Source of the DNA: Candidatus Latescibacterota bacterium
GTDB lineage: Bacteria; Latescibacterota; UBA2968; GCA-2709665
Direction: 5' to 3'
Assembly (NCBI GenBank): GCA_965219455.1
Contig: OZ244744.1
Location: 5,664,001 to 5,728,000 of the forward strand
Length of the DNA: 64,000 nucleotides
Position 1 is the stretch's first letter, and every line of letters starts with the position of its first letter. This document shows positions 1-64,000 of this stretch, piece by piece. Both the position numbers and the translations under genes were made by a program. Below the pieces are notes generated by a model. That model was not told the DNA's origin. It saw nothing but the letters and a program-made list of their open reading frames with translations, and made no database searches.

Positions 1-1
1 G

Positions 2-115
2 CCAGTTCGCTACGCGTATGAAAACGTCGTAGACCAATTCGAGACAGCTTTTCATGGTGAAAAACCGTGGACCGAATCTTGTACGGCGTTCCTTAATGAA
101 AACGCGTTCAATTAG
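2..115 (+). CDS. 3' end of a hypothetical protein (partial, runs off window start)
   Basis: Open frame PVRYAYENVVDQFETAFHGEKPWTESCTAFLNENAFN ending in TAG 113-115; no recognisable motif. Confidence 0.3.
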   Translation, partial: PVRYAYENVVDQFETAFHGEKPWTESCTAFLNENAFN

Positions 116-751
116 GTTGGCCGTACGCACGTAGTTGCGTAAGTTCCAGGTCAGATGGAGACATGCCACGACGGCTTGGCGTCCGGCTATCAAGCTTGGA
201 ACATCATAGATCATCGGCATATCGTGCCTGATCTCGCGCCATTGTTTCGATGGCGTTTTGGTAACGAAGTTCGGAATCCGAGGACCTGGCAACGGCATTG
301 GTGGCTGGTGGGCCACAACTGAGCTGCTTGCATTCAACGTGTAGGAAAGTCGACCGATTAGATCGGCTCAAGGATCTACTCGGTGGTGATGTCGACTGTG
401 TGGGCAACCCGCGTCGATTGAGGACCCGGATGAACTCGTAGCCAAGTTTCCCCGGAAAAGCCCCTGCCCTCGCCGCCGGGGTCCGTATCTCGTGCGGATC
501 GCGCATCACCTGTCGCCTTGAGCGCCGTGCCCATTCGAACGCATTCGTCACGGCTGCCGAGAAATGCGGCAAGCGTTTCAATTTGCGATATTTTCGCCCT
601 CGTACTTGGAACGCTTGCGTTTTGCCTCGGATGGCTGATGCGCTCAAGCGATATCTCGCACAGACGCTTTAAAAGGTGGAGCAGACATTCCTGTCTGCTC
701 GAATATACCAACCCGAAACCTCAGAATCCCGTGTCCGGGCACGCCACGACT

Positions 752-941
752 CGCCGCCGTCTCCCCCAATGGAAGAAGACGGCGCTCTCTATTGGATCAC
801 ATTAATATCACCGGCGTCACCGGGACTTTCTGCCTCGAAGAATCCTATGATCACATGGTGCACAGCAAATAGCAGTATTGGCGCTTCGTCCGCTACATCG
901 CGGAAAACCCCGCAAAAGCCGGACTGCGCGACCACCTGTAG
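752..941 (+). pseudogene. REP-associated tyrosine transposase (RAYT/TnpA-REP) remnant
   Basis: N-terminal RRRLPQW/EEDGALYWIT (frameshifted) lies next to C-terminal TGTFCLEESYDHMVHSK*QYWRFVRYIAENPAKAGL; TAG at 870-872; HUH core missing. Confidence 0.8.
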
Positions 942-964
942 GGGCGACCGGCCGGTTCCCCTAC
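938..964. repeat. GTAG-type REP hairpin
   Basis: GTAGGGGCGACCGGCCGGTTCCCCTAC, an imperfect palindrome at the end of the RAYT remnant. Confidence 0.7.
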
Positions 965-1263
965 GCTACAAAGGAGGCGCAAGACTTTCTTCTGTCTGCA
1001 TTCCGTAAGAATGACAATGAGAAGTGCAGACAGAAATGTCTGCCCCGCCTTCACACGCGCTTCCTCAACGGCTCGACAAGCCATTGTGCGGGGGTGGAGA
1101 TGATTGATTCGCGAGTAAAGCAGCTTAGATGCTCCATTTTATGGCGACGGGTTGCCAATTTCGAAATCCGGGAGGGACCGCCCATGTATCCATCTGGCGC
1201 CGGTCGGGAGGATCGTTCGACTCGTAGACGGCGCGGGAATCCGTCCCCTTTTCGCAAGAACCC

Positions 1264-1512
1264 TCATGGCCACAGAGCATCCTCGGCCAACAGGTTGGAG
1301 AATTGCGAGAACGGAAGGATTTCGATACCGTCTGCAGTTCGCAATTCAGGTCCTTCGGGATAGACGACAATGCGTCGGCACAGACCCTCGAGGTCGACCA
1401 GAACCCTCAATCCCTTGCACCAGGATTCTGTGAACGTGGCGCCGGACTCGACCTCGATCGCGACGAATTCTTCCCCCCGTCTGAGCAGGAAATCGACCTC
1501 GGTTCGCGTCGG
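1264..1512 (-). pseudogene. C-terminal fragment of an AAA ATPase with DUF4143
   Basis: Minus-strand frame TRTEVDFLLRRGEEFVAIEVESGATF...DGIEILPFSQFSNLLAEDALWP*; no start codon or ATPase domain upstream. Confidence 0.7.
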
Positions 1513-1810
1513 GACAGAAGCTGCGAAAATGTGCGTTTGGAAATGGCAATTGCGATTTGGCGTTCTTTTTGGCCGTCGCTATATTCCACGATGAGATTTG
1601 CAATTTGACTATGTTGTCGTCATTTTTCACAGTAATTTGACGACGACATATACAAATATTGCAAAATGCCACTGGCTCTCGCCCACGCCTGCTTTACCGC
1701 GAACCCGTAGTTTCAGCCGAAACAAGGACTATAGGACGCCAATATGCCTCGCCGAGTTATTCGCGAAATGCGTCCCTTCCAAAACGGTGTCCCCGCTTTC
1801 AAACCGGCAG

Positions 1811-2259
1811 TGTGTCCGCGCGCAGGTTCGTTCACCACGACTTTGAATTAAAGGTACAGTCGCACAGACGGGAGATTCTTCGCAGCGCTCAGAATGGCAT
1901 GTTTGCCGATCGCCAAGCGCGTTGTTTCCCGCTGTCATCCTGAGGAAGCCGCCAGGCTGACGAAGGATCTACTGCGGCATCGATTCACCCCTGCGCGACT
2001 TGCACGTGTACCGACCGGAATGGCGGCACGTTTGCCTCCTGAGTAGAACGGCAGTGGCGGGAGATTATTCGACTGCGCTTAGAATGACAGGCCTACCGTT
2101 CACCATCTTTGCAATGAGTTCGTCACATTTGCGGTCCCATTGTCATACTCAGGATGCCGACAAGCTGCGATGTGTCCGCGCCCAGGTTCGTCTACGACAG
2201 GTTTGTATTAAAGGTCCAGTTGCGAAGACGGGAGATTCTTCGCTATGCTCAGAATGACA
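1811..2259. repeat. Cluster of TGTCATCCTGAG..GAAGGATCT / AGATTCTTCGCTGCGCTCAGAATGACA REP-like repeats, including an 89-bp direct repeat
   Basis: Units at 1873-1899, 1933-1970 (inverted), 2062-2089 and 2233-2259; 1811-1899 and 2171-2259 align ungapped, 73/89 by hand count. Confidence 0.8.
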
Positions 2260-2500
2260 GCGGGGCCGATCAACATTCGAGAAAATCATCCGTCGCACGT
2301 GCGCCCACAAAGCTATGCTGAGCAGGCGGCCAAGCTGGGAAGCGTCCGCGCGGGCTGCCATGCCAAAGGATCTACAAGGCGGATACCCGTTGCCTGGTGT
2401 GTCGAAATTTCCTATCTTGAAAGCGGCCAATAGGATTTTCTCCTCGGTGAATGGGTATTCTTTCATTTCCCGGTTATTTCAAGCCAGGTTGGAGCGACCG

Positions 2501-2752
2501 ATGTCAATGCGACAGCTTGTTATCGAAGTGCCGGAGAAGGTGTTGCTGGCAGTAAACACGGACGAGTCCGATTTCGCCCGCGAATTGCGCACGCTAGCCG
2601 CAGTAAAGCTGTATGAACTGGGTCGCCTGTCGTCCGGCCGGGCGGCCGAACTTGCAAGCATGTCACGGGTTGAATTCCTGCTGGGCCTTGAACGGTATAA
2701 GGTTTTTCCTTTAGCGGCTGAGTTAAACGACCTGGAGAGCCAGCATACCTGA
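2501..2752 (+). CDS. UPF0175 family antitoxin-like protein
   Basis: AAVKLYELGRLSSGRAAELASMSRVEFL motif; GGAG RBS at 2491. Confidence 0.88.
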   Translation: MSMRQLVIEVPEKVLLAVNTDESDFARELRTLAAVKLYELGRLSSGRAAELASMSRVEFLLGLERYKVFPLAAELNDLESQHT

Positions 2753-3236
2753 AGCAATCAGCAATACGTCTCCCTTGTTGTTTCTGTACCAAATTGACGC
2801 ACTGGAATGGCTGTCCAGCCTGTTCGGCGAGGTCTGGGTTCCAAACGCGGTCGTGAACGAACTTCAAAAAGGCCGGCAAAAAGGGTATGACGTTCCCAAC
2901 CCCGGCGCCTATGACTGGTTGAGAATCGTTGAGCCTCATTCCATACCTTTGGAATGGCGGGCGCTGGACCTGGGCGCGGGTGAGCTTGCCGCGCTGTCGC
3001 TTGGTTTGGAAAACTCGGACCGGGTGGTTCTTGTCGACGAGCGGTTGGCGCGGCGAATCGCTCAGGATGCCGGCCTAACGGTCTGGGGAACACTCAAGGT
3101 TCTGCTTGAGGCGAAATCTCAAGGGTTGACAGAACGCGTCGAGCCGCTTGTGGACCGGCTGAAAGAATCAGGAATGTGGATTTCAGATTTGATTCGACAG
3201 GAGGTCTTGGCGCTGGCAGGTGAAGCCGACCAATAG
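2745..3236 (+). CDS. DUF3368 (PIN-like) protein, TA partner; expected start codon reads ATA
   Basis: (I)PEAISNTSPLLFLYQI..LGAGELAALSL..VLVDERLARRIA..GTLKVLLEAK; overlaps the upstream stop codon. Confidence 0.85.
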   Translation: MPEAISNTSPLLFLYQIDALEWLSSLFGEVWVPNAVVNELQKGRQKGYDVPNPGAYDWLRIVEPHSIPLEWRALDLGAGELAALSLGLENSDRVVLVDERLARRIAQDAGLTVWGTLKVLLEAKSQGLTERVEPLVDRLKESGMWISDLIRQEVLALAGEADQ

Positions 3237-3402
3237 AACGAGAAAGGGAGAGTATTTGGTAAACGCACCTCAGGATGGGTTCCTGCGGTATTTTTTTATT
3301 CAATTTCAAGCGGGTCGGCCGACACGGCGCACAACGCTGCAGGCAGGTCCGCTCGAATTCATTAACGAAGGTCCCTTTTACACTTACTCTGGAACGGGCG
3401 GT

Positions 3403-3429
3403 AGATTCCTCGCTGCGCTCAGAATGACA
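3403..3429. repeat. Further copy of the AGATTCCTCGCTGCGCTCAGAATGACA repeat
   Basis: Matches the units at 1873, 2062 and 2233. Confidence 0.75.
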
Positions 3430-3502
3430 GGTCGGTCGCTACCCCCCCCCCCCCCCGTGCCGAGATTCCACAGCCCGGTCTCGTCGGTTCCCCCCTCCTC
3501 CC

Positions 3503-4099
3503 CTACCCACCCATCAGTGATTCGAAATCCCGCCTTAGCCGCTCACCTGTGTCCACGACCGTTTCCCCCCAGCTGATTACCGGGCCGGGCGACCTGTCCC
3601 ATCGTGCTTCCGGGCCGAACAGGACATAGATGTCCCACGCGACGTCCACGTCCTTCCCATACCATTCCTGCTGCGCGAACCACCTCCCCGTAACGCGCTG
3701 CTCGTCCCAGAGATGCACCACCCTCGGGTCCGGAAGCAGGCTCTTCTTCCATTCCGACCGGGCATCGCTGGCGATTATCGGAAGCCAGACCGCGTAAACC
3801 TTCATGTTTGCACCGCCGTTCTTTCCCAGAATCTCTTCCTGCACCCAACTGGCGCCTGCCTGGCAGACCGGTCAGGTGGGAGAAAGCAGCAAAATGAGAC
3901 GTGGGACGCCCGCGTCCTGATTGAAGATCGCCTTAAGATCCTCAATCCGGCTGATATCCCTCAAATCCTGTGAGGCTTCCTCGGATACGGTGTCCTTACC
4001 GCAGGCGGCGAACGGGACCGCTGCCAGCAGCATGATCAACGGCCACTGCCGGCGGGATGCCGCGGCGATCCGTATCCAACGCCGGAATTGTCTTATCAT
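3503..4099 (-). CDS. Probable selenoprotein: thioredoxin-like lipoprotein with UxxC motif
   Basis: ORFs 3872-4105 and 3503-3844 are one frame joined by TGA (3874-3872): RLILLLSPT-U-PVC-QAGASWVQEEIL..VYAVW; lipobox-like PFAAC; AGGAG before ATG 4099. Confidence 0.8.
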
Positions 4100-4345
4100 C
4101 GCCACTCTCCTGAATAAAAACAGCCGTTTCTGTTTATGGTATCAGCGAGATCGAGGGCGTCAAATTACCGAGGGCACGTGAAAAACACAACCGGTATCGC
4201 ATGACCGCCGGCAGTGGATCCAGCGGAGTTGCCATCGTACGCCCGGAGCATTGTCCGGTAAAGGGAGTTCCATCCCGTTGCCTCGCCGACGCCTCACGAT
4301 CGTCGTGAATATCTCGGCTTGCTATATTACGATAATCGAAACATT

Positions 4346-4375
4346 TTGCAGCGTATTGATTCGAGGTGTTATATT
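4346..4375 (+). promoter_or_regulatory. Putative sigma70 promoter of the TonB-dependent receptor
   Basis: TTGCAG (4346)-N18-TATATT (4370) with extended -10 TG. Confidence 0.45.
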
Positions 4376-4441
4376 TTGCGACACTTTTTTAAAATCGCGA
4401 GCGGCCGCGCGAGTTTCCGGTCGACGGCGCCGGCTAAAAAA

Positions 4442-4550
4442 GACGCCGAACCCCGCTTTGACCCTGGTACCGCCGGCCCCGGCCGGTTCGAGAAACGCCG
4501 GCGGATTTCAGGCTGAGGGCGGCGTCGCCGGGGTTCCGCCAACCCCCGGA
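4442..4550 (+). ncRNA. Candidate structured 5' leader RNA (riboswitch-like, unassigned)
   Basis: Nested stems GACGCCG/CGGCGTC, CCC/GGG, CCTG/CAGG and CCGCCGGC/GCCGGCGG with a TGA/CTGA internal loop, then a second hairpin just before the RBS. Confidence 0.45.
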
Positions 4551-4571
4551 CCATCACAGGAGAGAGACGTC

Positions 4572-7421
4572 ATGCCCGTCATTTTCCCCTTCCTCCGGAT
4601 TGTGTTTTCCGTTGCCTTACTCATCGGTGCGGCGTGCGTTGCCCCGGCATCTGCTGAAGATGTCGAGAACGCTGACGATGTCGAAGAGACCGAAGATGGA
4701 GAGGATATCGTCTACGAAATGGAAGCCATTACCGTGACCGGCTCGCGGATCAAGAGCGATGAACACCTTACGCCGGCCCCCGTCGTGGTTCTGTCGCGGG
4801 ATGAAATCAAGGTAAGGGGCCTGGCGTCGATCGGAGACGTACTGCAGACCCTTACCGTTCAGTCCAATGCCATCAACACCCAGGCAAATAACGGGGGAGA
4901 TGGCTCCACGCGCATCAGTCTCCGGGGGCTGGGTGCTCATCGAACCCTGGTTCTGCTCAACGGACGCCGCTTCGTTCCGGGCGGCACCGGTGCGAATTCC
5001 TCGGTCGATCTCAACGCCATTCCCGCCTCCGCCGTTGAACGCGTCGAAGTGCTCAAGGACGGCGCGTCGGCCGTGTATGGTTCGGACGCGGTCGGGGGCG
5101 TTGTCAATATCATCACGAGGTCTGAAACCGAGGGACTGGAATTCGAATTCTACCAGGGTGTTTCGGGCGAGGGCGACGGCGAGGCGCTGGATATCAGTGT
5201 TACTGCCGGCCTGAAGAGTGAGCGCGGCAGTTTCCTGTTTTCAGCAGGCTATCACAACCGGAAGCCCGTATGGACCGGCAACCGGCCCTTCAGTACGGAG
5301 GACAAGACGTACGACTGGGAAGAGAACGACGGCACCTACGCCACCAGCGGCAGTTCTGCCACCCCCGAGGGCCACATCATCGACCGAACGGGCGCGCCCG
5401 GCAACGCGGCGTGGCAGGCGCTGGCCGCGGCTGCCGGCGAAGCCGCCGGCGACTACCACCGCGACCCCAACGCAGGATGGCGCCCGTTCAACTGGGCGGG
5501 TAATTCTTCGGACGGCAGCGGAGATCTGTACAATTACCAGCCGGAAAATTACCTCTACACGCCGCAGGCCCGATACACGACCTTTCTCAGCGGTTCCTAT
5601 GAATTCGCCCCGGAGGCGAAAAGCTTCTTCGAGGTCTCGTACACCAACCGGCAATCCGATCAGAAGCTCGCGCCGACCCCCCTTTTCATCATCAGTGAGG
5701 GCCTTGCCGTATCGTCGACGAACATTTACAATGAATTCGGCCGCGAATTTTACGACCTCCGCCGCAGGTTCGTCGAAGGAGGCAATCGCAATTTTCTTCA
5801 GGATATCAACACCTATCGCATCGTCCTGGGCCTGGAATATCGGCTGGCGGGTTTCGACACCGATTTATCGTATTCGTACGGCCGCAGCGAGGGCACGAAT
5901 ATCAACGAGGGTCGATTCATCCGCAGCAACGTCGCCCAAGCGCTGGGGCCCGACGCGGAATGCGCCGCCATCGGGGACTGCGTACCGCTCGATCTGCTGC
6001 ACGGCGCCGGTACCATTACACAGGAAATGCTGGACTACATCCAGTATACGGGTATCGCCACGGGCCATTCCAGGCAGAAGATTCTCCAATGGAACCTGAC
6101 CGGGCAGATCGCCGAGATGCCGGCCGGGCCTCTGGCCGTGGCCGCGGGCGTCTCTTCACGCTGGGAGGCGGGCGCCTATATTCCCGATCCGATAACGAAA
6201 TCCGGAAATACGACCGGCAGCAAGCAGGAATCGACCGAAGGCGCCTATTCGGTGAGGGCCCTTTACGGGGAGACCTCTGTGCCGGTCTATCGGGCGGATG
6301 CCTTTGGATTGGATCTGACGGCAGCCGGCCGGGCATTCGATTACGACACCTTTGGCAGCGGCTTTACGTACGAGGCAGGCGCCCGTTGCGAACTTCCCCG
6401 CGGGCTCACACTCCGGGCAACGATATCCAACGCGTTTCGTGCACCCGGCATCGCCGAGATGTTCCTCGGCCAGAGCGATGCCTTCCCGGCCGTAAGCGAT
6501 CCCTGCAGCGTGGTCGACGAAGCGGGCAATCCCCGGACGTTGACGGCCGAACAAACGAGAAATTGCGCGGCCGCGGGCGTACCGGCCGATTTCCAGGACT
6601 CACGGGCGCAGCTGAGAGCCAGGGTGGGCGGTTCTACGGACCTCGACCCGGAAACCGCGGCCATGATTACTGCCGGTCTTATCTACCAGCCCGACTTTGT
6701 CGACAACCTGGATATTGCCATCAGTTACTATACCAACAAAATCGAGGATGTGATCGGGGCGCTGCCCGCGGGTCTAATTCTGAGCAACTGCTATTCACAG
6801 GATACGCCTTCCTACTGCGACCAGATCGTGCGGGACCCGAGCACGAATCTTATTACCACGATCCAAACGCAGGGCGCCAACGTCGGCGAAACCGAGACCG
6901 CCGGACTGGATGTAGAGTTCGATTACACCGTCGATTCCCGGCTGGGCTTCCTTACCGCTCGCACGGAGACCAACATGCTCCTGAAATACGATCAACTGGT
7001 GCCGTCGGCAAACGGGCTGGAACTGGTCAAGGGAAGAGGGTTCTACGATTTAGGCGTATTTCCCCGGTGGCGCCACGCGGCGTCGGTCGGTCTGAGCCAG
7101 CCGCGCGTCTCTTTTGGCCTGACCTGGAAGTTCGTGGGCGGCTTTCAGGAGTGCGAAGACGACGATTGCAAGGGCCTGTATCGCGCGGACGTGTCGGAAA
7201 CGCCCGTGAGCCGCAAGGTCAGCTCAAACAGCACGTTCGGTCTGTACGGGTCCTACAGACTCGGAACGCGGATGGGCGCCTCCGTACTTACGGTTGGAAT
7301 CAACAATATCTTCAATCAGCGGCCTGCGGTGATATTCAACGGCTTTCTCGGCACCTCGGATGCCAGTACTTACGACTTCATGGGCAGATATCTTTATCTG
7401 CGTTTATCACATTACCTGTAA
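4572..7421 (+). CDS. TonB-dependent receptor
   Basis: Signal peptide, TonB box EAITVTGSRI, plug ISLRGLG..RTLVLLNGRR, VERVEVLKDGASAVYGSDAVGGVVNIIT, C-terminal YDFMGRYLYLRLSHYL; AGGAG RBS before ATG 4572. Confidence 0.95.
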   Translation: MPVIFPFLRIVFSVALLIGAACVAPASAEDVENADDVEETEDGEDIVYEMEAITVTGSRIKSDEHLTPAPVVVLSRDEIKVRGLASIGDVLQTLTVQSNAINTQANNGGDGSTRISLRGLGAHRTLVLLNGRRFVPGGTGANSSVDLNAIPASAVERVEVLKDGASAVYGSDAVGGVVNIITRSETEGLEFEFYQGVSGEGDGEALDISVTAGLKSERGSFLFSAGYHNRKPVWTGNRPFSTEDKTYDWEENDGTYATSGSSATPEGHIIDRTGAPGNAAWQALAAAAGEAAGDYHRDPNAGWRPFNWAGNSSDGSGDLYNYQPENYLYTPQARYTTFLSGSYEFAPEAKSFFEVSYTNRQSDQKLAPTPLFIISEGLAVSSTNIYNEFGREFYDLRRRFVEGGNRNFLQDINTYRIVLGLEYRLAGFDTDLSYSYGRSEGTNINEGRFIRSNVAQALGPDAECAAIGDCVPLDLLHGAGTITQEMLDYIQYTGIATGHSRQKILQWNLTGQIAEMPAGPLAVAAGVSSRWEAGAYIPDPITKSGNTTGSKQESTEGAYSVRALYGETSVPVYRADAFGLDLTAAGRAFDYDTFGSGFTYEAGARCELPRGLTLRATISNAFRAPGIAEMFLGQSDAFPAVSDPCSVVDEAGNPRTLTAEQTRNCAAAGVPADFQDSRAQLRARVGGSTDLDPETAAMITAGLIYQPDFVDNLDIAISYYTNKIEDVIGALPAGLILSNCYSQDTPSYCDQIVRDPSTNLITTIQTQGANVGETETAGLDVEFDYTVDSRLGFLTARTETNMLLKYDQLVPSANGLELVKGRGFYDLGVFPRWRHAASVGLSQPRVSFGLTWKFVGGFQECEDDDCKGLYRADVSETPVSRKVSSNSTFGLYGSYRLGTRMGASVLTVGINNIFNQRPAVIFNGFLGTSDASTYDFMGRYLYLRLSHYL

Positions 7422-7532
7422 AATGGGACGCACGGCATCGGCTTTATGAAGGCTCCGTTGAACTTCAGTATACCCATGGGCGACTCCATGATCAGCGGAC
7501 AGCACGCAGCAGGTATCGATGGAACTCCGGTT

Positions 7533-7682
7533 TGGTGTCCCGTCTCAGAAATATGTTACCATTCATCCGCCTGTCTGCGTGCGTGAGACAGCACGCACAG
7601 GCAGGCCGATACATCCCGTCCAGCTGCATTGCCTTCGCTCGACGGCCGAATTTCGGCAATCTATTTCCGGAACGGAACACCA
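7533..7682. mobile_element. MITE-like element, copy 1 (150 bp)
   Basis: Terminal inverted repeats TGGTGTCCCGTCTCAGAAATA / TATTTCCGGAACGGAACACCA (17/21); internal palindrome CCTGTCTGCGTGC..GCACGCACAGGCAGG; related copy at 11132. Confidence 0.65.
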
Positions 7683-7734
7683 GACGATGCGTTCAACATA
7701 AAGCCCTTATTCATCTCTAAATTCGGGAGGTTTA

Positions 7735-8967
7735 GTGGTCCAACGTATTGCCGCCATCGGCTTCATCTTTTTGTCTATATCAGTCGGGTGGCTCATTCTG
7801 GGCCAGACCATCCACCTGCGCACGATGAGACAGGACGACAAGCTCAAAGACGCCGTGGGACAACTCTGGGGTACGGCCCAGACCCAGCAGACCCCGCAAA
7901 TCTACCGCCTGGATCGCGTTACCCGCATTGAAGCCAGCTCCGAAGGCGAGTCCATCGCGCGCACAGCAGACGAAAAACGCTTCCTGAGCCTGGCGTCCAG
8001 CCGCATTGAAGTCGACCTGTCCCTTGAGCACCGTCGCAAGGGCCTGCTTTGGTATTCCACCTATCATGTCACATTCGCCGCCACGTACACCGTATCCAAC
8101 CCTACCGACCAGAGCCTGACCCTGTATTTCGATCTGAAACTGCCCGCCAATCGCGCCGTGTACGATGATTTTACCTTGAGCGTCGACAGCCGGCGCATCT
8201 CCGACGTCCCGATCCTCGCCGGCCATCTGGTACAACCCGTCGATCTCTCGCCCGGCCAGAGTCTTCCCGTCCACGTATCCTACCGCTCCCAGGGCCTGGA
8301 CCAGTGGCGCTACAGCTTTGGCCGCGACGTCAGCCAGGTTTCGGACTTCGAACTGGTGATGCGCACTGATTTCGCCGCCATCGATTTTCCCGCGGACAGC
8401 GTATCCCCCGTCTCCAAGACCCGCGACGGCGACGCCTGGGCCCTGAAGTGGCGTTACGATCATCTCCTCACCGGCGTTGATCTGGGGATGACTATGCCCG
8501 CCCGGCTTAACCCCGGACCCTGGGTCAGACAGGTCGTGTTCGCGGCCCCGATCTCCCTGTTCCTGTTCTTCTTCCTGCTCTTCGTTTTCACCACCGTGCG
8601 CCACATCGACCTGCACCCGATGCACTACTTCTTCATCGGGGCCGCCTACTTCAGCTTCCACCTGTTGCTGGCCTACCTGGTCGACCACATGCTCATCCAC
8701 TACGCCTTCGTGCTCGCCTCCGCGGTCTCGATTTTCCTCGTCACGTCTTACATGCGACTGGTCCTGGGCGCGCGCCTGGCCTTCGTCGAAATCGGCGTGG
8801 GTCAGTTTATCTACCTGGTGCTCTTCTCCTACACCTTTTTCTGTTCCGGCTACACCGGCCTGGCCATTACCCTGTTGTGCATCGCCACCCTGTTTGCGGC
8901 GATGCAGTTCACCGGTCGCACCGATTGGAACGCGGTATTCGAGAAGAAAGCCGGTCGCAATTCCTGA
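7735..8967 (+). CDS. CreD-like inner membrane protein
   Basis: N-terminal TM, RRKGLLWYSTY, large soluble domain, LHPMHYFF..FHLLLAYLVDH and a 6-TM C-terminus. Confidence 0.8.
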   Translation: MVQRIAAIGFIFLSISVGWLILGQTIHLRTMRQDDKLKDAVGQLWGTAQTQQTPQIYRLDRVTRIEASSEGESIARTADEKRFLSLASSRIEVDLSLEHRRKGLLWYSTYHVTFAATYTVSNPTDQSLTLYFDLKLPANRAVYDDFTLSVDSRRISDVPILAGHLVQPVDLSPGQSLPVHVSYRSQGLDQWRYSFGRDVSQVSDFELVMRTDFAAIDFPADSVSPVSKTRDGDAWALKWRYDHLLTGVDLGMTMPARLNPGPWVRQVVFAAPISLFLFFFLLFVFTTVRHIDLHPMHYFFIGAAYFSFHLLLAYLVDHMLIHYAFVLASAVSIFLVTSYMRLVLGARLAFVEIGVGQFIYLVLFSYTFFCSGYTGLAITLLCIATLFAAMQFTGRTDWNAVFEKKAGRNS

Positions 8968-9241
8968 ACCGGGTACATGCTCAGGCTACCGGTGGCCTCC
9001 GGTCGTGATATCCAACGGCTTGCTCACGTGCGCCTATCGCATTGTCTTTAGGCCCTTCCCCCCTTCCAGTAACTATCCCACGCAATGCTGGCAGTAGTCC
9101 ACAGCGCCACGCCCGGCGATTAACTCTCCCCGAAGCCGAACTCCGGAATCGCTTGCGACAACGAAACTACAGGACAGCTTCTTGGTGCATTGCAATATAA
9201 ATTCCCCATTTTCTCAATTAGCCGACAAAACCGCAAAACGT

Positions 9242-9296
9242 TTGACGAGCCACTACATTATGTTATATTCTTTATATGGAAATATCAAATATAACA
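9242..9296 (+). promoter_or_regulatory. hsdM promoter (probably leaderless) with inverted-repeat operator
   Basis: TTGACG 9242, extended -10 TGnTATATT 9261-9269, ATG 6 nt later with no SD; TGTTATATT-N18-AATATAACA inverted repeat. Confidence 0.6.
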
Positions 9297-11120
9297 GATT
9301 TACACGACATCCCGGCTGTGTTACGCGCCATCCGTGCGAGCCTTGACCTCACACAGAAACAACTCGCGGAACGTCTCGGCGTCACCTTTGCTACCGTAAA
9401 CCGCTGGGAAGGCGGTGCGACTAGACCGCAAAAGGCGGCGCGGGAGGCAATCGCCGCTTTGGCTGCCGATGCGGGAATCGACGCGACTGCTGCCGGAGAA
9501 TCTGCCGACGCGGCGGCACGCGTAACCAGGCGACGGCGCGGTAGCAAGCGCTCGACCACTCCTTCAACGAAAACCATGGAGCAGATGCTGTGGGACGCGG
9601 CGTGCTCCATCCGTGGCGAAAAGGACGCCGCCAAGTTCAAGGATTATTTGCTGCCGCTTCTGTTCCTCAAACGATTGTCCGATGTCTTCGACGACGAAAT
9701 CGAACGGCTGGCCGAGGAGTACGGAGACCGGGATGTCGCTAAAGAGATCGCCGAGAGTGATCACGGTCTGCTGCGCTTCTACCTGCCCCCGGAAGCGCGA
9801 TGGGGAGTCGTCAGTGGCCGAGAGGACTATGAGTGGTCATTGGACAATCAGGGGCGAAGCACGCGGCCCAGGGATATCGGCGAGCACTTGACAATAGCGG
9901 TGCGGGCTATCGTTCAGCAAAACCCGTCGCTCTCCAGCGTTATCGATTTTGTCGACTTCGCGTCTGAACGCAACGGTGAGCGGGACGTCAACCCGGCCAA
10001 GCTCGCCGAGGTCATCGAGACCTTTTCCGATCCACGGTACCGGCTCGGACTCGCTGACGTACAACCCGACTTCCTGGGCCGCGCCTACGAGTACCTGCTA
10101 AGGAAATTTGCGGAAGGTTCCGGCCAGAGCGCGGGCGAATTTTTCACCCCCACCGAGGTTGGCCTCCTCATGGCGCACATCATGCGCCCAAGACCCGGCG
10201 AGACCTGCCATGACTACGCCTGCGGCTCGGCTGGACTGCTCGTCAAGCTCGAGCTTGTCGCGCGGGAACTCGACCCCATCAGCCGCGTGCCGCTTATGCT
10301 CTGCGGCCAGGAATTGCAGGCCGAAAGCTACGCTGTTGCCCACATGAACGCGATCATCCACGACATGGAAGTCGAAATCGCCCGTGGGGACACGATGATC
10401 AACCCCAAGTTTAAAAACGCAGTTGGCCAGATCACAACCCACGACGTCGTAATAGCGAATCCAATGTGGAATCAACCGTTCAGCCCCGATATATTCGCCA
10501 ACGACCCGTTCGACCGCTTCCGCACCCGAGGCGGCATCACCACCGGGAAGGGCGACTGGGCCTGGCTCCAACACACCCTCGCCTGCCTAAACGAACGCGG
10601 ACGTGCAGCAGTGGTGCTCGACACCGGAGCGGTGACGCGCGGCTCCGGCGCCAGGCACGCGGACAGGGAGCGCAACATCCGCAAGTGGTTCGTTGACCAC
10701 GACCTGATCGACGGCGTCATTCTCCTGCCGGACAATCTCTTTTACAACACCAGCGCCGCCGGCATCATCGTCGTATTGTCAAAACGTAAGCCCGCCTCGC
10801 GAAAAGATAAGATCGTCCTCCTTAACGCCAGCCGGCGCATGGCCAAGGGACGGCCAAAGAACTACATTCCAGAGGAGGACATCCGCCCACTCGCGGCGGC
10901 TTTCATCAAGGGCGAGCCGGAAGAAGGAGAGGTCGCCGTCATCACGCGCGAGCAAGCGGAGGAGGCCGACTACAACCTCAGTCCCAGTCGGTGGGTGGGG
11001 CAAGCTCACACTGAGGAGCAGCGCCCGATAACGGAGATCATTGCCGAGATGCGGCGTCTCGACGAAGAAGCCCATGAAATTGATACGCGCCTTGCGAAAA
11101 TGCTCGCACGACTGCAATAG
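9276..11120 (+). CDS. hsdM: Type I RM methyltransferase subunit with N-terminal XRE HTH
   Basis: [26 protein letters not shown]; [42 protein letters not shown]. Confidence 0.95.
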
Positions 11121-11131
11121 GCGTGGATACC

Positions 11132-11396
11132 TGGTGTGTTGTCCCAGAAATCTATTGTCGAAATTCGGCCGTCCAGTCGCCCGGCTGGAAAGGCGCCAGC
11201 GACCTGAGCCGCTCCCTGAGCTTGTCGAAGGGTCGGCGAAGGGCGTTGAAGAACGCTAAACAGGTTAGGAAACGCGGGCATTTCGACAAGCTTAATGATC
11301 ACGTTTCGACACACTAAGCACGGGCAGCGCATGCAACGCAGCGAGACGGGATGAACTCCCCGAAGAATTGTGACATATTTCTGGGACGGGACATTG
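11132..11396. mobile_element. MITE-like element, copy 2 (inverted, 265 bp) carrying a nested CCCTGAGCTTGTCGAAGGG/TTCGACAAGC repeat pair
   Basis: Ends TGGTGTGTTGTCCCAGAAATC / TATTTCTGGGACGGGACATTG; shares subterminal GAAATTCGGCCGTC with copy 1. Confidence 0.65.
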
Positions 11397-11417
11397 GGAC
11401 TAAAGGAGGTAGGAAAA

Positions 11418-11789
11418 ATGGGAGCGACGCACGTAACGGTCAGGATTACGAACCCCGCCGACCCGGACAGGTTTTGGGAGGGTCTTTTTCTGGTTGACAC
11501 CGGCGCCACGGATTCCCTGGCGCCCAGGCCTCACCTGGAAGCCATCGGCCTCAGGCCCGAGGGGAAACGCGTGTATGAACTGGCCGATGGCAGCGAGATC
11601 GCAGTGGACGTCGCCGTTGCCAAGATCGAATTCATGGGCGAGTTCGTCGGTGGGACTATCATCTTCGGCGAAGCCGACACGGAACCGCTGCTTGGCGTCA
11701 CAGCGCTGGAATCCGTGGGTATTGAAGTGGACCCGCTGAATCAGCAGTTGAAGAGACTGCCGGCCGTGCGGCTCAAGGGTCTGGCGTGA
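11418..11789 (+). CDS. Clan AA aspartic protease (AF_0612-like)
   Basis: FLVDTGAT catalytic motif, YELADG, EPLLGVTALES; AAGGAGG RBS. Confidence 0.9.
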   Translation: MGATHVTVRITNPADPDRFWEGLFLVDTGATDSLAPRPHLEAIGLRPEGKRVYELADGSEIAVDVAVAKIEFMGEFVGGTIIFGEADTEPLLGVTALESVGIEVDPLNQQLKRLPAVRLKGLA

Positions 11790-13000
11790 TGCAGGGCGAG
11801 ACCGTCCGCCTTGGGGAACTGTGCGACCTTATTGCCGAGCCGGTCAGGCCCGGCAGGCGACAGGATGCCCTCTATCTTGGACTGGAGCATCTTGCGCCCG
11901 GACGACTTGCTCGCATCGGCGGCGGACAAGCGTCCGAGATGAGGAGCAACACATCGGCGTTCCAACCTGGCGACGTAATGTACGGAAAATTGCGGCCGTA
12001 CCTTGACAAAGCGGTGCTCGCAGACGAGGCGGGCGTCTGTACTACAGAGCTGCTCGTACTTCGTGCGAAAGCGAAGGTGGACCCGAGGTTCCTGGCCGCT
12101 GTTATGCACTCTCCAAGCTTTGTTGAGTATGCCGTCTCAGGGACTACGGGCGTCCAGCATCCGAGAACGTCATGGGCGCACGTACGCGACTTTGAAGTGC
12201 CTGCCTTCACGTTCGATGAACAACGACGGACTGCCGACCTACTTTGGCTGGTGCATGAGGCAAACGGCCGGTCCGAGAAGCTAGTTGAGGAAGGTCAAGC
12301 CCTCAAGCACGCCGCGATGCAGACGCTTTTCACGCGCGGTCTGCGGGGCGAGGCGCAGAAGGAGACGGAGATAGGACTGGTGCCGGAGAACTGGGACGTG
12401 GTTCAACTCGGTACACTAGGCAGAATTGGAAATGGTTCGACGCCAAGAAAGGCTACATCGGAGTATTGGACGGGCGGAACCTATCCTTGGCTGACCAGTG
12501 CCAAAGTGTACGACCGAAATATCGTAGGGGCTGATCAGTTCGTGACAGAGTTTGCTCTCTCGGAATGCCACCTCCCGCGCATAAAACCAGGAGCTGTACT
12601 GATTGCTATTACCGGTCAGGGAAAAACGCTTGGACACTGCGCCGTGCTATGTGTCGAAGCAACAATCAATCAGCACCTTGCCTACATTGAGGTCGAAACT
12701 GCCGCGGTCCACCCCTCATTTGTACGCGGGTATCTCGAAACGCAATACGACCTCTTTCGACGGGTTGGTTCGGGAGGTGGCAGCACTAAGGGAGCACTTA
12801 CATGCGGCTTCCTGAGAGGCTTTCCAATCCCCTTGCCATCAGTGCTAGACGAGCAACGCGAAATCGTCGCCACTCTCGACGCTATCGACCGCAAGATCGA
12901 CCTGCATCGCCGAAAATGCGGCCTGCTAGACGACTTATTCAAAGCGCTGCTGCACAAGTTGATGACGGGTGAAATCCAAATCATTAATCTGAAACAGTGA
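11786..13000 (+). CDS. hsdS: Type I RM specificity subunit
   Basis: Two TRDs (YGKLRPYLDK; GSTP..YW..GTYPW), conserved KETEIGLVPENW and EQREIVATL..LLHKLMTGEI. Confidence 0.93.
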   Translation: MMQGETVRLGELCDLIAEPVRPGRRQDALYLGLEHLAPGRLARIGGGQASEMRSNTSAFQPGDVMYGKLRPYLDKAVLADEAGVCTTELLVLRAKAKVDPRFLAAVMHSPSFVEYAVSGTTGVQHPRTSWAHVRDFEVPAFTFDEQRRTADLLWLVHEANGRSEKLVEEGQALKHAAMQTLFTRGLRGEAQKETEIGLVPENWDVVQLGTLGRIGNGSTPRKATSEYWTGGTYPWLTSAKVYDRNIVGADQFVTEFALSECHLPRIKPGAVLIAITGQGKTLGHCAVLCVEATINQHLAYIEVETAAVHPSFVRGYLETQYDLFRRVGSGGGSTKGALTCGFLRGFPIPLPSVLDEQREIVATLDAIDRKIDLHRRKCGLLDDLFKALLHKLMTGEIQIINLKQ

Positions 13001-13018
13001 TAGAAGGTTGATCCTTAA

Positions 13019-16000
13019 ATGACTGAGGTAGGCAAAAGAGGCAGTTCCCGAAGAAAGGGCGATGAATATCAGGACCTCACGGCCCTACGGATTGGACTGG
13101 AGAACTATATAGCTCGTACGCCATTTAAGATGTTCTTAGAGTATGAAGAATCGGGAAATCTTGATGACATTGTTCTATTACAAGAAACTAGAATCGAAGC
13201 TTATCAGGTTAAATATGCCGTGAATCCACTTGATCTCTATAAGGCAAGCGATCTCATTGATCCCAATAGCCCGGTAAATCTGAGGAAATTTGCGGATAGC
13301 TGGAACACCCTGCGCGGCAGATTTCCTGGCTATAGCCTTACCGCGTACCTCTGTTCAAACCGTGCTCTTGATGCTCCTCTCGTTGACCTTGTGACGCACT
13401 ACGGGGCGTTTACACCAGAAGTTATCAAAGATAGAAGACGGGGAAATGCGAAGCAATTGCGTGCAAGCCTCATGTCCGCCTCTGGACTTGATGCTGACGC
13501 TTTCTGTGAATTCTTGATGGACTTTCAATTCCGTGTACGGCAGCCGACGTTGACGGAGTTGGAGCAATATATCCGAACGGTTCTTCTTGACAAAAAGTTG
13601 GGCCTCTCCGATTCCGCGATTTTTCTCGATCTCAAGGAAAACATTAAACAGAACGCAATCTCATCCAGGGATCCAATTACTGCTGCATCAATTGACGGAC
13701 TTTTGGAACGACTTCAGAGCAAGTTGCTTATTCCACAAGTATTCCCGGTCAACCAAGGTCATTTCGTAGAGCGTAAGGCTCTGTTGGAGCAACTGGACAA
13801 AGTGTTGCCACATGTTGACGGAGGATACCTCACTGTCACAGGCTTGCCTGGTAGCGGCAAGTCAACCTCACTTACCACATACTTCGATGCGATAGATCGA
13901 GCAAAGTATGAGGTTTTCCATTACTATTGCTTCGTTGATGTGAACGACAATGCTCAAAAGATGCGAGTCCAGGCAGAAAGCCTCCGCGCGAATTTGTTAA
14001 GTGAGTTCCATAGGAGATTTCCGAATGTTCTCGAACGGCGTTTTGACCATAGCGAGCGGAATTTTTATGTGTGCTTGAAGACACTGGCCGACTATTTCGT
14101 TGAACGAGGTCGAAAACTCTTGATTTTTCTAGACGGACTAGACCACGCTGAACGACTTGAGCAGGAAGTAAGACATACTGTGATCTCGGCCTTGCCGTCA
14201 GATGTGCCTAGGGGCGTTGCCATAGTTGTGGGCACCCAAGAGTTGCATAAATGGCCTCACTTTCTCAAGCGTACGAGAGAGTGTCCAAGAACCCATATTC
14301 AGATGCCGTTGTTTTCAGTATCTGAGACACGAGACTACTTGGAGAACAAGCGAGGAATATCGGGCCTATCACACGCGGACATCGTCGATATCCACGAAAA
14401 ATGTGAAGGGCTTCCCTTGTATCTACAGTATGCCGCGGAGGTCATCTCATCGAGTGACACGATATCAGATGCTGTAGCCTCCCTTGCCCCGGCAACGGGC
14501 GGAGATATCCGTGACTACTATGGGCTCCTTTGGGAAGAGTTCGACAAATTGGGTATGGCTGACGCAAGGCACCTGTGCGCGGTCATGTCCTGTTTGCGAT
14601 TTTCCGTACACAGAGATGAACTCCGCCGCATTCAACAGTCTCTCAGCCGTCCCCAGTTCGAAGATGCGTATAAGTGCATGAGTCACCTTTTACGAAACTC
14701 TGGTGACAGACTGTCGGTATTCCATAACAGCTTCCGTGAGTTTGTGGCCGGCCAACTTCATGCGGACTGGATACAGGAAATAAGTGCAAACATTGCAATG
14801 TTTCTAAAGGCCGATAAGGATTCTCCTAAGTGGTTTGGATATGCCTTTGAATACTGCTATGACGCTGGCGACTACACATATGTCTTGGAGGAAGTGAATG
14901 CTGATTTTGTTGAACGCGCCCTTCTGAACTATCGGCCATCCAAAGATATCTTGAACGCGATACATTGGGCGGTCGAATCGGCATATAAACGGCGGGACAT
15001 CGTTCAACTTAGTCGGCTTGGCGCATTGAAATTTAGAACAAGGGAACGTCTGGAATACAATCTTGATCGAGCTCTTCTTGGAGATGCTGTCCTAGCTTTG
15101 GGTCGTGAACAAGACGTGATCTCCTTCGCTTATTCGCCAGAGGCAAACCGCTGGATAGTCGATAAAGACGTTTCACTTACCATTATGTCGGCACTTGCGG
15201 ACGAAGGTAAACTGGAGCTAGGGCGAAAGCTTTTCGATATATTCACGGACGAGTTTCGAGGAGTTCATTCTGACAAGAAAGATGAGATTCGCTCGCAGGT
15301 TGTTGGCATTGCCCGGTGTTTGGGTATCTATTCGGGGCAGCAAGCACATCCACTGCGATGGCTCTCTCGGTTTGAACTAACTCCCGATATTCTTGAGAGA
15401 CTTGATGTCTATGCCCCAAGTTTTGCACCACATTTATCAGCATATATCGATGCATTAGTCCAGTTCGGACATACCGAAAGATGGAATCGGCTTAAACGCG
15501 TGAGGAGGATTTTCCCAAATCGTTTGGTACGTTATCTGTTGATCCGCGCACTCGCAGACCATGATCTTCGTGATGATCTGCGGATTGCTATAAATGAGTA
15601 TGTAGAAGTAGAACAACCCCGCGGTAATCTAGAGCTGGCTTTCTATGCGGCCAAAGCAGGCCTGCCGGTTTCTGAAGTGTCCGGTATTGCTGGCCTAATC
15701 GAATCCCCAAAGGTGGATTGCCCGGACTTCTTGTCAAGAAACAATCCGATACTCTGGAAATATGCGTACTCGTTTGTCATACTAGGATACGAGGATAACG
15801 AGTCTTCCTACGAGAATCTCAGGATGGCCATTGGTACTTCCCAGACCCTATGGACGTTTGCGCTCCGACATCTCTTCGAGGCGTGTCATTGCATTGGTCA
15901 ATCGTTTAGAACTGATGTTTCTGGCTGGTACGAACGAGCCTGTAACAGCATTGACATGCTTTTGATGGCAAAGCAGGGACATGGAGAAAGAATCGTAGAA

Positions 16001-19000
16001 TCCATCGACCTAATACGTGACGTATTGCCATTTACTATAGGTACATTGACCGATGAGGTACAGAAATGCTTTCCCAATCAACTTGATGATTGGATCGAAC
16101 GGCTGGCGTCACTGCGCGATTCCTTCCTATGGAATACTCACTATGGAATCGGCGAGTCCCGCCAAGACTACGGCTTCGAGTTACACTTGTGGGAGGTCCT
16201 CGCGAAGAATCCAGTCGTAGGCTTTAAGCTCTCTTCTATCCTGACATGTTGCGCGTTCACCTACGAGAGATCGACCAAGCTAAAGGGGAACTCCAGGTCT
16301 AATCACTTCCTATGGCTTGCAGCAATCATGGCTAAATGCGGTATGCGTGAAAGTGCGGAGAAGTGGCTTCGCTATGGAATCCGCTCCTCGCTCATATATG
16401 GTTACCGCAAGGATATTACCCTGCTATATCTAATGGATGTTCTCAAATTAGTGAACCAGCATCAGCCTGAAATGGCGCTCGAGAGATGCGCTCGTATCCT
16501 GTGTATGGTGAAGTGGATGCCCCATCTCACTGATGGTCGAGAAACAAAATGGTTTACAGAAAATGCCTTCTCTACCGTTCTTTCTGTCAATCGTCAAGCT
16601 TCATTCGACTTGCTCAAGCATTTTTCCCGATCAACCGCAAGATGGAAGATGCAAGATTGCTTGGAGGAATACCTTCTAAGTGCGGTGAATGGAGACCCTG
16701 AGTACTTATGGTGCTTTTGCGAGTCGTTCGTCAATCATTACAGTGATGATGGTCGACATTGTAAGCAAATCGTCGGAACCCGGCAGCACATCGTTGACCT
16801 CGTTAGAAAATCCTGCTCAGAGGATGTTCAATGGACCTTTCAAGATCGCTTCAGGCACTGCGTCTTGACGGAGATCTCTCCTAGGCATTGGCCTGACGAC
16901 CTCAAGGACGAGTTCTCCGTCCCTTTCGATCCAGACAGCAACAACGGAAGTCGTGCTGAGTCAAGTACCCACTCGACGTCAGATTTCATGCTAGATGGAA
17001 AATCCATGACCAAGGAAGGTATAGCCGAGAAATGCAGGGAATCCTTTTCTAAGTTCCTTGTAATACTTGAGAAATTGAAAGCGCAGAATGGGCATTTCTA
17101 CGCGCCAGCAGACTTGCTCGATGGAACTTTACGTCATCACATAACTCAGGCACTTTCCCGTGAAAGTCTAATTCCAATCAAGGAATACTTAAAATCACAA
17201 GGGCGCTTGCAAAACTTGAACCCAATCGAGTGCTTGGCAGAGCGTTTTCTGGAATTTGGTGATCAGGACAACGCCATAGCCTGCTTCGACTTAGCTTACT
17301 CATGCTATAATAGCAAAAAAGCGTTGGGATACGTCTGGGAAAGCAATCCTAATTACCTAGCCACTATAGCAAGAGTGAATAAAACAACTGCAAAGATGAG
17401 TTTATTAAAGAAGTGCTACGACTCTGTGAACAGGTCCGACGGAGGGTATGATACGACACCCATTGCGGCTACGGGCTTGGATATTCTCAATGAACCATGC
17501 CTACTTGAGGCAGTGTTTGATGATTTCCTGACATATTGCGAAAGCATGTTTGCACAGCTACCTCAAGACAATGACTATGCCTGGTTGAAGGAGTATGCGG
17601 GGCCGACTTTCGATGAGAACCGACTCATTCTCCAGTTTTGTATAGAAGATTTGGATACGTCAGAGATTAATCACGGCGAAAGACTGATCCGGGCACTCAC
17701 GAGATTGGCGATTGCCCGACCTCAGAGTACAATTCCTTTACTCGTTAGCGAAACACTGTCGGCCTCCGGAAGGCGTCTTCGACGCTTGCTAATGATTCTT
17801 CATACACTTGCGAATCAGAAGCCCGATCTGTTGGCTTCTAATCAGCAAACGCTAGCCAAACTCCTTGAGCGAGTGGACTTTTTTTGTCGTCAATCGGTGA
17901 TGTGCATTCTTCAGTGTGTGAGCAAAGTTTCGCCATTGGAGCTTTCAGTTAGCACCGCATTCGAGCGTATCGACAGGAAGTATTCAGCCGCCATATCGCA
18001 TTCCACCTATAGGATGCCATCGAGTCCAAGTTCCACGTTCTCGGACTTTCTCAAGAAAAATACGCTGTTTCACTTCTCTGACCAGTTGAAATTGATGGAG
18101 AAAATCCTTAGAGTGCCGCAGGGAAGTCTTGTGGCAGCCATTGAAGAGTGCCTTAATGCTCAGAACTGGTCGATGGATGAGGAGCGTTCACGTATCAAGG
18201 ACGACTGGGATGGACATGTACATCCCCAAGGTTGGCCCGTAGTTTGGATCACAACCGAATTTCAGGAACTAGCCACAGAGATACTCTGGAATATCCTCAA
18301 TAAAGTAGCCGAGAAAAAGAGACTAAGCGTAGCCCAAATTCAGTGGCTCTGGCAAGCAACTCAAATGGTTGATCCAGAATATGTTGTACGAGAACCAATG
18401 ACTCGTCCTTCGGACATTAAGATACTTCGTGTAGCCGAAAAGGAAGCATGGTTCAGAGAACTCGACGAGATCGAATCGTTCCAAGTCGGGAACGCCAGCA
18501 CGGATGAACAGAGCACGGATTGGTTCACTGTATTTGAAAAGCAAATGCTGGCTCACGAGGAGAAATACAATGTACCCTACCGGCAAGAGACATCGTTGAT
18601 CTCAATGCTGATTCCCTTGCAGGTGTATGGCAAGTCGAACGAATTGGATGAACTCAATCTGACGACGGAGCGAATTGCGCATGCATCGGCAATGGCTGTC
18701 ACCTTAGAGCAAGTCCGCGATGTACTGACGAACAGGGGCAGTAATGGGTTGAATGTTAGCGAGGACTGCATCCCTCTCGTTGCCGAACATCAAAATCCAA
18801 AGACTTTTTTGGGGTATTGGAACATCTGCTCATTAGCGTCATTCATATTGGACGAATTTGATCTCTCGTTCGATGGATTCGATCTTACAAGAGATGATGA
18901 AGTTGTCGTCAAGTACGAGGCATGGCAGGAGGGATACCACGCTGAAGCATATTCTCGGGAAACACTTTCCTCTGGAGTAAGACTTCGGGTACGCCGTGAT

Positions 19001-19138
19001 CTCCTAGCTGAAATATGTCTTCGTTATCAAAGAATGTTATGTATTCGCATTGACGAAAAGCGTGAGTTCTATGAATCTATTTACTATCGAGAGCCAGATA
19101 CCAGTAAAGAATCAAAACGATACGTGATATATCATTAG
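13019..19138 (+). CDS. 2039-aa STAND NTPase with N-terminal PD-(D/E)xK (Cap4-like) nuclease and long helical C-terminus; Avs-like defence candidate
   Basis: GDEYQD..E..LDDIV..YQVKY; Walker A GLPGSGKST; Walker B LIFLDGLDH; EGLPLYL; VFHNSFREF; AT-richer than the flanks. Confidence 0.8.
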   Translation: MTEVGKRGSSRRKGDEYQDLTALRIGLENYIARTPFKMFLEYEESGNLDDIVLLQETRIEAYQVKYAVNPLDLYKASDLIDPNSPVNLRKFADSWNTLRGRFPGYSLTAYLCSNRALDAPLVDLVTHYGAFTPEVIKDRRRGNAKQLRASLMSASGLDADAFCEFLMDFQFRVRQPTLTELEQYIRTVLLDKKLGLSDSAIFLDLKENIKQNAISSRDPITAASIDGLLERLQSKLLIPQVFPVNQGHFVERKALLEQLDKVLPHVDGGYLTVTGLPGSGKSTSLTTYFDAIDRAKYEVFHYYCFVDVNDNAQKMRVQAESLRANLLSEFHRRFPNVLERRFDHSERNFYVCLKTLADYFVERGRKLLIFLDGLDHAERLEQEVRHTVISALPSDVPRGVAIVVGTQELHKWPHFLKRTRECPRTHIQMPLFSVSETRDYLENKRGISGLSHADIVDIHEKCEGLPLYLQYAAEVISSSDTISDAVASLAPATGGDIRDYYGLLWEEFDKLGMADARHLCAVMSCLRFSVHRDELRRIQQSLSRPQFEDAYKCMSHLLRNSGDRLSVFHNSFREFVAGQLHADWIQEISANIAMFLKADKDSPKWFGYAFEYCYDAGDYTYVLEEVNADFVERALLNYRPSKDILNAIHWAVESAYKRRDIVQLSRLGALKFRTRERLEYNLDRALLGDAVLALGREQDVISFAYSPEANRWIVDKDVSLTIMSALADEGKLELGRKLFDIFTDEFRGVHSDKKDEIRSQVVGIARCLGIYSGQQAHPLRWLSRFELTPDILERLDVYAPSFAPHLSAYIDALVQFGHTERWNRLKRVRRIFPNRLVRYLLIRALADHDLRDDLRIAINEYVEVEQPRGNLELAFYAAKAGLPVSEVSGIAGLIESPKVDCPDFLSRNNPILWKYAYSFVILGYEDNESSYENLRMAIGTSQTLWTFALRHLFEACHCIGQSFRTDVSGWYERACNSIDMLLMAKQGHGERIVESIDLIRDVLPFTIGTLTDEVQKCFPNQLDDWIERLASLRDSFLWNTHYGIGESRQDYGFELHLWEVLAKNPVVGFKLSSILTCCAFTYERSTKLKGNSRSNHFLWLAAIMAKCGMRESAEKWLRYGIRSSLIYGYRKDITLLYLMDVLKLVNQHQPEMALERCARILCMVKWMPHLTDGRETKWFTENAFSTVLSVNRQASFDLLKHFSRSTARWKMQDCLEEYLLSAVNGDPEYLWCFCESFVNHYSDDGRHCKQIVGTRQHIVDLVRKSCSEDVQWTFQDRFRHCVLTEISPRHWPDDLKDEFSVPFDPDSNNGSRAESSTHSTSDFMLDGKSMTKEGIAEKCRESFSKFLVILEKLKAQNGHFYAPADLLDGTLRHHITQALSRESLIPIKEYLKSQGRLQNLNPIECLAERFLEFGDQDNAIACFDLAYSCYNSKKALGYVWESNPNYLATIARVNKTTAKMSLLKKCYDSVNRSDGGYDTTPIAATGLDILNEPCLLEAVFDDFLTYCESMFAQLPQDNDYAWLKEYAGPTFDENRLILQFCIEDLDTSEINHGERLIRALTRLAIARPQSTIPLLVSETLSASGRRLRRLLMILHTLANQKPDLLASNQQTLAKLLERVDFFCRQSVMCILQCVSKVSPLELSVSTAFERIDRKYSAAISHSTYRMPSSPSSTFSDFLKKNTLFHFSDQLKLMEKILRVPQGSLVAAIEECLNAQNWSMDEERSRIKDDWDGHVHPQGWPVVWITTEFQELATEILWNILNKVAEKKRLSVAQIQWLWQATQMVDPEYVVREPMTRPSDIKILRVAEKEAWFRELDEIESFQVGNASTDEQSTDWFTVFEKQMLAHEEKYNVPYRQETSLISMLIPLQVYGKSNELDELNLTTERIAHASAMAVTLEQVRDVLTNRGSNGLNVSEDCIPLVAEHQNPKTFLGYWNICSLASFILDEFDLSFDGFDLTRDDEVVVKYEAWQEGYHAEAYSRETLSSGVRLRVRRDLLAEICLRYQRMLCIRIDEKREFYESIYYREPDTSKESKRYVIYH

Positions 19139-19326
19139 TGTAGTCGGCGGTCAGCACATCACTAACTCGACGGGCTGCCGCTCTCCCAGATTGATGATAC
19201 CGGCGTCTGCGAGACCATGCGCTTTTGACATGCCTAATTGACGTCGCCCGCAATCCAAGTATGAAAGATCGGGCGCTGGGATTGTTCACTCTCACATGAC
19301 GCTATTGGAATAAGGGAGCTGAGGCA

Positions 19327-19638
19327 ATGAACCCACAGTTATCGATATCGAAGACCGATCTTGCGATTTTCTGTCAAGACCACAGAATCAAGCGGCTCTC
19401 TGTTCTTGGCTCCGCGCTGCGAGATGACTTCGGACCGGAGAGTGACATAGACGTGCTGGTCGAGTTCGAGCCGGGGCGGACGCCGGGGTTGTTGGGCAAT
19501 ACGGGAATAGAGGCGCAGTTGTCCCCGCTGTTCGGTAGAGAAGTAGATCTGGTGACGCGCCCGGCCGTGGAGCAGAGTCGTAACTACATCCGCCGCAAAG
19601 CAATTCTTGATTCGGCTGAGGAAGTCTATGCGACGTGA
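19327..19638 (+). CDS. Minimal nucleotidyltransferase (MNT antitoxin), copy 1
   Basis: GSALRDDFGPESDIDVLVEF..GREVDLVT. Confidence 0.88.
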   Translation: MNPQLSISKTDLAIFCQDHRIKRLSVLGSALRDDFGPESDIDVLVEFEPGRTPGLLGNTGIEAQLSPLFGREVDLVTRPAVEQSRNYIRRKAILDSAEEVYAT

Positions 19639-19675
19639 CGACGCCTATCTGCTCGACATGCTGTTGTCAGAGTGA
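19628..19675 (+). pseudogene. Truncated HEPN/DUF86 stub
   Basis: [14 protein letters not shown] is identical to the start of 22017-22364, then GAG TGA. Confidence 0.8.
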
Positions 19676-19732
19676 GTGTGGATTGCGGACCGCACTACGT
19701 CGTGCAATGGATACGGATGAGGGAATTCACGC

Positions 19733-19800
19733 ATGACGCCCGAACACATAGCGGCGTCGGTCACAGCCAACGAATTCGAAGCGCTGGAATTTAAGGCAAT
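19733..19800 (+). pseudogene. AlbA_2/Schlafen N-terminal remnant
   Basis: MTPEHIAASVTANEFEALEFK parallels the remnant at 21472. Confidence 0.45.
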
Positions 19801-19845
19801 AAGGCCGACGCCCCGCAGTGAGGGAATCGAACGGGAGGTAAGCAA

Positions 19846-20183
19846 TTGCGGCTGCCCAATGCGCATCTGACCAGGATCGATCAGGATAAGATCACGGACT
19901 ACCTGCTATCGTCCACCAATCCACGTGGCAAGGCCAGGGCGGGTTTTTTCTTTTGTTCGGGTTCAGTTTGGCTCACTGGGAGCAGCTTGCGGAAGCGTTG
20001 AGACGTCACGCAACGTCCCATGCGGTCGCCCGAGTTGTGGAGACCGCGTACGGCCCTCGCTATCATATTGACGGAGAAATAGAGACACCAGACGGGCGCA
20101 ATCCGCTTGTGAGAACTGTCTGGCAGATCGACCCTGGGAGCGAATATCCCAGGTTCATTACGGCACATCCATACGGGAGCTGA
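19846..20183 (+). pseudogene. DUF6883-like protein, frameshifted in a T-rich tract
   Basis: MRLPNA..KITDYLLSSTNPRGKARAGFF then a -1 shift at about 19944-19954 into FGFSLAHWEQLAEAL..TPDGRNPLVRTVWQID..PRFITAHP. Confidence 0.72.
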
Positions 20184-20186
20184 GAG

Positions 20187-20429
20187 ATGTTCAAGGAACA
20201 TGAGCAGATCGTTCTAACAGCCGACGTTCTGGGCGATCAGGGAGAGGAACTGAAGCCGGGAGACGTCGGCGCCGTCATTCACGTCCATCCTTCTAACGCA
20301 GCCGTTGTTGTGGAGTTCATGTCCCTGGATGGCGACACGGTGGCAATCGCGACCGTGCTGCCGACACAGGCGCGTCCCATAACGAGCGCGGACATCACCC
20401 ACGCGAGGACGGTTCCGGAAGCCGTCTGA
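20187..20429 (+). CDS. DUF4926 domain protein
   Basis: EHEQIVL..LKPGDVGAVIHVH..VEFMSLDGDTVAIATV. Confidence 0.85.
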   Translation: MFKEHEQIVLTADVLGDQGEELKPGDVGAVIHVHPSNAAVVVEFMSLDGDTVAIATVLPTQARPITSADITHARTVPEAV

Positions 20430-20658
20430 CGTTACCGCCATGTACGCCGGTAAGCCAATAAAAATTGGGCATCGGACGCCAGGTCTCAATCCAAAATTTG
20501 GTCGGCCGCAAGACCGGACAATCGAAGCGTCTCGACAAGTCCTGGACGCTGTAATTCAAGGCGACCGCCCGGACGCGCGGGGTGGCGGACATGACAGTGT
20601 GCGGTCTCCTGAAACAAGCCGACATGCAGAGGCCCCTTGGGAAGTAAAGGAAGAGCCA

Positions 20659-20703
20659 GGACGCAAAGTGGATCTGCGAACACCCGAGGATCTGAGTCCT
20701 TAT
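20659..20703 (+). pseudogene. Remnant of a third MNT gene
   Basis: GRKVDLRTPEDLSPY is a typical MNT C-terminal motif in otherwise unrecognisable sequence. Confidence 0.5.
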
Positions 20704-20967
20704 AAATCTCGATATCGTCTGGAAGACCGTGCAACAAAACCTGCCCATTCTGATTGGAAATCTGGAACGCGTTCTGCGACCTGAATCGAACTCTGACTGA
20801 AGCAAAAGCCGCCCTCGGAGCGCGCAGCGAGGTCTGCCTGTAGCAGGCAGGCGGCCATGACGGAGTGTACCTTCCTGACACAACGCGGCGTCGGTGCTGT
20901 TTGAGGTGACATAATACTGTGTTTTGATTGGACAGCAAGTGACTTCGATGAGAAGGGAGAAACCCAG

Positions 20968-21192
20968 ATGACCAAGCTTCTTCAGCAAGCCTTCGAGAAA
21001 GCTTCCGAACTCTCGGAGACGGAACAGGACAAGTTCGCCCGCTTCGTCCTGGCTGAACTGGAATCAGAGCGGCAATGGATTGAACTGTTTGCCCGGCCTG
21101 AGTCGGAGGACCTACTGGAGCGCTTGGCCGATGAGGCCTTGTCGGAACACCATGCGGGACGGACTCGGCCTCTCTCTTTGGAAGAGATGTAG
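20968..21192 (+). CDS. Putative antitoxin
   Basis: Small acidic protein MTKLLQQAF..EQD..LLERLADEAL, directly upstream of a RelE-like gene. Confidence 0.8.
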   Translation: MTKLLQQAFEKASELSETEQDKFARFVLAELESERQWIELFARPESEDLLERLADEALSEHHAGRTRPLSLEEM

Positions 21193-21194
21193 GC

Positions 21195-21464
21195 GTGCAT
21201 TCGTTTACGCAGAACACTTTCTGGGAAGCCTATCGACGGCTTCCAGATCACGTGCAGCGGCAGGCCCGGGAGTCCTACCGCTTCTTTGCGTCGAATCCCA
21301 ATCACCCCAGCCTGGACTTCAAGCGGGTGAGCAGGCGGCGTCCTGTGTACTCAGCTCGAGTGAGCATCGACTACCGCGCCGTTGGGGTCATGGACCAGGG
21401 AGATATTGTATGGTTCTGGATCGGTTCGCACGACGAATACGACAGGCTTCTCAAGCGAGTTTAG
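21195..21464 (+). CDS. RelE/ParE-like toxin
   Basis: FWEAYRRLP..NPNHPSLDFK..YSARVSIDYRAVG..WFWIGSHDEYD. Confidence 0.85.
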   Translation: MHSFTQNTFWEAYRRLPDHVQRQARESYRFFASNPNHPSLDFKRVSRRRPVYSARVSIDYRAVGVMDQGDIVWFWIGSHDEYDRLLKRV

Positions 21465-21471
21465 GTACAGC

Positions 21472-21705
21472 ATGACGCCCGATGGAACCGCAGCCCTCAT
21501 CACCTCCGGCGAATCTGAGATGCTGGAGTTTAGGGAGACGACCGGAACGTGCCGCGAAGCGGCCAAGACGGTGTGCGCCTTCCTGAACCAGCGTGCCAGG
21601 CACGGCATGGCGCAGGCCGGCGTCCCGGTTGGTCACCATGTCAGCGACCGCGCCATCAAGGAGCCGAGTACAGGGAATGCCCCACTCGGAGTATTGCGAA
21701 AGTGA
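21472..21705 (+). pseudogene. AlbA_2/Schlafen DNA-binding domain remnant
   Basis: GESEMLEFRETTG..EAAKTVCAFLNQR, then degenerates. Confidence 0.65.
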
Positions 21706-21715
21706 GGAGACGGCA

Positions 21716-22027
21716 ATGAACTCACAGATATCGGTCCCCAGAGACGCCCTTGCGGCCTTGTGCCGGGAGCACGGAATCAAGCGTCTCGCCATCTTTGGCT
21801 CAGCGCTACGAGAGGACTTCGGACAGGAGAGCGATGTAGACGTTTTGCTCGAGTTCGAGCCGGGACGGACGCCGGGGTTGTTGGGCATTGCGGGAATAGA
21901 GGCGCGATTGTCAGCGCTGTTCGGTAGAGAAGTAGATCTGGTGACGCGTTCTGCCGTGGAGCAGAGTCGTAACTACATCCGCCGCAGAGCTATTCTTGAT
22001 TCGGCTGAGGAAGTCTATGCGACGTGA
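21716..22027 (+). CDS. MNT antitoxin, copy 2
   Basis: FGSALREDFGQESDVDVLLEF; GAGGAG RBS. Confidence 0.9.
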   Translation: MNSQISVPRDALAALCREHGIKRLAIFGSALREDFGQESDVDVLLEFEPGRTPGLLGIAGIEARLSALFGREVDLVTRSAVEQSRNYIRRRAILDSAEEVYAT

Positions 22028-22356
22028 CGACGCCTATCTGCTCGACATGCTGTTGTCAGCCAGGGATGCGGTGGAGTTTGTCTCGGGGATTACATACGCG
22101 GATTTCGAGGCAAGCCGACTTCGCCAGAATGCGGTCTTGAAGTCTTTAGAGATTGTTGGCGAGGCCGCGTCTCGTGTGAGCACCGGCATGAGAGAGACTC
22201 TTGGCAGCATACCGTGGGGCGAAATTGTTGGAATGCGTAATCGCATAGTGCACGCCTACTTCGAAACAGATATCGAAATTGTCTGGAAGGTGGCACAGGA
22301 GGAATTGCCCAACTTGATAGTCCAACTTGAGCGGATCGTGCCGCCGGAATCCGACC

Positions 22357-22364
<8 letters not shown>
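22017..22364 (+). CDS. HEPN (DUF86/HepT-like) RNase toxin
   Basis: [24 protein letters not shown] (Rx4H); overlaps both MNT and hsdR. Confidence 0.9.
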
Positions 22365-25288
<2,924 letters not shown>

Positions 25289-25302
<14 letters not shown>

Positions 25303-25633
25303 GGAAAGTCGTCAATCGATTCGCAATCGAGTAGAATGCTGGGCCCAGAAACTGGGTGTACGTCCAAGGATTGTTCGCGTTCAAAAAATGACCCGCAAAT
25401 GGGGTTCCTGTTCGACATCGGGGATCGTAACGCTCGCCATTGATCTGGCCGATCAGGAACCGGGATTTCAAGATTTCGTCATTGCACACGAGTTGTTACA
25501 CCTGCGCGTTCCAAACCACGGGAAGCTGTTCAAGGCATTATTGACGGTTCACTTACCGGAGTGGACAAAGTACTACGCTGGACGAAAGCTCGTCGCCTAC
25601 GTTTCGAAGCTCACACACGGCGGAGATACTTAA
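25289..25633 (+). CDS. Short M48/YgjP (DUF45) zinc-metalloprotease-like protein
   Basis: [25 protein letters not shown]; usual position after hsdR. Confidence 0.85.
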
Positions 25634-25802
25634 GTAGGTGGTTCCGAAGATAAAGTGATGTGGCTCAATTCACTTTCTTGGTTGCTGACCAGAACTTCGT
25701 TACTTGCCTGCCAGAGCCAGTGTATGCGATCGTGTGCCTCCCCCGCCCTGCTTCGCCTGTGTATTCGTTCCAGATCCCTCGTGACTTTCCACGGAGTACA
25801 GG

Positions 25803-28205
25803 ATGAATCCTAAAGTCCTGCTTCGGAATCGCATTGGACCGTTTCTGGTCGTCTTACTGGCGTTCACCGCCGCCTGGTGTGGTGTGCCCGGTGACTTCAC
25901 CGGAGACGGCCACGTTGGCTTCGAAGACTTTGTCGCCTTTGCAAGGAACTTCGGAACCTCCCGGACCGACGACACATTCGACGCCCGTTTCGATATAGAC
26001 CTGGACGGACGGGTCGGTTTCAGTGACTTTATTCTATTTGCAACGGCCTTCGGTGAGGCGAATACCGACCTCCGCGAAGATCCCGTCTACCTGGACCAGC
26101 AGATCAAGCATATCAGCGATCCCGATCTCTTTGCAGCGATGGACCTGGACCGTGCCGGGCTCGAGGATGTCAAGCGCGCCGTCGACCAGGGAGACTACGC
26201 CTCGGCCTACAAAGCGTGGGGGACGTACTGGGACGCTCGTCCCGGATTCGCCTATATCAACACCGGCATCCCCTACCACACCATCGACCAGGCATACGAG
26301 TACTTCAGCACCAGAAACTATACGGCGGCCGCGGAACGCGTGGTCGCTCACAACATCACGGGATGGGGCGGCGTCAACATCCAGCACGGCCCGGTTGTGG
26401 ATTTCAACGCGGATTACGGTAGAAGCGGCAAATACGGATTTCACTACTGGGGTTGGTCAGGGCCTCTTCTCTGGGCGTATATGGGCACACGGGACACGAA
26501 GTATCTGAACGCCTTCGACGAACTCTTCAATCAGTGGTACGAGCAACGGGACGATGTCGTAGGTGCCTACGCGCACCTGGATCCGATCTGGTATGAACTC
26601 GGGCTCGGGTCGCGCAGGAACCGCGTATTCCTGGAATTCTACAAGCTGAACCGCGGCCGGCTTTCGGTACAGACCCACGAGCGGATGCTCAAGAACTTCC
26701 TGGGTTCCGCGCGCTGGTTGTACGAGCTGGAGAAGCAGGGGTACCGGTCGGGCAACTGGCAGGTGATGGGTACCTACGCCCTTGCCGAGTTGGGTCTCAA
26801 CCTGCCCGAGTTCAGGGAGGCGGAACGGTGGGTCTCCCTGGGCGTGTATCGAATAGAGGAGCATCTATCAAAGGACTTTTACGAGGACGGCTGCCATTCC
26901 GAGCGTTGCCCGTCCAGCTATTCCACCATCGTTTATCGCGACCCGCGGAATCTGGCCTACCTTCTCGAGCGATTCGGCGGCAACGACGACCGCGCGGCTG
27001 CCCTGCGCCCGCCGCTCGAACGTACCTTGAACCACTGGATGTACCTGATCAGTCCCCTGGGTACCCAGCCTGCCGTCAACGATGGCGGCCGGGGACGGTT
27101 CGACCGGAACGTCTTTATCGATGGCGGACGCGCCTTCAATCGGCCGGACATGCTCTGGGTGGCCAAAAACCTGCTCGGCGCCGACGTCGATGACGAGGTT
27201 GAGCGGCCGGACAGGACGTCAATTGATTTCAGACCGTCGGGGTTCGCCGTAATGCGCGGGGACTGGACCCGTGAGAGTCCCTATATGGTCATCAACTACG
27301 GGGAGTATGGCGGAGGCCATTCACACCCCGATATCCTCAGTTTCGAACTCTTCGCCTATGGGGATGCGCTGGCTGTCGACGCAGGCATCGGCGTCAGTTA
27401 CGACGATCCGCTCCACGGACCGTGGTACAAGACTTCCAGGGCGCACAATATGCTGGTGATAGACGACGCGAACCTCGACCGCAGGATTGCCGTAGGGCAG
27501 AAGCCGGTATGGAGCAGCCAGGCGGGAATGGACTACTTTTCCGCGGAGCACGAGGGCTATCGTTCACGGGGCGTCTCCCATCGCCGTCACATTCTCTTCC
27601 TTAAAGCAGCAGAGCCGGTAAGCGGGACCGATCCCTACTTCCTGGTATTTGATGCCTTCTCGTCCGACACACAGTCCCGAAAGGCCTCGTTCATGCTGCA
27701 TTCCCCCACGCCGCTGCAGCGGGGCGGAACCGCGGTGTTTTCCACCGAAGCGCCTGGTCTGCTCGTAGCTACGCCTGATGCCCCGTCCGTTCGCCTGGGC
27801 ACGGGAATGGCGCATCTAGGGGGCATCCCGGGCCGGCGGCCCGCCAGGCAGCTCATCCGGTGGGCGTCCCTTGACATGATGACTTCGGGCGACGGCCTTG
27901 TGGACGACCTCGCCGTATTGCTCTATCCCTTCCGGAACATGCCGCTTCCCAAAGTGGGGATTCGTCGAGGAGAAAGCCACGGACCGGGCGGCACCGCGTA
28001 CCTGATCGTGGAACACGGCGGCGGTGTGGACCACATCGTCATTTCCGACGGATCATTTCGCACGTTCGGCGCGGACGACGTTGGCACGGATGCGATTTGC
28101 GCCGTCGTCAGAACCGGTTCCGACGGCGGCTATCTCTCGCACGCGGCCGTTTCGGGCAGGAGGCTGACGTTCAGGGATCAAAGTCTCAACGTGTCGTCCC
28201 CCTGA
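25803..28205 (+). CDS. Secreted heparinase II/III-family lyase with N-terminal dockerin/EF-hand-like module
   Basis: Signal peptide; GDFTGDGHVGFEDFVAFARNFG and DLDGRVGFSDFILFATAFG; GNWQ, EDGCHSE, PAVNDG, GHSHPDILSF, RAHNML. Confidence 0.85.
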   Translation: MNPKVLLRNRIGPFLVVLLAFTAAWCGVPGDFTGDGHVGFEDFVAFARNFGTSRTDDTFDARFDIDLDGRVGFSDFILFATAFGEANTDLREDPVYLDQQIKHISDPDLFAAMDLDRAGLEDVKRAVDQGDYASAYKAWGTYWDARPGFAYINTGIPYHTIDQAYEYFSTRNYTAAAERVVAHNITGWGGVNIQHGPVVDFNADYGRSGKYGFHYWGWSGPLLWAYMGTRDTKYLNAFDELFNQWYEQRDDVVGAYAHLDPIWYELGLGSRRNRVFLEFYKLNRGRLSVQTHERMLKNFLGSARWLYELEKQGYRSGNWQVMGTYALAELGLNLPEFREAERWVSLGVYRIEEHLSKDFYEDGCHSERCPSSYSTIVYRDPRNLAYLLERFGGNDDRAAALRPPLERTLNHWMYLISPLGTQPAVNDGGRGRFDRNVFIDGGRAFNRPDMLWVAKNLLGADVDDEVERPDRTSIDFRPSGFAVMRGDWTRESPYMVINYGEYGGGHSHPDILSFELFAYGDALAVDAGIGVSYDDPLHGPWYKTSRAHNMLVIDDANLDRRIAVGQKPVWSSQAGMDYFSAEHEGYRSRGVSHRRHILFLKAAEPVSGTDPYFLVFDAFSSDTQSRKASFMLHSPTPLQRGGTAVFSTEAPGLLVATPDAPSVRLGTGMAHLGGIPGRRPARQLIRWASLDMMTSGDGLVDDLAVLLYPFRNMPLPKVGIRRGESHGPGGTAYLIVEHGGGVDHIVISDGSFRTFGADDVGTDAICAVVRTGSDGGYLSHAAVSGRRLTFRDQSLNVSSP

Positions 28206-28356
28206 GCCGAAAGCCGCCTGTTTCCGCCATGCGAAATCGAAATGACGACCGATTACGGGTCCGGCGTGCGTGGTTCGAACGCGGCGGAGAAGTATCTTTC
28301 CAATCGGTGCCTCGACATGCCGGACTCACTAAAGTCCGTGGGGATCGGAACCTTCA

Positions 28357-29778
28357 ATGTCTGGCAAAATCTCACTTCGGATATGCCTGAACCCGCTCGC
28401 GGCGGCCCTGCTGATCCATGGCGCAGCGTGGTCGGGCGTGCCTGGTGACTTCACCGGCGACGGCCAGGTCGAGTTCAATGACTTCATCGCATTTGCCCGG
28501 CACTTCGGGGCCTACCGTTCAGACGGCGCTTTCGATGACCGTTTCGACCTGGACCACGACGAACGCGCTTCCGCCATGCGTCCGCCTCTGGAACGTACCT
28601 TGAACCACTGGATGTACCTGATCAGCCCGCTGGGTACCCAGCCCGCGGTCAACGACGGTGGCCGGGCACGGTTCGACCGCGATGTCTTTGTCGATGGCGG
28701 ACGTGTTTTCAATCGGCCGGACATGCTCTGGGTGGCCAGAAACCTGCTCGGCGCCAACATAGACGACCAAGTCGAGCCGCCAGCCGTCAAGTCGGTTGAT
28801 TTCCGGCCCTCGGGTTTCGCAGTGATGCGTATGGATTGGACGCGGAACAGTCCGTATCTGGTCATCAATTACGGTCCCTGGGCGGGCGGGCATTACCACT
28901 ATGACGTCTTCAGCTTCGAACTGTTCGCCTACGGCAAGGCGCTCGCCGTCGACGCCGGGCTCGGCGTCAGCTACGACGACCCGCTTCACCGGCCCTGGTA
29001 TATAACCTCCAAAGCGCACAACATGCTCGTGATCGACGACGAAAATCTGGACCGTCGTATCGCCGTGGGAGAGCAGCCAATATGGAGCAGCCCGGAAGGC
29101 ATGGACTACTTTGCCGCCGAACACCAGGGCTACCGCGCTCTGGGCGTCCGGCATCGACGGCACTTTCTGTTCGTGAAACCGGTGGATCCCGCTCAGGAGG
29201 TGAACCCCTACTTCCTGGTGTTTGATGTGTTCTCGTCCGAAGGACAGTCCCGAACGGCCTCGTTCATGCTACACTCCCCCACGCCACTGCAGCGGGGCGG
29301 AACCGCCGTATTTTCCACCGAGGCGCCTGGCCTGCTCGTGGGCACGCCCGATAACCCGTCCGTTCGACTCGGCACGGGAATGGCGCATCTCGGAGGCATA
29401 CCGGACCGTCGGCCCGCCCGGCAACTGATCCGGTGGGCTTCCCTGGACCTGATGACTTCAGGCGACGGTCTGGTGAACGACCTCGCGGTGTTACTCTATC
29501 CCTTCCGGAGCATGCCGCTTCCCAAAGCGCGGATTCGCCGTGGAGAAAACGAAGGGCCGGCCGGCACGGCCTACCTGGTCGTGGAGCACGGCGGCATCAC
29601 GGACCACATCGTTATCTCCGACGGATCCTACCGGACGTTCGGCGCGGACGAACTCGGCACAGACGCGAATTGCGTTGTCGTTCGAACCGGTTCCGACGGC
29701 GTCTATCTTTCGCACTCGGCCGTTTCAGGCACGAGGTTGATCTTCAGGGATCGGAATCTCGCCGTGTCGCCGCCTTGA
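28357..29778 (+). CDS. Tandem heparinase II/III paralog with in-frame internal deletion (probably non-functional)
   Basis: RFDLDHD is fused directly to ERASAMRPPLERT; about 325 aa of copy 1 are missing; the remainder is colinear with copy 1. Confidence 0.8.
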   Translation: MSGKISLRICLNPLAAALLIHGAAWSGVPGDFTGDGQVEFNDFIAFARHFGAYRSDGAFDDRFDLDHDERASAMRPPLERTLNHWMYLISPLGTQPAVNDGGRARFDRDVFVDGGRVFNRPDMLWVARNLLGANIDDQVEPPAVKSVDFRPSGFAVMRMDWTRNSPYLVINYGPWAGGHYHYDVFSFELFAYGKALAVDAGLGVSYDDPLHRPWYITSKAHNMLVIDDENLDRRIAVGEQPIWSSPEGMDYFAAEHQGYRALGVRHRRHFLFVKPVDPAQEVNPYFLVFDVFSSEGQSRTASFMLHSPTPLQRGGTAVFSTEAPGLLVGTPDNPSVRLGTGMAHLGGIPDRRPARQLIRWASLDLMTSGDGLVNDLAVLLYPFRSMPLPKARIRRGENEGPAGTAYLVVEHGGITDHIVISDGSYRTFGADELGTDANCVVVRTGSDGVYLSHSAVSGTRLIFRDRNLAVSPP

Positions 29779-29864
29779 GACGAAAGTCCGCCGAAAGGCG
29801 GTTGGAGGCCGAAAGGCGAGTAGGGAACCAGGTGTACTATTAATTGCGAACCACATATTTTCCC

Positions 29865-29917
29865 TTGACAACTCTATATTTTGTATTATAATAACATTAC
29901 CCCACAATATAGGGTCC
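29865..29917 (+). promoter_or_regulatory. sigma70 promoter with tandem NrdR boxes
   Basis: TTGACA-N16-TATAAT (29865-29892); boxes ACTCTATATTTTGTAT (29871) and CCACAATATAGGGTCC (29902), 31 bp apart. Confidence 0.8.
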
Positions 29918-29982
29918 TTACAGCTTGAGGACCCTATATCTATCCATATCCCCGATCTCCGTGAGGTTACGGGAGAACACGC

Positions 29983-30447
29983 ATGAGATGTCCCTACTGT
30001 GGAACAGTGGAGGACAAGGTCGTAGACTCCAGATCCAGCAAGGAGGCAACGGCCATCCGAAGACGCCGGGAATGTCTGAGTTGCGGTCGGCGGTTTACAA
30101 CCTACGAATCCGTCGAAGATACGCCGCTGATGGTCGTCAAATCCGATGGTCGCCGCGAACCCTTCGACAAAAACAAGCTCTTTTCCAAGTTGCATCTCGC
30201 CTGCAACAAACGGCCCATTTCCATGGACCGGCTCGAAGAGATCGCAGACCGGATCGAAGCCAGACTAAGCGGCACCGGCGAACGGGAGGTAGAGGCCAAC
30301 GATATCGGCGAACTGGTAATTAACGAGCTTAAAGACCTCGACCAGGTCGCTTACGTCCGTTTCGCATCGGTCTACAGACAGTTCAAAGACCTGAGCGACT
30401 TCGAAAAGGAACTCCGGCAACTCGCTTCCCCTCAAGCAGGCGACTGA
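29983..30447 (+). CDS. nrdR: Transcriptional repressor NrdR
   Basis: MRCPYC..KVVDSR..IRRRRECLSC..RFTTYE, ATP cone, VAYVRFASVYRQF. Confidence 0.97.
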   Translation: MRCPYCGTVEDKVVDSRSSKEATAIRRRRECLSCGRRFTTYESVEDTPLMVVKSDGRREPFDKNKLFSKLHLACNKRPISMDRLEEIADRIEARLSGTGEREVEANDIGELVINELKDLDQVAYVRFASVYRQFKDLSDFEKELRQLASPQAGD

Positions 30448-30653
30448 ACCAGATATTCTCCCCTCCACCGAAGTTACCCGGACGCGCCATTCCCCTTCAG
30501 ATGCGTCTTCAACATTCGTTTTTTGCCCGCGGTCCGGATATGTCGGCCGTGAAGGAAGTATACGGCTCGAAACGAAACGTGAATTCAGCCAGGCAGGTAT
30601 CCTTTCGTCTTGCCGTTTCAAATCGATCCCAGAAATCCGGAGGAAGTCCACCA

Positions 30654-33600
30654 ATGAAGCTTGAACGCAGGCAGACCACGCCCGGCGAGAATCCACTGGA
30701 CCAGGTCGAATACGTAAAGAAATCATCCGTTATCACCAACCCGGACGGCTCTGAAGTCTTTCGCATGGACCACGCCGAAGTCCCGGCAGAGTGGTCCCAA
30801 CTGGCAACGGATATCGTCGTATCCAAATATTTCAGAAAACGAGGCGTGCCCGAAACCGGACACGAAACCTCCGTGCGCCAGGTGATGCACCGGGTGGCCC
30901 GTACCATTCGCAAGGCCGGAGAGGACCAGGGCGGATATTTCGACTCTACCGAAGACGCGGATACCTTCGAAGCGGAACTTGCCTACCATCTCGTGCATCA
31001 AATGGGCGCTTTCAACTCGCCGGTCTGGTTCAACTGCGGACTGTACCACGAATACGGAATTCAAGGAAGCGGCGGCAACTGGCACTGGGATTGGGACCGG
31101 AATCGTGTCTCAGAGACCGAAGACTCTTATTCCCATCCCCAGTGTTCCGCCTGTTACATCCAGTCCGTCCAGGACGACACCATGGACATTTTTGAATTGT
31201 TGAAAAGCGAAGTTCGACTCTTCAAATACGGATCCGGCACGGGTACCAACTTCTCTAAAATTCGCGGAAAAATGGAGAAACTCTCCGGAGGAGGCGTCTC
31301 ATCCGGCCTGATGTCCTTTCTGGAAGTCCTGGACAAGGGCGCAGGCGCCATCAAGTCCGGCGGGACGACGCGGCGAGCCGCCAAAATGGTCTGTCTGGAC
31401 ATGGATCACCCTGAAATACTCGATTTCATCAATTGGAAAGTAAGAGAAGAAAAGAAGGTTGCCGCGCTGATGGCCGCCGGCTACAGTTCCGACTTCAACG
31501 GCGAAGCCTACCAGACCGTTTCCGGCCAGAACTCCAACAACTCGGTGCGCGTCACCGACGCTTTTATGCAGGCCTGCGAAGACGACGGCGATTGGCACAC
31601 CCGGCTGCGCACGACCGGTGAAGTCTACGAAACGCACAAAGCCCGCGATCTCATGCGTCAGATAGGGGCGGCCGCCTGGGCATGCGCCGACCCGGGCATG
31701 CAGTACGATACCACCATCAACCACTGGCACACGTGCCCCAACACCGACCGCATTTACGGATCCAACCCGTGTTCGGAGTTTATGTTCCTTGACGACACGG
31801 CATGCAACCTCGCTTCAATCAACCTCATGAAGTTTCTCAATAACGACGGCACCTTCGACATTGACGGTTTCCGTTATGCCTGCCAGATCTTTTTCATTGC
31901 CCAGGAAATTCTGGTCGATTTCGCATCCTATCCCACCCGAATGATCGCGCGGAACAGCCACGATTACCGCCCTCTCGGCCTCGGTTACGCCAACCTGGGA
32001 ACTCTCCTGATGGTACAGGGGTTGCCTTACGACAGTGCGGGAGCAAGGGCCAATTGCGCCGCCATCACTGCGATCATGTGTGGACAGGCCTACGCAACGT
32101 CGGCCCGCATGGCAGCTGACAAAAGCACCTTTTCGGGCTTCGAGAAGAACCGTGGCCCCATGCTCAACGTAATGAACATGCACCGGGGCGCCGCTTACAA
32201 TATCGATGCCCACGCCTGCCCACGCGATCTGCATCGGGCCGCCCGGGAAGATTGGGACCTGGCGGTTGAACTGGGCGAAAAATACGGCTATCGCAATGCG
32301 CAGGCCACGGTGATCGCACCCACCGGAACCATTGGCCTTCTGATGGACTGTGACACCACCGGTATCGAACCCGACTTCGCTCTGGTCAAATTCAAAAAGC
32401 TCGCGGGCGGCGGCTATTTTAAAATTGTCAACCACGCCGTGCCCAAAGCCCTGGAGCGCCTCGGTTATACGCCTGAGGAAATCGCGGATATTCTCACCTA
32501 CCTCTGCGGCAGGCTCACACTGAAAGATACGCCGCATATCAACGCCGAATCGTTAAAGGCGAAAGGCTTCGGTCCCGGGGATCTAAATAAAGTGGAAGGA
32601 GCGCTGCCCGGCGTCTTTGAACTGGAATTTGCCTTCACCCCCTGGATTCTTGGAGAAGGCCTGATGGATCGCCTGGGCTTCTCTCCCGAACAGTACAGCG
32701 CACCCGGCTTTCATCTGCTTGGCGAACTCGGCTTTACCGCTGGGCAAATCAGCGACGCCAACGAAGTCATCTGTGGCCGAATGACCGTCGAGGGCTCGCC
32801 TCATCTCAAAGATGAGCATCTACCCATATTCGACTGCGCCAACAAATGCGGCAGACATGGAAAACGCTTTATTGCACCCATGGCGCACCTCGGCATGATG
32901 TCCGCCGCCCAGAAGTTTGTCTGCGGAGCCATTTCCAAAACCGTAAACGTCCCCAGCGAAACCACCGCCGGAGAGATTGAAGACCTTTACATCAAGGGCT
33001 GGAATCTGGGGCTAAAGGCCGTGGCCATTTATAGAGACGGCTCGAAACTCTCTCAGCCACTGAGTACCGCCACCAAAACCGACGCCGAAGCAGAAGCCGC
33101 CGAGTCCGAAGAATCGCTTACGGATTCAGCGGGACGGGCGACGGGAAAGAACACACCAGCGCCCGTCCCGCTGGTAAGCCAGCCCACAAGGCGGCGGCTC
33201 CCGCAACGACGCAGCGGTTTTACGCAGGAAGCCCGCGTGGCCAATCAAAAGGTCTTCTTGCGCACCGGCGAATATGAGGACGGTTCCCTGGGTGAAATTT
33301 TTATCGACATGAGCAAGGAAGGCGCACCTTTCCGCAGCATGCTGAACTGCTTTGCCATCGCAGTGTCCAAGGGCCTGCAATACGGCGTACCCCTTGAGGA
33401 ATACGTAGACGGCTTCACCTTCACGCGTTTCGAGCCATGGGGAACCGTCGACCACCCGAATATCAAATTCGCAACTTCCGTCATCGATTACATCTTCCGC
33501 GTCCTCGGCTACGAATACCTCGGCCGGACCGACTTTCTCCAGGTGAAACCGGAAGATATTGCTTCCGACATCAACGACCACCACGATCTGGAAACGGAAG

Positions 33601-33920
33601 TGATTTCACTATCAACGCAAAATCCCGAATCCCCCGGTGAGCGTGCCGACGCGCCGGGCGCTTCAGCGCCGCCAGACCCCACCCCGAAAGCCAATCCGGC
33701 CTCCAATGGCGCGACGGGTGCCGGTTCACAGCACGAGGCTTCCAACGGGTCGTCGTCCCACACGGAAGCGCATATACATACTCAATCGATGGTCCTCGAC
33801 GATCAGCTCTCGCAGATGATGGGGGATGCCCCCTTTTGCGACACCTGCGGTCACATTACGGTTCGAAACGGTTCGTGCTATCGCTGCCTGAATTGTGGAA
33901 ATTCAGTCGGCTGTTCATAG
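30654..33920 (+). CDS. nrdJ: Vitamin B12-dependent class II ribonucleotide reductase
   Basis: AFNSPVWFN, QCSACYI, GGTTRRAAKM, SNPCSE, TACNLAS, APTGTI, YRDGSK, C-terminal CxxC..CxxC; GGAGG RBS. Confidence 0.95.
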   Translation: MKLERRQTTPGENPLDQVEYVKKSSVITNPDGSEVFRMDHAEVPAEWSQLATDIVVSKYFRKRGVPETGHETSVRQVMHRVARTIRKAGEDQGGYFDSTEDADTFEAELAYHLVHQMGAFNSPVWFNCGLYHEYGIQGSGGNWHWDWDRNRVSETEDSYSHPQCSACYIQSVQDDTMDIFELLKSEVRLFKYGSGTGTNFSKIRGKMEKLSGGGVSSGLMSFLEVLDKGAGAIKSGGTTRRAAKMVCLDMDHPEILDFINWKVREEKKVAALMAAGYSSDFNGEAYQTVSGQNSNNSVRVTDAFMQACEDDGDWHTRLRTTGEVYETHKARDLMRQIGAAAWACADPGMQYDTTINHWHTCPNTDRIYGSNPCSEFMFLDDTACNLASINLMKFLNNDGTFDIDGFRYACQIFFIAQEILVDFASYPTRMIARNSHDYRPLGLGYANLGTLLMVQGLPYDSAGARANCAAITAIMCGQAYATSARMAADKSTFSGFEKNRGPMLNVMNMHRGAAYNIDAHACPRDLHRAAREDWDLAVELGEKYGYRNAQATVIAPTGTIGLLMDCDTTGIEPDFALVKFKKLAGGGYFKIVNHAVPKALERLGYTPEEIADILTYLCGRLTLKDTPHINAESLKAKGFGPGDLNKVEGALPGVFELEFAFTPWILGEGLMDRLGFSPEQYSAPGFHLLGELGFTAGQISDANEVICGRMTVEGSPHLKDEHLPIFDCANKCGRHGKRFIAPMAHLGMMSAAQKFVCGAISKTVNVPSETTAGEIEDLYIKGWNLGLKAVAIYRDGSKLSQPLSTATKTDAEAEAAESEESLTDSAGRATGKNTPAPVPLVSQPTRRRLPQRRSGFTQEARVANQKVFLRTGEYEDGSLGEIFIDMSKEGAPFRSMLNCFAIAVSKGLQYGVPLEEYVDGFTFTRFEPWGTVDHPNIKFATSVIDYIFRVLGYEYLGRTDFLQVKPEDIASDINDHHDLETEVISLSTQNPESPGERADAPGASAPPDPTPKANPASNGATGAGSQHEASNGSSSHTEAHIHTQSMVLDDQLSQMMGDAPFCDTCGHITVRNGSCYRCLNCGNSVGCS

Positions 33921-33934
33921 CATTTGGTGTAAAT

Positions 33935-33976
33935 AAGAAGAAGGGCCGGACGGCTTGCCGTCCGGCCCTTCTTCTT
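33935..33976. terminator. Bidirectional intrinsic terminator
   Basis: AAGAAGAAGGGCCGGACGGC-TT-GCCGTCCGGCCCTTCTTCTT perfect palindrome between convergent genes. Confidence 0.85.
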
Positions 33977-33994
33977 TCAATCAACCCGAAGCAT

Positions 33995-34594
33995 TCATTC
34001 ACCGGTCGAACGGGGCAAAAACTCCGCCTCACCGATGTGGCAGGTTGCGCAGGTGGCCGGTACTCCGTCTGACGTGATCAACGATCCCTCGTAGTGGTCC
34101 ATCATATATTTGGCCATCAGCTTGTGTTTGGTCGGCTGCTCGGGCGCGAGCCGTCCGTCTTCGCGCCTGACGTGGCAGAAGTCGCAGTTTACCCCCAGCG
34201 CTTTCTCGATGGCTTTCATCTTCCGAAATATCTCCCGCCGGGGCAGCCGCCCAGAAAGGTTGGACGGCCTGGCGTCCTCGAGGTCCCGAGGAATGAACCG
34301 GGCTCTGCCCTGGTGGCAGAACATGCAGTCCAGCGTCTTCCCTTCTGCTGTATTCAGCCCACCCACAAAGTGAACTTTCATATGGATGGCTGTTTGCTTG
34401 AACAATGAAGGCGCTTCGAAATCGGGTTTTCCATCTGGTCTCCTTGCAGTATGACAATGAGTACACCGTACCCCGAGAGACCTGGCAATTCGCTTCATGT
34501 TCTCTTCGCTTGTGTCCAGCACGTGGCCCCGATCGGCATGGGCGGCAACTGCCGAAACACCCATTCCAATCGCAATCAGCAGCAATTTCGTCAA
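33995..34594 (-). CDS. Periplasmic tetraheme cytochrome c (PufC/CytoC_RC-like repeats)
   Basis: Signal peptide AAHA-D; four CxxCH motifs (LGVRCTHCH, CMFCHQG, LGVNCDFCH, CATCHIG); GGAGG before TTG 34594. Confidence 0.85.
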   Translation of the reverse strand: MTKLLLIAIGMGVSAVAAHADRGHVLDTSEENMKRIARSLGVRCTHCHTARRPDGKPDFEAPSLFKQTAIHMKVHFVGGLNTAEGKTLDCMFCHQGRARFIPRDLEDARPSNLSGRLPRREIFRKMKAIEKALGVNCDFCHVRREDGRLAPEQPTKHKLMAKYMMDHYEGSLITSDGVPATCATCHIGEAEFLPRSTGE

Positions 34595-34725
34595 AACACC
34601 TCCACAAAGAAATCCCCGGCTATCGCCAGAGCAACCGCACCACATCGCTCACCTTCATCCACTTGAATAACCGCTTTCGCGATCGCTGTATTTTCACGCG
34701 CGGCGCTGGTGTGTGTCATTGTGCC

Positions 34726-36090
34726 TCAGTTCACTTTTCCGGCAACGATAGAGCGCCCGTCGACACCACCGGGAACATCCAGACCGACGGCGTCGAAGAG
34801 CGTTGGAAACACGTCGATCAGTCGAACCTTTTGTTGTGATAGATCCGCCTTGCGATTGATGAAAAACATCGCGTCCGAGAATGTATGGGTGCCATTTACA
34901 GGACCGCGCTCCATCAATTCCCCGCTCTCAAACCCGCCCTTCAAATCGTAGCCTTCCGCCGGCATGGCCACCAGATCCGGCGCCTGTTCAAAGGCATCGC
35001 CTGCATAGAGTTCCTCGCGCTTGAAAATCCTATGGATCACCGGTTCACCCGTTACAGGATTTCGGATTTCCATCAGACCGCTGGCGATGTCCTGTCTCAG
35101 CGCCTCGTATTCCGCTCCCGGTTCCACGCATCCACCACGCTCCCGCCCACGTAAACAAAGGTAAAAACGCCCAGGCAGGAGCGAATAACATCTCGTGCCG
35201 GGCGCCAGGTCGCGAAGCCCCCTGGCCGTTCTACCCAGGAAGCGCAAATAACCAGCCTGGCGCAGCCAGTAATTCAATTGTACTTCATACTTCAGCTTGC
35301 AGAATCCATGATCGGATATTATCATCAGCAGGACATCATCGTTAAGCCGGTCCGCCACGTCACCGATTGCACGGTCCACCCGAGCATAAAACCGGTGGAA
35401 CCACGGCAGATACGCCTCGCTGCCGTCTTCAACCAGTCCCCACAAAAAATGGTGTAACCTGTCCGTTTCTATAACGTGGGCGACAAACAGGTCCCATGGC
35501 TCCTGGTCCAGGTAGTGGAACATCGCGTCGAACCGCCGTTCCATGGCCTGGAAGACGTCGTCCAGGAATCGCTCCCTATCCTTGCGGGCCAGCCACGCGT
35601 CGATGTCAATCCGATATCCCATTGAAGACAGTTGACGTGCAACCGCGGCGGGATAGGTTCCCCTGTTCAGATCCGGCGCCAGAAATCCGGAAATCAGAAT
35701 GCCGTTCACCGCCCTGGGTGGATAGGTGGTCGGCACGCCCATGGAAAAGACACGCCTGCCCATCCCGCTGAAAATCTCCGTCCAGGTTCTGACACGCATC
35801 GTTCTGGACGAGGGGATGTACATTTCATGAGTCTTCGGCACACGATCGATGAAGCCATAGATATTGTGCCTGCCGGGATTGCAGCCGGTTACCAGCGACG
35901 CCCAGGCCACCGACGATACGGTAGGCAAGACCGACTCCATGCGCGCCAGGCTTCCGCTACGCATCAAGGCGGCGAGATTCGGCATGCTGCCGTCGGAAAC
36001 TAGGCGTTTTATCAAACTGCAGGGGGTTCCATCCAGGCCAATAATCATGGCCCGTGAAGGCCCATCTCGAGGGAGGTTAACCGAAATCAT
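34726..36090 (-). CDS. Alkaline phosphatase superfamily / type I phosphodiesterase-nucleotide pyrophosphatase
   Basis: IIGLDG, PTVSSVAW, TGCNPGRHNIYGF, ETDRLHH, SDHGF, GTH. Confidence 0.88.
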   Translation of the reverse strand: MISVNLPRDGPSRAMIIGLDGTPCSLIKRLVSDGSMPNLAALMRSGSLARMESVLPTVSSVAWASLVTGCNPGRHNIYGFIDRVPKTHEMYIPSSRTMRVRTWTEIFSGMGRRVFSMGVPTTYPPRAVNGILISGFLAPDLNRGTYPAAVARQLSSMGYRIDIDAWLARKDRERFLDDVFQAMERRFDAMFHYLDQEPWDLFVAHVIETDRLHHFLWGLVEDGSEAYLPWFHRFYARVDRAIGDVADRLNDDVLLMIISDHGFCKLKYEVQLNYWLRQAGYLRFLGRTARGLRDLAPGTRCYSLLPGRFYLCLRGRERGGCVEPGAEYEALRQDIASGLMEIRNPVTGEPVIHRIFKREELYAGDAFEQAPDLVAMPAEGYDLKGGFESGELMERGPVNGTHTFSDAMFFINRKADLSQQKVRLIDVFPTLFDAVGLDVPGGVDGRSIVAGKVN

Positions 36091-36107
36091 GGAAAATTAC
36101 GGACGTT

Positions 36108-36147
36108 AAAAAAACCTTTGGCTCCATATTCCACCGGGAGCCAAAGG
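36108..36147 (-). terminator. Intrinsic terminator of the tRNA pair
   Basis: Minus strand: CCTTTGGCTCC..GGAGCCAAAGG followed by T7. Confidence 0.8.
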
Positions 36148-36167
36148 CGGGGTTAGCGAAAGAATAA

Positions 36168-36245
36168 TGGGGTGAGTGAGGGGACTTGAACCCCCGACCT
36201 CCTGGGCCACAACCAGGCGCTCTAACCATCTGAGCTACACCCACC
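36168..36245 (-). tRNA. tRNA-His (GUG)
   Basis: Cloverleaf, anticodon GTG, G-1, GGTTCAAGT T-loop, encoded CCA. Confidence 0.95.
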
Positions 36246-36261
36246 ACAAGTTGTCACAAAA

Positions 36262-36335
<74 letters not shown>

Positions 36336-36577
36336 CTCAAGTCCGGCGCACGAAGCTTTCTACTAGAAATCGAACATTAAAGATAGCCCAATCTCCCTGT
36401 GGTGTCAAGCGAAAACAGTGCGGCGCCGGGTTATGTAAAGATCTGTAAATTTGGGCTCTATGTAGTCTCGAGAAACAAAATCCGCCTTGCTATCCGGACG
36501 CATGTGAGGTATATTTCAGCGCGAGAAACCCAGGCTCTCGCCTCACGTCCACATCTTACGGATCGGGGAAATCCCGC

Positions 36578-37549
36578 ATGCGACCCTTCTCAGCCCTCTA
36601 TCTGTTCCTGTTCCTTGTAGCGCTAATTTTCGCGGCGCCCGCCGCCCATGCTCAAGGTGGCGTCAGCTGACGGCGCCCCGTGCTCCCGGGCGGGAGCTTG
36701 ATGAAGAATAGTTCGTCAGTAAAGGATCAGCTGAAGCTCAGCGTTCATTACGATTACGAATTCTTATCAGACCCACACTACGGTTCCCGCGCCATACCGA
36801 ACGTTAATCGCGAGCGAACGGATAATGCCACGACCACCGTTTTTGCCTCGCACGGCGTTACCGAACGCATCGGCCTGACGCTCGCCCTGCCTTTCCGTTC
36901 AGTAACCAACGAAAAGGTGCTGTTGCGCGGACAGAATCACAACCAGTACGAGGGTGGGAAGTATGTTCGGCATGCTTCCGGACTGGGCGATATTGTGGTT
37001 ATGTTGAATTACGCGGCACCCATTGCAGTGGGCTTTCCCGGTTTGAATTTCGGCATCGGATTGAAGCTGGCAAACGGATCCACCAATGACAAAGACCAAT
37101 ACGGCGAACGTTTCTCTGACAATCTGCAGATCGGGTCGGGAAGCGTGGACCCGATTCTCGCGTTGAATGCATTCCATCGTCTAAAAAACCTGACGGTCTC
37201 GGGCGGTGTCTTCACGCGCATAACGACGAGGCAAAACATCTACGGCTACAAATATGGAAACGAACTGCACGCCACCTTCTCCGTTGAGTACGCTAACGAA
37301 GGCTTGTTCTACGGCGGGCTGAGTCTGAAAAACCTGATCACCTCACGGGACCGTTACCAGTTCGGTCAGATAACAAGAGAACGGGGAGGGAGGTGGTTGT
37401 ATCTTTCGCCTGAATTGGGGGTCAACATCCTGGACGATCTAAGCGTTGAATTCCGTCTGCCCATTGTCGTATTTCAAAATGTGAATGAGAGCCAGCTGAC
37501 GTCGGGCTATCTGATTGAGCTGAGCACGTCATACGTCTTCTCGCTTTAG
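36578..37549 (+). CDS. Probable selenocysteine-containing outer-membrane beta-barrel (MetA-pathway/transporter-like)
   Basis: ATG 36578 gives signal peptide ..APAAHA-QGGVS, TGA 36668-36670, then in-frame ORF with GLGDI, GIGLKLANG, LQIGSGSVD and C-terminal YVF. Confidence 0.75.
36682..36697 (+). promoter_or_regulatory. Candidate bacterial SECIS hairpin
   Basis: GCTCCC-GGGC-GGGAGC, 11 nt after the TGA, G-rich apical loop. Confidence 0.65.
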
Positions 37550-37559
37550 GCGATCCGGC

Positions 37560-38636
37560 ATGCACCATACAGGAAAAACACACGGCCGGTTCGTTTTTTT
37601 TACTCTGTGCATGTTCCTTTGTGTGTTGGGCTGTTCGCTTTATCTGGACGACGAAGAGCCGGATCATTTCTACGAATTCAAAGATTTCGAAATCCTGAAA
37701 CTCGGCGTGAATATCTCGGATATGGTCATGGATCCGAACCAGCCATTTCTCTATCTCGCAGACTATGGAAACAACCGGATTCTCCGCATCCACATTGGCA
37801 AGCAGATGGTCGTTGAAGGGAACCTCCAGGTGGGTTCCCACCCCATCGACCTCGACATTACACCGGACCAACGCCATCTGGTGGTGGGTTTAAACGGTGA
37901 ATCGAACCTGAAAATAATCGACCTGAGTACATTCGCCATTGTGAAGACCGTTCCCTTCTCACTGAACGATATCTCCCACATCGTCTGCGGAACCGACTCA
38001 ATTGTCTATGTATCTTCGCTGGACGAACCGCTGCTGATTGCCGTATCCATTGTGGACGACCTCGAGACCAGCGGGAATGTGCGTTCCGGCACCCTTCTCA
38101 TGAATCACCGCGACCGTAAGCTCTTCGTTGCTGCCAGGAACAACGTCCTGAAATACGACGCTTCAGGTCATTTTCCAACAACCGCGACCACTTCGACCCG
38201 TTTCAGTTTTTCAGCCAGGATAAACGATTTCGTGATGGGCCCTCTTAACGACCATCTCTACCTGGGTCTGGCGGATCCGCTGGACCGTGACCACGTAAAA
38301 GATCTTTGGTCATTCAGCACCGACAATCTGACGCTGACGGGCAAATACGAAATCAAGTCTCCTGCTCTGGGGCTTGCGCTGAGCCGCGACGGCCGGCGTT
38401 TGTTCGTTGCACCTACAGACGCGGATGAAGCGGGTGTTTTCATCGTTGAATTCGATACTCAAACCAAGCTGGAGAAAAACTATTTCCTTGCGGCGGGAAA
38501 CCTCAAGGAACGGGGCATTGCCATAGACAACAACGATCAATACCTTTATGTGGCGGTGTTTACGCCCGGCGACGACGATACCTTCGAACCCTACAATGTC
38601 AATTCGTACGATCTTCAGCGAATCAGAGTCGACTGA
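37560..38636 (+). CDS. YncE-like beta-propeller lipoprotein
   Basis: Lipobox VLGC; repeats LYLADYGNNRI, VGSHPIDLDITPD, GLALSRDGRRLFVA, GIAIDNNDQYLYVA. Confidence 0.78.
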   Translation: MHHTGKTHGRFVFFTLCMFLCVLGCSLYLDDEEPDHFYEFKDFEILKLGVNISDMVMDPNQPFLYLADYGNNRILRIHIGKQMVVEGNLQVGSHPIDLDITPDQRHLVVGLNGESNLKIIDLSTFAIVKTVPFSLNDISHIVCGTDSIVYVSSLDEPLLIAVSIVDDLETSGNVRSGTLLMNHRDRKLFVAARNNVLKYDASGHFPTTATTSTRFSFSARINDFVMGPLNDHLYLGLADPLDRDHVKDLWSFSTDNLTLTGKYEIKSPALGLALSRDGRRLFVAPTDADEAGVFIVEFDTQTKLEKNYFLAAGNLKERGIAIDNNDQYLYVAVFTPGDDDTFEPYNVNSYDLQRIRVD

Positions 38637-38705
38637 CCCGTACCTGACTGCTCCTCCGGAGGAACCCGCTGGCGCTCGCAATATTGGGGCGGTTCCCATT
38701 TGGGC

Positions 38706-39428
38706 TCACCCGCCTTGTGTTTCGTGATCGTATCTGCACAGATGGGAAATCGGACAGACACTGCAGGACGGATTCCTCGCCGTGCATACTGTCTTGCCTA
38801 AATCAACCACGTTCATGTGGAAAGATATAGCCTGACCGCCCGGAATCAGTGGCGCGAGTTCCAGGTGTGCTTTCTCTCGGCCACATCGCGCTGAAATAAT
38901 CCCCACCCGGCGCAGGATGCGATACACATGCGTATCCACTGCGCACAGATCCCGATCAAAAGCGAAGGCCAGCACAATATAAGCCGTTTTGATCCCAATG
39001 CCTCGATGTTGGGTCAACAGGTCCACTGCGGTCTGATTCGGAAGATCCCGCAGGAAATCCAAATTCAAGTTCCCCCGTTCGCGCTTCAACCAACGCAAAA
39101 ACGCATGCATATTCGGGGCTTTTGTATTCGCCAATCCTGCCACGCGGATGGCGTCCTTCAGGTGCGCCACGTCTGCGGCCATCACGTCGCTCCAATCAGG
39201 AAATCGCGAACGCATCCTGTTATAGGCCCTGTCTCTGTTTTCGTCGTTCGTATTTTGAGACAGGATGGTCCGCATCAGCGCATCGAGGCCATCCGGCCGG
39301 ACACGTTTAAGGTCCCAGGCTGCGCCCCCGAACGTTTCGTTGAGTACACTGGACATTTCAGCTATCACCGCAACACGCGTCTGACTTAACGGGCTGTTCC
39401 ACCACGCCATGAAAGTACACATTGGCAC
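38706..39428 (-). CDS. nth: Endonuclease III-like HhH-GPD DNA glycosylase
   Basis: TILSQNT, GIGIKTA, VDTHVYR, CTARNPSCSVCPISHLC; start uncertain. Confidence 0.85.
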   Translation of the reverse strand: MPMCTFMAWWNSPLSQTRVAVIAEMSSVLNETFGGAAWDLKRVRPDGLDALMRTILSQNTNDENRDRAYNRMRSRFPDWSDVMAADVAHLKDAIRVAGLANTKAPNMHAFLRWLKRERGNLNLDFLRDLPNQTAVDLLTQHRGIGIKTAYIVLAFAFDRDLCAVDTHVYRILRRVGIISARCGREKAHLELAPLIPGGQAISFHMNVVDLGKTVCTARNPSCSVCPISHLCRYDHETQGG

Positions 39429-39748
39429 CCTCTCCGAAACACGGTCGGCCTCAGGAAAGTTCGGGGCTGGTGTTGCCGGGGGCTTGCGACAACGTCAGTA
39501 CCGGCTCACACCTTCCCCCTGTCCCGCGGCTCGTACCGTTTTGCGAAATTCGGAGTTCGACTGACCATGCCCCGCGCCGAATCGTTCCGGGCATGAGACT
39601 TGACATCCGAATCTCCGATACCGATATTTCAAAAAATCCGAACAAGCAAAAACGCGTCCCCTGCCGACGTCATGCCGGTGGTTTTCGGTAGATTTCAACA
39701 CCACCGGGTTTCTTTTCAATTTCAGATCCCAGAACTCGTCATTTATCC

Positions 39749-40384
39749 ATGCCCAAAAAACGACTTTCTCAATATGAAAGACGCCACCAGATTATCGATG
39801 TCGCAATTTCCCATTTTGCCTCCAAAGGTTTTAAGGGCGCCACAACACGAGCCATTGCCCGGGCCGCGGACGTCTCGGAAGCAATTATCTTCCGGCATTT
39901 CGCCACCAAAGAAGACCTATATGACGCCATAATCAACGACACGGTCGCCAGGTGGCTGCACTTCTGGGAGCAGGAAGGCAGTCCCGGCGATTCAGACGAC
40001 CTGGAATCCATGTTGCGCCACTTCGCCTGTTTCTACATCCAGCGAAATCGTCGGGATCCCACGTTTATCCGCCTGATGATGTACAGTGCGCTGGAAGACC
40101 ACAAATTCCGGGAGAAATTCTTCACCATTTACTCGTCTCCAAGTATGAGAGCCATTCGGCAGGCCATCGAAGAGGGTATCTCACAAGGACGTTTCAGAGA
40201 CGTGGACGTGCAACTGACCTTGAGATCTTTTTTCTGGGCTCTCCTTCACTATTGTATTAGCAGGTTCATTGCCAGCCACGAAAACGTCGACAGGGCCGAA
40301 GATCGCAAAATGATCGACAATCTGGTGCAGATCTTTATGGATGCATTGACCATGCGGCCATCTGCAGTAACTCCGCAACGATAG
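39749..40384 (+). CDS. TetR/AcrR family regulator
   Basis: FASKGFKGATTRAIARAADVSEAIIFRHFATKEDLY. Confidence 0.93.
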   Translation: MPKKRLSQYERRHQIIDVAISHFASKGFKGATTRAIARAADVSEAIIFRHFATKEDLYDAIINDTVARWLHFWEQEGSPGDSDDLESMLRHFACFYIQRNRRDPTFIRLMMYSALEDHKFREKFFTIYSSPSMRAIRQAIEEGISQGRFRDVDVQLTLRSFFWALLHYCISRFIASHENVDRAEDRKMIDNLVQIFMDALTMRPSAVTPQR

Positions 40385-40525
40385 AGGATCCGTTCGCCGT
40401 TCTGCGGGCCTTCACAAACTTACGCGCCGCCGGAACAGTCGCGTTACGGGGAGCGGAAATGTTTTCGCCGACATCAAAAAAACAGACCTCCTTCCACTGA
40501 ACGGCCTCCCACCGAGCTTTTTTCT

Positions 40526-41875
40526 ATGCATATCGACCTCCGGTTTCTGGATACAGGCAAGGCCATCCGGGATCCCATCTGGGGGCATATCCACATTCCC
40601 CAATATCTGGTGCCGCTCGTTGACGCCGAGGAATTCCAGCGCCTGCGAGACATCTCCCAGCTTGGCCACGTGCTTCTTGTGTATCCTGGCGCACGCCACT
40701 CCCGATTTGAACACTCTCTGGGAGTCTTTCATATTGCCGGACAGTTTCTTCGCCAGCTTCTCCAGGCTGATCCACCGCTGGACATCACGATTGAAGACGT
40801 ACGCGTACTACTGGCGGCCAGCCTGCTGCACGACATTGGTCACTACCCATTCTGCCATGTGCTCGAAGAAATGCAGATGTTTTTTACTGACCACGAGGAA
40901 CGGGGCCGGCAGATCATCCTGGACCCCTCCACCGAAGTCAACTGCGCCTTGTTACGGGCGGAGACCGACCCCCTTCGGGTGGCCAACGTAATCGACTATC
41001 GCAACGAAAACGTGGTCATTCCCGATGAAGACATGCAACTGGCGCACATTCTGAGTGGTACACTCGACCCGGATAAAATCGACTATCTCCTGAGAGATGC
41101 ACGCTATTGCGGGGTGCCTTTTGGCGAATCTGTCAACCGGGACCGCTTGTTGGGTTCGATCACGTGTGATCCGGAGGGACAGCGGCCCGCAATCACCTAC
41201 AAGGGTGTCTCGGCGGTGGAGGCCCTCATATTCACCAGTTATCTGATGTATCGCAACGTCTACTGGCACCACGCCGTGAGGTCGGCCAATGCGATGTTCA
41301 AACGGGGCGTTCAGGATCTGCTGCACCACCCCGCTTCCAGCCTCGGGGAAGGAGACTTCAACCGGGCGACGGAAGCCGACCTGATTCATCGCCTGGAACT
41401 GGAGATGGATCGGTTGGGTATCGATCGACGAAACAGCATGATAGGGCGCCTGAAACGCCGCAAACTCCACAAAGTTGCCCGAATCTTTTTCCCTCACGAG
41501 AGAGAAAAGGATCTTACCGCCAAACTTGAAAGGCTGTATTACCACCCGGCCGACCGTCGGAAACTCGAAATCGACTTATGCAAGACATTCGGCGTGAAGA
41601 CCGGGCTCAGACTTGAGGGCAACGAAATCCTGATCGATATTCCCCGCCTTGGAAAAAGCCCCGAAGTAGACCTGAATGTCTACTTCGGGTCCCACATCCC
41701 GGTCGACAAAGCCGACCCTCTCCGGTTCGATGACCCGGAAGTCTCCATGCTCAAGGAATATTTAATTGGCAATTTTGAAACGCAGGCCAAGGTCGTACGT
41801 GTCTTCTGCGTCGATCGCCCGACTCTCAAAGAAGCGCTTAGGACCGAGGTGATCGACCACATCAAGTCAGCTTAG
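40526..41875 (+). CDS. HD-domain phosphohydrolase (COG1078/SAMHD1-like)
   Basis: DPIWGHI, QRLRDISQLG..YPGARHSRFEHSLG, LLHDIGH, DKIDYLLRD, MYRNVYWH. Confidence 0.88.
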   Translation: MHIDLRFLDTGKAIRDPIWGHIHIPQYLVPLVDAEEFQRLRDISQLGHVLLVYPGARHSRFEHSLGVFHIAGQFLRQLLQADPPLDITIEDVRVLLAASLLHDIGHYPFCHVLEEMQMFFTDHEERGRQIILDPSTEVNCALLRAETDPLRVANVIDYRNENVVIPDEDMQLAHILSGTLDPDKIDYLLRDARYCGVPFGESVNRDRLLGSITCDPEGQRPAITYKGVSAVEALIFTSYLMYRNVYWHHAVRSANAMFKRGVQDLLHHPASSLGEGDFNRATEADLIHRLELEMDRLGIDRRNSMIGRLKRRKLHKVARIFFPHEREKDLTAKLERLYYHPADRRKLEIDLCKTFGVKTGLRLEGNEILIDIPRLGKSPEVDLNVYFGSHIPVDKADPLRFDDPEVSMLKEYLIGNFETQAKVVRVFCVDRPTLKEALRTEVIDHIKSA

Positions 41876-42216
41876 CGAACAACACGGCGCCAGCGGCAAT
41901 CCGCCCCGCCCGCCGGTCGGTATGTCGCGTTGCGGGTCGAACTCTGCGCTTGACGTCGCCGACATGCGTCTCCCTTCCAGGGGTAGAGAAAACACAAGAT
42001 CCGTATGACGTTACTTGAGTTCGACCGCTCCAAAGCTCCCAATGGCATCCTCGATTCGTACATGCAATCACGGGTGCTGGTGTTGCGTCTGATTCAAATC
42101 AGTCGAGTTTTGCCTTGACATAAACACGAAAAAGTCCTTTATTTTCGGACTGGTCGGCTAGGTGTCAGACGCAATGTACCTTTAACAGTAAAAACCACTG
42201 ACGAAAGGCGCTGTCT

Positions 42217-43191
42217 ATGTGGAAGAGAAACCTGACGCTAATGGTCATACCCCACAATAGAGACCGGATGCGTCAAGTCAGGGCCTCTCGTCCCACCGTT
42301 TGGGGGCTTGGGGCCGCATTGCTGTTTGGATGTCTTACCCTCGCTGTCGTCTTTTATGCATTGGGGTATTTTGTAAACCGCCATCAGGAGACAAAACTTC
42401 TGGCTTTGACGTCTGAAAACTCCGTACTCAAACACCAGGTCAACCGGTTGCAGCATAGAGTCGAAGGATTGCGGGAAAACGTAAACGACCTTACGGAAAT
42501 GGATCGCATGTTCCGAACCTGGGTCAACCTGGCCGAACCGGGAGACGAGGTGCGGAAAATGGGTGTGGGCGGATATTACACGGGTGAACCGGATTGGGAA
42601 GGCCGGGTGACTCAGGACATTGGCGAGCGGCTAACAAGAGCATATACGGATGTGGACCAACTCTTGCGAGAAGCCCGTTTTCTGGAAGCCAGTTACGAGC
42701 ATATTGCCTCCATCCTCAACCAGAACGAGATCGCCCGCCTGCATACCCCTGCCATACTCCCGGTACCGCCTCAGTCAGGTTGCTGGATTTCTTCAGGCTT
42801 CGGCTATCGAACCAATCCCTTTTCCGGCGACAGGCAGTTTCATAGAGGCATAGACATCGCGGGGCGGTCCGGTACAAAGATTCTCGCCACCGCCAACGGT
42901 CGGGTGGAATCTGTCGGCAGAGACAGGCAACTCGGATGGTTTATTTCCGTTGACCATCCCCCACACTATCGGACACTGTACGCCCATTTGTTGGAGAAAC
43001 CATCGCTCGGAGAGGGCCAGATCGTCAAACGCGGGCAGGTGATTGGCAGAATGGGCAGGTCAGGGCGTGCGACGGCGCCGCATCTGCATTATGCCGTGAA
43101 GAAGAAGAGTGGGGAGAAAGAACTTGCGGTAAATCCTCGCAAATTCATTCACAGTCGAAAGAGCCCGAGAAATCGGCTTTCGCGATACTAA
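42217..43191 (+). CDS. M23 family peptidase
   Basis: TM plus coiled coil; SSGFGYRTNPF, HRGIDIA, TLYAHL, TAPHLHY. Confidence 0.92.
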   Translation: MWKRNLTLMVIPHNRDRMRQVRASRPTVWGLGAALLFGCLTLAVVFYALGYFVNRHQETKLLALTSENSVLKHQVNRLQHRVEGLRENVNDLTEMDRMFRTWVNLAEPGDEVRKMGVGGYYTGEPDWEGRVTQDIGERLTRAYTDVDQLLREARFLEASYEHIASILNQNEIARLHTPAILPVPPQSGCWISSGFGYRTNPFSGDRQFHRGIDIAGRSGTKILATANGRVESVGRDRQLGWFISVDHPPHYRTLYAHLLEKPSLGEGQIVKRGQVIGRMGRSGRATAPHLHYAVKKKSGEKELAVNPRKFIHSRKSPRNRLSRY

Positions 43192-43273
43192 TTGGTCTTC
43201 CGAGTAGAAATCCCGTAGTGAGGCGCATCGACAATGCGTCTTTTGTTTTTGTGCGTCCAGTGGTATGAATCCT

Positions 43274-44344
43274 CTACCTCCGGGTTCGCGCAAGCAGGCC
43301 AACGCCCAGACTCAAAAACAGGATATTGGCCGCCCAAGCGCTCCACAATGGTGGCAGTATGCCGTTCCAGCCCATCACCCGCCCGGCCTGAATGCACCCA
43401 TAATACACAAACGAGATCAATAAACAGATACCCACGAGAAGGGGCTTGCCCGCGCCTTGGGTTCGGGAAGAAAGGGAAATGCCAAATAACACCATCACGA
43501 ACCCGGTAAACGGGAACGACAGACGCATGTAACGCGCGACCCGGACCCGAACAACGTCATCCCCCATTCTCCTTTTGCGCAGAATAAGGGTGGTGAGTTC
43601 GGAAAAACTCAACTCATCCGCAGAGCGAACGTCCCGGCCCAGATCTTCGGGCCTCAGTGTGATATCGCGCGCAGGCATCGCCGTGAATTTGATTACGAGT
43701 TCTCCTCCGTCTGTTGAAAACTTCCGCACTTCGCCCCTGCGAAACGTCCACCCCCCGGTCTCCCACTCCATCTCTTCGGCGCGCAGTTTCTCGACCAGAC
43801 GCACTCCGTCATACCTGTCCAGCGTCACCTGCGTCCCGCGCGCTTCATTTCGGAAGTAGGTGCCAACCGAGAGGATTTGCCCGTTTACGTCCTGCAGGAC
43901 AACCTGCGAGACGATGGGTGCGAACACGGCTCGACGTTTTCCCTGAACAACAGCCGCACGTTTCCGGTTTGCGCCCGGCATCACCGTGTCGGTCAGGAAG
44001 AATGATGCCGCACAGGCTATAAGAGCAGCCGCCAAAACCGGCGCGGCAATATTGTAAAGCGAGATACCCGCGGACTTCATTGCGGAAAGCTCTCCGAAAC
44101 GTGCGAGATTGCCGAAACAGAAGAGACTGGCCAGCAACATCGCCATGGGCAAAATCAGAATTCCCATATAGGGAATGGAGAGCGCGTAATACGAGACAAT
44201 CGTGCCAACGCCCACCCCTCTGTCTATGAAGCCACTGAGTCGGCCGGCCAGGTCCACAACCACAAAAACGGCCAGGAATCCTGAAAAACACAGCGCAAGG
44301 TATACGAAGAATTGCTTCTGTACGTATCGGCTCAAGATACGCAC
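43274..44344 (-). CDS. lptG: LPS export permease LptG
   Basis: MRILSRY (GTG 44344 overlapping lptF), GELSAMKSAGISL, PPLWSAWAAN. Confidence 0.85.
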   Translation of the reverse strand: MRILSRYVQKQFFVYLALCFSGFLAVFVVVDLAGRLSGFIDRGVGVGTIVSYYALSIPYMGILILPMAMLLASLFCFGNLARFGELSAMKSAGISLYNIAAPVLAAALIACAASFFLTDTVMPGANRKRAAVVQGKRRAVFAPIVSQVVLQDVNGQILSVGTYFRNEARGTQVTLDRYDGVRLVEKLRAEEMEWETGGWTFRRGEVRKFSTDGGELVIKFTAMPARDITLRPEDLGRDVRSADELSFSELTTLILRKRRMGDDVVRVRVARYMRLSFPFTGFVMVLFGISLSSRTQGAGKPLLVGICLLISFVYYGCIQAGRVMGWNGILPPLWSAWAANILFLSLGVGLLARTRR

Positions 44345-45630
44345 GGTCTCGTCCTCCACAGACCGAAACGCCACTCGAGCAAGGTACCGAATACCAGCCA
44401 CGAGCCGCATGAGAGAACAATGAAATTTGGGCTCCACATGGCAGCCCACGGCGGCACGTATCCGCGATCGGCCAGCGTTTCTCCGCTGATCAGACAGAGC
44501 CACCACAGAAGAAAAAAACCTATGCTGATTCCTGCCCCGACAGCGGGGCTACCCCCGCGTACCCGGATGCCGAGCGGCGCGCCGATTAAAATGAAGACAA
44601 TGCATGCAACAGGAATCGAGAGCTTTTTGTGGATCTCAACCCGGTACCGATCCGCCTGCCGGAGTTTGTGATTTCGAATTTCGCTGTCGGTTCGGAACTG
44701 CATGGCCAGGTGCGCGATCATCCCGAAAGGTCGGCGTACCGTGTCGGGCTCAAGAAGCAGACGTCTCAATGCGGCACCCACGCTGTCAGCGGCTTCGGCC
44801 TGCAGGGCAGCCGCTTCCTGCTGATAAGCGTTCACGCGGTCCATCATCGCACCCAATCCCATCTCTCTGTCCGTCCGGTAGTGCGACATGGTGCGAATCA
44901 GCTGCCGGCCGGCTTCTCCAAGCCGCAGGTTCTTTTTTTTGAAACGGGCTCGTATGTAGACATCCGGATCTGCCTGATCCACCCGATGCCACTCTCCGTG
45001 CTCCAACGTCACCAGCGCTTCGTCACTTTCCCTGTCAATTCGAATCCGGCCGGTTTCGGCGGCAATGGATACCGGATAACCGCCCGGTTCGTATTTATAA
45101 ATCAGGACATCCTTTAGAATCGAAGTCCGCCTGTCGATATCGCCTATCAGAATCCTGTAGTTGGCGAAATCCTGAATGAAAACACCGCTCCGGTCCTCCA
45201 GGGCGACAGCGGGGCGTTTTCGCTGAATGTCCCCCATTAGCAACCGGGCCCGATAGTTGAATTCCGGCAGTACCTGGTCATTGAAGATTACCAGCGCGAG
45301 TGCGAGCGTGATGCCAGCCAATAACACCGGCCAGATCACACGGAAGATTCCGATGCCCAGCGCATGCATGGCAGAAATCTCACCGTCGGCGCTCAGTCGT
45401 CCGAATGCCATCAGGGTGGCAACCAGTACCGCCATTGGAACTGCCAGGGCAATCATCCAGGCGGTATTCAAAAGAAACAACTCCAGAACAACACCCGGTG
45501 CAATTCCCTTACCCAGCATCAGATCCATCTTCTGCAGAATCAGGTCAACCACCAGGAGAAACATAATGACGGAGAAGCCGAATACAAACGGCGCGACATG
45601 CTCCTTAAGCACATATCCGGACAGCACCAT
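44332..45630 (-). CDS. lptF: LPS export permease LptF
   Basis: YVLKEH..PF, RLSADGEISAM, VEIHKKLSIP..LIGAPLG, AMWSPN. Confidence 0.85.
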   Translation of the reverse strand: MVLSGYVLKEHVAPFVFGFSVIMFLLVVDLILQKMDLMLGKGIAPGVVLELFLLNTAWMIALAVPMAVLVATLMAFGRLSADGEISAMHALGIGIFRVIWPVLLAGITLALALVIFNDQVLPEFNYRARLLMGDIQRKRPAVALEDRSGVFIQDFANYRILIGDIDRRTSILKDVLIYKYEPGGYPVSIAAETGRIRIDRESDEALVTLEHGEWHRVDQADPDVYIRARFKKKNLRLGEAGRQLIRTMSHYRTDREMGLGAMMDRVNAYQQEAAALQAEAADSVGAALRRLLLEPDTVRRPFGMIAHLAMQFRTDSEIRNHKLRQADRYRVEIHKKLSIPVACIVFILIGAPLGIRVRGGSPAVGAGISIGFFLLWWLCLISGETLADRGYVPPWAAMWSPNFIVLSCGSWLVFGTLLEWRFGLWRTRPCVS

Positions 45631-45914
45631 GCCACGTCTCCTGGGAACCGCGTGTTTACAAAAGCGTTAAAGATCCAGGCACCGGAAGACGCCGGAATAT
45701 ACGGGTTTTTTTTTCCCACGGAAGCCCTTTCTCATCACATCACAGGATCCGGGATCTCGATCCTTCTTCTTAACTCACTGTTTCTGTTTGTCTTATTTAT
45801 GGATCTTCCGGTTCGGATTTTCCCTTGATCTTTAACACGGGGTTCGGTATTATTAGTCTAACTCTTAACCTCTACGTGTGGTCCCGCCCCGGAATAAGAC
45901 TTTCCAATTCACGT

Positions 45915-48900
45915 ATGCACACCCCATACATCTCCAAAGCTTCACGAAGGGGATTGACCCTCCCGCTGCCTACGGTCATCGCTTGCATTCTCAGCACGTG
46001 TCTTCTGGCCGATTCGGATACCCTCCGCGCCGAACCGGGTATTCAACTCTCTTTCGGAAAGACACCCGCACACGTCTTCCATCGTTCTCCCGTCAAGCTG
46101 ACTTATTCCAGTTCCACTGCCTTTCAGCCGCTTTTTCGGCAACGGCGCCAGTTCACCCAGACGGTCACCCGCCTGCTGAACACGGATACCGGAACGCTGA
46201 TGGTTTATCGAGCCGCCGGCGACGTGGTCCATGGCATACCAGCGGTCATCACCCTGAAAAGCCTATCCGCTTACAAATTCGATGCTGATTTTGGTCGCGT
46301 GGCCGCAGAAAAACTCAGCGTGCCGGCACAAGCTCGCCGGGGCGTGGGTAGTGCACTGGTGGATATCAAGATACCCGTCAAAGTACCCAAGGCGCTCAGC
46401 GTAATTGCCGGCGAAGGCGACACCAATATCAAGATTACCGGATCCCGGCGCATCGATCTTTCCGGCGTGAATACCACCGTGGGTGGACAGGCCCAGACCG
46501 TTCGCGCACGGGCAGCCGAAGGCTTTACCGTCAATTTCGAGCAGCAATCCCAACTGAACGTGCAGGGCACCATCGGTGACCGCATTACGCTGAACCTCCA
46601 ACAGGACAGCCGCGGTCAGACCGATATCAGCGAATCGCTTCAATTTCGTTACGACGGAGACGAAGACGACATTGTTCAAGAAATTGAAGCGGGCAGGACC
46701 TCCCTCAGCCTGCCCGGCACCCGCCTGGTTGGCTTCAGTTCATCCAACCGAAGCGGGCTTTTCGGAATCAAGGGCCGCGGACGCCTGGGCGGATTGGACG
46801 TGACGGTGGTCACCAGCCACGACAGAGGCGCCAGCAACCGGAAATCCTTCCAGGGACAGGCAGAGGAGATCGCACATAGAATACGAGACTACGATTACGA
46901 AGAGAATCTCTACTTTTTTCTCGACCACGTGTATCGCCAGAGTTTTCCGGACGAACCCACCCGGCCGGATCTGGTGGACATTGGCTCTGTCCGTGTTTTC
47001 CTGAACGACTTCAACGATCGCAACGACATCGAGGAGCGCGCCGGACGCGGGGTTGCCTTTGCTTTCTGGACCGCCGGACCCATTCCAGAGCCCGACGCCA
47101 GCGTCAATGGCGAGCAGAGCGGGGGCATTGAAGAGGGGTTTTTCCACGAACTGGACCGCTCCGAGTTTCTGGTCGACGCCAGAGGATATCTGATCATGAC
47201 CCGTCGGAATATTCCACGAGGTCACACCCTTGCGGTCGCATACCGGACGGCCGATGGTCGGGTTTTCGGCGACCTGAATTTTATCCAGAACCCCTCAAAT
47301 CCGGATGCCAAGATCAGACTGAAACTCATTCACGCCCGACAGCAACGGCCGGAATTTTCAACGTGGGATCTGGCGTGGCGAAACGTGTATTACCTGGGAA
47401 GCCGCGACATCGAGCCGGAGGGCTTTGAACTGGAGGTCCTCAGAGATGTGGCCGGTCAGGAGGCGGTGGACAACCAGCGTGGCACGCCGTACCTCCGGAT
47501 CTTCGCCCTGGACAGACACACCAACGGCTCCTCGGAATCCTCGCCTCCGGACAACCTCATCGATATCGACGGCGGCACAAATCTGCCCGGACTTAATCTA
47601 CGCACAGGCCACCTGATTTTTCACGATCTGGAGCCATTTGGTGAACGCGGTGTCGGTGCAGAGGCGCTGTCAGACGACGCCCGGGTGCCCGAAATCTACA
47701 ACACCACCAATAACACCACACGCGCCCAAAAAGGACAATATTTCCTGCGCATCCGATCCAAGAGCAGGGCCACCACATTCAACCTGGGTTTTGGCCTGAT
47801 CGAGAACAGCGAAGAGGTTCTGCTGAACAACCGTCGCCTGACCCGTGGGCGGGACTACAACATCAAATATCAAATCGGCTCAATAGAGTTGGTTGGAGAG
47901 GCTGCAGACCTTGCGGCCGACCCTTCCGCCAACCTGGTGATAAATTACGGATCCAAGAGCCAGTTTGGTTTCGGAGGCGGGCAGAAAAGCCTTGTTGGCC
48001 TTCGGGCGGAACACCCGTTCAAGGACAACGTTTCGATGGTGGGAATAAGCCTGCTGTACGGTAGCGAAAGCGCCAACACTCAACGGATTCGCGTGGGCGA
48101 CGAGCCGGCCCGGACCCTGATCTGGGATATGAACGGCAGGTTCCGTTTCAAGCCACAGATCCTCACCGACTTCGTCAACAAGCTGCCGTTTATCTCCACA
48201 CAGGCGCCCTCGGCGTTTAACGTCGACATGGAAATCGCGCAGAGCCTGCCCAACCCGAATACGAAAAATGTAGCGTACATTGATGATTTTGAAGGCGCCG
48301 AAAGCAGAAAATCGTTTTCCACGTTTAAATTCGACTGGTCCGCCGGCAGCTCCCCAAACCGGAACGGTCTCCAACTTTCGATGCCAAGGGGACGCCTTAC
48401 CTGGTACAATCTGGTGGACCGAGACCGCATTTCCGTCTACGACATACAGCCTGGGCGAGACGATATTCCCGCGGAAAGCAGCATCGTCGACGATGTTCTC
48501 AGTATCCGATTCGAACCCCATCGCACCAACGGTTTTCCTGAGACCTCACGGAACCCCGCCGGAGGCCTCCCGGAAAACTCCTGGGCGGGCGTTACGAGGT
48601 GCCTGTTTGGCATGGACTTCTCACGTTCCAAGTTTATCGAACTGTGGATCAGGGGGAATTCGGGACGGCTCCATATCGATCTCGGTGAAATCTCCGAGCG
48701 GGCCGATCTGCTGCTCGACCACGCAACGTTTAATGCACCGCCGCCCGGTCAATTTCGCACCGAAGACCGCCCCCTGCCCGGGTTTCCCACGGGCGACGAC
48801 GTTGCCATTCCGGAAGAGGACATCGGCCTGGACGGCCTGACCGACGCCCAGGAAGATTCGGTCTTCCGCCTGATCTTCCCCGGCGTTACCGTGCCCGACG

Positions 48901-51900
48901 ACCCGTCGGACGACAACTTCAAGGACGTGGACCTCAACCAGGAGAACCTTCGCTTCCGGTACCCGTCGGGTGTGAACGGCACCCAGAACAACAATCCCGA
49001 GCGGGAACAGAGGCCGGATTCCGAAGACCTGAACCAGAACGGCATCCTGGACAGCCGTAACCATTACCTCCACTATAACGTCGATCTGGCATCCGATCGG
49101 GGCTGGAATGCGATGACGGGCGATTACGACGGACCTTCCATGCTCGTCGTGGGCAGCCAGTCGGATCCTTCCGACCGTCCCTGGAGGTTGTTGCGCATCC
49201 CATTGCGCGGCAACAATGCCCCGCGCACCGTCGAAGGCAATCCGGACACGACCTTCGCCGGCGTATTTGATTTTGCGAGAATCTGGATCGAACACGACGA
49301 CACGACCTCGCTCGACATCTACACACTTGCCGTGGTAGGAAGCGACTGGCTCGAAGATGAAACCCCCGAAGGACAGCAATCGGGAGACTTCAGAGTGGCC
49401 ACCATCGGTACCGACAACCAGGTCTATGAACTTCCGCCGGGCCTCGAACGGGAGACCAACCCGCAAACGGGAAGACAACTCCTCGAACGGTCACTCGTTC
49501 TCCGATTTGAAGACCTCTTTCCCGGCGAGAGCCTGACAGCTTCACGAACCTTTACGGAGGGGCAAGATTACACGCGATACGGTCTGATGACCATGTTCGT
49601 CCACGGCGGCAATCCCACGCAACCCACTTACGATGCCAATTTTCCCGCCGGACCCGATTCAACATCCGGAAGCTTCAGCCCGGTTGAACTGTTCGTAAAA
49701 TTTTCACCCATCGGTGAAGATACGCTCAACTTCTACGAGTACAGGAAGCCCATCTACCGGGGCTGGTCGCCAGAAACCAATACATTCAAAATCGAACTCG
49801 ATGTCCTTTCGCAGATCAAAGGAAAACTCACGGACCTGAAGGCCACGGGCCAGGCGTCCGACACCCTGCGCCTTTCCCTTCCAACAGACGAGATCCTGGC
49901 CGACTATGACAGAGAAGCCAATCAGATACGCGCAGACGTACACGGCGCCATATATACCGTGCGGGGCAACCCCGCGCTTTCAAAAATCAAGTCGTTCGTG
50001 ATCGGCGTCAGCAACGGGGGAGAATTTCTTCTGGAGGGAGAAAACGAGATCTGGCTGGATGAACTTCGTGTCGATCGAATCCGAAAGAAAAATGCCGTAT
50101 CCATGTTATTGAACGTACAGTCCACGCTGGCAAATCTGGGCAACGTGACCCTGAACCTGGAACGCCGGAGTGGCGACTTCCAGGATCTTCAGGGGCGCTC
50201 CACGGGCAATTCGACGACACAAATCAGCCTGAATGGTTCGCTGAATCTGAACAAATTCCTGCCCGATCAGTGGAACACCGCCATTCCGATGCGATACAAT
50301 TATCTCCGCAACGGTTCCGTTCCCCGTATTCGACAGGGTTCGGATATCGTCTTGACTGATCAGCAAAAATCCAAGGAGAGCGCGGTCCGCGCTTCGTCCC
50401 GGTTCAATGTCTCCATGCGCAAACGTCCGGCAACGCAGAACCCTCGCTGGATCGCCCGGCTCTTTTTCGACCGGATCAATGCGTCTCTGAACTTCCTGAC
50501 CAACAGCGCGGTCAGCGGCGCCATCACGCGGCGCCGGTCCAACAACGATCAGAATTTCAACGGTAGCTTCAGCTATGACGTCAGCTGGCCCACACAGCAG
50601 GGATTGAAAATCCTCAATTGGGTTCCGCGTTTGGGTTCCTATTTTCAGGAAGTCCAATTCTTCTACCTTCCGTCAACCCTTCGCTACAACCTGCGTTTTG
50701 ATCGTAAGAGCATTAACAGACGTTCCTTTTCCGCCGTTGAAGGCGACACGTCGGACGTCATCGCTGTATTGAACGAAACCTTCAACCTTAACGAGAGTTT
50801 CGTTGTAAAACTGACACCCTTTCGAAGCGTGAACGCCAACTATTCCCTCGCGGTGAACCGTGATCTCCGGAATTCATTCGATTTCTCCAAGCTACAGTTC
50901 GGCCGCGAAACCACGCGAAGTCAGAAAGTGGGCTTCAACTTCACACCTCGCGTTTCCAAGTGGCTCAGCATCAACACCGACTACTCTTCGGGCTATCGTG
51001 AGCGGCTTGAAACCGGGAGCCAGCGGATTTCCATTGGCAACGAACGCAGGGGTCTCACCGTGGGCAACAGCAGCCGTGTTGGCGCCCGATTCAGCCTGAA
51101 CCTTCCAGGTCTTTTTCGCCCTCTGGCCCGTCCATCGAAAGGCCAGGCCGGGTTTTCGGTAATCCGACTTATCGGCAGGCTGGGCGGAGCGCTGGATGCC
51201 GTACAGGTCAACGCCTTTCGCACTCGCCAATTTAATCTTTTTGGCCTGAGGCGTCGACCTGCGCTAAGATTTCAACTTGGCCTCACCGACACCACGATGT
51301 CGCCTCGTTACAGATCCGGGGGCGTTACACGCGTAAATACCAGAAACATCTCCGACAATGCCGATATCAAAGGCGCTGTCCGCCTGCCTGCCGGATTTCG
51401 AGGCTCTTCCGGGTTAAATTTTAACCATACCAGAAGTTTTGGCAACGCCAATAAGGAAGAACAGAAACTGGAGTTTCCCAATTTTTCAGCGCAGTGGAGG
51501 GGACTTGGGGAATTACCTGTCTTAAGGTGGATCTTCACCAGTTCCAATCTCAGCTTTAATTACAAGTCAAATCGTATCTTTCGGGGCGACGGCGGCCTGG
51601 GTGATAACGTCCTGACAAACGATACACGCAGAACGGAGTTCCGGCCCCTGATACGGTGGCAGGCCCGATGGAAGAACAAAATGTCAACGAATTTCAGTAC
51701 AAACCGCAGCCGACAGAACGACCTTCGTTACCAGCGCAACGTGGCCACCGACAGCACCGTCACACAGCCGACGCTGGAGGAGCGGCTGATTGGAACGACC
51801 ATAACCGAAACGTCTCAATTCACGGCATCCCTCAGATACTCACTGAGTTCGAAATTCTTCAGTAAGATGCAGAGCAACCTCGACCTCACCGTCGAGTACG

Positions 51901-52139
51901 GCACTAATAACAGTCTGAAAAAGGAAATTCCCCGAAGCGCGGAAGCCATAGAAGCCGCTGAGGCCGTTGTTCGCCAAAGAGATGATCGCTGGCACGCCAG
52001 TCTGGCCGGGCAATATCAGTTCAGCAGCAAATTCACCGGTGGTACCCGTTTCAGGCACGAGAATCGGAAGGACAAGCTCCGCGACCTGAACAACAGGGTA
52101 TGGGAATTCAAGGTATGGGGAGAGATTCGCTTTAACTGA
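45915..52139 (+). CDS. sprA: SprA/Sov-like large outer-membrane barrel (T9SS translocon homolog)
   Basis: About 2070 aa; YDGDEDDIVQEIEAG..GLFGIK, EEVLLN..LTRGRDYNI, YIDDFEG, RGRLTWYN, LHIDLGEISE, EDIGLDG, PDSEDLN, YEYRKP, IWLDELRV; ends EIRFN; start uncertain. Confidence 0.85.
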   Translation: MHTPYISKASRRGLTLPLPTVIACILSTCLLADSDTLRAEPGIQLSFGKTPAHVFHRSPVKLTYSSSTAFQPLFRQRRQFTQTVTRLLNTDTGTLMVYRAAGDVVHGIPAVITLKSLSAYKFDADFGRVAAEKLSVPAQARRGVGSALVDIKIPVKVPKALSVIAGEGDTNIKITGSRRIDLSGVNTTVGGQAQTVRARAAEGFTVNFEQQSQLNVQGTIGDRITLNLQQDSRGQTDISESLQFRYDGDEDDIVQEIEAGRTSLSLPGTRLVGFSSSNRSGLFGIKGRGRLGGLDVTVVTSHDRGASNRKSFQGQAEEIAHRIRDYDYEENLYFFLDHVYRQSFPDEPTRPDLVDIGSVRVFLNDFNDRNDIEERAGRGVAFAFWTAGPIPEPDASVNGEQSGGIEEGFFHELDRSEFLVDARGYLIMTRRNIPRGHTLAVAYRTADGRVFGDLNFIQNPSNPDAKIRLKLIHARQQRPEFSTWDLAWRNVYYLGSRDIEPEGFELEVLRDVAGQEAVDNQRGTPYLRIFALDRHTNGSSESSPPDNLIDIDGGTNLPGLNLRTGHLIFHDLEPFGERGVGAEALSDDARVPEIYNTTNNTTRAQKGQYFLRIRSKSRATTFNLGFGLIENSEEVLLNNRRLTRGRDYNIKYQIGSIELVGEAADLAADPSANLVINYGSKSQFGFGGGQKSLVGLRAEHPFKDNVSMVGISLLYGSESANTQRIRVGDEPARTLIWDMNGRFRFKPQILTDFVNKLPFISTQAPSAFNVDMEIAQSLPNPNTKNVAYIDDFEGAESRKSFSTFKFDWSAGSSPNRNGLQLSMPRGRLTWYNLVDRDRISVYDIQPGRDDIPAESSIVDDVLSIRFEPHRTNGFPETSRNPAGGLPENSWAGVTRCLFGMDFSRSKFIELWIRGNSGRLHIDLGEISERADLLLDHATFNAPPPGQFRTEDRPLPGFPTGDDVAIPEEDIGLDGLTDAQEDSVFRLIFPGVTVPDDPSDDNFKDVDLNQENLRFRYPSGVNGTQNNNPEREQRPDSEDLNQNGILDSRNHYLHYNVDLASDRGWNAMTGDYDGPSMLVVGSQSDPSDRPWRLLRIPLRGNNAPRTVEGNPDTTFAGVFDFARIWIEHDDTTSLDIYTLAVVGSDWLEDETPEGQQSGDFRVATIGTDNQVYELPPGLERETNPQTGRQLLERSLVLRFEDLFPGESLTASRTFTEGQDYTRYGLMTMFVHGGNPTQPTYDANFPAGPDSTSGSFSPVELFVKFSPIGEDTLNFYEYRKPIYRGWSPETNTFKIELDVLSQIKGKLTDLKATGQASDTLRLSLPTDEILADYDREANQIRADVHGAIYTVRGNPALSKIKSFVIGVSNGGEFLLEGENEIWLDELRVDRIRKKNAVSMLLNVQSTLANLGNVTLNLERRSGDFQDLQGRSTGNSTTQISLNGSLNLNKFLPDQWNTAIPMRYNYLRNGSVPRIRQGSDIVLTDQQKSKESAVRASSRFNVSMRKRPATQNPRWIARLFFDRINASLNFLTNSAVSGAITRRRSNNDQNFNGSFSYDVSWPTQQGLKILNWVPRLGSYFQEVQFFYLPSTLRYNLRFDRKSINRRSFSAVEGDTSDVIAVLNETFNLNESFVVKLTPFRSVNANYSLAVNRDLRNSFDFSKLQFGRETTRSQKVGFNFTPRVSKWLSINTDYSSGYRERLETGSQRISIGNERRGLTVGNSSRVGARFSLNLPGLFRPLARPSKGQAGFSVIRLIGRLGGALDAVQVNAFRTRQFNLFGLRRRPALRFQLGLTDTTMSPRYRSGGVTRVNTRNISDNADIKGAVRLPAGFRGSSGLNFNHTRSFGNANKEEQKLEFPNFSAQWRGLGELPVLRWIFTSSNLSFNYKSNRIFRGDGGLGDNVLTNDTRRTEFRPLIRWQARWKNKMSTNFSTNRSRQNDLRYQRNVATDSTVTQPTLEERLIGTTITETSQFTASLRYSLSSKFFSKMQSNLDLTVEYGTNNSLKKEIPRSAEAIEAAEAVVRQRDDRWHASLAGQYQFSSKFTGGTRFRHENRKDKLRDLNNRVWEFKVWGEIRFN

Positions 52140-52178
52140 TATCACAGCTTCGCCGATCGATCTCGACCACGCCCCGCA

Positions 52179-52583
52179 ATGAAAATCGGAGTTTGTATGT
52201 TTTCCTTTAATCGCAAAGAACGGTTTGTGTTGCTGGGTCTGACTGCCGCATTGCTGATCGGCGGCGCAGTCAATCTGATTGAACGGTATGGCGACCGCGA
52301 CCTCCCGGACTTTCACGTTCAAAAAGGCGCGGTACCCGTTCCCGATAGTCCGGGTAAAACGGAAATTGTGGAGCAGCACGCAGGCCCCATCGATCTGAAC
52401 CGGGCCTCAGCCGTACAACTCACGCGCCTGCCGGGCGTCGGCCCCAAGATCGCCCGGCGAATTGTGGACGATCGCAATACCCGTGGGCCGTTTAAATCCG
52501 TGGAAGACTTGACCCGGATAAAGGGGATTGGAAAAAAGACACTGGAAAGACTGAGTTCAAAGATTACGGTGAGCGCTCCATGA
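52179..52583 (+). CDS. comEA: ComEA-like HhH DNA-binding protein
   Basis: N-terminal TM; IDLNRAS..LPGVGPKIARRIV..GPFKSVEDLTRIKGIG. Confidence 0.88.
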   Translation: MKIGVCMFSFNRKERFVLLGLTAALLIGGAVNLIERYGDRDLPDFHVQKGAVPVPDSPGKTEIVEQHAGPIDLNRASAVQLTRLPGVGPKIARRIVDDRNTRGPFKSVEDLTRIKGIGKKTLERLSSKITVSAP

Positions 52584-53536
52584 GCAGGGCAACGGGGATC
52601 CATATCGCTGAAGAAATGCTCCGGCTGACCTGTTTGGAACGAACGCCGGCGGGATACCGCCTCTGCGGCTTATTCGAATCCCGACTGGTATCGCCCATTC
52701 TTCCCCGGTGGCCTATTCAACCTCGGGTTCGGCGATCCCTGAGTGAGAGCCTACAGGAGGGATTTGCCCAGGTGCAGGGCGCGCCGGGTGCCATCGTGCT
52801 GTCTCTCGGAGGTGGTTTCTTCCACCTGCAAAGGACTCCGCTTGAACTGGCGTCGTCCGAAGCCCGGCAGGAACACATCACCTGGGAGGCAACGCAGACC
52901 CTGGTCGACCCCGTCAACAGGTACGTCGTCGATTACGTCGCTGCCGGGCGAACAGCATTCTGGATTGCCATCCGCAAGGAGGTTTTCGAATTCTATTCTG
53001 ATTTGCTGTCGCCCCTTCGCGTGAGACAGTATCGGCTGGAAGCAGAGCCCCTGGGCCTGTTTTACGCCTGTCTGCTGGCGAAAACCGGAGCCGCATTCCG
53101 GGTTGCAGCCATCAGAGTTGGACATCCCTGGCTCCATTTTGTGGCGGCGGCGTCCGGAAATTTGATTTCGGCCGAGGCTGTCTGCCTGGAAAACCCGGGC
53201 ATGGTCAACGGGTTACCTGCGGACCACTCACGCCAATACTCGAACGAAGAAAAAACCGACGCCACAATACGTCGCTGGCTCGATGGAGGCGGCCACTCCA
53301 ACCAACGCAGACCCGACTTCCAACGGGTTCTGTTATGCGGCGAGGATCCCGAGATCGCGACCCTTGTGGAACGTGTCGAAATGCCTAATGGACCAAAACT
53401 CGAAACCCTCGCTCCCTTTTCGAACTGCACGACGGAGACACTTCCGGATTCACAGAAGCGTTTCCTGGTGAGCCCGTCCACGTTCAGCGTGGCTTGTGGG
53501 TTGGCTTATAGGGAACTCGCAAAGGATCAAATATGA
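52580..53536 (+). CDS. Divergent PilM-like (actin-fold) protein
   Basis: N-terminal TGIHI, ITWEA..VDY, late VLLCG and C-terminal VACGLAYR echo the PilM pattern; weak. Confidence 0.5.
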   Translation: MSRATGIHIAEEMLRLTCLERTPAGYRLCGLFESRLVSPILPRWPIQPRVRRSLSESLQEGFAQVQGAPGAIVLSLGGGFFHLQRTPLELASSEARQEHITWEATQTLVDPVNRYVVDYVAAGRTAFWIAIRKEVFEFYSDLLSPLRVRQYRLEAEPLGLFYACLLAKTGAAFRVAAIRVGHPWLHFVAAASGNLISAEAVCLENPGMVNGLPADHSRQYSNEEKTDATIRRWLDGGGHSNQRRPDFQRVLLCGEDPEIATLVERVEMPNGPKLETLAPFSNCTTETLPDSQKRFLVSPSTFSVACGLAYRELAKDQI

Positions 53537-54009
53537 CCGCGGCGATCTATCCTGGCACCTTCGACCCAGTGACATACGGCCATTTGGACTTGATCGAACG
53601 AACGGCGAAAATCTGCAGCCGGCTGGTCGTCGCCGTGGGTCTGAATCCCGATAAGCATCCGCTGTTTTCACCAGATGAGCGCGTCCGCATGATTCAGGAA
53701 GTCTCATCCCATTGTCCGAATGTCGAAGTCACAAAGTACAGCGGATTGCTCGTTGACTTTGCCAGGAGGACCGGCGTTTTCATCGTTGTACGAAGTCTGC
53801 GTACCACAACTGAATATGAGTTGGAAATCTCAATGGCGGTTGCCAACCGTCAGATGGAACCCCGATTGGAGGTTCTCTTCTTGATGCCCAGTCTTGACTA
53901 TGCGTATCTGAATTCTACCCTTGTTCGAGAAATCGCCCGTTTAGGAGGCGACGTGACCGCTTTCGTACCACCCGCTGTTGAAAATAGACTGAAGGCGAAG
54001 TTCCTGTAA
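53533..54009 (+). CDS. coaD: Phosphopantetheine adenylyltransferase
   Basis: AIYPGTFDPVTYGHLDLIER, STLVREIARLGGDV. Confidence 0.96.
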   Translation: MTAAIYPGTFDPVTYGHLDLIERTAKICSRLVVAVGLNPDKHPLFSPDERVRMIQEVSSHCPNVEVTKYSGLLVDFARRTGVFIVVRSLRTTTEYELEISMAVANRQMEPRLEVLFLMPSLDYAYLNSTLVREIARLGGDVTAFVPPAVENRLKAKFL

Positions 54010-54176
54010 CGATTCCATACGACAAGCCGAATACGAACGGCAACCCTGCAACCGACAAATCGATACCCTACCGCTCCGGGCACTCCGGCAGACTAATGGC
54101 TCCTCAGAGACAAGAACCGGGTCCGGCCTGATAAAATCACCCTCCACAGACGGGGCCAGGCGCTCCGAGTACCTGA

Positions 54177-55202
<1,026 letters not shown>

Positions 55203-55350
55203 TCGGACGCTGACAAACCCCGCCGGACCGGGCAAGCGATACCCTTTCTCGTGGCATCATCTCTGCAATATCCTTTCGAATCCCATACCGCTTCTGAAAG
55301 CCCCTTTCACCCCGCCGCGTCTTCTGTCCCGGAATACGGTGCTTTTTTTC

Positions 55351-55366
55351 TGGTACTTCTTTTGCA
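55351..55366 (+). promoter_or_regulatory. Putative sigma54 promoter upstream of dprA
   Basis: TGGTAC-N5-TTGCA (GG-N10-GC); a second match TGGCAT..TGCA at 55252-55267. Confidence 0.45.
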
Positions 55367-55444
55367 TGCTTTTAAATTGAACCTTTCATACACCACACCC
55401 GGCCCTCGCCGACGGAATTGGCGCACTGGGCCTTTCCGGCTACG

Positions 55445-56566
55445 ATGTCCAAAGATATATTAGACTGGTTGACGCTTCATTCGGTCTCCGGGCTGGGACC
55501 TGTCGCGTTTACCGCATTGATAACTCATTTTTGCAGCCCGGGAGCCGTCTTAGGGGCAACCCGCGCCCGTCTGTGCGCGGTGCCTGGCATTGGTCCCGAA
55601 CTTGCCGGTGCCATCCATACGGCACACGACCCGTCCTGGGCTGAAGAACAGCTGCGACGGGCCGAGGACGCACGAGTTCACCTGCTGACTCTGCAGTGCC
55701 CCGACTATCCAGTTTATCTTCGACAAACCTACGCCCCGCCACCCATCCTGTATGTGCTTGGAAACATCGACGCGTGTGCGCTTCCCACCGTTGCGATCGT
55801 CGGCTCCCGTTCATTCACATCCTACGGGCGAGATATCGCCTATCAGATTTCGGGAGAACTGGTTCGGCGCGGAATTACCGTGGTCAGCGGGCTGGCCACC
55901 GGCATCGATACTCATGCCCACCGGGGAGCGCTTGCCGAACGTGGATACACCGTCGCCGTACTGGGTAGTGGATTGGACAGACCATATCCACCTCAAAACA
56001 AAGACCTGTTCCACGTTATCAGCGAGACCGGCGCCACCCTTTCCGAATTCCCGATGGGCGCATCCGCCGAAGCCCACAACTTTCCTCGTCGCAACAGAAT
56101 TATCAGCGGCCTCAGCCTGGGAGTGGTGGTTATCGAAGCAGGGGATCGCAGTGGCGCACTGATTACCGCCCGGCTGGCGCTGGAACAGAATCGGGAGGTC
56201 TTCGCCATTCCCGGTCCGGTTCATTCGGGCCGAAGCCGAGGCACAAACCGGCTGATCAGACAGGGCGCCGTTCTGGTACAATCGGTCGAGGACATTCTGG
56301 ATGAACTTCGTCCACACCTGACGCAACTCCGTCCACCATATGTCCGCCAGCACCTGGCGGCAGAGCCCGCAGAACTCTCGAAACCGGAACGTCAAGTCTT
56401 TGAGTGCCTGTCGGCCGACGTGCCGTCCCACATCGATGCCATTGCCGACCGTGCGGGTATGCCAACCGCCAGCGCGCTTTCGGTACTGCTAGGTCTGGAA
56501 CTGGCCGGCATTGCGGAGCAGCTACCCGGCAAACGCTTCATTCGGAAGCTGGTTCGAACCGGATAA
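55445..56566 (+). CDS. dprA: DNA processing protein DprA
   Basis: VAIVGSR, VSGLATGID, SEFP..FPRRNRIISG, SGALITA, GTNRLIRQGA, C-terminal winged helix. Confidence 0.95.
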   Translation: MSKDILDWLTLHSVSGLGPVAFTALITHFCSPGAVLGATRARLCAVPGIGPELAGAIHTAHDPSWAEEQLRRAEDARVHLLTLQCPDYPVYLRQTYAPPPILYVLGNIDACALPTVAIVGSRSFTSYGRDIAYQISGELVRRGITVVSGLATGIDTHAHRGALAERGYTVAVLGSGLDRPYPPQNKDLFHVISETGATLSEFPMGASAEAHNFPRRNRIISGLSLGVVVIEAGDRSGALITARLALEQNREVFAIPGPVHSGRSRGTNRLIRQGAVLVQSVEDILDELRPHLTQLRPPYVRQHLAAEPAELSKPERQVFECLSADVPSHIDAIADRAGMPTASALSVLLGLELAGIAEQLPGKRFIRKLVRTG

Positions 56567-56692
56567 GGCAAGGCGCCAAAAAAAGATACACGACATTGGG
56601 TTGTTTGACCCCGCCGGATGCATCCCGCCGAAGAAACGTCGAGATCCGGGAATAGAATGCGCAACGCGCCGTGAATCGACCGAACCTCAACC

Positions 56693-56718
56693 AAAAACCC
56701 CCTCGAAAATCAAGGGGG
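56693..56718 (-). terminator. Putative lexA terminator
   Basis: Minus strand CCCCCTTGA-TTT-TCGAGGGGG followed by T5. Confidence 0.5.
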
Positions 56719-56747
56719 GCGGAATCCTCGGACCTTTGCGTATTGCC

Positions 56748-57377
56748 TCAGAATCGACGCATCAGGCCCACAATTTTGCCTGCGATGCGGAACTCGTCCC
56801 GGACCGGATGCACGACGATGGTTTCGAACGCTTCGTTTTCGGGGCTGAGCCGTACCCGCCCTGCCTCCGGAAAATACCGCTTCACGGTCGCCTCCTCCCC
56901 AATTACCGCCACCACAATTTCACCCGGGCTCGCCGTTTCCTGCTGCCGTGCCAGCACATAGTCTCCATCCAGAATGCCCGCATCGCGCATGCTCTCACCC
57001 TTGACCCGAAGAACGAAAACGTCCTCCGACGGCAAAAAAGAACGATCCACAGCCACCGTGCCCTCGACGTTTTCAGTCGCCAGGATAGGCTCCCCGGCAG
57101 CCACCCGCCCAATAACCGGCACCTCTCGGGACTCGGATGCCCCGGGAATGTCGCGTACCAAATAGTCCGTAAGCTCGATCCCTCGGGACACCATGGGACG
57201 TCGCCGGATATAACCCTTTTTCTCGAGGGCGGCCAGGGTGGTTCGCACGCCGTTCGTGGAGGCGATGTTGAAGGCATCCATGGTCTCCCGAATTGTTGGA
57301 GGAGCGCCACCATCTCGGATCGTCCGGGCGATAAAATCGTAAATGTCCCTCTGTCTGTCCGTTAATTTCTGACGCAT
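56748..57377 (-). CDS. lexA: SOS repressor LexA
   Basis: LTDRQRDIYDFI..PPTIRE, GRVAAG cleavage site, GESMRDAGI (Ser), EATVKR (Lys); GAGGAG RBS. Confidence 0.96.
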   Translation of the reverse strand: MRQKLTDRQRDIYDFIARTIRDGGAPPTIRETMDAFNIASTNGVRTTLAALEKKGYIRRRPMVSRGIELTDYLVRDIPGASESREVPVIGRVAAGEPILATENVEGTVAVDRSFLPSEDVFVLRVKGESMRDAGILDGDYVLARQQETASPGEIVVAVIGEEATVKRYFPEAGRVRLSPENEAFETIVVHPVRDEFRIAGKIVGLMRRF

Positions 57378-57475
57378 CGCGCATCTCCTCAATAACCAAC
57401 GGACTGCTATGGATACATAACGAACCCGTCCTGCTCACTACGGAACAGGCTACAAACGACAGCACTGCTCATTTG

Positions 57476-57504
57476 AATATAGTGAACATTAGTTCATTCG
57501 TCAA
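57476..57504 (-). promoter_or_regulatory. lexA promoter with SOS box in the spacer
   Basis: TTGACG-N17-TATATT on the minus strand; TGAAC-ATTA-GTTCA at 57483-57496. Confidence 0.75.
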
Positions 57505-57705
57505 CACCTGTTTTGTATGGTGCGACACAATGCCCCACTGCAAACGAGTCCTATACGTCATTGAACGCAAACCGGTCAAGAATACCTATTGCAACTCCCT
57601 GCAAAACCTATATTTAGTTAAATCACAAAGTGCTTGACAGGTGTGCCGAGTTACTTATATTTGTCCATTCGGTGTATCGAACCTTTCGGTAAAGGGCGGC
57701 GTCAC

Positions 57706-58674
57706 GTGAAGTCTTTGCGTTATTCAGACTGGTCCCTGTTCGGATGGCACGGGCTCAACCTCCGGGTGCCTTTGGAGTGGAATCCCGGCAAGATAACCGG
57801 CGACTACAAAGCCGGCAGCGTCCGCCTGGACGATCCCACGTTAGCCAGGCTGGAGATCGAGTGGAAAGATGCCCGTGGCGACAAGAGAGTCGCACCGATT
57901 GTGGATCGCTATGTTGATGGACTCGCCCAAAGCGCCCACAAGGAAAAGAAAATCCTCGACGTCGAACGCAATACCGACGCGAGCTGGCTTGAACTGCCGG
58001 ATGCCTGTTCGCCAGTCTTTTTCGGCTGGCAAGCCGAGTACCGAATCCACGCACTGGCGTTCTACAGCATGTCGTCCGACCGACTCTTTTTCGTCAAAAT
58101 CAGGACGAAACTGGACGAGGACGCCGGGGTCAATATCAAGCGAATTCTGAATTCTATTCGGGATACCGCACCCGACAATGACCGGACGTGGGCGCTATAC
58201 GATCTCGTGTGTTCATCGCCCCCTCAGTTCTCTCTGGAAACCTACGACCTCAAATCCGGTCACCTTCGGCTCTGTTTTCAGCACGGACAGACTATTCTTC
58301 AGGTCGACCGGCTCAGCCTTGCCGAAGTGCTCCTAAAGAAGCGCACCCTACTGGACTGGTACCAGGAATTCTTCCGTAAGAACCTGCGTCAAGTCAATCT
58401 GGACTCCCAGGAGACCAGCGTCGGGGACCACTGTGGTCTGACCGTCCGCGGAAAACCCAAGAGCCGCTGGCGGGGGCTGCTGATGCCTCTGCCGTTCTGG
58501 AATGCCAGACCGCGTTTGAATATGGAAGCCCGCGTCTGGACCTGTAACCACGTCAACAAGATTTACGCAGTTCACACATACTACAAAAAGCAGAAGGATG
58601 CGCCGGACATTGAAAATGCCCGGCGCGCCGTTGTCTGCCACCGGGAATCCGTCCCGGATGGTGGAAAAGCCTGA
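57706..58674 (+). CDS. Hypothetical protein (partner of the PqqD-like gene)
   Basis: Long ORF, GTG start, TTGACA-N16-TATATT at 57634; FGWHG..VPLEWNPG..G motif. Confidence 0.7.
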   Translation: MKSLRYSDWSLFGWHGLNLRVPLEWNPGKITGDYKAGSVRLDDPTLARLEIEWKDARGDKRVAPIVDRYVDGLAQSAHKEKKILDVERNTDASWLELPDACSPVFFGWQAEYRIHALAFYSMSSDRLFFVKIRTKLDEDAGVNIKRILNSIRDTAPDNDRTWALYDLVCSSPPQFSLETYDLKSGHLRLCFQHGQTILQVDRLSLAEVLLKKRTLLDWYQEFFRKNLRQVNLDSQETSVGDHCGLTVRGKPKSRWRGLLMPLPFWNARPRLNMEARVWTCNHVNKIYAVHTYYKKQKDAPDIENARRAVVCHRESVPDGGKA

Positions 58675-58713
58675 CGTCCGGCCCGCCCGTATCCCTGAAC
58701 CGCAGGAAGCCAA

Positions 58714-59139
58714 ATGTCCTTGTTTTCCTTAAAAAGACAACCCAAGATCAGCCGAGAGGCGATGTTCAACTCCAAACCGACGCGGAACAGCCAGTTGGAA
58801 TGGAAAACGAACAAAGACGACGAAGTGACCATTTCACTGAAACGCGCAGATACCACCAAAGTGAAGATCCTTTCCAAAATCTTCTGGGTGCCCGAGAAAC
58901 GAACGCTGGTACTGGATGAAATCGGCTCTCAGGTCTGGGAGATGTGCGACGGGCGCACGACGGTGGGCGCAATGATAAAACGTCTGTGCGAAACCCACAA
59001 GCTCAACGCAAAGGAAGCTGAAATTTCTCTTTTGAGCTACCTGAGAACACTGGGACGCAAAAATCTGCTCGGGTTTCTGGTGGAGAAAAGCGATCTTCGG
59101 AAAAAGAAGAGACGCGCAAGCGGAAAGGCCTGGAAATAG
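58714..59139 (+). CDS. PqqD/RRE-family protein
   Basis: LVLDEIGSQVWEMCDGRTTVGAMIKRL..AEISLLSYLRTLGRKNLL. Confidence 0.82.
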   Translation: MSLFSLKRQPKISREAMFNSKPTRNSQLEWKTNKDDEVTISLKRADTTKVKILSKIFWVPEKRTLVLDEIGSQVWEMCDGRTTVGAMIKRLCETHKLNAKEAEISLLSYLRTLGRKNLLGFLVEKSDLRKKKRRASGKAWK

Positions 59140-59162
59140 ATATGAATTCGCCGTCCCAACCG

Positions 59163-59199
59163 AAGAAGGCCCCGCGATGCAACACCGCGGGGCCTTCTT
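59163..59199. terminator. Bidirectional terminator
   Basis: AAGAAGGCCCCGCG-N9-CGCGGGGCCTTCTT between convergent genes. Confidence 0.8.
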
Positions 59200-59285
59200 A
59201 ATGTCTACCCTGAAACAACCTTTCCGTATCGAGTCTCACGCAATCTGGCGCATCTTGGTACCTTCCGCCAGATCCTTACTTGCGT

Positions 59286-60815
59286 TTACCGCATCAATGC
59301 CCGAACTGCTCCATTTTCGTTTAAAAAGATCGCGGTAGACGTTTCGGCCAAATCGGCCAGCGGTGCCCAATAGACGCCAAACAGCACCGTGCCGGCAAAC
59401 AACACCGCCAGGGTGGCTGTGGCGAACCGGGAAATAACGACCGGTGTATCCGAAAGGGGCTTCTCCAGGTACATAGCGCGCACGACCCTTGCATAATAAT
59501 ACAAAGAAACAGCGCTGTTTAACGCACCCACCACCGCCAGCCAGTATAACCCACCATCTACCACGGCGGCAAACAGATACACCTTTCCTATAAACCCTGC
59601 TGTCGGCGGCAATCCCGTGAGCGAAAAGAGAAACGCAGACATCGCCAGCGCGATCCATGGCGACCGCCAACCCAGCCCCCTGTAATCCTCAATGTCCTCA
59701 CTGCCGATACTTTCGGCCAACAGCAACACAACCAGAAATGCACCCAGATTCATAAAAAGATACGCGCCAGTATAAAACATCACTGCTTTCAATCCCGCAG
59801 ACGACAACATCACCACGCCCATCATCATATATCCCGCGTGGGCAATGCTGGAGTACGCCAGCAGTCTCTTCAGGTTGCGCTGCCAGATGGCCGTCAGATT
59901 GCCCAGCGTCATCGTAAAGGCCGAAATGAGGGCAAGCAACTGCGGCCATGCCACACCCAGCGTGGTACCCGTACCCGAAGTGCCATCGTAGGCGGATAAG
60001 CCCACATAGAAGAACCGCGCCAGCATGGCGAAACCGACCGCCTTGGGTGCGACCGATAAGAACGCCGTCACGGGTGTAGGCGCACCCTCGTAGACGTCAG
60101 GACACCAGAAATGAAATGGAACCGAAGCCACCTTGTAGCCAAAGCCTGCCATCGCGAGCGTCGCACCAAGAAACAACGTCATTTCGTACGGCGCGGTGGT
60201 CCCCAGGCGGGCCGCAATCCCGTAGATGTCCAGCGTCCCCGTCAATCCGTAGATCAAGGAAAATCCATACAGCATGATGCCGGAAGACACCCCGCCGTAT
60301 ACCACGTATTTCAGCGCAGCCTCGTTGGATCGCCGGACCCGTTTTTGATAGCCCGCAAGCACAAAGGACGGCAGGCTGACCAACTCGAGCGCAAGGTACA
60401 TCATCAACAAATTCGTCGCGCCCGCCATCAAAAAGCCGCCCAATGCGACCGAAAGAAAGAGCGCGTAGAATTCACCGATGCGGTCCGCGTCGATGTCCCG
60501 CGACTGCAAACCGAACAGGGTGACCACGAGGGTTGCGATCACAATCAGAAGTTTGAAGAACAGGGCAAAACCATCCAAGGCGATCATGCCCATGAACAAC
60601 GACCTGGGCGGCTCATCGTACAATCCGGCGATCGAAAACAGGCATGCCACAAGCACCAGAAGCGAGATGCCCGTCAACAATGCCTTCTTCTTTCCGGTCA
60701 GGATCAAATCGACGGTCACAATACCTAAAATTGCAGCCGTGATGATGATCTCCGGCCAGATGTATTGCAGCCCGTCCAGATTCACTGCGACCGCGTTTTT
60801 AATGGCCTCGGCCAA
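59286..60815 (-). CDS. nuoN: NADH-quinone oxidoreductase subunit N
   Basis: SNEAALKY, KVASVPFHFWCPDVYEGAPTP, KRLLAYSSIAHAGY. Confidence 0.95.
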   Translation of the reverse strand: MAEAIKNAVAVNLDGLQYIWPEIIITAAILGIVTVDLILTGKKKALLTGISLLVLVACLFSIAGLYDEPPRSLFMGMIALDGFALFFKLLIVIATLVVTLFGLQSRDIDADRIGEFYALFLSVALGGFLMAGATNLLMMYLALELVSLPSFVLAGYQKRVRRSNEAALKYVVYGGVSSGIMLYGFSLIYGLTGTLDIYGIAARLGTTAPYEMTLFLGATLAMAGFGYKVASVPFHFWCPDVYEGAPTPVTAFLSVAPKAVGFAMLARFFYVGLSAYDGTSGTGTTLGVAWPQLLALISAFTMTLGNLTAIWQRNLKRLLAYSSIAHAGYMMMGVVMLSSAGLKAVMFYTGAYLFMNLGAFLVVLLLAESIGSEDIEDYRGLGWRSPWIALAMSAFLFSLTGLPPTAGFIGKVYLFAAVVDGGLYWLAVVGALNSAVSLYYYARVVRAMYLEKPLSDTPVVISRFATATLAVLFAGTVLFGVYWAPLADLAETSTAIFLNENGAVRALMR

Positions 60816-60889
60816 AATGTCGTTCCTTCCATCCGTGATGGGCTCGAATCGCGTTGAAGCCCGGCAGAATCGGACTGTCTATCTCGCGT

Positions 60890-62467
60890 TTATCGCTGTA
60901 ACGCGGACATAACCGGCCCGTTAAGATCCTTTACGAGCTCTCCGAGAGACTGCGCCAGCAGGTCCAGCACGGGCGCGGGATAAATGCCCAGAACGATGAC
61001 AATGACCGCCAGCGGCGCCAGGCAGAAGATCTCGCGACCGTTAATCTCGGGCAGGTCCCGCCACCTTTCGTTAAACGGCCCCATGAACAGTCGCTGAAAG
61101 GCCCAGAGCATGTATGCCGCACCCAGAAGCACCCCCAACGTGCCCAGGATTGTCATCGTGCGATGGACCTGGAAGGCACCCAGGAAACATAGCGCTTCGC
61201 TGATAAACCCTGAAAGCCCCGGCAACCCCAATGCGGCAAAATAAGCCACCATCGTCAGACTGCCGTATACCGGCATGTGCGACCATAATCCGCCAAATCC
61301 CAGTTTTCCGCGCAAATCCGGATCTTCGTAATCATTGGGATAGACAATATACCGGTGGTGGGCCCGGTCGTAAATGACGCCCACCAGAAGAAACAACATC
61401 GCCGTGATGGTGCCGTGGTTGAACATCTGAAATACCGCCCCGTTGATTCCATGAGGCGTAAACGACGACATGCCAAGCATCACAAAACCCATATGACTGA
61501 TACTGGAGTACGCCACCAATTTCTTCAAATCGGTCTGCGCCATTGCAACAAGTGCGCCATAGATGATGTTAATGACCCCGATCACGGCCAGAAAATAGCT
61601 GAAATCGCGTGTCACGTCGGGCAACATAGGGTAATTGAACCTCAAAATACCGTAAGTGCCCATTTTAAGCAGCACGCCGGCCAGAATCACACTGATGGCC
61701 GTAGGCGCTTCGACATGCGCGTCGGGAAGCCAGGTGTGGAATGGAAACAGGGGCACCTTTATGGCGAAACCGATAAACATGGCAAACCAGATCATTACTG
61801 GAGCCGAGTAACCGAAAATCATCCCGGCCCGCAGCCAATCGGAGTGGTTGGCCTGATCCATCATCACCAGCATATTGAACGTATGTTTGCCCGTATCCGG
61901 ATCGGTTACATTGAAGTAAAGCGCCAACATCGCCAGCAATAACAATACGCTCCCCGCCAATGTAAACAGGAAGAACTTAATGGCGGCATACTCCTTTCGA
62001 GGACCTCCCCAGATCCCGATCAGGAAATACATCGGCAACAGCATCACTTCCCAGAACACGTAGAACAGAAAAAAATCAAGGGACACGAACACACCCTGCA
62101 TGCCGGTCTCAAGCAGCAGAAACAGCGCGAAATATCCCTTCACGCCACGGTTGATGGACCAGGAGGCGGGAACGCACAGGAAACCCAGCAGCGCCGTCAA
62201 CAGCACCATCGAAACGCTCAGGCCGTCTATGCCCATATAATAGTGGATGTTGAACGACTCGATCCAGGGTAGCCGCACTTCGTATTGCATATCGGGCACG
62301 GACCGATTGAAATCCTGAAACAACCAGATCGCCAGCAGAAGGCAGAGCCCGGTTGCAGCCAGCGCAACCCGGCGGATCGCATGGACCGCCCTGCCCGGCA
62401 ACAGCAGAATCACTACGGCACCCAGAACTGGAATAAACGTTAAAAGCGTTAGAATCCATTGAGCCAT
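60890..62467 (-). CDS. nuoM: NADH-quinone oxidoreductase subunit M
   Basis: GIDGLS, FYVFWEVMLLPMY, PFHTWLPDAHVEAPT, KKLVAYSSISHMG. Confidence 0.95.
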   Translation of the reverse strand: MAQWILTLLTFIPVLGAVVILLLPGRAVHAIRRVALAATGLCLLLAIWLFQDFNRSVPDMQYEVRLPWIESFNIHYYMGIDGLSVSMVLLTALLGFLCVPASWSINRGVKGYFALFLLLETGMQGVFVSLDFFLFYVFWEVMLLPMYFLIGIWGGPRKEYAAIKFFLFTLAGSVLLLLAMLALYFNVTDPDTGKHTFNMLVMMDQANHSDWLRAGMIFGYSAPVMIWFAMFIGFAIKVPLFPFHTWLPDAHVEAPTAISVILAGVLLKMGTYGILRFNYPMLPDVTRDFSYFLAVIGVINIIYGALVAMAQTDLKKLVAYSSISHMGFVMLGMSSFTPHGINGAVFQMFNHGTITAMLFLLVGVIYDRAHHRYIVYPNDYEDPDLRGKLGFGGLWSHMPVYGSLTMVAYFAALGLPGLSGFISEALCFLGAFQVHRTMTILGTLGVLLGAAYMLWAFQRLFMGPFNERWRDLPEINGREIFCLAPLAVIVIVLGIYPAPVLDLLAQSLGELVKDLNGPVMSALQR

Positions 62468-62572
62468 CTTTCGGCTACCTCCCTCAACAATGTCGCAACG
62501 CAAATGACGGACGGCAGACCGGCCCGCCTTGTATCAATTGACTGTGATATCCGTCGAATCACTACCGGGATT

Positions 62573-64000
62573 TCAAGCAACCATCAATCGGATCACCATA
62601 AGGACCAGGATGCCCGCCATCACCAGAACAACGTAGGTCTGAAGGCGTCCCGTCTGAATGTGTCTGAGTCCGGCGCCGGCCCACCTGATCACCCCGGCAA
62701 CGGCGTTCACGAGCCCGTCGACCACCCATTCGTCGAACAGTCGGTCGATGAATGAAATACCCCGGGTCGCCGTGGCTGACAGATTCACGAGACCGTCCAC
62801 AATGTAAGCGTCGAACCAGTTCAACGCCGTTCGCCCGACCATTACGGCGCGGACAAAACTGGCTTCGTATATTTCATCGAAATACCACTTCCGGTTCAAC
62901 GTGTGGAAGAACCCACCCGACTGAAGCGATACTTCCTCCAAAGCGATCATTTCCTCCCGCCGATTATAGTACCGCCGATAGGCCGTATAGATGCCCGCGC
63001 CGGCAACCAGTAAAGACAGGATCATCGCCGGGTAGTGCGCCGTGTGCGCCGCGTCGTTTTCCGCACCGGCCGCATAAACCTCAACCTCGGTTCCCAAGGG
63101 CAACCCTTCGCCGTTGGCCGCAAGCAGGCCCGCTTCAGGCGCCTTCACGAGATGGTGAAACCAGCCCTCTCCGCCAAGTGGGTTCCAGGCATAGAAGATC
63201 CAGATACTCAGCACCGCCAGCACAATCAGCGGAACCGTCATCACTCCCGGGGATTCGTGGGCGTATTCGAGGAGGGACTTCTCCTTCGGCTTTCCGTAGA
63301 ACGTAAGAAAGATCAGCCGGAACATGTAATAGGCCGTTAAACCAGCGGCGGCAAACCCGAGAAGGGGCAGGAGGAAATGCACCGGACGGGAGAATCCGCC
63401 GAATCCCAGCGCAGCGGCCAGTATTGCGTCTTTGCTGAGAAATCCGGACGTTAACGGTACCCCCGCCAGGGCCACGGTCGCAACAAGAAAGGTCCAGAAA
63501 GTCAGCGGCATTTTCGCTCGCAGCCCGCCCATATTTCGCATATCCTGCGGGTCGTTGTCGTTATGTGTCGCGTGGAACGCATGCTCCACCGCATGGATCA
63601 CGCTGCCCGATCCGAGGAAGAGGCATGCCTTGAAAGCCGCGTGTGTCATCAGGTGAAAAAATCCCGCCGCGTAGGCGCCTACGCCCAAACCCATGATCAT
63701 ATATCCCAACTGGCTGATAGTCGAATAGGCCAGAACGCGCTTGATGTCGTACTGGGCCACGGCGATGGTTGCACCCAGAATTGCAGTAATCGCTCCGATG
63801 TAGGCGATCACCAACAGGGCGTCGGGCGTCAGGATCGGGAACATCCTCGTTACCATATACACACCGGCGGCAACCATAGTAGCGGCATGGATCAGCGCGC
63901 TGACGGGTGTCGGACCTTCCATAGCGTCCGGCAACCAGACATGCAGCGGAAACTGCGCCGACTTGCCCACCGCGCCACAGAACAGACACAGGCCCGCAAT
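62573..64000 (-). CDS. nuoL: NADH-quinone oxidoreductase subunit L (5' part outside window)
   Basis: GKSAQFPLHVWLPDAMEGPTPVSALIHAATMV, HAAFKACLFLGSGSVIH. Confidence 0.95.
   Translation of the reverse strand: MAGLCLFCGAVGKSAQFPLHVWLPDAMEGPTPVSALIHAATMVAAGVYMVTRMFPILTPDALLVIAYIGAITAILGATIAVAQYDIKRVLAYSTISQLGYMIMGLGVGAYAAGFFHLMTHAAFKACLFLGSGSVIHAVEHAFHATHNDNDPQDMRNMGGLRAKMPLTFWTFLVATVALAGVPLTSGFLSKDAILAAALGFGGFSRPVHFLLPLLGFAAAGLTAYYMFRLIFLTFYGKPKEKSLLEYAHESPGVMTVPLIVLAVLSIWIFYAWNPLGGEGWFHHLVKAPEAGLLAANGEGLPLGTEVEVYAAGAENDAAHTAHYPAMILSLLVAGAGIYTAYRRYYNRREEMIALEEVSLQSGGFFHTLNRKWYFDEIYEASFVRAVMVGRTALNWFDAYIVDGLVNLSATATRGISFIDRLFDEWVVDGLVNAVAGVIRWAGAGLRHIQTGRLQTYVVLVMAGILVLMVIRLMVA

Follow-up and report, generated by a model that had tools for sequence, protein, structure and literature searches.

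The UGA codon at positions 36668-36670 of the window (the whole 64,000-nucleotide stretch of Latescibacterota DNA that was analysed) almost certainly encodes selenocysteine (Sec), and the frame that runs through it is almost certainly one gene for an exported outer-membrane channel that carries selenium near its mature tip. The whole explanation, which joins Sec coding and the barrel to chemistry on an N-terminal arm, reduction of this arm by a thioredoxin, and a propeller lipoprotein as partner, is probable. The features of the locus to which the text refers are as follows.

36487..36515, + strand: promoter-like TTGCTA-17-TATATT (consensus scan, 9/12 matches; weak pattern match only)
36565..36569, + strand: Shine-Dalgarno-like GGGGA, 8 nt 5' of ATG 36578 (read from the sequence)
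36578..37549, + strand: coding sequence of the predicted Sec barrel, 323 residues including U31, closed by TAG at 37547-37549 (translation with TGA = U)
36578..36652, + strand: predicted signal peptide, residues 1-25, with predicted cleavage after A-H-A
36668..36670, + strand: UGA read as Sec (U31), the sixth residue after the predicted cleavage (invariant alignment columns)
36682..36697, + strand: hairpin of the bacterial SECIS type, with GCUCCC/GGGAGC as its 6-bp stem and GGGC as its apical loop, 11 nt 3' of the TGA
37560..38636, + strand: lipoprotein of 358 aa with a seven-bladed beta-propeller; its lipobox Cys25 is encoded at 37632-37634 (ORF listing)

Gene Model of the Barrel

The program that listed the open reading frames places the first start codon of the gene at GTG 36680, which gives a 289-aa product that has no signal peptide. 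The preliminary description had proposed that the frame be extended upstream through the TGA to ATG 36578, and all the elements of this extension, including a predicted signal peptide of 25 residues, are present at the coordinates listed above. Read with TGA as U, the N-terminus is MRPFSALYLFLFLVALIFAAPAAHA-QGGVS-U-RRPVLPGG... The leader has an Arg in its n-region, then a hydrophobic core and an AxA motif, and residues 3-23 form a helix in the AlphaFold2 (AF2) model; in the homologues, a hydrophobic leader is kept in frame and its sequence diverges freely. The promoter-like match is consistent with a transcription start before ATG 36578.

All 14-15 genomes of the genus carry orthologues of 36578-37549 (80-86% identical) and paralogues (52-54% identical), each with one in-frame TGA and no more. 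The TGA is also spanned by a DNA contig that comes from another study (run X7, record 8, 36625-36915) and shows no difference there. Contigs from RNA libraries (X17, X18), at a depth of 2-3, fall on parts of the barrel and lipoprotein genes; they leave the TGA uncovered and the two genes unbridged, and DNA carry-over is possible.

The truncation by gene callers that had been predicted for this gene is seen in its homologues, most of which are 282-289 aa long in the database and start at or near LPGG. In public records, the affected genes are misnamed as a 'transporter' or 'hypothetical protein' that has no signal peptide.

Conservation of the UGA Codon

The in-frame TGA and the hairpin recur in 33 of the 38 match rows obtained from 61 related genomes, with exactly one TGA in each. 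A scan of all species genomes gave 60 loci that span Latescibacterota, KSB1, Calditrichaceae, Fidelibacterota and Marinimicrobia and reach down to 32% identity; in 58 of them a TGA falls on the U of the shared motif G-[V/I]-S-U-R-R-P-x-L-P-G-G, and in the 58 distinct DNA rows of the alignment it occupies the invariant columns 10-12. The same arrangement, again with the TGA, is found in all nine loci of a subfamily in which the barrel is fused to a thioredoxin. Recurrence of the same TGA and hairpin at these three levels is more than chance would give. Moreover, the leader is in frame and signal-peptide-like in all 67 loci, and residues are conserved on both flanks of the TGA.

The adjoining lipoprotein gene ends in TGA (38634-38636), which indicates that this codon is an ordinary stop elsewhere in the same genome; many of the barrel genes also terminate with TGA.

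The preliminary description had suggested that homologues be compared at this column for TGA or Cys. The conserved TGA was found, and aligned Cys, a customary but not obligatory criterion, was absent from the homologues among database proteins, the 60 loci and the nine fusion loci. Other residues, which it had regarded as evidence against Sec, are rare: Ser occurs in two database proteins (P0014, P0020), and Glu or Pro in two distant ones (P0093, P0072), with the R-R-P-x-L-P-G-G motif kept in these homologues. W stands in this column in some database proteins; the N-termini of two of them, P0032 and P0033, match the TGA loci L081, L098 and L083 nearly letter for letter, and judged from these sequences, what looks like Trp is very probably a TGA codon read as W.

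A Hairpin of the Bacterial SECIS Type

The perfect hairpin GCTCCC-GGGC-GGGAGC that had been reported 11 nt after the UGA is present at 36682-36697. Its loop begins 17 nt past the UGA, and folded alone with RNAfold it has an energy of −10.4 kcal/mol. In the alignment of 58 rows, 93.1% of the cells are paired, and the middle pair is CG in 35 rows, UA in 18, UG in three, AU in one and GC in one, with none unpaired. The covariation score was reached by none of 500 shuffles, and every slid register scored lower. The covariation falls on the third codon positions of Leu and Gly, where it is synonymous, and includes all four Watson-Crick combinations. Position 2 of the loop is an invariant G, usually followed by a second G.

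According to the part of a 2026 catalogue of selenoproteins consulted here (PMC13188914), the bSECIS model calls for a UGA-to-loop distance of 16-37 nt, a loop of 3-9 nt, a stem of 4-16 bp, an energy limit of −7.5 kcal/mol, and a G at loop position 1 or 2 with G or U after it. With a spacing of 17 nt, a loop of 4 nt, a stem of 5-6 bp and the loop G, the hairpin fits these constraints as given there, and together with its covariation this bears out the earlier proposal of an fdhF-like spacing and a G-containing loop. Like the SECIS of Escherichia coli fdhF, it is a stem-loop inside the coding sequence directly 3' of the UGA; unlike the fdhF-type element and the bSECIS model, it is very short, and several variants are weaker than the limit. 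The variants folded alone range from −4.8 to −10.4 kcal/mol, so that some lineages miss −7.5 kcal/mol. The local fold of a 71-nt stretch is not significantly better than that of shuffles (z = −1.29), and it is therefore the comparison across genomes, and not thermodynamics, that supports the hairpin. A scan of 36400-36900 against Rfam (E <= 10) gave no bacterial SECIS family among the matches. The same scan returned gyrA-RNA, which we rejected as a chance match, since its 13 bits fall far short of the gathering score (45).

Selenocysteine Machinery

The genome encodes SelA (481 bits), a SelB wing domain (75 bits), SelD (360 bits) and tRNA-SeC (C1:4377535-4377632), so that the search for selA, selB, selC and selD proposed earlier found all four. 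The selA, selB and tRNA-Sec genes are clustered, and selD carries a TGA of its own. Among related genomes, 57 of 61 have SelA, with or without the barrel; its presence is thus a necessary condition only. In other phyla, SelA was found in four of five barrel-carrying genomes and not found in one. G018, in which SelA was not found, is an 80% complete genome.

Barrel Fold and N-Terminal Arm

An exported outer-membrane barrel had been predicted from the sequence, and the fold comparisons uphold it. The protein matches Pfam PF13557 above the cut-off (26.1 bits against 22, E 1.1e-5, residues 112-294), and its AF2 model (pLDDT 82.6) superposes in VIA on 4rl8 (4rl8_C) with Z 25.3 and an rmsd of 2.4 Å over 253 of 268 residues, covering model residues 37-321; the Foldseek E-value for 4rl8 is 1.6e-10. 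The top Foldseek match is FapF (5o65; E 8e-13), with a VIA Z of 23.4. These model-based data strongly support the assignment of the 36578-37549 product as a predicted 12-stranded outer-membrane barrel of the COG4313/FapF type.

The known COG4313/PF13557 channels, represented by Pput2725 of Pseudomonas putida F1 (PDB 4rl8), likewise have a 12-stranded barrel with a preceding N-terminal segment, to which the present subfamily adds a predicted Sec arm, a SECIS-type element within the reading frame, a thioredoxin of its own and a propeller lipoprotein. The amyloid-secretion channel FapF of Pseudomonas (5o65) also has a 12-stranded barrel and an N-terminal plug, but is only 13-14% identical, and no fap operon surrounds the present locus; a common fold is no proof of a common function. 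In COG4313-type barrels, the stretch ahead of strand 1 blocks the lumen, as the N-terminal segment of Pput2725 does, and both the N- and C-termini are periplasmic; the COG4313 family takes up hydrophobic molecules.

Confidence in the modelled arm is low (pLDDT 55-64 over residues 21-40), and the structural alignment with 4rl8 begins at residue 37. The predicted mature barrel has no Cys (three loci with over-long start calls aside), which leaves Sec as its only chalcogen nucleophile. The nearest non-Sec relatives have AQG-CC-S or CxxxC just past the signal peptide, in agreement with the earlier remark that N-terminal Cys residues are frequent in such barrels; the CC motif of these relatives, judged by eye, lies 2-3 residues before the U column.

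Thioredoxin Link

In several phyla, the gene immediately 5' of the barrel encodes a CxxC redoxin that begins with a hydrophobic segment; this is so at 11 loci of orthologues and 13 of paralogues. In the genome under study, the paralogue lies in an operon that encodes an NHL-propeller lipoprotein, a redoxin with a WCTTC site, a Sec barrel and a methyltransferase. NCBIfam gives the last of these only as a generic class I SAM methyltransferase, with all matches below the cut-offs, and methylation of arsenic or selenium is not claimed. The operon of the window barrel itself has no redoxin, and the Marinimicrobia-type loci that are not part of the L073-L079 group (titles Fidelibacterota, Neomarinimicrobiota and Marinimicrobia among others) yielded none within 3 kb.

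The linked redoxin matches Pfam Redoxin and AhpC-TSA above the cut-offs, and in NCBIfam it comes closest to ResA, TlpA and DsbE (38-53 bits, all below the cut-offs). It shares the N-terminal hydrophobic segment and the W-C-x-x-C site with the periplasmic thiol-disulfide reductases of the TlpA/ResA/CcmG type, from which it differs in its sub-cut-off scores and in its proposed client, a selenolate on an outer-membrane barrel.

In nine database proteins, the thioredoxin is fused to the C-terminus of the barrel. The nine fusion loci were located with a four-member alignment, and their genome titles are Acidobacteria/Blastocatellia, Zixiibacteriota, Ignavibacteria/Ignavibacteriales and Alphaproteobacteria. 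Beyond two closely related loci, the neighbourhoods of this subfamily have nothing in common, and none gave a propeller match. Since other lineages have a CxxC thioredoxin 5' of the barrel or as part of the same protein, we infer from gene order and fusion that Sec may have a redox or ligand-binding role, and the metal or redox role suggested earlier gains strength from this link.

Downstream Propeller Lipoprotein

The lipoprotein ORF begins 10 nt past the TAG of the barrel and has the lipobox VLG-C25. It matches the Pfam families Lactonase and SGL, and its AF2 model (pLDDT 85.8) contains about 28 strands. Foldseek relates it to the YVTN propeller 1l0q (E 1.7e-13, 20% identity) and to YncE 3vgz (TM 0.71); WD40 G-beta chains score equally well, so that only the general propeller fold is shown by these matches. 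The YncE-like lipoprotein of the preliminary description is thus recovered as a seven-bladed propeller resembling YncE/YVTN, and its synteny extends across phyla, with the gene directly 3' of the barrel in 45 of the 60 loci. From this gene order, it is probably the outer-membrane partner of the barrel.

Cys25 is invariant in all 25 aligned orthologues and in all 23 rows of a second alignment (A4). Most of the 25 orthologues have C-S-L-Y-x-D-x-E-x-P after the lipobox, a stretch that the deepest clade does not have. Besides the lipobox Cys, the 25 aligned orthologues share no invariant Cys or His, and the propeller therefore gives no hint of a chemistry common to it and the barrel.

Proposed Function

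SelB and tRNA-Sec very probably insert Sec at UGA 36668 under the guidance of the minimal SECIS-type hairpin 11 nt downstream. The predicted product consists of the signal peptide, a short arm Q-G-G-V-S-U-R-R-P-V-L-P-G-G and the barrel. Sec on this flexible arm may lie at the periplasmic mouth or in the channel interior, a placement that follows from the lumen-occluding segment and the periplasmic termini of related barrels. It would most likely act as a reactive selenolate, the bond of which is made and broken with a soft electrophile crossing the outer membrane, for which a metal or metalloid ion and a sulfur or selenium species are candidates, or with an oxidant. A dedicated periplasmic CxxC thioredoxin of the TlpA/ResA-like kind would re-reduce Sec, and the propeller lipoprotein would serve the barrel as a partner at the outer membrane. 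The examined flanks of the barrel locus contain no metal-resistance genes.

In one elaboration of this mechanism, which we regard as unlikely, the Sec arm would act through the barrel as a reversible covalent hook: a chalcogen or soft metal would be caught at the cell surface as an Se-X adduct and released inside by the periplasmic thioredoxin. The cargo, e.g., selenium or sulfane sulfur, would be presented by a surface-exposed propeller lipoprotein. If true, this would be a selenol-driven transport step at the outer membrane and could even be the missing high-affinity route of selenium uptake, which, according to the consulted part of a review (PMC9312934), has not been identified.

It is unlikely that Sec is inserted but chemically idle, as a selenium-dependent gate on synthesis or a tolerated relic, with the N-terminal motif serving a structural purpose such as anchoring a plug. 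The persistence of R-R-P-x-L-P-G-G with Ser, Glu or Pro in place of U would agree with a structural motif, as would the lack of a partner Cys in the mature protein, but the TGA has been kept in 58/60 and 9/9 loci over deep divergence, with non-Sec residues rare, and a relic or a pure gate leaves unexplained why the link to a CxxC thioredoxin recurs at the level of both genes and fusions.

We consider it improbable that the Sec arm is the peroxidatic centre of a GPx/Prx-like outer-membrane peroxidase, recycled by thioredoxin and guarding envelope lipids, and not part of a ligand-handling channel. Enzymes of the GPx type work by single-Sec chemistry with no resolving Cys and with an external reductant, a mechanism that the lone Sec of the barrel would suit, and the Redoxin and AhpC-TSA matches of the neighbouring redoxin point in the same direction. 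However, its WCxxC site and its ResA/TlpA/DsbE matches are those of reductases with protein clients and not of peroxiredoxins, there is no context like a catalytic tetrad around U, and CC or CxxxC, as found in the closest relatives, would be more typical of a metal-binding site.

Finally, it is very improbable that the TGA is a true stop (behind a leader peptide, with the barrel begun at GTG 36680 or ATG 36701, or in a broken gene) or is decoded as a standard residue such as Trp: the 289-aa listed ORF and most database entries do begin past the TGA, and some other database proteins have W there, but a barrel begun past the TGA has no signal peptide, the leader is in frame at every locus with conserved residues on both sides of the codon, two of the W-bearing N-termini are near-identical to TGA-encoded ones, TGA terminates the neighbouring gene and many barrel genes, the hairpin covaries, and the contig from the separate study carries the TGA.

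Comparison with Known Selenoproteins

Accepting the reading of the UGA as Sec, the barrel would join a small group. The 2026 catalogue lists 119 selenoprotein families, of which, in the part consulted, only two are outer-membrane entries, namely the GSU2204-family MtrB/PioB barrel (NF041027) and a TonB-dependent receptor with an FCYXU motif (NF049945), both predicted Sec outer-membrane beta-barrels (PMC13188914). They belong to other barrel families, and as described there the FCYXU motif provides a CxxU, whereas here Sec stands alone in a mature protein that has no Cys. No entry matching the present family was seen among the 119 families in the same part of the catalogue, nor is Sec described there for COG4313 channels, and the barrel (P0001) matched no NCBIfam model at E <= 0.1. 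The family also appears to be undescribed in the literature searched, which included the consulted parts of PMC13188914, PMC9312934, PMC13326102 and PMC2398784; no top-ranked paper combined COG4313 with selenocysteine.

If the Sec reading is true, a widespread uncatalogued family is added to the selenoproteins, with genome titles from Latescibacterota, KSB1, Calditrichaceae, Fidelibacterota and Marinimicrobia and, through the fusion subfamily, from Acidobacteria, Zixiibacteriota, Ignavibacteria and Alphaproteobacteria. Sec at the tip of an outer-membrane channel, beside a dedicated thioredoxin, would make selenium chemistry in the envelope testable. Search methods that need a Cys aligned with the UGA miss families that have no Cys form, and gene callers truncate such genes or, on short contigs, print W for Sec.

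Organization of the Barrel Gene and Its In-Frame TGA

The ATG start, signal peptide, in-frame TGA, hairpin and downstream lipoprotein ORF reported in the preliminary description are all present in the window, as listed below.

Features of the barrel locus (window coordinates)
36168–36244, minus strand: tRNA-His (GTG) gene
36262–36335, minus strand: tRNA-Arg (TCT) gene, like the preceding one just upstream of the barrel's promoter region
36487–36515, plus strand: weak promoter-like site 5′ of the ATG at 36578
36565–36569, plus strand: Shine–Dalgarno-like GGGGA, read from the sequence, 8 nt 5′ of the ATG
36578–37549, plus strand: selenocysteine (Sec, U) barrel coding sequence, 323 residues when TGA is read as U, TAG stop
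36668–36670, plus strand: Sec codon TGA (U31) in the read-through translation
36682–36697, plus strand: perfect hairpin GCTCCC-GGGC-GGGAGC, beginning 11 nt 3′ of the TGA
37560–38636, plus strand: propeller lipoprotein ORF, starting 10 nt past the barrel TAG stop, lipobox ending in Cys25

The N-terminus of the read-through translation is MRPFSALYLFLFLVALIFAAPAAHA / QGGVS-U-RRPVLPGGSLMK..., with the Sec codon at residue 6 past the predicted A-H-A cleavage site (residue 3–6 in other lineages). The mechanical ORF list starts the barrel at GTG 36680, giving 289 residues without a signal peptide. Upstream, on the opposite strand, lie genes for a small multihaem c-type cytochrome (profile matches MtrC/MtrF-like and cytochrome c7) and an alkaline-phosphatase-superfamily phosphodiesterase (33995–34645 and 34726–36090, both minus). 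The ORFs downstream at 38706–39428 (minus), 39749–40384 (plus) and 40526–41875 (plus) give the impression, from their sequences, of an endonuclease III-type protein, a TetR-type regulator and an HD-domain protein, in that order.

Contigs of two RNA libraries labelled sponge metagenome (X17, X18) are identical to the window over 36848–37053 and 38099–38700 at a depth of 2–3; they neither cover the TGA nor bridge the barrel and lipoprotein genes, may reflect DNA carry-over, and at most hint at expression of the locus.

Conservation of the TGA Codon

When 61 related genomes were searched in six frames for the read-through protein, 38 match rows resulted, 33 of which contain exactly one in-frame TGA; the remaining five are a C-terminal fragment and four distant relatives (26–29% identity). 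All 15 genomes in the genus carry one orthologue (80–86% identity) and one paralogue (52–54%), both with the TGA, and three rows from a further genus (g5) also have a single in-frame TGA. In the translated rows, the signal peptides diverge freely in sequence while the frame is kept, and A-Q-(G/P)-G-V-S-U-R-R-P-V-L-P-G-G is invariant.

A pattern-based scan that took a single genome for each species yielded 60 loci, titled Latescibacterota (some as Gemmatimonadota), KSB1, Calditrichaceae, Fidelibacterota and Marinimicrobia/Neomarinimicrobiota. The TGA occupies the same position in 58 of them, at identities as low as 32%; neither L100, which is a partial match, nor L102, a distant protein from Oligoflexia, has it there. 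A sequencing error is countered by a DNA contig of a separate study, which spans the TGA without any change there.

Eight database homologues (P0027, P0029, P0031–P0033, P0071, P0152 and P0162) have W at the Sec position. Three genomic loci (L081, L098 and L083) encode N-termini nearly those of P0032 and P0033 but carry TGA at the W position, and the W-form proteins derive from short contigs of 1.3–2.8 kb; the W forms are therefore probably an artefact of a gene caller that went over to a TGA = Trp model upon meeting the Sec codon. It should be noted that TGA terminates the adjoining lipoprotein gene and also many barrel genes of other genomes. Among the homologue proteins and loci compared, none has Cys at the exact U column; the non-Sec residues found there are Ser (P0014, P0020), Glu (P0093) and Pro (P0072).

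SECIS-Type Hairpin and Sec Machinery

We aligned 58 distinct 72-nt rows over the 6-pair helix, which is paired in 93.1% of cells. The middle pair is CG in 35 rows, UA in 18, UG in 3, AU in 1 and GC in 1, and is never unpaired; since its two sides are the third positions of Leu and Gly codons, these changes are synonymous as well as compensatory. The observed covariation score was reached by none of 500 shuffles, and every slid register scored lower. The apical loop has 4 nt throughout, and its second position is always G. The hairpin's likeness to a bacterial Sec insertion sequence (bSECIS), previously proposed, holds in spacing (17 nt), loop and stem against the constraints set out in section 5 of a 2026 review (PMC13188914), which the free energies fit only in part: the minimal hairpin has −10.4 kcal/mol here and −4.8 to −7.0 kcal/mol in three variants. 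The local fold is no better than that of shuffled sequences (z = −1.29).

The window's own genome has the full set of Sec genes sought (selA, selB, selC and selD), with SelA, the SelB wing domain and tRNA-Sec within about 3.3 kb of one another.

Sec machinery (genome contig C1)
4374337–4377632: selA, selB and tRNA-Sec cluster
3407174–3408097, minus strand: selD, with its own in-frame TGA, and thus itself a selenoprotein

SelA is present in four of five other-phylum genomes bearing the barrel gene; because 57 of the 61 related genomes also have SelA, its co-occurrence is uninformative beyond showing that an enzyme needed for Sec synthesis is available. Overall, the conserved TGA, the covarying hairpin and the Sec machinery support the original interpretation, and the barrel UGA very probably encodes Sec, as judged from comparative sequence data. 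That the locus holds one exported gene with Sec inserted via a minimal SECIS element is strongly supported.

Barrel Fold and Comparison with Known Selenoproteins

The outer-membrane barrel assignment was borne out by a Pfam match to PF13557 (Phenol_MetA_deg), slightly over its cut-off, and by structure; an NCBIfam search with the barrel gave no match. In Foldseek, the AlphaFold2 model (33 sequences, pLDDT 82.6) has as its top matches FapF (5o65) and the COG4313 channel 4rl8. VIA-align gave Z = 25.3 for 4rl8 (rmsd 2.4 Å, 253 residues, model 37–321) and Z = 23.4 for FapF. These matches identify the protein as a COG4313/FapF-type barrel with 12 strands. The N-terminal arm (residues 26–40) has low model confidence, and the predicted mature barrel contains no cysteine.

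Table 1 of the review (PMC13188914) comprises 119 prokaryotic selenoprotein families; outer-membrane proteins are represented by the GSU2204/MtrB-PioB barrel and by a TonB-dependent receptor with an FCYXU motif, PF13557/COG4313 has no entry, and the read-through protein matched none of the NCBIfam models cited there. The terms "COG4313" and "selenocysteine" occur together in none of the papers ranked by a literature search, and "outer membrane" and "signal peptide" are absent from the main texts of BSepDB (PMC13326102), whose family list is in its supplement, and of the GOS study (PMC2398784). The Sec barrel represents a genuine selenoprotein family that builds on a known channel fold and appears to be uncatalogued.

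Conserved Neighbours of the Barrel

The proposed pairing with a beta-propeller lipoprotein was confirmed as gene order: a lipoprotein homologue lies directly 3′ of the barrel in 45 of the 60 loci, the others being 13 Latescibacterota paralogue loci, one contig-end locus and L102. The lipobox Cys is invariant and in most orthologues opens C-S-L-Y-x-D-x-E-x-P; the orthologue alignment has no further invariant Cys or His. The lipoprotein model (pLDDT 85.8) is a generic seven-bladed propeller, equally like the YVTN S-layer propeller, YncE and WD40 proteins.

When flanking ORFs were clustered, a further conserved partner emerged: a redoxin that has a W-C-x-x-C site and is hydrophobic near its N-terminus, and whose best NCBIfam matches (ResA, TlpA and DsbE) are each under their cut-offs. 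In 11 orthologue loci (titles including Calditrichaceae, KSB1, Fidelibacterota and Neomarinimicrobiota) and in all 13 paralogue loci it lies immediately 5′ of the barrel gene. The paralogue operon of the window's own genome is, in order:

402000–414000 (contig C1, L103): region with the operon of an NHL-repeat beta-propeller lipoprotein, a WCTTC TlpA-like redoxin, a Sec barrel and a class I SAM methyltransferase

This second Sec barrel is 54% identical to the window barrel and also has one TGA; across the genus, paralogue loci keep the methyltransferase on the downstream side.

A profile run against 1.84 billion representatives hit 19 proteins with E < 1e-30 and 2,257 with E < 1e-3. Among the matches inspected were nine barrels that are truncated at the N-terminus and carry a thioredoxin domain at the C-terminus (eight CxxC, one CxxS). 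DNA at nine fusion loci (L104–L112; titles Acidobacteria/Blastocatellia, Zixiibacteriota, Ignavibacteria/Ignavibacteriales and Alphaproteobacteria) in every case encodes a signal peptide and V-(K/R)-U-A-x-x-x-L-P-V-G, with the same hairpin (CTYCC-GGTC-GGRAG) 11 nt 3′ of the TGA, and the database proteins of this subfamily are N-terminally truncated without exception. The barrel recurrently adjoins or is fused to a CxxC thioredoxin, and the fusions give independent evidence of a joint function. Directly after the signal peptide, the closest full-length relatives that lack Sec have A-Q-G-C-C-S and others have C-x-x-x-C, so that an N-terminal chalcogen motif is a theme of the barrel superfamily.

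Even-stranded barrels of this kind have both termini on the periplasmic side, so the Sec arm could meet a C-terminal or separate thioredoxin there. Sec may act as a reactive selenolate towards a substrate at the channel, either binding or reducing it, and would be reset by the thioredoxin; candidate substrates are soft metals or metalloids, sulfur or selenium species, and oxidants.

In 30 loci (within the set L057, L058 and L073–L101), a large protein with a Por_Secre_tail domain (type IX secretion C-terminal sorting) adjoins the barrel operon on either strand; the one representative scanned, from L097, has cohesin- and dockerin-like parts.
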